From the IMG/VR virus record IMGVR_UViG_3300030376_005037, positions 1 to 39,575 of that record: a DNA stretch of 39,575 nucleotides, one strand, 5' to 3'. The notes beneath the pieces were generated by a model. That model worked only from the letters and a program-made list of their open reading frames with translations, had not been told where the DNA came from and searched no databases. Both the position numbers and the translations under genes were made by a program. Below are positions 1 to 39,575 of this stretch, piece after piece (position 1 is the stretch's first letter; each line of letters begins with the position of its first letter). The DNA comes from a virus. Its lineage: Duplodnaviria > Caudoviricetes.

Positions 1-2
1 CA

Positions 3-359
3 GGTGCTAGCTACTCTAATTGGGCAAACCAAGTACAAACAGGTATTACACGTTCAGGTGCAACATTTACAGTTCCTACAGCAGGAAACTATTTAATTAC
101 TTATAGTTTTTATAATTGGATGAATAATACTGGAAAAGGAGCAACTCACGCTGTCTATTTATATAAAGGAAGCACTCTTATTCAAGAAACTGTCGCAGAA
201 TATGATATGGGAGATAATAATTACAGTTACTATGACAATCAGCTTCAAAATTCAATAGTTTTAAACATGGCAGCAGGAGACACATTTTACTTTTTCGCTT
301 CTGCGGATATATATGGTGGTAGTACACATACTAATATGTCGGCGTACTTATTAGGATAA
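3..359 (+). CDS. C-terminal part of a tail fibre / receptor-binding protein with C1q-like domain (5' truncated by window)
   Basis: Frame open from position 3: ...GATFTVPTAGNYLITYSF...IVLNMAAGDTFYF...MSAYLLG matches the C1q-fold pattern. Converges on the replication block as the T5 tail-fibre gene does. Confidence 0.65.
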   Translation, partial: GASYSNWANQVQTGITRSGATFTVPTAGNYLITYSFYNWMNNTGKGATHAVYLYKGSTLIQETVAEYDMGDNNYSYYDNQLQNSIVLNMAAGDTFYFFASADIYGGSTHTNMSAYLLG

Positions 360-381
360 AAAGAAATAAAAGGAGAAAAAA

Positions 382-642
382 ATGGCAAATATAACATTAA
401 CAATTCAAGACCATCAACTAAAAGCTTTGGAAGCAGAGTTTGTAGATGTTGATGCGTTCTTTCAAAACTTTGTAAATCATAGGTATATATTGCAAGAAAA
501 AGAAATATTAGACAAATTAATAGCTCATTGTAATACAAATAGTATTACTATAGCAACTGGAGTAAGTGCTCAAATAGACCAAGCATACTCTTTAAATCTA
601 ATTAGTAAAGCAACAGTAGACGTACCTAAATTTCCAGAGTAA
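382..642 (+). CDS. Hypothetical protein (tail-fibre-associated, possible chaperone)
   Basis: AAGGAG RBS upstream; 86 aa; directly follows the fibre gene. Confidence 0.7.
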   Translation: MANITLTIQDHQLKALEAEFVDVDAFFQNFVNHRYILQEKEILDKLIAHCNTNSITIATGVSAQIDQAYSLNLISKATVDVPKFPE

Positions 643-643
643 T

Positions 644-670
644 AAAAAACCCGCACTAAGCGGGTTTTTC
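644..670. terminator. Bidirectional intrinsic terminator
   Basis: AAAAAACCCGC-ACTAA-GCGGGTTTTT between convergent genes. Confidence 0.9.
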
Positions 671-683
671 GTTTTATAAGCCC

Positions 684-944
684 TTAACCGTCTTCTGTCG
701 GTGTTTCTACCATTTCGGGTTGCTCGACCTCATTCGGGTCTTTATCTATGACTTGCTCGAGTCTACTTGTGTATCCTTCTTTAGCTAACAGTAATCTGTC
801 ATGTGCAATTTTAGCTTGAATTAAATCTTGCTCCAATCCTTGTAACATACTTACTATCACTTTTGCATCGTCATGCAATTCCGAGATAATGTACTTTTTG
901 TCATTAAACATTAATACAGGCTCGTTGTTGGTTACTTCTGTCAT
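684..944 (-). CDS. Hypothetical acidic coiled-coil protein
   Basis: ATGA-type overlap with the nrdB stop; 86 aa. Confidence 0.75.
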   Translation of the reverse strand: MTEVTNNEPVLMFNDKKYIISELHDDAKVIVSMLQGLEQDLIQAKIAHDRLLLAKEGYTSRLEQVIDKDPNEVEQPEMVETPTEDG

Positions 945-1906
945 TTGAATATATCCTGCCAGTTTCCTTGTGTACTAGCCTTAGCATACTCGGTAGCACG
1001 GTTTTCAAAAAAGTTGGTATGCTCAACTGCGTTAACTTGCATATCAATCCATGGTAAAGGGTTCTCATCACTACTATGAAAGATATTCTTCATACCTAAT
1101 CCTAATAATCTTCTATCCGCAATATAACGAATATACTCTTTTACTTCTTCTGCTTTGAGATCTGGAATATCTGCTTTATCAAAACAAATATCAATAAATT
1201 TATCTTCTAGTTCTACTACTCTTTCAGCAGCACAATAGATTTCATACTTTAGTTTATCTGTCCATATCTCTGGATTTTCTGCAATAAAAGTTCTGAAAAG
1301 TTTGGATAAACCTTCTACATGGAGAGACTCATCTCTTATCGACCATGTAACAATCTGTCCCATACCTTTCATCATATTGTGTCTTGGGTAGTTTAATAAT
1401 ATAGCAAAACTACTAAATAATTGCACTCCCTCGGTAAACCCACTATATACAGCCATTGTTTTAGCCATTTCATGTGGAGTTTCCATATTGAAGTCAGTAA
1501 GATAATCATGTTTTTCTGACATAGCTTGTATATCAAAAAATTCTTGGTACATATCATCTGACTTTCCTAATGTTTCTAAGAGTAAAGAATACGCTTCTTG
1601 ATGCACTGCTTCCATTGCAGCATAACTTACTAGCATCATTCTTATCTCTGGTTGTTTGAATGTGGGCAGATAGTGTTTAGCATATCCACAGCACACATCA
1701 ACATCAGCTTGAGTAAAAAACTTAAATATATTATCTATAAGTGTTCTCTCACCCTCTGATAGTTTTTCTCTATAATCTTTTATATCATCTTGAAGGGGTA
1801 CCTCTTCAGGTAGCCAATGCATTTGTTGTTGTTTCTTATAAAACTCAAATGCCCAAGGGTATACAAAAGGTTTATAATATTCTCTTTCTTCTAATAGTTG
1901 GCTCAT
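941..1906 (-). CDS. nrdB: Ribonucleotide reductase class Ia beta subunit
   Basis: HWLPEEV, FFTQADVDV, EAVHQEAYS (radical Tyr), EGVQLFSSF, RDESLH, NFFENRATEY motifs. Confidence 0.97.
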   Translation of the reverse strand: MSQLLEEREYYKPFVYPWAFEFYKKQQQMHWLPEEVPLQDDIKDYREKLSEGERTLIDNIFKFFTQADVDVCCGYAKHYLPTFKQPEIRMMLVSYAAMEAVHQEAYSLLLETLGKSDDMYQEFFDIQAMSEKHDYLTDFNMETPHEMAKTMAVYSGFTEGVQLFSSFAILLNYPRHNMMKGMGQIVTWSIRDESLHVEGLSKLFRTFIAENPEIWTDKLKYEIYCAAERVVELEDKFIDICFDKADIPDLKAEEVKEYIRYIADRRLLGLGMKNIFHSSDENPLPWIDMQVNAVEHTNFFENRATEYAKASTQGNWQDIFK

Positions 1907-1907
1907 A

Positions 1908-3674
1908 TTATCCCTCGCAACTTAAACAATCCTCTTGTTCAAAGATTATTTCTCTCTTTACCTGAGAAGATACATTATCAGCACGACTGATAGCTTCACT
2001 TCTTAGATAGTATAATGTTTTTAAATTTTTAGCCCATGCTAACATATGCACATTGTGTAGGTCACCTTTATTTACATCTGGTGGGAAAAACAAGTTTACA
2101 CTTTGAGACTGACAAATAAATTCTTGTCTCATAGATGCGTGTTCTACAATCCAAGACTGGTTTATTTCTACAGCAGTCTTAAATACCTCTTTTTCGTGTG
2201 GAGTAAGCATATTAAGATGCTGCACACTACCTTTATTTGCAACTATACTTTTCCAAGTATCATCATCATTTGAATTATACTCATTTAGTACTTTTTCTAG
2301 ATACTTATTTTTATGTAAATGAGACCCAGATTTTGTTTTCTGTGTATAAGCATTTGCTCTAAAAGGTTCTATACTAGGTGATGTATTACCACATATAATA
2401 GAACTACTTGCATTTGGAGCAATTGCTAATAGATGTGCATTTCTTACTTCACAAGAATCATCATCAGGACAAGCGCCTCTTTCTACTGCAAGTTTATGTG
2501 TAGTTTCTACTGCTCTTTCTTTGATATGCTTAAACATTTTCATGTTCATTGCTGTTGCATACATACCTTCAAAAGACAAGTTTTGTTTCTGCAAGTACGC
2601 ATGGAATCCCATAGCACCTAGTCCAATACTTCTTTCTCTCATAGCACTAAATTTAGCTTTTTCTAAGGAGTCGGGAGCATCTTTTATAAATACTGTGAGA
2701 ACATTGTCTAACATTCGTACTAAATCTGGTATAAATGCTGGTATCTTAGACCATTCATCAAAGTGTTCCAGATTTACACTAGATAAACAACATACTGCTG
2801 TTCTTTCTTCGTCTGTTGCAAGAGTAATTTCTGAGCAAAGATTGCTGTGATTAACTCTTAGTCCTTTTTTCTTTTGAAAGTCTGGTAATGCCTCTTGTAC
2901 TGCATCTTCAAACATAAGATAAGGCTCTCCTGTTTCCATACGATTTTGTAGTAGTTTTACCCACAATGTTCGTGCAGATACTACTTTTTTAACTTGCTGA
3001 GTATGAGGATCAATAAGTTCCCAATCATCATTAAAATTTGGTTCTTTTGTAGCCTTATATATTATCTCCATAAAGCTATCTGGTATAACTACTCCATGAT
3101 GTAAGTTTGTACACTTACGGTTAACATCTCCACCAGTAGGCTTACGAATGTCTAAAAATTCTTCTATTTCAGGGTGACTCATATGTAAGTATGAAGCATA
3201 GCTTCCTCTACGAGTTACGCCTTGTGAAAAAGCAAGCATTTCTGCATCTACTACTTTCATAAAAGGTATAACTCCTGTACTTTCAGAGCCTTTTGATGTT
3301 TTTGTACCCTGAGCTCTTACAGAACTCCATGTACCACCAATACCACCACCAAAAGAAGATAAGTATGCATTTTCTGTATAATGCTCTGTAATACCTTCTC
3401 TGCTGTCATCTACATAATTTAGAAAACAACTAATGGGTAAACCTCTTTGTGTGCCACCGTTTGATAATAATGGTGTGGCAAACATAAACCATTGCTTACT
3501 AACATAGTCATACAATCTTTGTGCATGAGCTTCATCATCAGCAAAAGCTATTGCAGCTCGTGCAAAAGCTTCTTGTGGTGATTTTTCGTCACCCACCATA
3601 TATCTTTCTTCTAAAGTTCTCAAACTGAACTCGTCCAGCAAAGAATCCTTGCTGTAATCAATCTCTAACTTCAT
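1908..3674 (-). CDS. nrdA: Ribonucleotide reductase class I alpha subunit (no ATP cone)
   Basis: ISCFL, SNLCSEI, VCCLSS, APNASSS, KTLYYLR motifs and C-terminal CLSC. Confidence 0.97.
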   Translation of the reverse strand: MKLEIDYSKDSLLDEFSLRTLEERYMVGDEKSPQEAFARAAIAFADDEAHAQRLYDYVSKQWFMFATPLLSNGGTQRGLPISCFLNYVDDSREGITEHYTENAYLSSFGGGIGGTWSSVRAQGTKTSKGSESTGVIPFMKVVDAEMLAFSQGVTRRGSYASYLHMSHPEIEEFLDIRKPTGGDVNRKCTNLHHGVVIPDSFMEIIYKATKEPNFNDDWELIDPHTQQVKKVVSARTLWVKLLQNRMETGEPYLMFEDAVQEALPDFQKKKGLRVNHSNLCSEITLATDEERTAVCCLSSVNLEHFDEWSKIPAFIPDLVRMLDNVLTVFIKDAPDSLEKAKFSAMRERSIGLGAMGFHAYLQKQNLSFEGMYATAMNMKMFKHIKERAVETTHKLAVERGACPDDDSCEVRNAHLLAIAPNASSSIICGNTSPSIEPFRANAYTQKTKSGSHLHKNKYLEKVLNEYNSNDDDTWKSIVANKGSVQHLNMLTPHEKEVFKTAVEINQSWIVEHASMRQEFICQSQSVNLFFPPDVNKGDLHNVHMLAWAKNLKTLYYLRSEAISRADNVSSQVKREIIFEQEDCLSCEG

Positions 3675-4521
3675 TTAAATACTCCTGTATTTGTGAGGAC
3701 AAGTCCTCTAAATCCATGTCTGCTTCGATTAGTGCTTGTTCTGAATAACTTTCTAAATCCATAAGTTCAGCATTAAGTAATAATCTGTCTGCGTTTTCAT
3801 TTAGAGACTGTATAAATTTATACTTACTGTCTATCGGACAAGCATTGTATATATCAAATAAGTCTCCATACTGTTCAATTAATGATACAGCTCTCTTTGG
3901 GCCAATACCAGCTATACCAGGAACATTATCTCCTGTATCGCCTGCAAGACATTTGAGCGTTAGATATTTATCTGGCTCAACATCATAATGGTCGTCCCAA
4001 TTATCAGTAGTAATCTCTTTACGAGTTACTGTACTAAATCGAGATACTTTGTCTGATATAAGTAAGTCCCAGTCTTTATCCGAAGATATCAACCAAATCT
4101 CATCTATACCAAAGTCCTCTCGTTTTCCAACTATCCAGGCTGCTAAATCATCAGCTTCTAGCCCATCTTGTCGGACTGTCATATGCCCTCTACTTTTTAA
4201 TTGTGTAAAGGCATTACTAAACTCGCCCATAAATTGAGCAAATTCTGCTTTTTCTTGTTCGGTTTGCTCCGCATATTTGTCTTTCCGATTTGCCTTGTAA
4301 TCGGGGTATATATTCTTTCTGTAGGTACTGCCACCATCAGCAAGTATTATAATGTTTCCACAGTTATAAGACTTTGCTAGACTTTCTACGGTTCTTACAT
4401 AGTCATGTTTGAATTCAAGTTGTCGTGAGTGTTTCCACCGAAACGCAACATTTAATCCATCAACTATTAGTAAGTTCCCATTCTGGATCTGGTTCCCAAG
4501 GCTTGAGAAGGTTATTGCCAT
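3658..4521 (-). CDS. 5'-3' exonuclease / flap endonuclease (T5 D15-like)
   Basis: LIVDG, YPDYKANR, EADD, SSDKD, GDTGDNVPGIAGIGPKRA motifs. Confidence 0.95.
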   Translation of the reverse strand: MAITFSSLGNQIQNGNLLIVDGLNVAFRWKHSRQLEFKHDYVRTVESLAKSYNCGNIIILADGGSTYRKNIYPDYKANRKDKYAEQTEQEKAEFAQFMGEFSNAFTQLKSRGHMTVRQDGLEADDLAAWIVGKREDFGIDEIWLISSDKDWDLLISDKVSRFSTVTRKEITTDNWDDHYDVEPDKYLTLKCLAGDTGDNVPGIAGIGPKRAVSLIEQYGDLFDIYNACPIDSKYKFIQSLNENADRLLLNAELMDLESYSEQALIEADMDLEDLSSQIQEYLNEVRD

Positions 4522-4951
4522 TTGTAAATTCTATCCTTTCATTTTCTAGCCACTTTTCCGCGTTCATAATATATGCACCGAGCCAGTTTATGTACATATA
4601 TCTTTTTTCTTTTATCGGTTCTCTTGTTGTTGCAACATACCAATTTGCGTAATTCTGTTTCATAAATAACAGAGGCTCTTGTTCCATTAACTGAGCCTGA
4701 TCTATTGCTTTATTCCACCACACTACAAAATTATTACTTTTTTGAGTAAATATTTTATGTGAGAAACCCATATCCTTATAGTGTTTTACTTCTATAAGGA
4801 ATAGGTTATGTTTATGTTCTACATACAAATCTCCCTTTATTTTACCACTACCACTTCCAGGTGTTTGAATAAAATCTAGGTTAGTATGTCTCTTGAGCAT
4901 CGCTGCTACTTCTTTCTCTGCTTTTGTTCCTTTTTGTCTTGCGTTTACCAT
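4460..4951 (-). CDS. T5 D14-like PD-(D/E)xK endonuclease / Holliday junction resolvase
   Basis: RQKG..AE, TPGSG, GD...IEVKH motifs; lies between D13 and D15. Confidence 0.85.
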   Translation of the reverse strand: MVNARQKGTKAEKEVAAMLKRHTNLDFIQTPGSGSGKIKGDLYVEHKHNLFLIEVKHYKDMGFSHKIFTQKSNNFVVWWNKAIDQAQLMEQEPLLFMKQNYANWYVATTREPIKEKRYMYINWLGAYIMNAEKWLENERIEFTNGNNLLKPWEPDPEWELTNS

Positions 4952-5039
4952 ATTGTTTACAATGTTTACATCTAATACCCACAGGTATATAGATTGTACG
5001 GTTAAGGACAGGGCACTCGTGTAGCACGAATGTGTCCAC
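4881..5039 (-). CDS. Possible small Cys/His protein
   Basis: GTG overlaps the D13 TAG stop; reads (M)DTFVLHECPVLNRTIYIPVGIRCKHCKQ..; fills the D13-D14 gap but overlaps D14. Confidence 0.35.
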   Translation of the reverse strand: MDTFVLHECPVLNRTIYIPVGIRCKHCKQYGKRKTKRNKSRERSSSDAQETY

Positions 5040-6829
5040 TATTCCAGTCTGCTTATATTGTCCTCTTTTATAACTTCTATTTTTGCTAGAAGTGGGTGAG
5101 TCCAACCGTGAGAAACTAAATAAGTATTCAGCTCTTCTCCGAGTAATATCTCTACTAGCTTTTCTTTTCCTTCTTCGTCAAGTACACTTATTATCTCATC
5201 GAGAAATAGTGTGTTGATACGAGAACTCGAAATGCTACTCATTAGCTTTCGTATTGCTAGTAGTGTCGCAGTATTTACTCTTGCAAGTTCACCACTTGAA
5301 AGTGCTAGAATATCTACTACTTTTGCGTTATCTGTAATCTCTACATTTAACTTGTCGTTTGTAACTACAAACTCTAAACTGAATCTACCTGCAGAAAGTT
5401 CCGCAAGGTAGTCGTTTGTTATTTCTTCTAGGTCTTTTACTAGATTTTCAATCTTATAGGCTAACAATCCGTTTGTGGAGAAAGCTTTCTTAAGTATCTC
5501 TAAGTGTGTTGCTTTCTCTTCAACTTGACCCAAGGCCGCGACAATTTCTTCCAGTTCTTTCTCGAAACCCTCCGTTTGTTCTTGTATGATTGAGAGGCGA
5601 GTATTATGGCGTTCTGCCATCATATTCTCATTGCTCACTCTTTCTATATCAGAACGAATATCGAGTATCTTGGAAGTAAGTTCGTCGATTTGGGAAGATA
5701 TTTCTTCTCCGTCCAAAATTGTGGAAGGCAAAGAACTGTCCCAATCTCGAATACAACTTTCGTACTCTCGCTGTTGGTTGTTTCGAATTATAACTTTTTT
5801 GTTATTTTCATTACCTCTTTCAAGTTCTTCTTCAATATCTTCTTCCGTATCTACGCCATGTGTAATAGTTCGCACATAGCCCATTCGAAGTTCTTCCATC
5901 TTGTCCCAATCTATTTCCTGTTCGCAAGTAGGACACACTCCTTCAAGTTCCGAGATTTTATCCAAGTGCGCTTGAGCATCAGACATTTGGGCACGAATAG
6001 TGCCAAGTTTCTGCAGCTTAGCGTCAAGGTTAATCTCCTCTCCCTTATAGAGCCTGTGTTCACTTTTTTCCAGTTCGTCAAGTTGTTCTTTGATAAAATT
6101 ATTATCTATAATTTTTTTATTTTTTTCAGAGATTTTTTCAAAATCGCTTCGTAATCTCTGTAAATCTTCTTCGTCTTTTTCCGAGTATTTTGGCAGATTT
6201 AATATAGGAAGTATGTCTATACTCTCCAATTTATTTTCTTCTAACCATTTTACTATTGTGTCAGATTTACTGTTGAGGCTATTGACTTCAAATGAAATCT
6301 CTCTTGCAGCTTCCTTGAATATTTCAAAGAACTCTACATATTCTTCTAGCTTTAAAAGATCAATTAGAAACTTTTTTCTGTTTGTATCTGTCGCAGTTAG
6401 AAACTGTAATGATGTATTCGTGTTCTGATACACGAGTTGGGTAAAAGTCTTAAAATCTAAACCAAGTACTTCTTGTACTGTTTTGTAAGTATTTGTAGCT
6501 GTGTGGCTAGAAATATCATCACCATTTTTATAAAGTTTACATTTTATACTTGCCTTACGAGTTACATCAATCTCGTACTCATCTTCATCGACTGAGAATG
6601 TTATGTTTATCCAGTAACCTTGGTTTATGAACCTGTTTTGGATTTCTTGTTTCTTAATACCTTTTGAGTTCTTATTAAATAGTACCTCTTCGATAATAAG
6701 TGGAATGGAAGACTTACCTTGTCCATTTGTGCCAACGAGTTGGGTAAGGTTACTATCATTAAGGTTAAGAGTGTTGTCTTTACCATAACTAAAACAATTA
6801 TCCCAGCTGAGCGTCTTTAGAGTAATCAT
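5039..6829 (-). CDS. SbcC/Rad50-like ATPase (T5 D13-like)
   Basis: Walker A GTNGQGKSS, CPTC zinc hook, LSSGE signature, LFLDE Walker B. Confidence 0.95.
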   Translation of the reverse strand: MITLKTLSWDNCFSYGKDNTLNLNDSNLTQLVGTNGQGKSSIPLIIEEVLFNKNSKGIKKQEIQNRFINQGYWINITFSVDEDEYEIDVTRKASIKCKLYKNGDDISSHTATNTYKTVQEVLGLDFKTFTQLVYQNTNTSLQFLTATDTNRKKFLIDLLKLEEYVEFFEIFKEAAREISFEVNSLNSKSDTIVKWLEENKLESIDILPILNLPKYSEKDEEDLQRLRSDFEKISEKNKKIIDNNFIKEQLDELEKSEHRLYKGEEINLDAKLQKLGTIRAQMSDAQAHLDKISELEGVCPTCEQEIDWDKMEELRMGYVRTITHGVDTEEDIEEELERGNENNKKVIIRNNQQREYESCIRDWDSSLPSTILDGEEISSQIDELTSKILDIRSDIERVSNENMMAERHNTRLSIIQEQTEGFEKELEEIVAALGQVEEKATHLEILKKAFSTNGLLAYKIENLVKDLEEITNDYLAELSAGRFSLEFVVTNDKLNVEITDNAKVVDILALSSGELARVNTATLLAIRKLMSSISSSRINTLFLDEIISVLDEEGKEKLVEILLGEELNTYLVSHGWTHPLLAKIEVIKEDNISRLE

Positions 6830-7745
6830 TAAACACCCCCATAATTTGTTTTACTTTGTCATCTGTTAAATTAAGTATAGCACTCATGTACTCTACCAGT
6901 TCTTCCTCTATAGTTAGATTCTTGAGGTTAAGAGTAGCCTCCGAGCTTCTCTTGACTACTTTCTTGTCGAGAAGCTCAGAGTTTTTAACATTTGCTAAAT
7001 CAGCTACGTCTCCTTCAATCTCATAAATAGTGTGATGAAACATGGTGGGTTGCATATCGTTTTCGTTATCAACAGTTTTCCGAAGAAGCTGTGGTAAAGT
7101 GAACTCGCCCCATTCCCATGTGTTGTCGTCATTAATTAAAAGATATCCTGTTTTGACAATATCTCTGTGAAAAGATGTTGTCATAGGAGAGCCTGGATAT
7201 ACAATGTTTCTCTGCGTATTGGAGTGGCTATGTAAGTCACCTGCAAAAACTACAGGAAAGTCATTGAACCTATCAAGGTCAACCTCAGGAGTCACATGAG
7301 GGGGTATTTCACCCCTTACATGTGTGTATAAAGGTTTGTCAAAATTGCACTTTTCTATAAAACCTTTTCTATGCAAATCTGCATAAGGTAGAATAGTTCC
7401 CCATTCATATTCTTTGGTTTCATCTACAATTTCAACAAGAGGGTTTACATCAGATGTGGCTCTCTTTAAATTAGAGAAAAAAGTTTTGTTCTTTTTAGTT
7501 GCTTCATGATTACCATCATAAATGATAGTTGGAACTTTTATATCTTTAATAAAATCAAAATATAAAGTAAGTTCGTCCATTGAAGGAACTCTGTCAAATA
7601 AATCTCCACCTATAATATGCAAGTCAACAGTTTCTTCTAAGTCATAAATGGCTTCGAAGAACATTTTGTATCGTGAGCACGCCCAAGGTAGAGGTACATT
7701 TTTTTGACCAAGTTTTATATGCCAGTCTGCTGTAAATAGGATCAT
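6798..7745 (-). CDS. SbcD/Mre11-like nuclease (T5 D12-like)
   Basis: ADWH, GDLFD, GNHE, GDLH, YPGSP metallophosphoesterase motifs; start taken at MILFT. Confidence 0.95.
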   Translation of the reverse strand: MILFTADWHIKLGQKNVPLPWACSRYKMFFEAIYDLEETVDLHIIGGDLFDRVPSMDELTLYFDFIKDIKVPTIIYDGNHEATKKNKTFFSNLKRATSDVNPLVEIVDETKEYEWGTILPYADLHRKGFIEKCNFDKPLYTHVRGEIPPHVTPEVDLDRFNDFPVVFAGDLHSHSNTQRNIVYPGSPMTTSFHRDIVKTGYLLINDDNTWEWGEFTLPQLLRKTVDNENDMQPTMFHHTIYEIEGDVADLANVKNSELLDKKVVKRSSEATLNLKNLTIEEELVEYMSAILNLTDDKVKQIMGVFNDYSKDAQLG

Positions 7746-8263
7746 GCTACGAAGCTTTCTCCCGGCTGCCATTCGCAACCTGTCAATCCACCAGCTTTGA
7801 TTGCCTGTAGTGTTCTAAGAACTTCTTGAGCATTTCTGCCTGTGTCAAGAGTGTTTACACTTACATGCTGTACTATATCATTTCTATCTATGATATAAGT
7901 AGCTCTGTAACAAACACCCTCTGCTTCATCAACTATTCCTAGTTTAGAAGCTAAGCCTAGTCCACAGTCTGCTGCTAGTGAGTGATTAATATTTTCAATA
8001 AGATGGTTAGACTGTTTCCATGCAAGTTTACAGAACTCATTATCACCGCTTATACCTACTACATTAGCATCATCTACTAATATATCCATTCCCAATATTT
8101 CTGTTGGGCAAATAAAAGTAAAATCTTTTGGATAAAAATAAACAACTGTATAGTCATGTTTTAACGGGTCATAGTGTTCAGTAACTGAAACATCTACAAA
8201 CTCATTGTCTGGGTTTACACCTTTCAAAGTAAACCCAGGAAACTTTTCTCCTACTCCTATCAT
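7742..8263 (-). CDS. ahpC: 2-Cys peroxiredoxin (AhpC/TSA)
   Basis: FYPKDFTFICPTE and GRN..EVLR motifs, C-terminal CEWQPG. Confidence 0.93.
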   Translation of the reverse strand: MIGVGEKFPGFTLKGVNPDNEFVDVSVTEHYDPLKHDYTVVYFYPKDFTFICPTEILGMDILVDDANVVGISGDNEFCKLAWKQSNHLIENINHSLAADCGLGLASKLGIVDEAEGVCYRATYIIDRNDIVQHVSVNTLDTGRNAQEVLRTLQAIKAGGLTGCEWQPGESFVA

Positions 8264-8272
8264 TATAATCTC

Positions 8273-8908
8273 CTAGGATATTGAGAACTCATCGTCTACA
8301 TCTGAAGGTGCTTCTGCTCCATCAGCTGGCTGAGTTACTCTTTGTAGAAGCTCTAATTGAGCATCTGGGGTTGGTCTTGCAAGGACGTCGTCCATTGAAC
8401 GCAGGTCAGCAATTGCTTCTTTTTCTGCATCATTCAATGGTCTTGGTTTGCACTTAAGTGCTTGAAGTCTGTACTCTACATTAAATGCCATAGGCCCAGT
8501 TTTAACTCTTTGGAAGTGAACGTCCCAACCTGTTTCGGGGTCGGTAGGATCGCCTAAATCTTCAGCGGCAACCATTATTTGTTCCATGAGTTTCTTCTTT
8601 AGATTAACAACTTTTACATTGCCATCTGCTGGGTCAATAGCTTGAATTGCATATGCCCAACCACACTTTAAGTCAGGAAAAAATTCTCTTACAAAATCTT
8701 TTTCCTTGTTGTTGAATGTTTCTGTGTCTCTGTCGAAAGCAAGACATTCCATAGGAATATTCTTACCGTTTTCGCCTTTGATCCAGTATACATATCTTGG
8801 TAATATATCACCTACTAGACGGAAGATGTTATCTCCTTCTTTGTATTGATATTGATCGATTGAGGACTTTTTAGCTGCCCCCGAAGCTTGATTAAATTTT
8901 AATGCCAT
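8273..8908 (-). CDS. T5 D11-like ssDNA-binding protein
   Basis: RLVGDILPRYVYW and LGDPTDPETGWD motifs, acidic tail ending DDEFSIS, GGAG RBS, synteny. Confidence 0.85.
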   Translation of the reverse strand: MALKFNQASGAAKKSSIDQYQYKEGDNIFRLVGDILPRYVYWIKGENGKNIPMECLAFDRDTETFNNKEKDFVREFFPDLKCGWAYAIQAIDPADGNVKVVNLKKKLMEQIMVAAEDLGDPTDPETGWDVHFQRVKTGPMAFNVEYRLQALKCKPRPLNDAEKEAIADLRSMDDVLARPTPDAQLELLQRVTQPADGAEAPSDVDDEFSIS

Positions 8909-9306
8909 TATGTTCTCCAATTAGCGTTATCTTCAAATAAAAAATGTACTAGACCATTCTCTATTCGAAGCAATCTGTTGCGATTTACTATCGTTTCATT
9001 GACAGGTAGATGTATCAACTCTAGTGTTGTCTGCCCTGTTCTTTTATAATCGAAATAATTACGGTACGAAGCAACTGCCACATATTCGGCAGCTTCCTTG
9101 TTGCTGTAATATCTTCGTTCAGCCAGAAGCTGTCTCGGATTTAGCAGAAAGCTCTGCCCGAGAAAACTTTTCCCAAAATACTTATAGGTTTTGTCTTTAC
9201 GACTGGCTGGAATTCTCTTGTAAGTTAAGAGGTGGATAATAGTGAGAATTGAAACACTATCGCCTTTCGCTTCTCTATTTATCTTTTCCCAATTATATTT
9301 TATCAT
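8908..9306 (-). CDS. Conserved T5-like hypothetical protein between D10 and D11
   Basis: SFLLNP and YVAVASYRNY motifs; synteny. Confidence 0.75.
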   Translation of the reverse strand: MIKYNWEKINREAKGDSVSILTIIHLLTYKRIPASRKDKTYKYFGKSFLGQSFLLNPRQLLAERRYYSNKEAAEYVAVASYRNYFDYKRTGQTTLELIHLPVNETIVNRNRLLRIENGLVHFLFEDNANWRT

Positions 9307-9308
9307 AT

Positions 9309-9337
9309 ATTATAACAAATTTTGAAACTCTTGTCAA
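9309..9337 (-). promoter_or_regulatory. Sigma70 promoter
   Basis: TTGACA-17-TATAAT. Confidence 0.85.
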
Positions 9338-9357
9338 GACATATTTTTCGGAGGTGT

Positions 9358-10638
9358 TTACAGGGTTAATATCTCGTACCCTTGTTTAATATAGTAGCCT
9401 GTGCGCATACTAGCCTGCCTCTTTGCAGTCCTTCCAATTAAATTAATATCCACTACTACAGGTTGTTGTTTGCCCTCGTAGTCCCTAATTATTCTTCCAA
9501 TGAGCTGTGTAAGTAACGGCTCGTTATTTACTGGTGTAGCAAGTATTAAACAGCTAAGAATATTTAGAGAAATACCCTCTGAGAATATAGCTTGCGTCCC
9601 ATACAGAACATCTTTATCCTCATAAATCTGATTAATTATCTCAGCTCTATTTTCGTGATGGACTGCGCCCGTCACACAAACTGCGTTATCACCAGTGAGT
9701 TTCGCGCAGTTCTTTAGGAAATCTACTCTATCAGATACCACCAACACTTTATGACCTTTGGCAGCATATGATGATGCAGTCATAGCCACAGAGTGTTGAT
9801 ACTCTGGGTTATAGGCTAATTCATTTATTCGATTAGCCCAAGGGATAGAGTTTCCATCCATGAATCGTATATCCATTGGTAGGATATGTACTTTTGGCAT
9901 CATAAAGTTTTCTTTTGGGGGTCGTAAGACATTATCTCCAAAATAATCTCTAAACACTACATGTCTGCCATCTTTTCTTTCTAGTGTACCAGTAAGGCCT
10001 ATCTTATATCTAGCACAATTTTTATCTATGATTCTTGAGAATGTTGGTGCACTACAATGATGCATTTCGTCAAGAATGATAGTTCCAAAGAGTTGTCTTA
10101 TCTCTGGAATTTTTCTATATAAACTCTGTATGTTCCCAATCACTACAGGCTTATCAACTTCAAACTTACCACTACCAATAATGCCAGCTTTAAAACCAAA
10201 TACTTTTTCTACTTCATCTTCCCATTGTTTACGCAATGCTAAAGTGTGCGTAACTACAAGAGTTTTTTGACCAAGCTTACCTGCTATTGCAAGGCCTGTA
10301 AAAGTCTTACCCCAACTTACCCAAGCGTTTATTATACCACCATCGCCAATCTCGTCATAAACAGACTGTTGACTTGGTCGTAATTCTAAATTAAACTCAG
10401 GGAAGTCTACTGGCTTTAGTATTCTTTTATCTGTAATTTCATGATCCGCTGGTATTAGGTCTTGTCTGCCTACTGGTATTGCAACGAGTCCTTGTCGTAT
10501 CATTGCCATATTTTTTATAATCAAAGGCGGATCACCAAATTTAAAAGATGGCACAGAGTAAGTTAGCTCTTTGTCAATATTTTGTTGCTGATTAGGAAGT
10601 ACCTCTAGGTAAATTCTATCACTGATTACTGCTTTCAT
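9358..10638 (-). CDS. SF2 helicase (T5 D10/UvsW-like)
   Basis: WGKT, DEMHH, GLTGT, QLIGRIIR motifs; start taken at MKAVISDR. Confidence 0.93.
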   Translation of the reverse strand: MKAVISDRIYLEVLPNQQQNIDKELTYSVPSFKFGDPPLIIKNMAMIRQGLVAIPVGRQDLIPADHEITDKRILKPVDFPEFNLELRPSQQSVYDEIGDGGIINAWVSWGKTFTGLAIAGKLGQKTLVVTHTLALRKQWEDEVEKVFGFKAGIIGSGKFEVDKPVVIGNIQSLYRKIPEIRQLFGTIILDEMHHCSAPTFSRIIDKNCARYKIGLTGTLERKDGRHVVFRDYFGDNVLRPPKENFMMPKVHILPMDIRFMDGNSIPWANRINELAYNPEYQHSVAMTASSYAAKGHKVLVVSDRVDFLKNCAKLTGDNAVCVTGAVHHENRAEIINQIYEDKDVLYGTQAIFSEGISLNILSCLILATPVNNEPLLTQLIGRIIRDYEGKQQPVVVDINLIGRTAKRQASMRTGYYIKQGYEILTL

Positions 10639-11131
10639 ATCCTTTAAACCATTGTACAAGAGAATATCTTGTGCCTTTTGTGACAGGGGTGACTTCATGG
10701 TATAGATTAGAAGGAAAAATTATTACTGTACCCTGTGAACTTTCTACTGCTTTGGACTTATGTGCGTGTTGAAACTTTAAGAACCCTCCTTTATAGTCAG
10801 TTGGCTTTGAAAGTTGTACGCTTACACTAAGTATTCTGTTATTTGTTTCATCAGAATCTTTATGTAATCCATAAAAGTCCCCCACATTATAGGTTGCAAA
10901 CTGTACATCTTCAGCTTCAGTTATGCAATAGTTTTCATACTTACTCATAGCAAGCTGTTGAATATAGTCTTTTACTACCTGATTACCAATAAAAGATACT
11001 TTAGTTGATCTGCCTTCAGATAGAAGATTATCTTCCCCTATTCCAGCATTTATCTGAGGACGATTTATGCCCTCATCAATAAGTAATTCACATACTTCTT
11101 TTGGTATTATTTGTTCAAATATCTGTATCAT
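10619..11131 (-). CDS. 2OG-Fe(II) oxygenase (prolyl-hydroxylase-like)
   Basis: YGLHKD, R.LSVSVQL, YKGG, FPS..YHEVTPVTKGTRYSLV motifs. Confidence 0.9.
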   Translation of the reverse strand: MIQIFEQIIPKEVCELLIDEGINRPQINAGIGEDNLLSEGRSTKVSFIGNQVVKDYIQQLAMSKYENYCITEAEDVQFATYNVGDFYGLHKDSDETNNRILSVSVQLSKPTDYKGGFLKFQHAHKSKAVESSQGTVIIFPSNLYHEVTPVTKGTRYSLVQWFKGYESSNQ

Positions 11132-11646
11132 TTATATAATTGTGTATTCCATGGGTTAATATTTATAGATGTTCTAACTCCTTTAAATTGTTCTACTCCA
11201 TGATATAAACCTGGAGAAAAGACTATTAGCCTATTCTCTCTCGGTGTAATTTCTACTCCATTTTTAAACTGCAACTTTCCATCTACTAAATTTTCTATTT
11301 CTAGATAAAATACTGTAGAACATATAGGGTATCTAGTCACTCCTTTTGATGTATACGCAACTTCGTCTTTATCATAGTGCCATTGCATAGGTCTGGTATT
11401 TGTGTGCGACCAATAGTCATAGCCTACTAAGTTGCTAGTATCAAAATATTTTCCAGCATGCCTTAAAATTTGACGACACATTTCTGAGTTATCATGTTCA
11501 GAATCTATTAAATGCCACCCTTCTCCCTCTTTATCAAGAACTCCACTAACAAAATTGTTTGTAGAACGATTGATAGTTTTTTTCCAAAACTTCATTTGTA
11601 TATCTGTAAATACACCATCTACTATTGCAATCATATTTTTCTCCAT
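11128..11646 (-). CDS. 2OG-Fe(II) oxygenase
   Basis: WHYDKDE, NRLIVF, HGV..R.S motifs. Confidence 0.8.
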   Translation of the reverse strand: MEKNMIAIVDGVFTDIQMKFWKKTINRSTNNFVSGVLDKEGEGWHLIDSEHDNSEMCRQILRHAGKYFDTSNLVGYDYWSHTNTRPMQWHYDKDEVAYTSKGVTRYPICSTVFYLEIENLVDGKLQFKNGVEITPRENRLIVFSPGLYHGVEQFKGVRTSININPWNTQLYK

Positions 11647-12110
11647 GAGTTCTTTTTCTTTTCAGAAGATGTATCATACAATATCCAAGGAATACTATCT
11701 CGATATAATATTCCCGCCCATTGTTGGTCATCTTTGAGAGGTCGGTCTAAAGTAAAAGGAAATGGGCAATCTTTTACCCATAACACACTTGCTACTATTT
11801 TCTTTTCTGTACGCAATATCTTATGATACTTTAGCGTAGCTTTAGTTGTTTTTTGTTTACGAAAGAAATATCCTGTGTTGTCTATATAAAATTTTCCTTT
11901 GTGGTCAAGATATGACCGAATATCTTTTATCATATACTTCACAGGATATATACTTTTCATTGGACTTTGGAGTCGCCTTATACCCAGTGTCTTGCCTTTC
12001 ATATTTTTATCGTCAAGAACTTGGTTTTCTATCCAAAGGATTCCGTCTACTAATGTTATTTCATCAGTATGAACGGGAAAGATGGGAAATTGTATTTTAT
12101 CATATATCAT
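11631..12110 (-). CDS. Conserved T5-like hypothetical protein downstream of DNA polymerase
   Basis: VLDDKNMKG.TLG.RRL and FYID..G motifs; synteny. Confidence 0.75.
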   Translation of the reverse strand: MIYDKIQFPIFPVHTDEITLVDGILWIENQVLDDKNMKGKTLGIRRLQSPMKSIYPVKYMIKDIRSYLDHKGKFYIDNTGYFFRKQKTTKATLKYHKILRTEKKIVASVLWVKDCPFPFTLDRPLKDDQQWAGILYRDSIPWILYDTSSEKKKNSWRKI

Positions 12111-14382
12111 ACATCTTGGTAAATTTCCCTAGAGAGTAGTCATCATGTACATCAAAATCACAACCAACAGGTGTGCCTGGTATACTAAACCCTCTATCTT
12201 GTTGTATGAAACTTTGCAGTTTCTCACAATACCACTCTATCTCATTTTCTGGCACTTCTGCCAAGATAGAGTCATGAACAAGTGCAAATATCTTAGATTG
12301 CATTTCTGCTTTTTTGATGTACTCGTTCATATCTATACCACCAAGTAAGTTAATGTCAGACGCTACAGACTGAACTAAGAAGTTTAGTCCAGACCTTACT
12401 TCGTGGCTTTGAATTCCTTGATTATCAGACTTAACATTTGGTAGTCTACGCTTTCTGCCTGTTGCACCATATATAAATCCATTGTCCATAATAAATCTAC
12501 TAGAGCGGTCAATCCACTTTCTTAGATTAGAGAACTGTCTAAAGTAATCATCAATTACTTCTTGTGCATCTGTCTTACTGAAATGTTTTCCAGAATCTGC
12601 TGTGACTTGCTGAGAAATCTTACTTGCTCCAGCACCATACATTATGCCGAAGGTAACAGCCTTTGCAGCCTGTCTTTGTGTGGGATAAAGGTCTACTACT
12701 TCATCTGCCTCACATGGTAAGTTAAATACTAATTTTGCAATACTAGAGTGAAAATTACCGCCACTCTTGAATACATTCATTAAGTTCTCGTCTTGAGCAA
12801 GCACAGCAGCAACATACACTTCTGCGGTTGTTAAGTCCATTGCAACAATCTTGTGTCCTTCTTTGGCACGAATACACCCTTTAACAATAGGATTGTCTCT
12901 AGGTATTTGTTGCATATTCATTTTACCACTAGAAGATAGACGCCCTGATGTTGTGCCATGCAGATTGAAACCTGTACGCAGCCTATCGTCTCTATCTAAT
13001 TGTGGGTAGATTTTATCTAAGTATGTGTTCTTAATCTTTGACTTTTGTCTTATGCTAAGAATATGCTTAGGTATCTCATGTTCTTCTGCTAATTGTTTTA
13101 GTACTTCAGCATCTGTTGAGTGCTGACCTGTACCTGTCTTTTTGCCTGTGGGTTTTAGTCCGACAAAATCAAACAGTAGTTCTCTTAGCTGTACTGTACT
13201 GTTTGGGTTAAATTCTTTTTTCTTTACATCTTCAAATCTTTTTACTGCATCAAATTCATACAGTTGATTTACTGCTTCATCTATATCTGCTTGCATTAAA
13301 TCTCTGCCTTTCAATAATCTTTCTTTATCGAAAGGAACACCATGGTCTTGTATATCTGTTAAGAATCTACAGCCTGGTATAAGTATATTTTCATATACAC
13401 TAAATAACTTAGGATTCTTTCTAACTGCTGGATAAAGTTTTTCAAATACTAATAGAGTCACTACTGCATCCATTGCAGCATATGTTTTCATAACTTCGAA
13501 TGGAATACTATCCCAAGTAAAATCTGCTTTAAGTATTCTATTTTGTTTTTTGTATCTGTCAATCCAATCGTGCATTGGTTTTTCATAGTCACCGTAGTCA
13601 GTATGCTCCATTGCTAGTTGTTTTAGACCGTGTCCTCCAGGAACTTCATCTAAACAATAGTGTAATAACATTGTATCTTCGAACTTCGGAAAAGAAAAGC
13701 CAAAGTGATACTCAAAGAAAGCCAAGTCAAACTTTGCATTATGAAATACTACTGTTTTAGTATTAAATATTTCTTGCATTATCTTTTCCATAGCTTCTGT
13801 GATAACATCTGTAAGTATATAAGCACCTTTGTGTTTTTTGTAAGACATACTAAAACCAATCATATACCCATCTCTTGGGTATAATCCTGTTGTTTCTGAG
13901 TCAAGTGCTATAAACTTATTCTCATGTTCTAGTGCATCTTGTAAAAACTTCAATGCATCTTCTTCATTGTCTATCCCTAGAGCTTGTTCTTCGCTTACTT
14001 TCTTTACTACTAAGTCTCCACTAATAAAGTCTATTATATTTGCTTTGCTTTTGTCCCATAAAGGTTTTGCCTCTGGTTTAAAAGATAGCATAGCAGGGTT
14101 GATTACAGGAAGAAACTTATCTTCTACACATCTACCACTATATTCTGTGATAGAATTTACACTAGTGAAAAACTTTAGTGATTCTGAACCAACCAATATA
14201 ACCCAGTCATATGTTTCAATATCTATCTCGATGTCAACATCTGCTTTTAATATTTTCTTTTTACTACTATCCGAGCATAAAGCATACCTATCAAACTCAA
14301 AAGCGTTGTCAAATCGGTCAGACCAATTTGTTCTACTTATCTTTGATTCAATTATTGCTACTTGTGTCATATTCTTTTCCAT
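12100..14382 (-). CDS. polA: Family A DNA polymerase with 3'-5' exonuclease
   Basis: DSETTG, HNAKFD, YAAMDA, TTSGRLSS, DLTTAEV, RQAAKAVTFGIMYG, LVHDSI motifs. Confidence 0.97.
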   Translation of the reverse strand: MEKNMTQVAIIESKISRTNWSDRFDNAFEFDRYALCSDSSKKKILKADVDIEIDIETYDWVILVGSESLKFFTSVNSITEYSGRCVEDKFLPVINPAMLSFKPEAKPLWDKSKANIIDFISGDLVVKKVSEEQALGIDNEEDALKFLQDALEHENKFIALDSETTGLYPRDGYMIGFSMSYKKHKGAYILTDVITEAMEKIMQEIFNTKTVVFHNAKFDLAFFEYHFGFSFPKFEDTMLLHYCLDEVPGGHGLKQLAMEHTDYGDYEKPMHDWIDRYKKQNRILKADFTWDSIPFEVMKTYAAMDAVVTLLVFEKLYPAVRKNPKLFSVYENILIPGCRFLTDIQDHGVPFDKERLLKGRDLMQADIDEAVNQLYEFDAVKRFEDVKKKEFNPNSTVQLRELLFDFVGLKPTGKKTGTGQHSTDAEVLKQLAEEHEIPKHILSIRQKSKIKNTYLDKIYPQLDRDDRLRTGFNLHGTTSGRLSSSGKMNMQQIPRDNPIVKGCIRAKEGHKIVAMDLTTAEVYVAAVLAQDENLMNVFKSGGNFHSSIAKLVFNLPCEADEVVDLYPTQRQAAKAVTFGIMYGAGASKISQQVTADSGKHFSKTDAQEVIDDYFRQFSNLRKWIDRSSRFIMDNGFIYGATGRKRRLPNVKSDNQGIQSHEVRSGLNFLVQSVASDINLLGGIDMNEYIKKAEMQSKIFALVHDSILAEVPENEIEWYCEKLQSFIQQDRGFSIPGTPVGCDFDVHDDYSLGKFTKMYDI

Positions 14383-14388
14383 TTATAT

Positions 14389-14417
14389 ATTATATCAAAT
14401 TTTATACGCCGTGTCAA
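14389..14417 (-). promoter_or_regulatory. Sigma70 promoter for polA
   Basis: TTGACA-17-TATAAT; ATG 6 nt after the -10 box. Confidence 0.88.
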
Positions 14418-14941
14418 GAACTGTTTTTTGCTACTGTCTTTTTAGTATTTACATTGTTTGCCCTTGCTGACACAAACTTTAAATTGGACATATGAGGATT
14501 CCATCTATTTGCATCTATGTGATCGATATGAAAATACTGTCTAAGTTCTTGTTTTAATTCTACAGGCAAAGTAGGCCACCAAGGTTCTAGGTGTTCAGGA
14601 CATTCAGATTCAAAATCTAACCAAGTTTCTGCTACTAGTACATGAATATATTCTTTTCTTCTTATACTACCTTTAGGAGCACTTGTAAAATTAGAACTAG
14701 CTTTATCTATAGTTTTTTCATCATGATGCTCTTCTGGCACAATGATAGTTATACACGGATAGTCTGCAGTCATGCTTCTCTGCGTCCATGTCATTACTTT
14801 TCCTGTATCTTTAGACTGTTTATAACTTATTACTATTCCGTCCTCTGTTATTTTATAACCTGGAACTGTATGCCCTCTGCATTGTACATCTCTTAATTCT
14901 TGCCCCTCATATACAGGCAGTACACTTTTCATTTTATTCAT
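14414..14941 (-). CDS. HNH homing endonuclease-like protein
   Basis: YKITEDG.V.S N-terminus, IH.LVAETW, IDHIDANRWNPHMSNL....ARAN; inserted between primase and polymerase. Confidence 0.8.
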   Translation of the reverse strand: MNKMKSVLPVYEGQELRDVQCRGHTVPGYKITEDGIVISYKQSKDTGKVMTWTQRSMTADYPCITIIVPEEHHDEKTIDKASSNFTSAPKGSIRRKEYIHVLVAETWLDFESECPEHLEPWWPTLPVELKQELRQYFHIDHIDANRWNPHMSNLKFVSARANNVNTKKTVAKNSS

Positions 14942-15770
14942 ATAATCTTTTCCTTAACTGTTGTACCTTAACTTCGGCAAGTCCGCCAGGGTCTATGTTT
15001 TGTCCTAAATTTATGTTTCTAGCAGATAGTCCCACCTTTTCTGCCAATATTTTGAGACCTTCTGCAGCATCTTGCCCTGCTGTGTCTCCATCAAACATTA
15101 TGTCTACTCCCTCTATGTTTTGCATTTTAATTATAGATAATTTATCTTCATCTATATTTTTTGTACCAAAGCAACAGATTGCATTTGGTAAACCTTTGTC
15201 GAAGAGATTTATCATATCAAAAATCCCTTCGACTAGGATTACTCTGCCTTTAATTGGTTTGACAGAGGCAGGGTACAGTGGTAGCTTAGCTTGTGGAGGG
15301 TATATGAGATACTTAGGTATCTCGGTCATGGTCATATGTCGACCATTAAAAGCTACCACCTTTCCTGTTATATCACGAATCGGAAAGACTATGCGTCCAT
15401 TAAATTGCGTTTCGTGATGCATAAAAGCATCGAAATGCTTATATGTTTCGGGTTGAATTCCTCTCCAGTTTCCGACATATGGAGCGAAGCCTTTAGGAAA
15501 TTCAAATCCAATACTTGCTGAGCGTTTCTCATCTATGGAGGATTTCAACTTTTGTCTCTTTATCTCCAAGAAGTTTGCTGCAGCACCAAAATGTTTAAAC
15601 ACATTACCTCTGAAGCCACAAGAAAAGCAATTAAATATACCAGTGATATTATCAATACGCATACTAGGATTGCTGTCCTCGTGGTCAGGGTTGAGGCATT
15701 TGACTACATAATCTCGACCCGAGACTTTATAGTCAATACGCTTCTCTTGTAGTAGTTCATCTACTCTCAT
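14934..15770 (-). CDS. DNA primase (DnaG-type)
   Basis: C...H.D.NPS...CFSCG zinc finger, VEGIFD, FDGDTAG Toprim motifs. Confidence 0.95.
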   Translation of the reverse strand: MRVDELLQEKRIDYKVSGRDYVVKCLNPDHEDSNPSMRIDNITGIFNCFSCGFRGNVFKHFGAAANFLEIKRQKLKSSIDEKRSASIGFEFPKGFAPYVGNWRGIQPETYKHFDAFMHHETQFNGRIVFPIRDITGKVVAFNGRHMTMTEIPKYLIYPPQAKLPLYPASVKPIKGRVILVEGIFDMINLFDKGLPNAICCFGTKNIDEDKLSIIKMQNIEGVDIMFDGDTAGQDAAEGLKILAEKVGLSARNINLGQNIDPGGLAEVKVQQLRKRLYE

Positions 15771-16315
15771 TTAGGATTTACACCTTTATCAATAGAGCTA
15801 TTACTACTAGTATTGTCATTACTAATATTTCTATCATGTTTCCATTTCAGTTTGTCACCGAGGTCTTCGTACTCGGTCATTTTAGTTCCGTCACTATCTA
15901 CATCATGCTCATAGAATCTAGTTTTGAATACAGCTTCTTGCATCTGAAACCAGATAGCAATAGCTTCACTTCTAAATTTTTCGTCAGGCCATAGGTAGTA
16001 ACAATTCCACCAATCATCTAAATATCTGTGTACTGTGACATTAAGATTAAAGTCAGGATTGGATTCTTTTAGTATTTGTACTGCTCTTAGTCTTTGACTG
16101 CCAGCAATAGGATACCAACTCTTCATGCACAAGAATGGATTCTTAATACCATTCTCTTTTATACTTGCAATCAGAGGTTCATTTGCAGGAACATTATGTA
16201 TGTTCTGCGCGACTGTAGGCTCTGTTAAAAGTCTGTCTGTCGTTGTAAAAATTATTTCGTATGGTGGTACTGCTACCAATTCTGCAGCTTTGCCGCCTAT
16301 TCTATCAGATGCCAT
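15767..16315 (-). CDS. ParB/Srx-like domain protein
   Basis: LIASIKENGIKNP...IAGSQRLRA resembles the ParB N-terminal motif. Confidence 0.55.
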   Translation of the reverse strand: MASDRIGGKAAELVAVPPYEIIFTTTDRLLTEPTVAQNIHNVPANEPLIASIKENGIKNPFLCMKSWYPIAGSQRLRAVQILKESNPDFNLNVTVHRYLDDWWNCYYLWPDEKFRSEAIAIWFQMQEAVFKTRFYEHDVDSDGTKMTEYEDLGDKLKWKHDRNISNDNTSSNSSIDKGVNPK

Positions 16316-16562
16316 TTGGGTCTCTCCCCACTTTTACATCTGCCATAAATCGTGTAAATTTCTGTATTAAATTTTCTGTTGAGTCTTTTACTCCTTCTTT
16401 CCACTTTCTGCCTGTTGCAGTTTCTTCAAAGTGTTTTTCACCATTATTGTAAGCAACTTCAAATATTCCATTACAGGCATGTATATATTTTACCTGTCTG
16501 CCCCATTCTTCGGCTTCTATTTTTGCTTTATGTTTTGCAACTCTATCTTTATATTGCGTCAT
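16305..16562 (-). CDS. Hypothetical protein
   Basis: GGAG RBS; short overlaps with neighbouring genes. Confidence 0.7.
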   Translation of the reverse strand: MTQYKDRVAKHKAKIEAEEWGRQVKYIHACNGIFEVAYNNGEKHFEETATGRKWKEGVKDSTENLIQKFTRFMADVKVGRDPNGI

Positions 16563-17904
16563 GTATATCTTCTCCTGTTGATAGGCTGTCTTTAATCGCG
16601 TCCCTTTCTTTGGGGTTCATGGTAGACTGAGGGCCTATCTTTAATGTTTCCCAGTCCATAACACTTGTGAAGCCTTCCATTTTTGCACTACGCATTTTTG
16701 TACAGTTAAATGTGATACACTCGTCCTCTGGAGACCAAGTCTCAATCGTATAAGCGGCATCAGCTGCATCAAGAATACCTTTTGCAAATCTAGCTTCTCC
16801 TGTATTGTCTGTTTGATATGGAGAAAACACAGGAACATTATATTCCTGTGCCATGCTTTTCAAAGTTTTACTTACTTCAATCTGCTCTGTCCAATCATAT
16901 TGACCACCCTTACTCGGTACATTACTTCTCTTTACTTGATTTAGATAATCAACTATGATAACTCCATAGTCTCCTTGACTAAGTTTGGACTCCAGTTCTT
17001 GTCTAATTCTTGGTAATGTTAATACTGGGTCATAAACTACATCAAGTTGTTTGTCTTTGTGGAGAGGTCTTGTCTGTAATTTCTTATGAAACTCATCAAA
17101 ATCTCTATCTTCATAGAAGTTTGGTAAGAGTTCTACTCCTCCATCGAATCTTCCTGCCCACCACTCTGCCACTCTGTTCCACTCAACATTAGTTAAGTTA
17201 CGAGTTGCTAGTCTTGATATTGGGATTCGTGCACCAAGAGCACACATTCTTTGAAGAATAGAACGACTATCCATTTCTATAGTAAAATAAATACTACTTC
17301 TTCCTTGTTCATAAACATTATTTGCAATATTTACACAAGTCAAAGACTTACCTGCACCTCTTCGTCCACCTACTAATACGAGATCTCTAGGCGAGAACTT
17401 CATACCTTGGTCATACTCATCATTGAGTCCAAGAGGTAAATATTTTTTAAGGTCTTTTTCAGTATCAAATAGTGCAATTGTTTGCATATTTTCTTCTGGC
17501 GGTTTCAAATCAACACGGTCTCCTATATCTAATACGATTGTTTGTAGAGCTTCTACATTCTCCTCCGCATTAGATATAGCGACAGTTTTGTCTATAAATC
17601 CGTCTAGTTCATTTAGTATTTCTACTTGGGTGTATTCATTTTTTACATATTCGAGCAGAACCCAAGCGTCAATATCAATATCAACAGCTTCGATTGCAAA
17701 TACTTTTTCTTGGAGTTTTCTATCACGAATGGATAGTTTGAGGTCATCAAAGGTGGGCAGGGCATTGAAATTTTTTATGTGAGTATCCATCGCCTTATAT
17801 AAAGGTTGATACTCGTTAGCAAGATAGTTTTCTCTTAGGTTTCCCCAAGTATCAAAATCTTCCTGCGTAATTATTTGCTTCAACAGAGCTGAAGTTAAGT
17901 TCAA
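16549..17904 (-). CDS. DnaB-like replicative helicase (T5 D6-like)
   Basis: GGRRGAGKS, FTIEM, IIVDYLN, ARFAKGILDAAD motifs; TTG start with GGAGG RBS. Confidence 0.93.
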   Translation of the reverse strand: MNLTSALLKQIITQEDFDTWGNLRENYLANEYQPLYKAMDTHIKNFNALPTFDDLKLSIRDRKLQEKVFAIEAVDIDIDAWVLLEYVKNEYTQVEILNELDGFIDKTVAISNAEENVEALQTIVLDIGDRVDLKPPEENMQTIALFDTEKDLKKYLPLGLNDEYDQGMKFSPRDLVLVGGRRGAGKSLTCVNIANNVYEQGRSSIYFTIEMDSRSILQRMCALGARIPISRLATRNLTNVEWNRVAEWWAGRFDGGVELLPNFYEDRDFDEFHKKLQTRPLHKDKQLDVVYDPVLTLPRIRQELESKLSQGDYGVIIVDYLNQVKRSNVPSKGGQYDWTEQIEVSKTLKSMAQEYNVPVFSPYQTDNTGEARFAKGILDAADAAYTIETWSPEDECITFNCTKMRSAKMEGFTSVMDWETLKIGPQSTMNPKERDAIKDSLSTGEDIHDAI

Positions 17905-17921
17905 TGTCTACCCTCCCAGAT

Positions 17922-17953
17922 AAAAAAGTGCAAGGGAAGAAACTCCCTTGCAC
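17922..17953 (-). terminator. Intrinsic terminator after D5
   Basis: GTGCAAGGGA-N6-TCCCTTGCAC followed by T6 on the minus strand. Confidence 0.85.
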
Positions 17954-17969
17954 AAGATTTTAGAAAAAA

Positions 17970-18695
17970 TTAGCTAGATGCTTTCTCTTTCCTAGCAGCG
18001 CCATCATAATCAGCACAAGTTAGACCTCTACGAGTCAACATTGTTTTAACGCCTCTTACAGTTTTGCCAATTTCATCAGCAATATCTTCAACACTTAAGT
18101 CTCCAATATTTTCGATGTCCGCCAAAGGATCAGCTTTGCTAGAACCTTTGGTTTCTTTTTGCTTAGGTATAGCGTTAATGTCGCCACTTCTAAGCAAGCT
18201 AAGAGCCTTTCCTCTAATTGAATTAACAGATTTGCCAAGGGCTTCTGCGATTTCTTCAACAAAAGACCCACCATTTACCATTTCAGTAAATGTAGCTTCT
18301 TCTTCGGGAGAGTAAGTTCTGACTGATTCAGGCTTCTCAGCTGGTTTTACATGGGAAGTAAGTTCCATAGATAGAATTTTTCCCTGTATTGATTTAGCAG
18401 AAAATTCTCCACCTTCAAAAGAAGATGCGATGTCTGCATATGTGTACTGACCACTATTGTCAGTTACGAACGCTTGTAGTGTAGCTTCTTGGTCTTCAGA
18501 AAAAGTTCTGTTAGATACTGATGAAGCAAGTTCTACATCGTGTCCCATTTTTCTAAGTTTGCTAGAAACACTTCTTGTAGAAGTTTCTAACTCTTCAGCT
18601 GCTTGAGCAACTGTGGCTTGTGAGATTGGTGACTCACTGCCAACGAAATCAACTAATTGTTGAGTTCTTTCATCTGTCCATTTTGGTAATGCCAT
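17970..18695 (-). CDS. T5 D5-like DNA-binding protein with repeated HTH units
   Basis: Repeats WTDE/FSED/YSPE followed by RSVSSKL/KSIQGKI/NSIRGKA; C-terminal LTRRGLTCADYDG. Confidence 0.88.
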   Translation of the reverse strand: MALPKWTDERTQQLVDFVGSESPISQATVAQAAEELETSTRSVSSKLRKMGHDVELASSVSNRTFSEDQEATLQAFVTDNSGQYTYADIASSFEGGEFSAKSIQGKILSMELTSHVKPAEKPESVRTYSPEEEATFTEMVNGGSFVEEIAEALGKSVNSIRGKALSLLRSGDINAIPKQKETKGSSKADPLADIENIGDLSVEDIADEIGKTVRGVKTMLTRRGLTCADYDGAARKEKASS

Positions 18696-18697
18696 GA

Positions 18698-19465
18698 TTA
18701 TTTTCCTATTTCGTTTAAGTTGGTTATTATTTTAACACCCCTTTCTTGGGCTGTCCTCGTTTTTGCGGACTCAATACCGCTTTCATTCACTAATATATTT
18801 ACATCTTTAGTCAAACTACTTTTAACAAGATAGCCCAGTTTCTCTAAATATTCTGTTGCTTGAGCCTTTGTCTTGTAGCTTTTTAGTTTTCCAGAGATAC
18901 AAACAACTCCTTTATTTTCAGTGGGTTTAGACACTTTTAGTATCTGTATCCACTTAAATGGAAGTCGTTCATATCCGTCAATAAACTCTTCGTAATACCA
19001 GTCCAATAAATGTTCTGTTGCTACTGGTCCAAGGCCTGCTTCTTTACAAGTCTCCTCACTAATCTCGTCCATGTTTTTAATAACAGAGCAGAGTTTAGCA
19101 GAAGCTGACCGACCAATCAGTTTGATAGAGAAAGCGGGTAATAAGTCAACTAAATCAGTAGCCTTACTACTTTGGATTTCTCTATGCAGTTTAACTGCAA
19201 GTTTCTCGGACTGTAGTGCTTCAATCATTATTTCAAGAGGAAGCTCGTAGATGTCATACAAATCTTGAATCTGTAGTTTTTCTACTGTGCGAGGTCCGAG
19301 ACCTTTAATTTTGAGAGCAGAAGCAAAGTGTTCAATCTTCTTAGTTGTCTTACCACCACACTTGGTGTTATGACAAAAGAGCTGATCTTTTTCCCATGTT
19401 AATTCTGACATACATGATGGGCAGAATGTTGGCGGAATAATTTGTTTTGTATTTGCTCTCTTCAT
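18698..19465 (-). CDS. NAD-dependent DNA ligase subunit B (Zn finger, HhH, BRCT)
   Basis: PTFCPSC...C...C, IKGLGPRT, CISGKL BRCT motifs. Confidence 0.9.
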   Translation of the reverse strand: MKRANTKQIIPPTFCPSCMSELTWEKDQLFCHNTKCGGKTTKKIEHFASALKIKGLGPRTVEKLQIQDLYDIYELPLEIMIEALQSEKLAVKLHREIQSSKATDLVDLLPAFSIKLIGRSASAKLCSVIKNMDEISEETCKEAGLGPVATEHLLDWYYEEFIDGYERLPFKWIQILKVSKPTENKGVVCISGKLKSYKTKAQATEYLEKLGYLVKSSLTKDVNILVNESGIESAKTRTAQERGVKIITNLNEIGK

Positions 19466-19478
19466 TTCTTATTTATAT

Positions 19479-19507
19479 ATTATAACAAAAATCAGTTGCC
19501 ATGTCAA
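19479..19507 (-). promoter_or_regulatory. Sigma70 promoter for ligase B
   Basis: TTGACA-17-TATAAT. Confidence 0.88.
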
Positions 19508-19875
19508 GAACTATTTTTCGGGAAGTCCTGAAGAATGAGCGAATCAATTTTGAAACACTCAGTATGACCTCCAAACTTGAACATAGGAACATATTTATCT
19601 TGCTTATACATATCATGTAGGTACTGTTCGTGTGCCCACACATTATAAAGGGTACTAGACCAAGTCTTTTGAATACGGATATCGTATCCTTTAAACCCTC
19701 TACTACGCTTTATAATATGTCGCCAATCTTTACCACTAGCTATGCCAACTTTGATACACTCTCGCTCAAAAGTTTTTTCATTGACCAAGACTATGCCGTA
19801 GAGAACTCCCTCTCTATCTTTTTCTTCGGGGTGGTTCTCAAAATAAGTATGATTATACTTACCTATACTTGGCAC
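19504..19875 (-). CDS. GIY-YIG / T5orf172-like protein
   Basis: LYG...IKVGIA...EQYLH...GGHTECF pattern. Confidence 0.6.
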   Translation of the reverse strand: MPSIGKYNHTYFENHPEEKDREGVLYGIVLVNEKTFERECIKVGIASGKDWRHIIKRSRGFKGYDIRIQKTWSSTLYNVWAHEQYLHDMYKQDKYVPMFKFGGHTECFKIDSLILQDFPKNSS

Positions 19876-20450
19876 TATTGCTCGTCAAACCAATTATAAA
19901 CAGCATCATCTAACCACTCCTGTGGAACTATACCACTATCTTCGTATTCGTCCCACCATTCAAAATCAGCTGGCAGTTCATCTATACCTAGTTTTTCGCA
20001 TAGTTGTTCTACAAAGTCATCGCCATCTGTTTCTTCAAAAGAAGTATGGCCGTCTTCGTCTGCCCAAGCTACTCCTATGAAATTACGAAACTCATCTTCA
20101 TAATTCATTCGTAAATCTGTTTTCATATGTGCAGCTAAGTGCCCTAACATTTCGATTGGAGGTGACCATGCTGAATACCCATAAACTTGGGTTTCATCTA
20201 CTTCTTCAATATTACACCACTTTGCTCCAACATTCTCACAATACCAATCATAGCTATTTTCAAGCCAACCATTGTCTTTGTCCCATTCTTGTTCTAAATT
20301 TTCCATGAAGGGTTGCTTTTCTAGTTCTACAGCTTCTGTGACTTCCCATGAAGAATCTTCCCAAGTGCGGGTATAAGTCTGCATTTTGAATGATTTTGTA
20401 AAATCTACATCTTCAGTTGCTGTTATATAAAATGATACATGATTTGCCAT
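19875..20450 (-). CDS. Acidic hypothetical protein, YubB/Api92-like ferredoxin-fold
   Basis: MAN start, YDW..EN.GAKW, SAWSPP, YEDE..NF.G motifs; AAGGAG RBS. Confidence 0.6.
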   Translation of the reverse strand: MANHVSFYITATEDVDFTKSFKMQTYTRTWEDSSWEVTEAVELEKQPFMENLEQEWDKDNGWLENSYDWYCENVGAKWCNIEEVDETQVYGYSAWSPPIEMLGHLAAHMKTDLRMNYEDEFRNFIGVAWADEDGHTSFEETDGDDFVEQLCEKLGIDELPADFEWWDEYEDSGIVPQEWLDDAVYNWFDEQ

Positions 20451-21397
20451 TATAATCTCCTTACTATTCGTGGAATAATTTCTCCACTTCTTATTACTTC
20501 TACTTGACAACCTATTTCAAGGTCTAAATCTACAATGTAGCGCATATTATGTAAAGTTGCTTTACTGACAGTTGCCCCATCTATTTCAATAGGTTCTAAC
20601 ATTGCTACTGGTGATACAACACCAGACTTGCCTACATTCCAAACTACATCAAGTAGAGTAGTTTCTACTCCCTCTTGAATTTGTTTTAGAGCGTAGGCTC
20701 CTCGTGGGTGGTGAGAGGTGTAGCCTCTGTCAGTAAACTCTTTGTGAGAGTTAATTCTAAATACTACACCATCATCTGGGTACTCTGTCCAATTACTATC
20801 GGTAGCAGTATCAAACCCAGACTCAGCCAAAAATACCATGTCGTCAGTCCACTCATCATTCCAAGACTCTTGCAATCCATATGCTATGAAGTGTAAGTCT
20901 CTTGTTGCGAATTCGCTAGTAGACTTGAGATTGAGTGCGCCCGCTGCATAATTGCGAGCATTTTTGATAGTCTTGGGAGCAACAACTTCACCAGTAATTT
21001 GGACTATGTTCTGAACATTATCAATAAATTCAGGAACGAGTGTAGCCATGTGGTCTGTAATATCCAAACCTTTTTTACCGTCGCCTCGTGTTAAGGCACG
21101 AAGATATTGCCCCTCGACATATAGTAATGAAACTGCAGCGCCGTCCAGTTTAGGACTTACAATTACGCTACCCTTGTAATTGTTAAACGGGTCTTTTACT
21201 CCAGCTTCATTTGAGAAAACTTTTTGTAAAGAATACATTTGATACATATGAGGTATTCGGTTATCACTACTTGAAGTTCCTACTTCTTCGTAGCCCGCTA
21301 TCTCAGAAAGTCTATCAAAAGCTGTGTCCGACATGGTAGGGTTTCCATTATAGTAGTCGGTCGCTGCTTGTTGTAATACTTCTTTTAAATTTTCCAT
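20450..21397 (-). CDS. NAD-dependent DNA ligase subunit A (adenylation and OB domains)
   Basis: YY.G.P.MSD..FD, MYSLQK, PKLDG, LTRGDG, ITGE, PDDGVV, SKATLHN, RSGEIIP motifs. Confidence 0.95.
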   Translation of the reverse strand: MENLKEVLQQAATDYYNGNPTMSDTAFDRLSEIAGYEEVGTSSSDNRIPHMYQMYSLQKVFSNEAGVKDPFNNYKGSVIVSPKLDGAAVSLLYVEGQYLRALTRGDGKKGLDITDHMATLVPEFIDNVQNIVQITGEVVAPKTIKNARNYAAGALNLKSTSEFATRDLHFIAYGLQESWNDEWTDDMVFLAESGFDTATDSNWTEYPDDGVVFRINSHKEFTDRGYTSHHPRGAYALKQIQEGVETTLLDVVWNVGKSGVVSPVAMLEPIEIDGATVSKATLHNMRYIVDLDLEIGCQVEVIRSGEIIPRIVRRL

Positions 21398-21403
21398 TTA
21401 TAT

Positions 21404-21432
21404 ATTATACTATTTTTTCGAAGCCGTGTCAA
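21404..21432 (-). promoter_or_regulatory. Sigma70 promoter for ligase A
   Basis: TTGACA-17-TATAAT; ATG 6 nt downstream. Confidence 0.88.
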
Positions 21433-21441
21433 GAATTATTT

Positions 21442-21744
21442 TCAGTTAAGGTAAATTTTATCTAGTATATCTTTGAAGTGTTCTTCTAAAATATCTTTTG
21501 CCTCGGCAAGAGAGATAATCTCTACTAGTCCTTCAAACAATCCCCTAGAATTGTTGAAATCCAGCTTCATTGCTACCCCATCTTTGGACGGCTTAAAGTC
21601 GCCATCAAAGTCGAGGTAATATTTTCTTAGATGTAAGTATTCAACATCTCGAAATGTATTGATAGTTAGTCTTATTTGTTCGGTTGCTTCTTCATTCTCG
21701 GAGATAATCTTTTCGTATATCTCTGGAGCCTCATGCAACATCAT
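21442..21744 (-). CDS. PC4/p15-like ssDNA-binding protein
   Basis: RLT..TFR..EYL.LRKYY......KP.K.G pattern; T5 synteny. Confidence 0.8.
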   Translation of the reverse strand: MMLHEAPEIYEKIISENEEATEQIRLTINTFRDVEYLHLRKYYLDFDGDFKPSKDGVAMKLDFNNSRGLFEGLVEIISLAEAKDILEEHFKDILDKIYLN

Positions 21745-22007
21745 CTTTTATTCCTCAGCACTGAACTAAGGGGTTGAATGTTAGTCACATTTTTGGGCAT
21801 CAAAAGTCTGTAAGAATCAGTATCCCAACAAAACAAAAGAACCGTATCCGCTGTTTCTTTGGCACGGTTCTTTTTACTTTGTATATACTTATTATCAAAA
21901 TCTAAAGTACAAACATTGTACTTAAGTTTTCGAGAGTTAGTACTTCGGTATGTGATAATTGCGTCTCCACAATTCTTCACTTGACTTATAAAGTCTTGCT
22001 TTTTCAC
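21741..22007 (-). CDS. Conserved T5-like hypothetical protein (SH3/WYL-like)
   Basis: Y.VCTLDFDNKYI and FCWDTDSYR motifs; GTG start with GGAG RBS. Confidence 0.75.
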   Translation of the reverse strand: MKKQDFISQVKNCGDAIITYRSTNSRKLKYNVCTLDFDNKYIQSKKNRAKETADTVLLFCWDTDSYRLLMPKNVTNIQPLSSVLRNKR

Positions 22008-22064
22008 TATAATACTCCATTACTATTAAGAAAACTCTTTCTCTTTAGTAATGGGTAGTATTAA

Positions 22065-22421
22065 TTAGTTATTGATTGCGTTGATAACACCTGTGAAGTA
22101 TACTGATGCTTTACCTGTCAATTTATCAATGATGTCGTCATCAATATCTTGACCAGCATCACTCAATGCATCTTTCAATGACTGAGCAGCGTCAGCTTTA
22201 CTTACTCTAGTACCACCGCCACCAGAGGCTTTGGCTGTACCAGTTGCAGGGGCTTTCTTAACATATACGCCAGCTTTTGTCAAAATCATTCTGACTCCGT
22301 TAGGGCTTTCACCTAACTCTTCAGCTATATCTTTTACAATCTCCATTGAAGTTTCTGGAGTTGGTTCAGCTTCTGTATACATTTCAACGGCTTGAGCTTT
22401 GGATTCATCTGTCCATGCCAT
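22065..22421 (-). CDS. T5 D3-like DNA-binding protein
   Basis: MAWTDESK..AVEMY, SPNGVRMILTKAGVYVKK, RVSK motifs; AGGAG RBS. An in-frame upstream ATG lies at 22511. Confidence 0.85.
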   Translation of the reverse strand: MAWTDESKAQAVEMYTEAEPTPETSMEIVKDIAEELGESPNGVRMILTKAGVYVKKAPATGTAKASGGGGTRVSKADAAQSLKDALSDAGQDIDDDIIDKLTGKASVYFTGVINAINN

Positions 22422-22519
22422 GCGTCTTCTCCTGTTGTTTTTGAGATACTCAGGTAGGCCTGGTGCCCAACCTGTTTTTTCTCTCATTTGTTGATAAAAT
22501 CTATCTCCCATATATTAAT

Positions 22520-22548
22520 ATTATACAGAAAAATAGACGCCAAGTCAA
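22520..22548 (-). promoter_or_regulatory. Sigma70 promoter for D3
   Basis: TTGACT-17-TATAAT. Confidence 0.85.
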
Positions 22549-22566
22549 GAACTATATTTTAGTTCC

Positions 22567-22767
22567 TTACCATTTAAGATTATCAATATAATCTAATTTT
22601 TCTTGTGCATGAACTGCTTTTTCTATTTGTTCATTTACTGCACCTATTATATCTGAGTGTTCTCCAATACCTGCAGAGTTGCTAAGATATATTTTTATGT
22701 TTGCATTTGCTTCTGCTAAGTCTCCTGTGTACTTAGCTTTTAGTGCGTCTCTTATAATTTGATTCAT
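22567..22767 (-). CDS. Conserved small phage protein
   Basis: ANI.IYL.N.AGIGEHSDI motif typical of marine phage hypotheticals. Confidence 0.75.
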   Translation of the reverse strand: MNQIIRDALKAKYTGDLAEANANIKIYLSNSAGIGEHSDIIGAVNEQIEKAVHAQEKLDYIDNLKW

Positions 22768-23027
22768 TTACTTTTTCCTAATATACCATTTACATATGCC
22801 ATAACCCATTTTCTTCTTGATTCTTCAAAAAGGGCTACAGGCCAAACAAATGGGGTTATAATTAACATTCCTAGACAATACACTATAAAGTGTAGTATTC
22901 TATTATTTTTTATAAATGCACCTTTTTGGTCTTTTTCAATCATGCGCATACTAATGGAATATGTTCTCCAAATTAGCATAAGCCATGTTGTAAACCAAAA
23001 AGACGCTATAAACGTCCATGGCTCCAT
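22764..23027 (-). CDS. Hypothetical membrane protein
   Basis: Two hydrophobic segments; AAGGAG RBS. Confidence 0.7.
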   Translation of the reverse strand: MEPWTFIASFWFTTWLMLIWRTYSISMRMIEKDQKGAFIKNNRILHFIVYCLGMLIITPFVWPVALFEESRRKWVMAYVNGILGKSK

Positions 23028-23038
23028 GCTGTTTCTCC

Positions 23039-23716
23039 TTAAATTTCAGCGCCGTACTTTTCTAAGTGTTTTAAACTGCCTAAATCATAGGCTAGTGCGT
23101 GAGCATTGAACCCACCTATATCTTGAAAGCCAAAGTAAGGACTCTCAAAGTTTGATAATTCTATTACATATACTTGGTAGCATTTTGCCCCATATTTTTC
23201 TACATAATTTGTAGAAGTATGTATTGTTTCTTTTTTAACTATGCCTGGTAGGTCATATCTTGCACACCATACTTTTTCACCCTCTTCAAAATCTTCTTTT
23301 ACACACTCGTCTGGAAGGTATCCAATCTTGTGCTTTCCGCCTTGTTCTGTTTTAGGTCTTTTTTCTGGTATACCTACTTTGTTTATTATATTTTTAACAA
23401 AAGTAGAACTACGATACATTGATTTTGCAATTTCTGATACTGGCATTTCATCTAAATACCACTCTATTACTTGCTTTATTTCTGCCTTCGTAGCTTTTGT
23501 TCCTTTTAGGGAAGCTTTTCTTTTTGCTCTATACTCCATAGTATCTCTATGCTCTTCCATAATATTGTTAAGCCTAGTAGTATTGTATGTTATATTTAGC
23601 ATTTCGCAAGCCTCTTTCTTTGTTATAGGCTTATTACTATTAAGTGCTTCCCACACTCTTTGTAAATTTGTATCGTCTAGTTTTTCATGTGATTTCGCAC
23701 GAACTCCTCTCGGCAT
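23039..23716 (-). CDS. T5 D2-like protein
   Basis: TKKEACEML...NTTRL and EIAKSMYRS..FVK motifs; synteny. Confidence 0.8.
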   Translation of the reverse strand: MPRGVRAKSHEKLDDTNLQRVWEALNSNKPITKKEACEMLNITYNTTRLNNIMEEHRDTMEYRAKRKASLKGTKATKAEIKQVIEWYLDEMPVSEIAKSMYRSSTFVKNIINKVGIPEKRPKTEQGGKHKIGYLPDECVKEDFEEGEKVWCARYDLPGIVKKETIHTSTNYVEKYGAKCYQVYVIELSNFESPYFGFQDIGGFNAHALAYDLGSLKHLEKYGAEI

Positions 23717-24030
23717 TATTCCACTCCTTCTTGCATATGGTCTTCAAATTCTCTAAGTTTTTCTTTTTCTTCTTTATCCATTTGACCTAAGAGTATGATA
23801 GCATAGTGAATAATTTTATATAAGTCTGCCTCATTTCTGCCCTCTTTCTTACCGAAACGCTGAGCATACTTTAGAATATTGCCTATACAAAAACTTTCTC
23901 CATGACCTGCATCAAAAGTGACCTCTGTTGTTTGTATTTTTCCCTTGCCATAGTGTTGCTCATAAGTGAAGTCTATGTACTTTTTTAACTTATTTAAAAT
24001 TATATCTTCATTAAATTTATTACCCTGCAT
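23716..24030 (-). CDS. DUF3310-like protein (T7 gp1.7 nucleotide-kinase-like)
   Basis: HY...FC.GNILKYAQR.GKK.G..DL.K..HY pattern. Confidence 0.75.
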   Translation of the reverse strand: MQGNKFNEDIILNKLKKYIDFTYEQHYGKGKIQTTEVTFDAGHGESFCIGNILKYAQRFGKKEGRNEADLYKIIHYAIILLGQMDKEEKEKLREFEDHMQEGVE

Positions 24031-24175
24031 TTAGTTTCTCCCTAATTTTTGTACTTACTTTATAATACCAGTCTGACTGCTGTATAAATACTATTAAGTA
24101 AAACCAAAATGCAAGTGAAAAAGCGTATTTAAATACATAGAAAGGCATCATTAAAAATGTTTGCACATATTCCAT
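24020..24175 (-). CDS. Small membrane protein (51 aa, not in ORF track)
   Basis: Read by hand: MEYVQTFLMMPFYVFKYAFSLAFWFYLIVFIQQSDWYYKVSTKIREKLNAG; TAATG coupling and GGAG RBS. Confidence 0.65.
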   Translation of the reverse strand: MEYVQTFLMMPFYVFKYAFSLAFWFYLIVFIQQSDWYYKVSTKIREKLNAG

Positions 24176-24390
24176 TAGCTATTCACTCCTAACACCCAGT
24201 TCTCGGCAGCATCTTCTGCCCACCTTTCACTCTTGCCTTTGTGAACTATATCTTCTATCCATATACTAGCTGTACCACCTTTTTTATCGTAGTATCTAGT
24301 AGCCCAATGCCCATTCATTGTTTTCCACACTTCAGCTGTGCGATCGCCCTGTTGATAGGTATGGTAGTGTTCTTTCATCATTACCATCAT
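24175..24390 (-). CDS. Hypothetical protein
   Basis: KSERWAEDAAENWVLG motif common in marine phages; coupled start and stop. Confidence 0.75.
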   Translation of the reverse strand: MMVMMKEHYHTYQQGDRTAEVWKTMNGHWATRYYDKKGGTASIWIEDIVHKGKSERWAEDAAENWVLGVNS

Positions 24391-24803
24391 ATATCTCCTT
24401 CTTGTCGCACTTCACTACGCACAACTTCAAACCCATTTGGATATCTACTCTCTAGTTTTCTAATATTTTCTTCCATTACTTGTTGAGGTGTATACCCAAG
24501 TGCTTTGCAGCCTTGCACCCAATACCACAAGACATCTCCCAACTCACGCATGAGATGAAATCTTTCTTGCTCATTGAATTCTTTTCCCTGAAAGATAATC
24601 TTTTTGATTACCTCTGAAAACTCTCCTGATTCAGCTTGCATACCTATTGATGCTGTAAGTAGCTGCGAGAATTCTACTGGTGTATGTATATCTAACTCTA
24701 AAAGTCTGTCTACTAAAGCTAATGTGCTTAGACTTTCTTCTGAGGTTGTTGACACTACGAAATCTCCATAGTGATTAAATTGTTTTTGTTCTGTATCTGT
24801 CAT
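24387..24803 (-). CDS. mazG: MazG-like NTP pyrophosphohydrolase
   Basis: G..AESGEF.E..KK, ELGDVLWY, N..KL..RYP motifs. Confidence 0.9.
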   Translation of the reverse strand: MTDTEQKQFNHYGDFVVSTTSEESLSTLALVDRLLELDIHTPVEFSQLLTASIGMQAESGEFSEVIKKIIFQGKEFNEQERFHLMRELGDVLWYWVQGCKALGYTPQQVMEENIRKLESRYPNGFEVVRSEVRQEGDI

Positions 24804-24810
24804 CTTGTCC

Positions 24811-24930
24811 TTAATGTGTCTGGTTGTTATTTTTATACCATTTGGCTAACCAAGTATCTATTTTTTCTTGTGTCCAATTACTTGGAAAGTATACTGATAA
24901 GTAAGGTTTATCTCGTAATACGACTTTCAT
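24811..24930 (-). CDS. Small protein (39 aa, not in ORF track)
   Basis: MKVVLRDKPYLSVYFPSNWTQEKIDTWLAKWYKNNNQTH with GAGGAGG RBS. Confidence 0.6.
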   Translation of the reverse strand: MKVVLRDKPYLSVYFPSNWTQEKIDTWLAKWYKNNNQTH

Positions 24931-25477
24931 AGTCTGCCTCCTCGTCATTCCACCAATGTGGTTTTCCTCTTACTTTCCAACTGGCAAAGGTTGCTTTGTC
25001 TTTGTGGTAGAATCTTCTGTAAGCTTCGACTGCGTTTTCTCCTTTAAGTGAGTCAGGCATAGCTTGTGCAAATGGTGTAAGTCCACGCCTTGGTATACTG
25101 ATGTCGGGTAGTAGTAATATGCAGTCACGCACTGATTTATGGGACTTTCCATATCTAACTCCGTATTCTTCATCGAGGGCGAGTGCCAAACAGTAGAGCC
25201 ATTCATAGTTGTCGAGACTCTCGCGTACCCATATGCTACAAGGGTGATTGTGCATAGTAGGGAGATAAGGATAATCCCTTGGCTCATTTTGTTTTTGTTC
25301 TTTAACTTTATTCCATTCATCTGATTCTAGTTTTCTTGGTATATCACCTACATACTTGTTTATCCAATGTGCTGTGCAAAGCATCTGTGCTGACTCCAGT
25401 ATCATCTTGATAACATGGCGATCAACATGAGCTTCCGCACACTTGTCTATGTTTTCGTCAAGTATAAAAATATTCAT
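24908..25477 (-). CDS. Pyrimidine-dimer DNA glycosylase-like (DenV / Pyr_excise family)
   Basis: MNIF.LD, D.HV.KM.LESAQML, HNHPC..W, F.QAMP, AYR..Y motifs. Confidence 0.8.
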   Translation of the reverse strand: MNIFILDENIDKCAEAHVDRHVIKMILESAQMLCTAHWINKYVGDIPRKLESDEWNKVKEQKQNEPRDYPYLPTMHNHPCSIWVRESLDNYEWLYCLALALDEEYGVRYGKSHKSVRDCILLLPDISIPRRGLTPFAQAMPDSLKGENAVEAYRRFYHKDKATFASWKVRGKPHWWNDEEADYESRITR

Positions 25478-25483
25478 AATGAT

Positions 25484-25512
25484 ATTATACTAAATTTTGA
25501 GGGCGATGTCAA
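25484..25512 (-). promoter_or_regulatory. Sigma70 promoter
   Basis: TTGACA-17-TATAAT; ATG 6 nt downstream. Confidence 0.88.
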
Positions 25513-26051
25513 GAACTGTTTTTTGCTTCTTCAATAAAGTTCTTTTGTCTAAAGAATACTGATAAACTAAATCTATAGCTGGGAGCTATATGTGAAGCTG
25601 GTCTAATAGAGTGAGGTATTTTGCCGTCAAAAACGACAGCAGAATTTGTGTGATACAGAGATGTGCCTATACAATGTGTCATAGAATCATCATAGAAAAT
25701 AGTTTCTCCATAATATTCTTTCTTCCAGTCTGGATTTATGTAATAGGTTATTACTGTTGATGTCCCATGAGTATGAGGGAATTGAATTGAGGAAGGAGTT
25801 GCTAAGTTTATTACTGCTTTATCAAACTGTAAGTCTTTTACTAAGTCTTTCATAGGCTCGTTTTGTATGCCTTCAATAAAGTCTAGCTGTCTCCAATCTG
25901 CTCTACTAATATCTGAGTGTAAGCAAGGATACTGTCTATACTCAAAGGTAGATGTATCGCCCCACCCTATTTTATAGTCTGCATTTATAGCATACATATA
26001 AATTTCTTCTCGGTGGTTTTCTGTCAAAACATTGTGGAATATTTCAATCAT
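25509..26051 (-). CDS. 2OG-Fe(II) oxygenase-like
   Basis: PHTH, YYIN.DW...YGET.F, FDG.IPH..RP, RFS motifs. Confidence 0.8.
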   Translation of the reverse strand: MIEIFHNVLTENHREEIYMYAINADYKIGWGDTSTFEYRQYPCLHSDISRADWRQLDFIEGIQNEPMKDLVKDLQFDKAVINLATPSSIQFPHTHGTSTVITYYINPDWKKEYYGETIFYDDSMTHCIGTSLYHTNSAVVFDGKIPHSIRPASHIAPSYRFSLSVFFRQKNFIEEAKNSS

Positions 26052-26284
26052 CTAAACATTTGCTCAAATTCTGTATATCCACCTATGCTTTTACCATTGA
26101 TAGTTATTTGTGGGAATGTTCTAGCATTAGGAAAATTTTTCATCATATCTTCCATTTCAAAGTCTACACCTAGTTTATATACTGCATACTTATTAGGTGC
26201 TTCTTGTACTAATTGTTGTGCAAGTCTAACTGCTTTGTCGCAAAAAGGACAGTTGTCTTTGCTATAAATTTCTATATCTACCAT
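26048..26284 (-). CDS. grx: Glutaredoxin
   Basis: YSKDNCPFC, RTFPQI, IGGY motifs. Confidence 0.93.
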   Translation of the reverse strand: MVDIEIYSKDNCPFCDKAVRLAQQLVQEAPNKYAVYKLGVDFEMEDMMKNFPNARTFPQITINGKSIGGYTEFEQMFR

Positions 26285-26397
26285 ACTATTCCTATCAAAT
26301 ACATACACAAGCCCATGAAACCAAGCATTAATACTTGTACTACGGACATGATAGCAACTTGCTTCATGGGGTGTATTTTTTCTATATCTACTTTAAT
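26278..26397 (-). CDS. Small membrane protein, start uncertain
   Basis: Hydrophobic C-terminal segment fills the gap between genes; candidate starts are ATT 26397, ATG 26367 or TTG 26466. Confidence 0.45.
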   Translation of the reverse strand: MKVDIEKIHPMKQVAIMSVVQVLMLGFMGLCMYLIGIVW

Positions 26398-26773
26398 CTT
26401 TTTGTCCTGCTGTTGGGGCTTTATGTGTTCCAGCATATAGTCCAAACCAAGCTGCGCCTGCTCCAACTAATACTGATATTAAACCCGATTGTTCCAATGA
26501 TGGTTCTGGTAAATCCATGAACCAAAATGTTGCGAAGTATAAAAGAAACATATAAATACTTAGGAAGGCTCTTGGAAATATTCTCCATGAGTCAACTGCT
26601 TGTGCAAAGAAAATCCACTTTTGAAATGGATTAACATTGCTTATATCTTCTAGCTCTCTTATTCTATCTTTGAGTTCGGACTTCTCTTGTAATAAAGCCA
26701 TAAACTTATTAAGGTCTATCTCAACTTCGTTTCTGTCCATATCACCTGAGAATTGTCCCATATTATTATTCAT
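26393..26773 (-). CDS. Two-TM membrane protein, possible holin
   Basis: DSWRIFPR...WFM.L..P..EQSGLISV.VGAGAAWFGLY; lies near the lysozyme gene. Confidence 0.6.
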   Translation of the reverse strand: MNNNMGQFSGDMDRNEVEIDLNKFMALLQEKSELKDRIRELEDISNVNPFQKWIFFAQAVDSWRIFPRAFLSIYMFLLYFATFWFMDLPEPSLEQSGLISVLVGAGAAWFGLYAGTHKAPTAGQKD

Positions 26774-26918
26774 CTAATAACTCTCCCAGTTTTTTACGAA
26801 GGGGTATTAACTCCTCTTCGTAGCTTTGCCATAGTGAAGGACTCTTAGTTGCCTTTTGGTTTTCTTCGAGTACTTTTATGGCTACCTTTAGATTATTAAT
26901 CCGAATCTTGGTATTCAT
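26766..26918 (-). CDS. Small protein (50 aa, not in ORF track)
   Basis: MNTKIRINNLKVAIKVLEENQKATKSPSLWQSYEEELIPLRKKLGELLDE; AAGGA RBS; fills the gap. Confidence 0.6.
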   Translation of the reverse strand: MNTKIRINNLKVAIKVLEENQKATKSPSLWQSYEEELIPLRKKLGELLDE

Positions 26919-27108
26919 TAAGTAAATCCTTAATCCACTTATTTTCTACTTGTTCAATATCTAAAGGTGTTGTATCTGATGCGATAATTACAGGCTCTGA
27001 AAGTAATTTATTATGCTCTGCATAAATACCATCTACCCAATCACCTACATCAGTATTGTCTAGTTTTACTACTAGCTCAACTCTATGTATCTGTGTTTTG
27101 TCTGCCAT
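26896..27108 (-). CDS. Hypothetical protein
   Basis: AAGGA RBS before MADKTQ. Confidence 0.65.
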   Translation of the reverse strand: MADKTQIHRVELVVKLDNTDVGDWVDGIYAEHNKLLSEPVIIASDTTPLDIEQVENKWIKDLLNEYQDSD

Positions 27109-27283
27109 TTTGTTCCTTTTGTAAGTCTGCAATCTTTACATATGCTCTATACTTTGCTTCGTTTTCTACTGCTACCATATCTCTCAAATGTTTTATACTT
27201 GCTCTTAGCTTAGTTATTTCTTTCTGTTGCTCACAGATAATTAGTCTTTGTTCTTCTTCAAGGGTATTGTTTAAGTCCTTCAT
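27083..27283 (-). CDS. Hypothetical coiled-coil protein
   Basis: ATGA coupling to the upstream SET frame. Confidence 0.65.
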   Translation of the reverse strand: MKDLNNTLEEEQRLIICEQQKEITKLRASIKHLRDMVAVENEAKYRAYVKIADLQKEQNGRQNTDT

Positions 27284-27621
27284 AGAATGTCATCATATCC
27301 TACTGTGTAGTAGACTGTCAGTTCTTCTCCTGTTTCTATAGGTCTTATAGTATACAACTCTCTTTGTTGTCCATCATGATAATGAACATTTGTATGTATA
27401 AAACAGTTAGGTTCAGAACTATGGTTTATAAATCCTCCTAATGGTGTGCGTATCCAGTCCCACCTATTGGCTTCCCAAATATGTGTTTCTCCTAAATATA
27501 CGCCCGCCTTTAGTGGTTCGAGGGTGTGTAAGCCTAACCCATTGATTTCGCTAGGCTCTATTACTAACTGGTCTGGGAGAGGTCTGTAGTGTCCTGCTCC
27601 AAATTTGATTGTTTTGTTAAT
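27280..27621 (-). CDS. SET-domain protein (putative lysine methyltransferase), non-canonical start, missing from ORF track
   Basis: Read by hand: INKTIKFGAGHYRPLPDQLVIEPSEINGLGLHTLEPLKAG...RTPLGGFINHSSEPNC...IRPIETGEELTVYY; GxG, NHS..PN and GEELT..Y SET motifs. Confidence 0.85.
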   Translation of the reverse strand: MNKTIKFGAGHYRPLPDQLVIEPSEINGLGLHTLEPLKAGVYLGETHIWEANRWDWIRTPLGGFINHSSEPNCFIHTNVHYHDGQQRELYTIRPIETGEELTVYYTVGYDDIL

Positions 27622-27758
27622 TTCTTTTCCCTTAATAATGTAAATGCTTCTGCAATATACTCATCAATAGTCATTCCACGCTCTGCTGCCTGCTGGCACA
27701 TTGCGTCCCACATATGCTGACCTATTGTATAGGTCTGCCCTTCAAAGTTAATGTCCAA
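27564..27758 (-). CDS. Hypothetical protein (ribbon-helix-helix-like)
   Basis: Likely TTG start with GAGG; AAERGMTIDEYI segment. Confidence 0.55.
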   Translation of the reverse strand: MDINFEGQTYTIGQHMWDAMCQQAAERGMTIDEYIAEAFTLLREKKLTKQSNLEQDTTDLSQTS

Positions 27759-28173
27759 ATAAGTCTGCCTCAGCTTGTCTTCTTCTAGTAAGTCCTTCGA
27801 GGACTTTCCCACCTGCTTTGTTCCATCTCATAATTTGAGCAGGAACTCCTGCATAGTCGCCTGAGTTTAATACTTTAAGTAGTGTACTTGATTTTAAGTT
27901 TCCACCTCCTAAATTATAAACCCACGATACTAATGCGTCATATTGATTTTGATTTAATGGCACGCTTACTAAAGTGTTTACATAGTTTTCGTACTCATGT
28001 AGTTCTTCTACTAACATTTCATCTGCTTGTTGCTCTGTAATTACATCGCCTTCTTGCACACCTTTAATATGTCCGTAGCCTATAGTCCAAACGCCTGCTG
28101 GACATTTATACGCTTTTAGTTCACACCCTTCAAAGTGTTTGATTAAATCGATTCCATTTTGACTTGTATTCAT
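27748..28173 (-). CDS. Lysozyme / endolysin (GH24)
   Basis: FEG..L.AY.CPAGVWTIGYGH, QYDALVS..YNLG, GL.RRR.AE motifs; start taken at MNTSQNG. Confidence 0.95.
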   Translation of the reverse strand: MNTSQNGIDLIKHFEGCELKAYKCPAGVWTIGYGHIKGVQEGDVITEQQADEMLVEELHEYENYVNTLVSVPLNQNQYDALVSWVYNLGGGNLKSSTLLKVLNSGDYAGVPAQIMRWNKAGGKVLEGLTRRRQAEADLFGH

Positions 28174-28487
28174 AATTTTTCCATATAAAAGCTTTCGCCA
28201 CAGCCACAGCGTCCACTTTCTTGTTTTTCGTTTTGGATTACAAATTCTTCTTGCACTCCATTTATTTGCCACTCTAGTGTGGCGTCTTTTACATAGTCCC
28301 AACTGAGACTATCTACTGCTAAGATGTTTTTATATACCACATCAGTTAAATCAGGCATATCTGCATAACTTAACTCATATGTATAGCCACCACATCCTCC
28401 TCCTTTTACGGAGAGACGAACGCCCCAAGCATCGCTTGAGGCAGTTCTCTCTTTTAACTTTGTTAATGCGTCATCTGTTATGTTCAT
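28170..28487 (-). CDS. iscA: A-type Fe-S cluster carrier (IscA/HesB)
   Basis: GGGCGGYTY and CGCGESF motifs. Confidence 0.93.
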   Translation of the reverse strand: MNITDDALTKLKERTASSDAWGVRLSVKGGGCGGYTYELSYADMPDLTDVVYKNILAVDSLSWDYVKDATLEWQINGVQEEFVIQNEKQESGRCGCGESFYMEKL

Positions 28488-28642
28488 AATATAGGCAACA
28501 TTGCTGTATACATAAATCCTATCATGATTCCAAACATAATGACAATTTCACAAGTTTGTCCATCGGGACAGTATTTTGCTTTAATTTCTTGAAACGCTTG
28601 CACACTAGCATAACGATTCAAGAATCGTCTTGCTGTTTGCAT
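28484..28642 (-). CDS. Small membrane protein (52 aa, not in ORF track)
   Basis: MQTARRFLNRYASVQAFQEIKAKYCPDGQTCEIVIMFGIMIGFMYTAMLPIL; AAGGAG RBS and ATGA coupling. Confidence 0.7.
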   Translation of the reverse strand: MQTARRFLNRYASVQAFQEIKAKYCPDGQTCEIVIMFGIMIGFMYTAMLPIL

Positions 28643-28652
28643 TTCGTTCTCC

Positions 28653-29084
28653 TTAGCCTATCTGTATTGTTTTAGGCTTCTCTGCATCAGGTGTATTCAC
28701 CTGTAGGTTAATTACTAATAAACCATTTCTAAACCCTGCATCTGATACTTCTACCCAGTCGCCAAGCGTAAAGACTCTACTAAAGGTTTTACCACTTAAT
28801 CCCTTATGGATGTAGCGTTCCTCATCAGAATCTAACTCTTGCTTCTCATTACCTTCAATGGTAAGCTTATTTTTGTGTTGCTTGATATCAATATGTTCCT
28901 TTTTCCAGCCTGGCAATGCCATCTCGATTCGGTATCCGTCCTCGCCGATAGCTACTAGGTTGTATCTAGGGTAATTACTAAGAGGCGATGTTTCGGCTCT
29001 TCTCGTTAGCTCATTGTGTAAGCGGTCAAATCCGACAAATAGTTTGTCGAAGTCATTAAAGTTTAATGCTGTTAATCCAGTCAT
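28653..29084 (-). CDS. hsp20: Small heat-shock protein (Hsp20 / IbpA-like)
   Basis: VGFDRL, NYPRYNL, HKGLS.K.F.R.F.L, NGLL.I motifs; AGGAG RBS before MTGL. Confidence 0.93.
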   Translation of the reverse strand: MTGLTALNFNDFDKLFVGFDRLHNELTRRAETSPLSNYPRYNLVAIGEDGYRIEMALPGWKKEHIDIKQHKNKLTIEGNEKQELDSDEERYIHKGLSGKTFSRVFTLGDWVEVSDAGFRNGLLVINLQVNTPDAEKPKTIQIG

Positions 29085-29100
29085 TTGGTTCTCCTGTTTT

Positions 29101-29141
29101 GCGTCCTTTCGGCACGCGCTGTGAACTCCTTTCGGTAGTTC
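29101..29141 (-). promoter_or_regulatory. Tandem bulged CC-GAAA-GG hairpins in the hsp20 5' UTR
   Basis: GAACT-A-CC-GAAA-GG-AGTTC and GCGT-G-CC-GAAA-GG-ACGC immediately upstream of the RBS. Confidence 0.65.
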
Positions 29142-29312
29142 GGTTAATATAAATATGTCTTGCAAAAACCCGCTCACTGGTGGAAGTGAGACTCCTACCT
29201 CGCCCTCGGAAAGCTTTGTTTCCTACTCGTGCCAGACATAGTAGGTATTTGTTTTGGCAGTTCCTACTTCTGCGCGTAAAATCACTGTGAAATTTTTAAA
29301 TTTCACTATATA

Positions 29313-29341
29313 ATTATACCAAAATTACACCACTTTGTCAA
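29313..29341 (-). promoter_or_regulatory. Sigma70 promoter for the hsp20 operon
   Basis: TTGACA-17-TATAAT. Confidence 0.88.
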
Positions 29342-29351
29342 GAATTATTTT

Positions 29352-29480
29352 TCAGTCGTCAAAGTCGATGTCTCCTTTTTGCTTTAGATAATCTAATGTG
29401 TTTCCTATTCCAACTCTGCGTCCCACATTAAACATAATGTGTCCACTAGCTAAGCCTGTGAATATAATCCAAGCTGTCAT
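29352..29480 (-). CDS. Small membrane protein (42 aa, not in ORF track)
   Basis: MTAWIIFTGLASGHIMFNVGRRVGIGNTLDYLKQKGDIDFDD; ATGA coupling. Confidence 0.6.
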   Translation of the reverse strand: MTAWIIFTGLASGHIMFNVGRRVGIGNTLDYLKQKGDIDFDD

Positions 29481-29773
29481 TTGCCAATCCATTTCACATC
29501 TCCTTTAGGAATTACTTGGTAAGCTCCTTTGTTATAAGCTGGAGCTACAGTATAACCCTTACTAATCTCTAACCTTTCTTCTTTGGAAAGTATATCACTT
29601 TCATACTTAGGTTTACTACTAGGTTTAAGACTAGGCACTACTGGAGTTGTGTCTGGCTTTTTAAAATTTTTCTTTTGTTGTGCTACAAACTTAGGGCGTG
29701 CCTTAGTTTTGTAAGCATTTGTTTTTCTTTTGCGACCACTCGGAGAGTATCGCATACTGCCTTGTATTATCAT
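29477..29773 (-). CDS. Conserved basic phage protein
   Basis: YTVAPAYNKGAYQVI motif recurrent in phage hypotheticals. Confidence 0.75.
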   Translation of the reverse strand: MIIQGSMRYSPSGRKRKTNAYKTKARPKFVAQQKKNFKKPDTTPVVPSLKPSSKPKYESDILSKEERLEISKGYTVAPAYNKGAYQVIPKGDVKWIGK

Positions 29774-30405
29774 TGTAATATATCCACTATTTTTGTGATA
29801 AGTGCTAGTCGTCCAGCTTTCTTATCGTTATAATCTATACTGTGCCACTCACCAAGTGTAGTGAATACTCTTTCTTTGAGAATAGTCATCTGGTCATACT
29901 TTGAAAGGGCAACAGCGTCGTTCGGTGAAAACTTCCATTTTGTGAGGGGAGAACTCTGTCTTGCACCAATCCGAATAGCTTGTTCTTCTTCTGAAATACT
30001 AAGCCATAGTTTGATGAAAGTAATATCTTTTTGTTTGCTCTCCCACTCCAAAACTTTATCCATGAACTTGTTGTATTGCTTGTCTGTGCACCAGCCGTTC
30101 AACTTCTGAACCATAGCACGGGAGTACCAGCTTCTGTCATAGAAAACTATTTGGTTATCACTAGGCAACTTCTTCTTCCAAGACTTGAGCCAGTGCTTCA
30201 TGTCCCATGCGCTAGGTTTGCTACTTAGGGAGATTGAGTACTTGCTTGTTGGAAGGTAGTGCGTAAGCTCACGAATAGTTCCTGTTTTACCAGCTGTGTC
30301 GCGTCCTTCTAAAATTACTGCAACTCTGCCGAAATCTTTCTCTACGATTTGATTGAGCAGAATTTGTTGTTCTTCTAATTTGGTTATGTTCATTTCTTTT
30401 TTCAT
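29770..30405 (-). CDS. ppk2: Polyphosphate kinase 2
   Basis: EGRDTAGKTGTI, YDRSWYSR, KLWLSIS.EEQ, KWKFSPND motifs. Confidence 0.93.
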   Translation of the reverse strand: MKKEMNITKLEEQQILLNQIVEKDFGRVAVILEGRDTAGKTGTIRELTHYLPTSKYSISLSSKPSAWDMKHWLKSWKKKLPSDNQIVFYDRSWYSRAMVQKLNGWCTDKQYNKFMDKVLEWESKQKDITFIKLWLSISEEEQAIRIGARQSSPLTKWKFSPNDAVALSKYDQMTILKERVFTTLGEWHSIDYNDKKAGRLALITKIVDILQ

Positions 30406-30411
30406 ACCTAT

Positions 30412-30440
30412 ATTATACTAAAATATAAGCGCCAGGTCAA
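30412..30440 (-). promoter_or_regulatory. Sigma70 promoter for ppk2
   Basis: TTGACC-17-TATAAT; ATG 6 nt downstream. Confidence 0.82.
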
Positions 30441-30471
30441 GAAATTTTTGAAGAGCAGTTGAAAATAGTTC

Positions 30472-30500
30472 TTGACTTCTGCTCTCTATTTTGGTATAAT
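30472..30500 (+). promoter_or_regulatory. Divergent sigma70 promoter for the HTH-rpsU cassette
   Basis: TTGACT-17-TATAAT; ATG 6 nt downstream. Confidence 0.85.
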
Positions 30501-30506
30501 AGTCAT

Positions 30507-30689
30507 ATGAAAATTACAAATAACAAGTGGACTGATTCGGAAGTCCGCCTACTCAAAAAGGAATATGGTAAAGCGAATACTAGCGATCTCGCTGTTCGTC
30601 TCAAGAAGACGCCGACTGCCATTTATTCCAAAGTTCAATACCTACGCAAACGAGGCTGGACTTTTGATTCCACTCGAAGGCGTAAATGA
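30507..30689 (+). CDS. Small Myb/GcrA-like HTH protein
   Basis: KWTDSEVRLLK..Y.....DLA.RL.KT..AIYSK pattern. Confidence 0.75.
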   Translation: MKITNNKWTDSEVRLLKKEYGKANTSDLAVRLKKTPTAIYSKVQYLRKRGWTFDSTRRRK

Positions 30690-30925
30690 GAAGAAAGCAA
30701 AATAACTCAAATTACAACTTTGACAGGCTACTGAGAAATTTCAGAAACAAAGTCAAACGAAGTGGACTAATGGACGATATAAGGAAAAAAGAGTATTACG
30801 AGAAGCCAGCACAACGAAAACAAAGGCTCAAAAACGCTGCCAAGCGGAGAGAAGCAAAGCGAAATAAAGAAACTCAACTTCAACCATTGAGGTTAAAGGA
30901 TCGCCTACCCTTCAGAAAACGATAA
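30686..30925 (+). CDS. rpsU: 30S ribosomal protein bS21
   Basis: FDRLLRNFRNKVKRSGLMDDIRKKEYYEKPAQRKQR...AAKRR. Confidence 0.88.
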   Translation: MRRKQNNSNYNFDRLLRNFRNKVKRSGLMDDIRKKEYYEKPAQRKQRLKNAAKRREAKRNKETQLQPLRLKDRLPFRKR

Positions 30926-31005
30926 CTACATCAAAAATTACACTTTTTTATGTTAAATGAAACTCGCACAGACCATTCCTTCAATGACATACCCAAAAAT
31001 TATAC

Positions 31006-31034
31006 TTGCTATTTAGCTAAAATTGTGGTATAAT
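31006..31034 (+). promoter_or_regulatory. Sigma70 promoter with no downstream ORF
   Basis: TTGCTA-17-TATAAT with TG extension. Confidence 0.75.
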
Positions 31035-31040
31035 ATATAC

Positions 31041-31229
31041 AATAATTGATAATAACAAAGATAACTGATATTCATACAATTCAACAAAACCTAACTAAAG
31101 AGCATCACATGAGAGACAGCTCTTCCTCAGAAGAGATGGCTCGATATCTGATGTCTCTGTTAAAATGTTGTTATTATGCGATTAAATCAATCATATTGAC
31201 CACGATATAAACTTTATAAGCGGGGTCAA
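31041..31229 (+). ncRNA. Candidate structured small RNA
   Basis: Own promoter; nested stems (ATAATAACAA/TTGTTATTAT, AGAG-CATCA/TGATG-CTCT, CTCTT/AAGAG) then a TTGACC/GGTCAA hairpin; no ORF. Confidence 0.45.
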
Positions 31230-31402
31230 CAACACTAAAACTAATTGAGTACAAAACCATCAAGTTTCCCACCTAAAGAATCTCAATAACTTCCCCCAAT
31301 TCAAAATTTTTAATTACCTACTTACCTTAATTGACTGCCTTAATTTACAACTATGCTGTCGTAAACTGCGTACAATTTGCCCCTAGCTTACTTACTTTAG
31401 CG

Positions 31403-31472
31403 ACCCCGCTACGGTTTAGTTAAGGTTTAGCGTTTCGATTGGGTTGAACAACCCCGCTACGGTTTAGTTAAG
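31403..31472. repeat. 22-bp direct repeat x2
   Basis: ACCCCGCTACGGTTTAGTTAAG at 31403-31424 and 31451-31472. Confidence 0.9.
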
Positions 31473-31473
31473 A

Positions 31474-31755
31474 TTACCACTTATCTTGATTTACTCCTCT
31501 AGTATTAAAAGTTCCCTTTGGTTTCGATTTTGAATAATCGTAGGGAACTGAGACAGCATATGGGTCATGTAAGCCTTTACCTACCCACTTAAATTGATTA
31601 TATACTGTGCTAGTATTTACATGGTCAAAGTATCTAACTACGCAGGTTTTCTCATTTTCTGCGTAGTTTTCTACTTCTTCGTAAGTTCCATACACTAGCT
31701 GTCCGTCTTGAAGCTTAGCTAATTCAATCCCTGTAGGCAGTTTGACCTCCATCAA
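31474..31755 (-). CDS. Hypothetical protein
   Basis: Last ORF of a tightly packed operon. Confidence 0.7.
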   Translation of the reverse strand: MMEVKLPTGIELAKLQDGQLVYGTYEEVENYAENEKTCVVRYFDHVNTSTVYNQFKWVGKGLHDPYAVSVPYDYSKSKPKGTFNTRGVNQDKW

Positions 31756-31993
31756 TTTTCATAAACTCATCTACCGATAGTTCTTCACTAGAATCAATCC
31801 ATTGCGAATCGATTTGAACTTCTTGTTCTTCTACTTCTCTGATTTCCACATTTTCGTGGTGTTCTCCACAGCAATAGTCATCTAAAAACTCTTCTGCTTG
31901 TTTTTCAGTTTCACAAACTATCTCTAGTTCTTCTACTACAAATACTGTTTTTTCTACTTTTGCTATATACTTTTTCATTACATGGTCAGCCAT
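31724..31993 (-). CDS. Hypothetical acidic protein
   Basis: GGAGG RBS. Confidence 0.7.
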   Translation of the reverse strand: MADHVMKKYIAKVEKTVFVVEELEIVCETEKQAEEFLDDYCCGEHHENVEIREVEEQEVQIDSQWIDSSEELSVDEFMKIDGGQTAYRD

Positions 31994-32324
31994 TCTGAGC
32001 CTCCAATATTCTTTTAGATACTATTTCGCATAGAAATTTAATATCTTGCTTTGGGGCTTTCTCCAACCCCATAATTTTACTACTATCTATATCTAAGAAC
32101 TCTGCCATTGTCGCCACAATCTCTTGTTTAGTCATTGGCACTTCGCCAGTTTTAGTTTTATAGATTTGTTTTTGATACACGCCTTCGCGTGATAGTTTAC
32201 CTATGATAGATTTTACACTCTTATTGTACCTTTCCGCTAGATTATCTACTGTTTCTCTACTTGGATTGGTCATGTAGGCTTGAGTCATTTCTTCTACCTG
32301 TTCGCTTGTATAGTTAGCCGCCAT
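31986..32324 (-). CDS. T5 A2/D3-family DNA-binding protein
   Basis: NYT.EQ...M...Y..NP.RETV..LA....KSVKSIIGKLSREGVY; paralog of 35206-35526. Confidence 0.75.
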   Translation of the reverse strand: MAANYTSEQVEEMTQAYMTNPSRETVDNLAERYNKSVKSIIGKLSREGVYQKQIYKTKTGEVPMTKQEIVATMAEFLDIDSSKIMGLEKAPKQDIKFLCEIVSKRILEAQNG

Positions 32325-32533
32325 TATTTATAATATAAATTTAAGCCTAAGAAGCAGTCTACATTGATGCCTACATCTAATTTTGCATTACCGCCGCTAC
32401 TTGCTATTAGTGTTGTCTTACCACTTGCGCTAGGCCCAAGCTCTTTCTTTGTGTCGATTTGTATGGTTAGTATGCCATCTCTATCAACATGATAGTCTAT
32501 GCTATCTTCTTTACCCATTTTTATAAAGTCCAT
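32324..32533 (-). CDS. Conserved small hypothetical protein
   Basis: LTI.ID...LGPSASGKT.LIASSGGN motif; GAGGA RBS. Confidence 0.7.
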   Translation of the reverse strand: MDFIKMGKEDSIDYHVDRDGILTIQIDTKKELGPSASGKTTLIASSGGNAKLDVGINVDCFLGLNLYYK

Positions 32534-32958
32534 TATTTGTCCTCTGGTTTATCTTTGTTAATATTAAGGTCGAGCGTTAGTTGGACTACTGCGTCCTCTA
32601 ACTCTTTAGCCATGTTTAACATTTTATTGCCTAGCTCGTCCAACTCTGATTTTGGTTCGTCTGGTATATCGAAGTCGGGAGTGAACTCAAAGTCATCTCC
32701 CCATTCGTTTTCAAAATCCATTACTGGTTTCTCTCCAGCACTAAAAAAGTTTTCTCCATTCATGATAGCAAACTCTTTTAGAATACTTTCTGCCTCTTCA
32801 TGATTCTTTGCTAGTGAGTTCTTTAAATAAGCAATATCATCTTCGATATACTTATTCTCTATATCAATCTCATCTATTCTAGCCTGCATCATTCTTACTT
32901 TTTGTTTTTGGCTTTGTTCCTTTTTATTTGGGAACTGAATAATATTATCTTTTGCCAT
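32533..32958 (-). CDS. Hypothetical acidic coiled-coil protein
   Basis: AAGGAG RBS before MAKDNIIQFP. Confidence 0.7.
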   Translation of the reverse strand: MAKDNIIQFPNKKEQSQKQKVRMMQARIDEIDIENKYIEDDIAYLKNSLAKNHEEAESILKEFAIMNGENFFSAGEKPVMDFENEWGDDFEFTPDFDIPDEPKSELDELGNKMLNMAKELEDAVVQLTLDLNINKDKPEDK

Positions 32959-33271
32959 CAATGGTCTCCTTTGTCGCTGCAAAGTTTACAAATACAGAAC
33001 CTAGTTCCATACCCTTTCGTTTTGCTACTCCTTCCAATAGGTTTTCTACTTTGGCTATAGCTTCTTCTTCGGTAGCGGCATTGACTATAAAATCTTCGCC
33101 TTCTTTACAATCTAGCGAATAATCTACATTGAGTAGCCACTTCTGACTGCCTACTACTGTGCCATCGCCTGTTCTAACTATGCCATCATTTTGTGATACG
33201 GATAGCTGATTCATTTCAAAAATTGTTTTGGCTGCCTTTGTTGGTTTGGCATTTGCTGGTTTGTCATACAT
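32945..33271 (-). CDS. Hypothetical protein
   Basis: GGAGG RBS and TAATG coupling. Confidence 0.7.
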   Translation of the reverse strand: MYDKPANAKPTKAAKTIFEMNQLSVSQNDGIVRTGDGTVVGSQKWLLNVDYSLDCKEGEDFIVNAATEEEAIAKVENLLEGVAKRKGMELGSVFVNFAATKETIDGKR

Positions 33272-33570
33272 TACGCAAACCTCCCACCATTCTTTTTAGC
33301 ATAATCTAATAATGCTTGTCTTGTTCTCTCTATCTGCTCGCCATTTACAACATAAACTGTTTTGATACCTCTACGAGCAAGCTCGTTTCTGTACTTAGTT
33401 CTGTGTTTTGGTTTAGTTCTGCTACTGTTAATAGCCTCGAGCAATGTTTCTACGCTTTGGCATTTTAAGTAGTGATGTTGCCACTTTTTAACTTTTGGCT
33501 GAGTGCTCATTCTCGCACCTCTAGCGTTTTTAGCATATACCCTGTCGCTTGGTTTGAATTTAGCTGGCAT
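33271..33570 (-). CDS. Basic hypothetical protein
   Basis: AGGAG RBS; PK.R.K.RNEL.RRG motif. Confidence 0.7.
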   Translation of the reverse strand: MPAKFKPSDRVYAKNARGARMSTQPKVKKWQHHYLKCQSVETLLEAINSSRTKPKHRTKYRNELARRGIKTVYVVNGEQIERTRQALLDYAKKNGGRFA

Positions 33571-33733
33571 CTTGTTCTCCTGTAATTTGATTGTCTTGTA
33601 TTTGAAATGCTATCTTGTCAGATAACTCCTGTGCTAGTTGAGGTTCTTTCTTGACTAACAGATGTACTAGCCCATCTGTGTCTATTGTTTTTATTAAGCG
33701 AACCCCTAACTCTGTGCCATAATCAATAATCAT
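33560..33733 (-). CDS. Small protein (57 aa, not in ORF track)
   Basis: MIIDYGTELGVRLIKTIDTDGLVHLLVKKEPQLAQELSDKIAFQIQDNQITGEQDAS; GGAGG upstream. Confidence 0.6.
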   Translation of the reverse strand: MIIDYGTELGVRLIKTIDTDGLVHLLVKKEPQLAQELSDKIAFQIQDNQITGEQDAS

Positions 33734-33908
33734 TGTGCTTCTGAGCCTCCCTGATTGGTTTCATATGTCTTTCATGTCTGTCCCACGCATCTTCTTCGAG
33801 AGGCAAGTCGTCTATAGGTTTACTACTTAGTTTTGCTACTAGGTGGTTCCACAAGCGTCTGGCATTTCTGCGTTTGATAGCGTTTGCTAATGTTTTTCTT
33901 CGCGCCAT
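33723..33908 (-). CDS. Hypothetical protein
   Basis: AAGGAG RBS and TAATG coupling. Confidence 0.7.
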   Translation of the reverse strand: MARRKTLANAIKRRNARRLWNHLVAKLSSKPIDDLPLEEDAWDRHERHMKPIREAQKHNDY

Positions 33909-34141
33909 TACTTGTTTCTCCTTACGCCTACTGCGTAAACTCTCTCTGGACTTGTTCCTACTGTGCTTTCTGGCTCAACGATAACTGCTTTAGCATCTAC
34001 TGTTTGAATGTTTGTGCCATCGCAGTAGCCTACTAGCTTTCTTCTTTTGATTTCTTGTCTTGCTAGTTTGCCATCGGAGTCTTGTTGAAAACGCATAGCA
34101 TGAAGTTGTTTGTCTGTTTTGGTTAAAAATGTTAAGTTCAT
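33908..34141 (-). CDS. Hypothetical protein
   Basis: AGGAG RBS before MNLTFL; the longer track ORF runs through the promoter. Confidence 0.7.
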   Translation of the reverse strand: MNLTFLTKTDKQLHAMRFQQDSDGKLARQEIKRRKLVGYCDGTNIQTVDAKAVIVEPESTVGTSPERVYAVGVRRNK

Positions 34142-34187
34142 GTCGCTTCTCCTGTTGAAATTTTTTGTTATTTTTTTAATTATGTAT

Positions 34188-34216
34188 ATTATATCACGCG
34201 ACAAGGGTATTGTCAA
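34188..34216 (-). promoter_or_regulatory. Sigma70 promoter
   Basis: TTGACA-17-TATAAT. Confidence 0.88.
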
Positions 34217-34237
34217 GAACTATTTTTCACTAGGCAT

Positions 34238-34264
34238 AAAAAAACCCAGCACATTGGCTGGGTT
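34238..34264 (-). terminator. Intrinsic terminator closing the large non-coding unit
   Basis: AACCCAGC-CAATGT-GCTGGGTT running into T7 on the minus strand. Confidence 0.88.
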
Positions 34265-35066
34265 CAAAGTTTTTGATTCGCACTTCATATCTAGTTCATC
34301 AATTACTCGTGCGTGCCTGCTTGCGTGAACAAAAGTCTTACGGCTTAGAGGTTTTGACACTTCACATAGGTACGCTATGTTCCTGATGCCTGTTTGAGTT
34401 CTCCTCAGTAAGTCTCAGCGAGCAGTGAATATATTAGGGATAAAGCTCTCCGCGTATGACTTCGCCCATTTGTTATTTACTTCACTCGTCTTTTTTATAT
34501 TGACTACCTACTTTGGGAGGGCATGCCCAAGCCAATCTTTCGGATAGTCATAGCTTATCATTTCTGTTTCGTCTAAGCCAGCAACGAATATGTTATTATA
34601 TCGCATACTGAGTGGGGAGAGATAGTCTTTCCACTCGCTATCCATAATGGTCTCGCTGAGTATGAGAGCAAGATTTCGTTCTGCTAGACGCTGGTGTTGT
34701 TATGTTTACTACTGGTCACGCCAACAAGCCTCTGTAGGTTTGGTCAGCGAAGATTTACTACTAATTTATCCTGCCTATCATAGCCAGAGGCTAAGGACTT
34801 ATGGTAGGGAATAGATTTACTACTTTGCTGTCCGAGCATTCCGCTCCCGAGATAATGTCGTTGTATCTACGGCTCAATCACGCTGCACTTGCGCTGTGCA
34901 GGTCGGCAAACACTTATCGTATGTCTACTGACGCCTACTCCTTTGACTTGTGCCTCGTATGTAGGTTAAGGCATTGAGAATGAGTAGAGGAGTGTATTTA
35001 TTGGCTATTGCTCAATCATAAAGCCCGAAGGCTATTTTTTACTCTTGGTCTCTTTTCTCAATTTCT
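34238..35066 (-). ncRNA. Candidate large (~830 nt) structured non-coding RNA
   Basis: Perfect promoter and terminator bracket a region with no - strand ORF of 60 aa or more, higher GC, many nested stems and three AGUAGUAAA motifs. Confidence 0.7.
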
Positions 35067-35072
35067 GTATAT

Positions 35073-35101
35073 ATTATACAAAATTTTGAACGCCATGTCA
35101 A
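35073..35101 (-). promoter_or_regulatory. Sigma70 promoter for the large RNA
   Basis: TTGACA-17-TATAAT with A/T-rich UP region. Confidence 0.9.
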
Positions 35102-35161
35102 GATTTATTTTTAAAAAACTTAAAATAATTTGTTCTAAGTTGCTTAAAAATAGAGCCTGAG

Positions 35162-35191
35162 TGAGGAGCGTCATCGTTAAGTACGCTCCTC
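35162..35191 (-). terminator. Stem-loop after the A2-like gene
   Basis: TGAGGAGCGT...ACGCTCCTCA 10-bp stem; weak U-tract. Confidence 0.55.
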
Positions 35192-35205
35192 AGCTACTGA
35201 CTATC

Positions 35206-35526
35206 TTAGCTGATTGAGTCAACTAATCTTTGTAAGTCTGCTTTGCTAGCTTTTACAAGAGTTGGTATTGCTACCTCGAAGTGTGCTTCAAGCTGAGCAA
35301 CCAGTTCTGCTTTGCGAACAACAGGCTCGCCTGTTTTGGTTACTTTTGGCTGAGCAACATACACGCCTTCTCTTGATAGCTTAGCAATGATGCTTCTTAC
35401 TGATTTGCCGAATTCTTGAGCAAGAGCTTCAACAGTTTCTCTTGTTGGGTTAGCAACATATTGCTCAGTCATAGATGCGACCATTTCATCTGTGTAGTTT
35501 TTAGGTCTGATTGCATTGTCTGCCAT
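35206..35526 (-). CDS. T5 A2/D3-family DNA-binding protein
   Basis: NYTDEM...M...Y.ANP.RETV.ALA.E.GKSVRSIIAKLSREGVY...RKAELV...L.KA.K..L; AAGGA RBS. Confidence 0.78.
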   Translation of the reverse strand: MADNAIRPKNYTDEMVASMTEQYVANPTRETVEALAQEFGKSVRSIIAKLSREGVYVAQPKVTKTGEPVVRKAELVAQLEAHFEVAIPTLVKASKADLQRLVDSIS

Positions 35527-35571
35527 AATTAGTTCCTTGATGTATGTTATTAAATTTTTCATTATGAGTAT

Positions 35572-35601
35572 ATTATACTACTTTTTTGTTCAGCCTGTCA
35601 A
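35572..35601 (-). promoter_or_regulatory. Sigma70 promoter
   Basis: TTGACA-18-TATAAT. Confidence 0.8.
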
Positions 35602-35624
35602 TAGGTTGGCTGAAGTTTTTAATG

Positions 35625-35780
35625 CTAAATGATGCCATTTTCTTCAAGAGCTAGTAGCGTTAGCACTAGCACCCAGAAGCCTACCATTGTTATCACAATT
35701 TCGTAGCGTTCCCAAATGTCGCGAGCACAATACAAATTATGCTTTACTTTCCATTTGGTTATTCTATTTCTCAATTTCAT
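35625..35780 (-). CDS. Small membrane protein (51 aa)
   Basis: MKLRNR...VITMVGFWVLVLTLLAL; ATG 6 nt after the -10 box. Confidence 0.65.
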   Translation of the reverse strand: MKLRNRITKWKVKHNLYCARDIWERYEIVITMVGFWVLVLTLLALEENGII

Positions 35781-35786
35781 AACTAT

Positions 35787-35815
35787 ATTATATAGAGCGT
35801 AATCAATCCTGTCAA
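35787..35815 (-). promoter_or_regulatory. Sigma70 promoter
   Basis: TTGACA-17-TATAAT. Confidence 0.88.
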
Positions 35816-35968
35816 TATATTTTTCAAAATAGCACTCATTATTTAACGCCAGCGAATTCTCGGGGGCGGGACGCGAAAATCCCCTCGCTTCGCGAGAAAT
35901 CCTTCGAAAAGTGCCAAAATCTTCGCAAATCGTCCCAAATCTGTGCATAACCCCGCGCAAGTTTCTTC

Positions 35969-35998
35969 TTGACACGCGCAACCCCGCTATGGTATAAT
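35969..35998 (+). promoter_or_regulatory. Sigma70 promoter, no ORF
   Basis: TTGACA-18-TATAAT. Confidence 0.75.
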
Positions 35999-36132
35999 AT
36001 CCAGGGTGGGGACGGGGATATTTCTAGTTTTTGCACTCGCTCGCGCGAAATCTTCATTTGTTTACTACTTAGCTACGCGTCGGCGCCGAAATATCTCATT
36101 TATCTACTACTATTGGCGCCCCTGCAACCACC

Positions 36133-36158
36133 AAAAAACCCGTTATAGCGGGGTTTTA
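36133..36158. terminator. Terminator-like hairpin
   Basis: AAAAAACCCGT-TATA-GCGGGGTTTT. Confidence 0.55.
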
Positions 36159-36221
36159 ACCACCTTCGCCTATGAAAAGACCTAATAGTTGAATTATTTT
36201 GCGCTAAACCTAAAAAACACC

Positions 36222-36250
36222 TTGACAGGCGTAAATTTTTGTGGTATAAT
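36222..36250 (+). promoter_or_regulatory. Sigma70 promoter, no ORF
   Basis: TTGACA-17-TATAAT. Confidence 0.8.
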
Positions 36251-36303
36251 CGGCGCGAAGTGGGTTTGAGCGATAGTAAGTGCTTACTATCAGTTGGAGG
36301 CAC

Positions 36304-36327
36304 AAAAAACCCCGCTCTTGGCGGGGT
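36304..36327 (-). terminator. Intrinsic terminator
   Basis: ACCCCGC-CAAGA-GCGGGGT followed by a T run on the minus strand. Confidence 0.85.
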
Positions 36328-36342
36328 CAGTTGCCTCTATTC

Positions 36343-36492
36343 TTAGCTGAGGAGCTTTAGTACCATTTGTAGTGCTTCAATGTTAGCTCTGCTTAGGGAT
36401 TGAGCGATTTTTGGTTCTACGCCTTTGGCGATGATGTCGTTGATGAGTGCCTTTTTAGTTGGGCGAACTTTTTTTGTATCTTTGTCTTGCAT
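36343..36492 (-). CDS. Small protein (49 aa, not in ORF track), paralog of 38676-38831
   Basis: MQDKDTKKVRPTKKALINDIIAKGVEPKIAQSLSRANIEALQMVLKLLS; AGGA RBS; has its own promoter and terminator. Confidence 0.8.
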   Translation of the reverse strand: MQDKDTKKVRPTKKALINDIIAKGVEPKIAQSLSRANIEALQMVLKLLS

Positions 36493-36543
36493 GGCTTTTC
36501 CTGTTTTGGTCGGGGCTCATTCCCCTCCCTCTTTATACCCATA

Positions 36544-36572
36544 ATTATACAGAGCCAACCCCGCCAAGTCAA
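36544..36572 (-). promoter_or_regulatory. Sigma70 promoter
   Basis: TTGACT-17-TATAAT. Confidence 0.85.
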
Positions 36573-36615
36573 GACTTTTCTTTAATTTTATTTTACGCTT
36601 TTTTCAAAATTTTCC

Positions 36616-36644
36616 TTGACAGGCTCAGATTTTTATGTTATAAT
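36616..36644 (+). promoter_or_regulatory. Sigma70 promoter upstream of the repeat array
   Basis: TTGACA-17-TATAAT with TG extension. Confidence 0.82.
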
Positions 36645-36673
36645 GGGCGCCGCCGGTGAAAGACTTAATCTCG

Positions 36674-36783
36674 TTTCACTACTCTACTCGGCGCTGCCGC
36701 GCAAAGACTTTACATTTCATTTCACTACTCTACTCGGCGCGCAAGCACACAAATCATTCTCATTTCACTACTCTACTCGGCGC
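36674..36783. repeat. 21-bp direct repeat x3
   Basis: TTTCACTACTCTACTCGGCGC at 36674, 36720 and 36763; spacers of 25 and 22 nt. Confidence 0.92.
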
Positions 36784-36793
36784 GCTTGCGCGC

Positions 36794-36818
36794 AAAAAAA
36801 AAAAAAAAAAAAAAAAAA
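36794..36818. repeat. A25 homopolymer
   Basis: Direct reading. Confidence 0.9.
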
Positions 36819-36835
36819 GAAAATTTCCAAATGCG

Positions 36836-36854
36836 AATGAGAATCATTCTCATT
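36836..36854. promoter_or_regulatory. Fur-box-like palindrome
   Basis: AATGAGAAT-C-ATTCTCATT, a perfect 9-1-9 close to the AATGATAAT-N-ATTATCATT consensus. Confidence 0.65.
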
Positions 36855-36867
36855 TAGAATTTGAGCC

Positions 36868-36910
36868 AAAAAAAAATAGGCGATTGAGTTTCCCCAATCG
36901 CCTAATAAAA
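36868..36910. terminator. Intrinsic terminator ending the pre-early block
   Basis: TAGGCGATTG...CAATCGCCTA stem followed by T9 on the minus strand. Confidence 0.85.
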
Positions 36911-36952
36911 ATCTTAATCTTTTGGTTGCGTGTTATTTGGCATAATTGCCGA

Positions 36953-37474
36953 TTAAGATTTTTTTCCTGAAAATCTGTTATTCCATTTTCCAGCGTCAAC
37001 AGTATGACATTGACCTAATTCCCTAACAGATTTTAAATTATTCAAATTATCATCATAGAATGATTTGAATAAATTTTTATATTGTCGCAAGTTCCAAAAT
37101 TTTCGCAGTTGCGTCTTTTTTAGAATGTGGTCGACAGTATCAATTCCTGAAGGTCTTGAAATAACATAATCATAATAAATGCCCATTGAGTGCAAATATT
37201 CCCAATCATATTTTCCAAATTCCCTAGCAGTACAAATTACGATAATATTGCCCTCTTTGTAATCGGCAACAAGTTGCCAATACATAGGAAGTAAATCATC
37301 TTGAAAAATCATTTCCTTAGTGGAATTATTTTTCCAATGTTCTAAATCCAAAGAGCCATTTTCTCGCAATCGAATCCTATGAGATGAATCAATAATTGTT
37401 CCATCTAAGTCATAGATACAAATTTTCGGCGAGAGATTAAAAAACCTCTCGCAGAATTTCGTTTTCTGTTTCAT
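36953..37474 (-). CDS. HAD-family phosphatase (PNKP-phosphatase-like; possible analogue of T5 Dmp)
   Basis: YDLDGT, CTAR, LKK, FYDD HAD motifs; GAGG RBS. Confidence 0.8.
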   Translation of the reverse strand: MKQKTKFCERFFNLSPKICIYDLDGTIIDSSHRIRLRENGSLDLEHWKNNSTKEMIFQDDLLPMYWQLVADYKEGNIIVICTAREFGKYDWEYLHSMGIYYDYVISRPSGIDTVDHILKKTQLRKFWNLRQYKNLFKSFYDDNLNNLKSVRELGQCHTVDAGKWNNRFSGKKS

Positions 37475-37475
37475 A

Positions 37476-37685
37476 TTAAATACCTCGCCAAATTCGTGAG
37501 AGTTGGGCAATCATCATCATAATAGTTAGAATTAATAAATCCCACATTTGATGAGTTATGCAATGATAGGTAATAAGAACATTACCTATCATAACCATAG
37601 CAAGTGAAGTATTTTTTTCAAAAACAAACAATGCCTGTAATCCTAGAAACACGATACAAAAGTAAATAAATAAAATAAATTCCAT
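37476..37685 (-). CDS. Small membrane protein
   Basis: Hydrophobic 69 aa; TAATG coupling. Confidence 0.7.
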   Translation of the reverse strand: MEFILFIYFCIVFLGLQALFVFEKNTSLAMVMIGNVLITYHCITHQMWDLLILTIMMMIAQLSRIWRGI

Positions 37686-37873
37686 TATTTACCCCTATGA
37701 AAAAATCCTGTTTCAACAAGATTTCTATATACCTTCATGGCGTGTGCCTTGCTATAAGGTCTTTCGCCATATTGGTTTCTTTCGTGAGTATTCTCAGAAT
37801 ACCATGTATCAAAGCTAGGAACATTTGAAGATAAATTTTTAGTTATCTCCTCGAACATATCTAACTGTTTCAT
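37685..37873 (-). CDS. Hypothetical protein
   Basis: GAGGGG RBS and ATGA coupling. Confidence 0.7.
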   Translation of the reverse strand: MKQLDMFEEITKNLSSNVPSFDTWYSENTHERNQYGERPYSKAHAMKVYRNLVETGFFHRGK

Positions 37874-38676
37874 TTTCTACCCCCTCGATTTTCGAGTTTT
37901 TGTTTCATGGATAACCCTTTATTGAATTGTTGCCATGAAACAGATTTAATATTATTCACAAAATATTTCTTAATTTGTGAATCCCAATTTTTCCAACATT
38001 CCATAAGAAGTCGAAATTCCATTCTTGCATCTCGCAAGGCAGTATGTTGCTCAACATAATATAAATCTTTTGATAAATACCTAAGCATTGTTTCAGCAGA
38101 ATAGGACAGATTGCCCTTTTCAGTTGTCATTTGCTGAAGTTCATCTTCATCAAGAGTTTTAATCCATGTTGTAAAGTTGCGATTTGCCATGCAAGTCGCA
38201 ACAATATCCATAAGGCAAAACCATTCAACACCTCTAGGAAGATAAAAAGTTTTATCTGTTAATTGTTGATGTGTTTTTCTAATAGTTCCCACCTTATCGC
38301 CTTGACCAATATCAAAGTTAAAGTTGTAAGAAGTGATATATTCGATTCCCATTGAATTAATATTCTCGTTAAATTCCTCGATTATATGTTTCCATTTCTT
38401 AACCTTATGGGGATTTCTTATAGCGTCTTTCCATGCTTTTCGCATAGCTGGATTAACCTTATATGATTCCCCTTTTTTATTGGTATGCAGAAATAAATCA
38501 ATCTGTTCTATTATTTCGAGAACATAATAATCCATTTCTTTAGTATATAAAGAATGTGTTTGAGTTATATCCCCAAAGACAGCACCAAAATGAAAAACCA
38601 TATTTGGATTTGTAGAAATATAAGTACATTCAGTATCTACCACACAAGCCATAACCCTTTTATTATTGGGAGTCAT
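37870..38676 (-). CDS. DEDDh (DnaQ-like) 3'-5' exonuclease
   Basis: VVDTEC, SYNFNFD, HTALRDA motifs. Confidence 0.85.
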   Translation of the reverse strand: MTPNNKRVMACVVDTECTYISTNPNMVFHFGAVFGDITQTHSLYTKEMDYYVLEIIEQIDLFLHTNKKGESYKVNPAMRKAWKDAIRNPHKVKKWKHIIEEFNENINSMGIEYITSYNFNFDIGQGDKVGTIRKTHQQLTDKTFYLPRGVEWFCLMDIVATCMANRNFTTWIKTLDEDELQQMTTEKGNLSYSAETMLRYLSKDLYYVEQHTALRDARMEFRLLMECWKNWDSQIKKYFVNNIKSVSWQQFNKGLSMKQKLENRGGRK

Positions 38677-38831
38677 TATTTAACCCCCTTTAATAATGCT
38701 AATATGACAATCAGATTATCAATATTAGTTCGAGTTAGTGAAAGCAGATTGAATTGCTTTTGAGTATCTAGCTTTTCAATCTCATTAATTAAACCCTTTT
38801 TTGTAGGGCGTTTCTCTTTTTTTGTTTCCAT
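38676..38831 (-). CDS. Small protein (51 aa), paralog of 36343-36492
   Basis: METKKEKRPTKKGLINEIEK...SLTRTNIDNL..ILALLK; AGGT RBS. Confidence 0.75.
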   Translation of the reverse strand: METKKEKRPTKKGLINEIEKLDTQKQFNLLSLTRTNIDNLIVILALLKGVK

Positions 38832-38865
38832 AATATTACCTATTATAAAATGGCTCGATTTAAAA

Positions 38866-39039
38866 TTAGGTTCGAGCCTTTGACCTATAACGAACAATTG
38901 CGAGTTCATCTTTTGGAATCCCTTTCGCAATCAATCGGTTTCTTTTATCAAGAACATCTTTAGCATTGCGATATTGAGCAATCATAATCCAGTCGTCTAT
39001 GATTGCTCTATCGCCTAAACATTGCATTAACCTATACAT
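38866..39039 (-). CDS. Hypothetical protein
   Basis: Start taken at MYRLMQ directly after the upstream stop. Confidence 0.6.
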   Translation of the reverse strand: MYRLMQCLGDRAIIDDWIMIAQYRNAKDVLDKRNRLIAKGIPKDELAIVRYRSKART

Positions 39040-39041
39040 GA

Positions 39042-39293
39042 TTAAAATATAATGATTAATGAAATAATTGGAATGACAATCCAAATTAGAATGTCTGTAA
39101 TGAGTGAATATCTAAAGTAGATTTTCTTTCCAATTTCAGTAGCAACAATCTCGCTACCTCGTTCAAATTCAATGCCTTGCTTTTCTAAGATTGAACAAGC
39201 CTTTTCAAATGCTTGAACATCATTATAGTTAGCAGGATTGTATTTTGTTTTAATGGTTAGATGTTTCTTAAAATATCTTTTAAATAATTTCAT
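39042..39293 (-). CDS. Hypothetical protein with C-terminal TM segment
   Basis: AGGAG RBS. Confidence 0.7.
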   Translation of the reverse strand: MKLFKRYFKKHLTIKTKYNPANYNDVQAFEKACSILEKQGIEFERGSEIVATEIGKKIYFRYSLITDILIWIVIPIISLIIIF

Positions 39294-39432
39294 AAGTTCT
39301 CCTATTAATTATTTTATATAGCAATTTAGTATCGCCTTTATTTCATGACCTTTTTGCTAGTGCCTTCCCTTTCTCAATCTTTGTTAGGGGGGGAGTTTGA
39401 TTCTTGATTCAGTTTCCCTTTGCTATGAAATA

Positions 39433-39461
39433 ATTATAATTCATTTACCTAAACATTACAA
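39433..39461 (-). promoter_or_regulatory. Sigma70 promoter for the terminal gene block
   Basis: TTGTAA-17-TATAAT. Confidence 0.65.
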
Positions 39462-39575
39462 CAATGTTTAGCTTAACTTATAGGGGGGATAGTTGACCAA
39501 TTTTTGACCAGCTCGCTGGACACCCCCACACGTACAACTTTAAAAAATTTTGATTTTTGAAATTAACGCGACGAC

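Follow-up and report, generated by a model that had tools for sequence, protein, structure and literature searches.

The stretch of DNA analyzed here (39,575 nt; hereafter, the window) makes up approximately 40% of a linear virus record. Its gene content is that of a T5-type phage, with D5-like regulators, a split NAD ligase, an SbcCD-like nuclease, and a DNA polymerase that is approximately 44% identical to Demerecviridae polymerases. On its minus strand, a sigma-70-type promoter that agrees with the consensus at 12 of 12 positions and an intrinsic terminator enclose approximately 829 nt, in which the longest minus-strand ORFs encode 46 and 45 aa (Table 1). A first-pass annotation of the sequence had described a perfect promoter and a clean terminator around about 830 nt with no minus-strand ORF of at least 60 aa, and our measurements bear out each of these points. 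Its statement that the genome is otherwise gap-free did not hold, because the region 35750-36950 is largely non-coding as well. In the part of this region at 35800-36950, a 21-nt GC-led repeat that includes the word AGTAG occurs three times, together with one long homopolymer run, and each strand carries 12/12 promoters (the plus strand at 35969, 36222, and 36616). This part possibly corresponds to the T5 injection-stop region. Elsewhere in the window, a cluster of host-like genes (28170-30925) includes those for Hsp20 and ribosomal protein bS21 (30686-30925) and, presumably, those for an iron-sulfur assembly protein and polyphosphate kinase 2. A host search based on bS21 did not yield an organism.

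Table 1. Coordinates of the RNA gene, its signals, its modules, and the adjoining protein gene in the window
Feature	Position	Strand	Remarks
Anchor gene, 106-aa small DNA-binding protein	35206..35526	-	phrog_1725, E 2.8e-6
Sigma-70-type promoter	35073..35101	-	TTGACA-17-TATAAT; start predicted near 35066
Non-coding RNA, ~829 nt	34238..35066	-	Ends predicted from promoter and terminator
5' domain	34973..35062	-	z -2.5
UUCG hairpin, in 5' domain	35033-35022	-	
Module A, bulged-A hairpin in A-rich loop	35019-34994	-	Profile matches 60/111 RNAs; stem covaries
Hairpin CUGCAC/GUGCAG	34883..34901	-	Covariation in close relatives
Module B: unpaired GYRAUUGA, two stacked stems, then GAGC/GCUC hairpin	34834..34884	-	Near-universal core
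RRUAA-loop mini-hairpin region with three AGUAGUAAA copies	34700..34830	-	Closing pair covaries C-G/U-A
Nested domain CGUCUA/UAGACG > AACGAA/UUCGUU > CAUACU/AGUAUG > GAGUGG/CCACUC	34570..34690	-	z -2.6
Exchangeable cassette UGACUA/UAGUCA around UUGGG/CCCAA	34501..34550	-	Slot contents differ among relatives
Module F: AGUGAA/UUCACU stem, variable inner hairpin	34423..34487	-	In 8/14 close relatives, inner part swapped
3' pseudoknot domain: GUUCA 34330-34326 with UGAAC 34298-34294, in loop of stem 34313-34309/34283-34279	34272..34345	-	Covariation
Intrinsic terminator	34238..34265	-	34265-34242 plus U tract, to 34238; next 12/12 early promoter follows at 34216-34188

The gene upstream of the RNA, here called the anchor gene, has its own 12/12 promoter (35601-35572), and its product shows a weak likeness to T5 A2 (probability 3.4%, E 0.013). 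A paralogue is located at 31986-32324, 2 kb downstream of the RNA. Relatives were collected by fetching loci via the 106-aa anchor protein. Among the matches listed, from which the sample was drawn, 185 of 240 loci (window included) had a promoter-to-promoter interval of at least 450 nt right behind the anchor gene; 34 others were cut short, and 21 had no candidate, including truncated contigs and the most distant relatives. The intervals comprised 136 distinct sequences, of which one with a 228-aa ORF was left out of the RNA set, and removal of redundancy gave 111 RNAs of 438-1396 nt (median 951). In these relatives the anchor gene always adjoins the RNA. Among cultured phages, neither the RNA nor the anchor protein nor module H (described below) had a match. 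The module letters A, B, F, G, and H are labels of the present analysis.

Several observations indicate that the interval acts as RNA. UUCG-capped hairpins were found 51 times on the sense strand of the 111 RNAs, compared with 5.2 times after shuffling, and the corresponding numbers for the antisense strand were 8 and 8.8. Contigs from RNA libraries of four studies cover the slot, including a 591-nt contig that matches 34325-34915 with zero differences; these contigs come from runs chosen for holding the stretch, they do not show strand, ends, or level, and DNA carry-over, judged from the flanks, is possible. Scattered short RNA-library pieces only were found for the early genes at 31800-34200, and this low cover of the flanking genes is a weak hint because of the way in which the runs were chosen. 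It is very improbable, and largely refuted by the data, that the stretch instead serves as a DNA element (an origin or an injection stop) or as a cluster of small ORFs. The repeat-rich non-coding stretch at 35800-36950 lies close by and 34 of the 136 intervals have an ORF of at least 60 aa, but the UUCG excess is confined to one strand, G-U/G-C changes occur in the stems, and RNA libraries cover the interval. The six minus-strand ORFs (26-46 aa) within the RNA of the window are not kept, their starts being lost or their frames broken by indels in most of 11 close relatives.

The density of stems, which had been put forward as support for a structured RNA, is no evidence by itself, because the folding energy was no better than that of shuffled sequences: the z value was -1.19 for the whole RNA and averaged -0.06 over 143 windows drawn from up to 30 randomly chosen relatives, and downstream coding windows were lower than the RNA (mean -1.05 versus -0.06). 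GNRA loops were enriched on both strands (112 versus 67 and 60 versus 37) and hence were not used. The repeat AGUAGUAAA, reported to occur three times in the RNA, is present at 34705, 34754, and 34816, but it is not specific to the RNA; the window holds 10 copies, all on the minus strand and 7 of them outside the RNA, and the density was 3.7 per 10 kb in the RNAs versus 3.1 in downstream genes. Separately, the word AGTAG[TAC]AAA was found 21 times on the minus strand of the whole window and 0 times on the plus strand, and it is also found in relatives. In the listed genes there are 6 exact copies, compared with 2.2 after synonymous shuffling. It is possibly a genome-wide one-strand signal, e.g., a nick site, a protein-binding site, or a recombination signal.

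The complementary stretches named in the first-pass annotation are present in the sequence, and several of the stems were backed by 14 close relatives. Both-side changes were counted 9 times in CUGCAC/GUGCAG and 12 times in GAGUGG/CCACUC, CAUACU/AGUAUG had 3 one-side changes, and GAGC/GCUC and the 5'-end hairpin AGC-UUCG-GCU were backed as well. The stems CGUCUA/UAGACG and AACGAA/UUCGUU are retained around inserts of ~300 nt; the insertion site lies near 34600 in the nested domain, and L086, L088, L089, and L107 have ~300 nt extra there. On the other hand, the proposed stem AGCCUCUG/CAGAGGCU was unsupported (53 unpaired cells versus 22 unchanged), and ACUCCU/AGGAGU and UGCCU/AGGCA were weak and not supported by the relatives. 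The UGACUA/UAGUCA stem with UUGGG/CCCAA exists in the window, but none of the 14 close relatives has this cassette at the corresponding site. The word GYRRUAARYC, which corresponds to the RRUAA mini-hairpins, occurs at 8.0 per 10 kb in the RNAs versus 1.5 in genes.

Because the related sequences are not independent, the covariation counts given here are not probabilities. In core B (34884-34843, 42 nt), 91% of cells were paired among 50 sequences, with 52 both-side changes versus 14 after shuffling. With an E cutoff of 1, a model built from these 50 sequences (R1) had matches in 64 of 91 sources, once each and on the sense strand, with 57 matches below 0.01, many of the matches being training sequences. 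It gave no further match in the window and none in 48 kb of T5. The strong viral matches to a pattern of core B lie at the RNA locus wherever their flanks permit checking. No kissing partner of the core-B loop was found beyond chance (5.4 versus 5.6 nt). In the 3' pseudoknot, 99% of cells were paired among 12 sequences, with 23 both-side changes versus 6.6 after shuffling, and the partner was an exact match to the 5-mer of the same RNA in 31 of 33 RNAs, compared with 48 of 748 swapped pairs; six different 5-mers were used. Eight relatives (L040, L053, L058, L059, L060, L062, L063, and L066) contain, as a module, a compact H-type pseudoknot whose loop is AUAAAAG and whose stems both show compensatory changes. 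A general count of A-loop pseudoknots gave no excess over shifted controls (45 versus 63 and 30). Shorter promoter-led RNAs (~330 to >1000 nt) without a core-B match are located at or near the slot in the more distant relatives L064, L065, L067, and L073.

Comparison of the relatives revealed a mosaic RNA composed of exchangeable, nested, covarying modules, of which only the 42-nt core is near-universal. While the anchor protein is 97-99% identical, the RNA differs by hundreds of bases. In a phage with a 99% identical anchor protein, the distance between promoters is 1322 nt versus 885 nt in the window, and the additional bases are located at the 34550-34501 slot and within the AACGAA/UUCGUU helix. 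This slot contains module H in L001, is empty in L002, and holds module H wrapped around the cassette of the window in RNA contigs of run X15. For pairs of phages whose anchor genes are less than 75% alike, the median alignable share of the RNA is 0. Of 78 near-identical blocks (at least 45 nt and at least 92%), 31 join phages with anchor genes less than 75% alike and RNAs alignable over less than 30%; L049 and L118, for example, whose anchor genes are 68% identical, have 82 identical bases in common. On a tree of the anchor gene, which rests on ~300 nt and can itself recombine, modules H and J needed nearly as many changes as after shuffling of labels (25 versus 26.4 and 8 versus 8.7), whereas modules G and O needed far fewer (9 versus 29 and 4 versus 18), which suggests that H and J are mobile cassettes placed on lineage-bound scaffold parts. 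Of the 120 loci listed for a broad pattern of module G, 4 belong to the family, and most are chance matches. Module order was colinear in 116 of 122 pairs that have two or more shared blocks, and this largely kept order points to a scaffold with slots and not to a freely shuffled array. Core B is located upstream of the anchor gene in seven relatives, in a second promoter-led RNA in the five that were read. In L129, L130, L142, L144, and L150, the anchor gene lies between two RNA genes that divide the modules between them, and the upstream RNA runs into a short ORF.

Module H has 27 invariant bases and was 98.7% paired among 22 sequences, with 46 both-side changes versus 14.3 after shuffling. 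Its variable stem bears many different inserts that are themselves modules present elsewhere. It occurs twice in L049, and one internal duplication was found among 60 intervals. The full H core had 45 viral matches, of which 41 belong to the RNA family and 4 stand alone between genes in another phage group (L478:1794-1854 on the minus strand, L488, L489, and L510). These four lie between small genes of marine phages, keep the 27 invariant bases and covarying stems, and have no core B nearby; the larger contig carries podovirus-type head genes, with no anchor gene found, both records being incomplete. A stand-alone placement between phage genes is a known setting of self-cleaving ribozymes. The stand-alone module H is a candidate new aptamer or ribozyme. 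We also considered that some of the modules might be undescribed ribozymes or signals for processing, and that the transcript might give rise to several small stable RNAs, as in the T5 tRNA region, where eight stable RNAs have no known function. The invariant 27-base junction with fully variable stems and the solitary occurrence of module H would suit such a role; however, stand-alone module H had no match to Rfam, ribozymes included, the window RNA is devoid of module H, and nesting within long-range stems is ill suited to the release of units. RNA contigs of 591 and 893 nt also run across module borders, although contigs cannot reveal cuts. Overall, we regard this explanation as improbable.

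GOLLD and ROOL RNAs are often located beside tRNA genes and have one extensive secondary structure across each family. The first-pass annotation had proposed a large structured non-coding RNA, either a divergent member of such a class or a new class. The covariation, the one-strand UUCG excess, the RNA-library cover, and the lack of an Rfam match support a new class. In the search that it had suggested, neither the window nor any of 40 related loci yielded a match that reached the Rfam gathering score. GOLLD, ROOL, and OLE were not found in the region when E values up to 10 were admitted, nor in 14 loci with E values up to 5, and only terminator-type chance matches, or weak ones outside the RNA, appeared, and neither Rfam nor ARAGORN matched known ribozymes, RNase P, tmRNA, or group I/II introns. 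A likeness to group II domain 5, twister, or twister-sister was considered and dropped, with no support from Rfam. The alternative of a divergent GOLLD or ROOL is unsupported given the lack of a match at E up to 10, of tRNA neighbors, and of a common global fold; no tRNA gene was found in the window (~40% of the genome) or in 50 related loci.

The RNA might still be an ornate RNA-only assembly of the ROOL/GOLLD kind, a kind that self-assembles into a cage, in which the modules would serve as parts for tertiary contacts (A-rich loops, mini-hairpins, and pseudoknots) and the inserts would be tolerated surface expansions. Both known families are reported to be phage-encoded RNAs of 600-900 nt with their own gene, pseudoknots, and no known function, and in GOLLD the 5' region and a linker are described as variable (PMC12286853). 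The size, phage location, covarying pseudoknot, mostly colinear modules, and recurrent RRUAA mini-hairpins of the present RNAs, together with the variable parts reported for GOLLD, fit this explanation. Unlike GOLLD and ROOL, however, the present family exchanges, nests, and duplicates its modules, divides them even over two RNAs, and has no family-wide fold beyond the 42-nt core, with an alignable share whose median is 0 below 75% anchor identity. The core loop lacks a partner of its own beyond chance, the core moves to a second RNA in seven relatives, and module H is found without the rest. We consider such an assembly rather unlikely.

A parallel with the stable RNAs of T5 had also been drawn. 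The T5 record contains rnaX, an annotated stable RNA of 719 nt (AY543070, 40848-41566), which lies in the tRNA region; it has no sequence similarity to the window RNA. By blastn, rnaX had no match among the 111 RNAs at E up to 2, and the module profiles gave only matches with E above 0.2 in 48 kb of T5. Both are long non-coding RNAs of Demerecviridae-type phages with their own promoter, but rnaX starts with a tRNA-like fold, belongs to a tRNA region, and has no likeness in sequence or modules. Its 5' part (L244:41432-41503) scores as a tRNA at 38.3 bits, though not so annotated. A tRNA-like element is also located between the anchor gene and the RNA promoter in L019 (525-603), L008, L014, L023, and L057, and is absent from the window; in L019, it scored 26.7 bits, below the gathering score, and was missed by ARAGORN.

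We also weighed whether the RNA is a scaffold or modulator for translation or phage proteins that binds ribosomes, the phage bS21, or the neighboring DNA-binding protein. The phage does encode bS21, and the RNA is always beside the anchor gene. There are also precedents: sequestration of RpsU/bS21 has been proposed for OLE, and ribosomes are reported to be pulled down with GOLLD (PMC12286853). Against this, the RNA has no sequence mimicry of rRNA, it shifts by hundreds of bases while the anchor protein stays 97-99% identical, and the adjacency may merely mark the place of the strongest early promoters. This role appears to us quite improbable.

With the gene anatomy, the presence in RNA libraries, the folding of the modules, the mosaic make-up, and the occurrence of one module alone in another phage group established, we tentatively propose that this ~830-nt, separately promoted RNA of an uncultured marine T5-related phage is a trans-acting early decoy panel for host RNA-binding or RNA-cutting proteins. 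Consensus promoters beside a repeat-rich stretch suggest that the host polymerase would transcribe the RNA directly after DNA entry. Lineage-specific scaffold domains (core B, the 5' module A, and the 3' pseudoknot) would bear mobile cassettes plugged into stem ends, and short conserved junctions would be the sites of the recombination through which the cassettes travel. The presence of invariant loops at covarying stems points to recognition, the invariant loop of each cassette being the site that a putative host protein would bind, and the rapid turnover and trade of modules are suggestive of selection by a changing partner.

Long RNAs that display many small hairpins in trans are known from sponge RNAs of the CsrB/RsmZ type. 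The present RNA resembles them in this respect, but it has no Rfam match to them and GGA-loop repeats are absent from the enriched words of the family. A closer model for how the RNA may work is pseudo-ToxI of phage phiTE, reported to be a non-coding RNA decoy evolving by expansion and recombination (PMC3475682). Pseudo-ToxI is made up of a single unit repeated in tandem, a mimic of a known host antitoxin, whereas the window RNA consists of many unlike nested modules for which no host counterpart was found; tandem pseudoknot repeats were not detected in the region, and no repeat family there exceeds two copies. With this analogy as a precedent, a decoy panel may well be the reading that best unites the gene, the modules, and their exchange, though we hold it with some doubt.

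The lack of a host counterpart of any module weighs against the decoy reading. Mimicry of E. coli rRNA and four tRNAs was not above the control (30 versus 34). Core B was found in 0 of 151 genomes of one bacterial class, and no true case of the H core was found in 401 genomes of one bacterial class, the single match being a 3' half without the 5' half. A search of bacterial and archaeal genomes for the core pattern gave a best score of 25 bits, which was taken as chance (80 loci scored of at least 120, in about half of the collection). Furthermore, the nesting and the pseudoknot suit a tertiary-folded RNA equally well. A broader description, which we offer with more reserve, is that of an RNA gene-cassette array: a strongly promoted early transcript whose stems might be slots for new protein-binding or catalytic modules, traded from lineage to lineage and even across unrelated phage groups as part of an arms race against the defenses of hosts.

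Literature listings and the opening parts of abstracts contained no published description of this RNA family. In PMC10690425, six motifs had no match in the six supplementary files searched; single modules may be among the 10,006 short candidates that this source reports.

Taken together, the locus encodes a real and widespread phage RNA without a catalogued relative, and the exchange of nested modules is its distinguishing trait. Each of the known giant phage RNAs retains a single fold. What persists in this family is a slot, a small core, and a common stock of modules, and the RNA is rebuilt faster than the neighboring protein changes. If the RNA assembles into a particle, it would be a natural plug-in RNA architecture of the ROOL/GOLLD kind. 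If the modules are decoys, they would provide many new motifs, each small enough for separate testing, and would point to undiscovered RNA-sensing defenses of hosts in the ocean.
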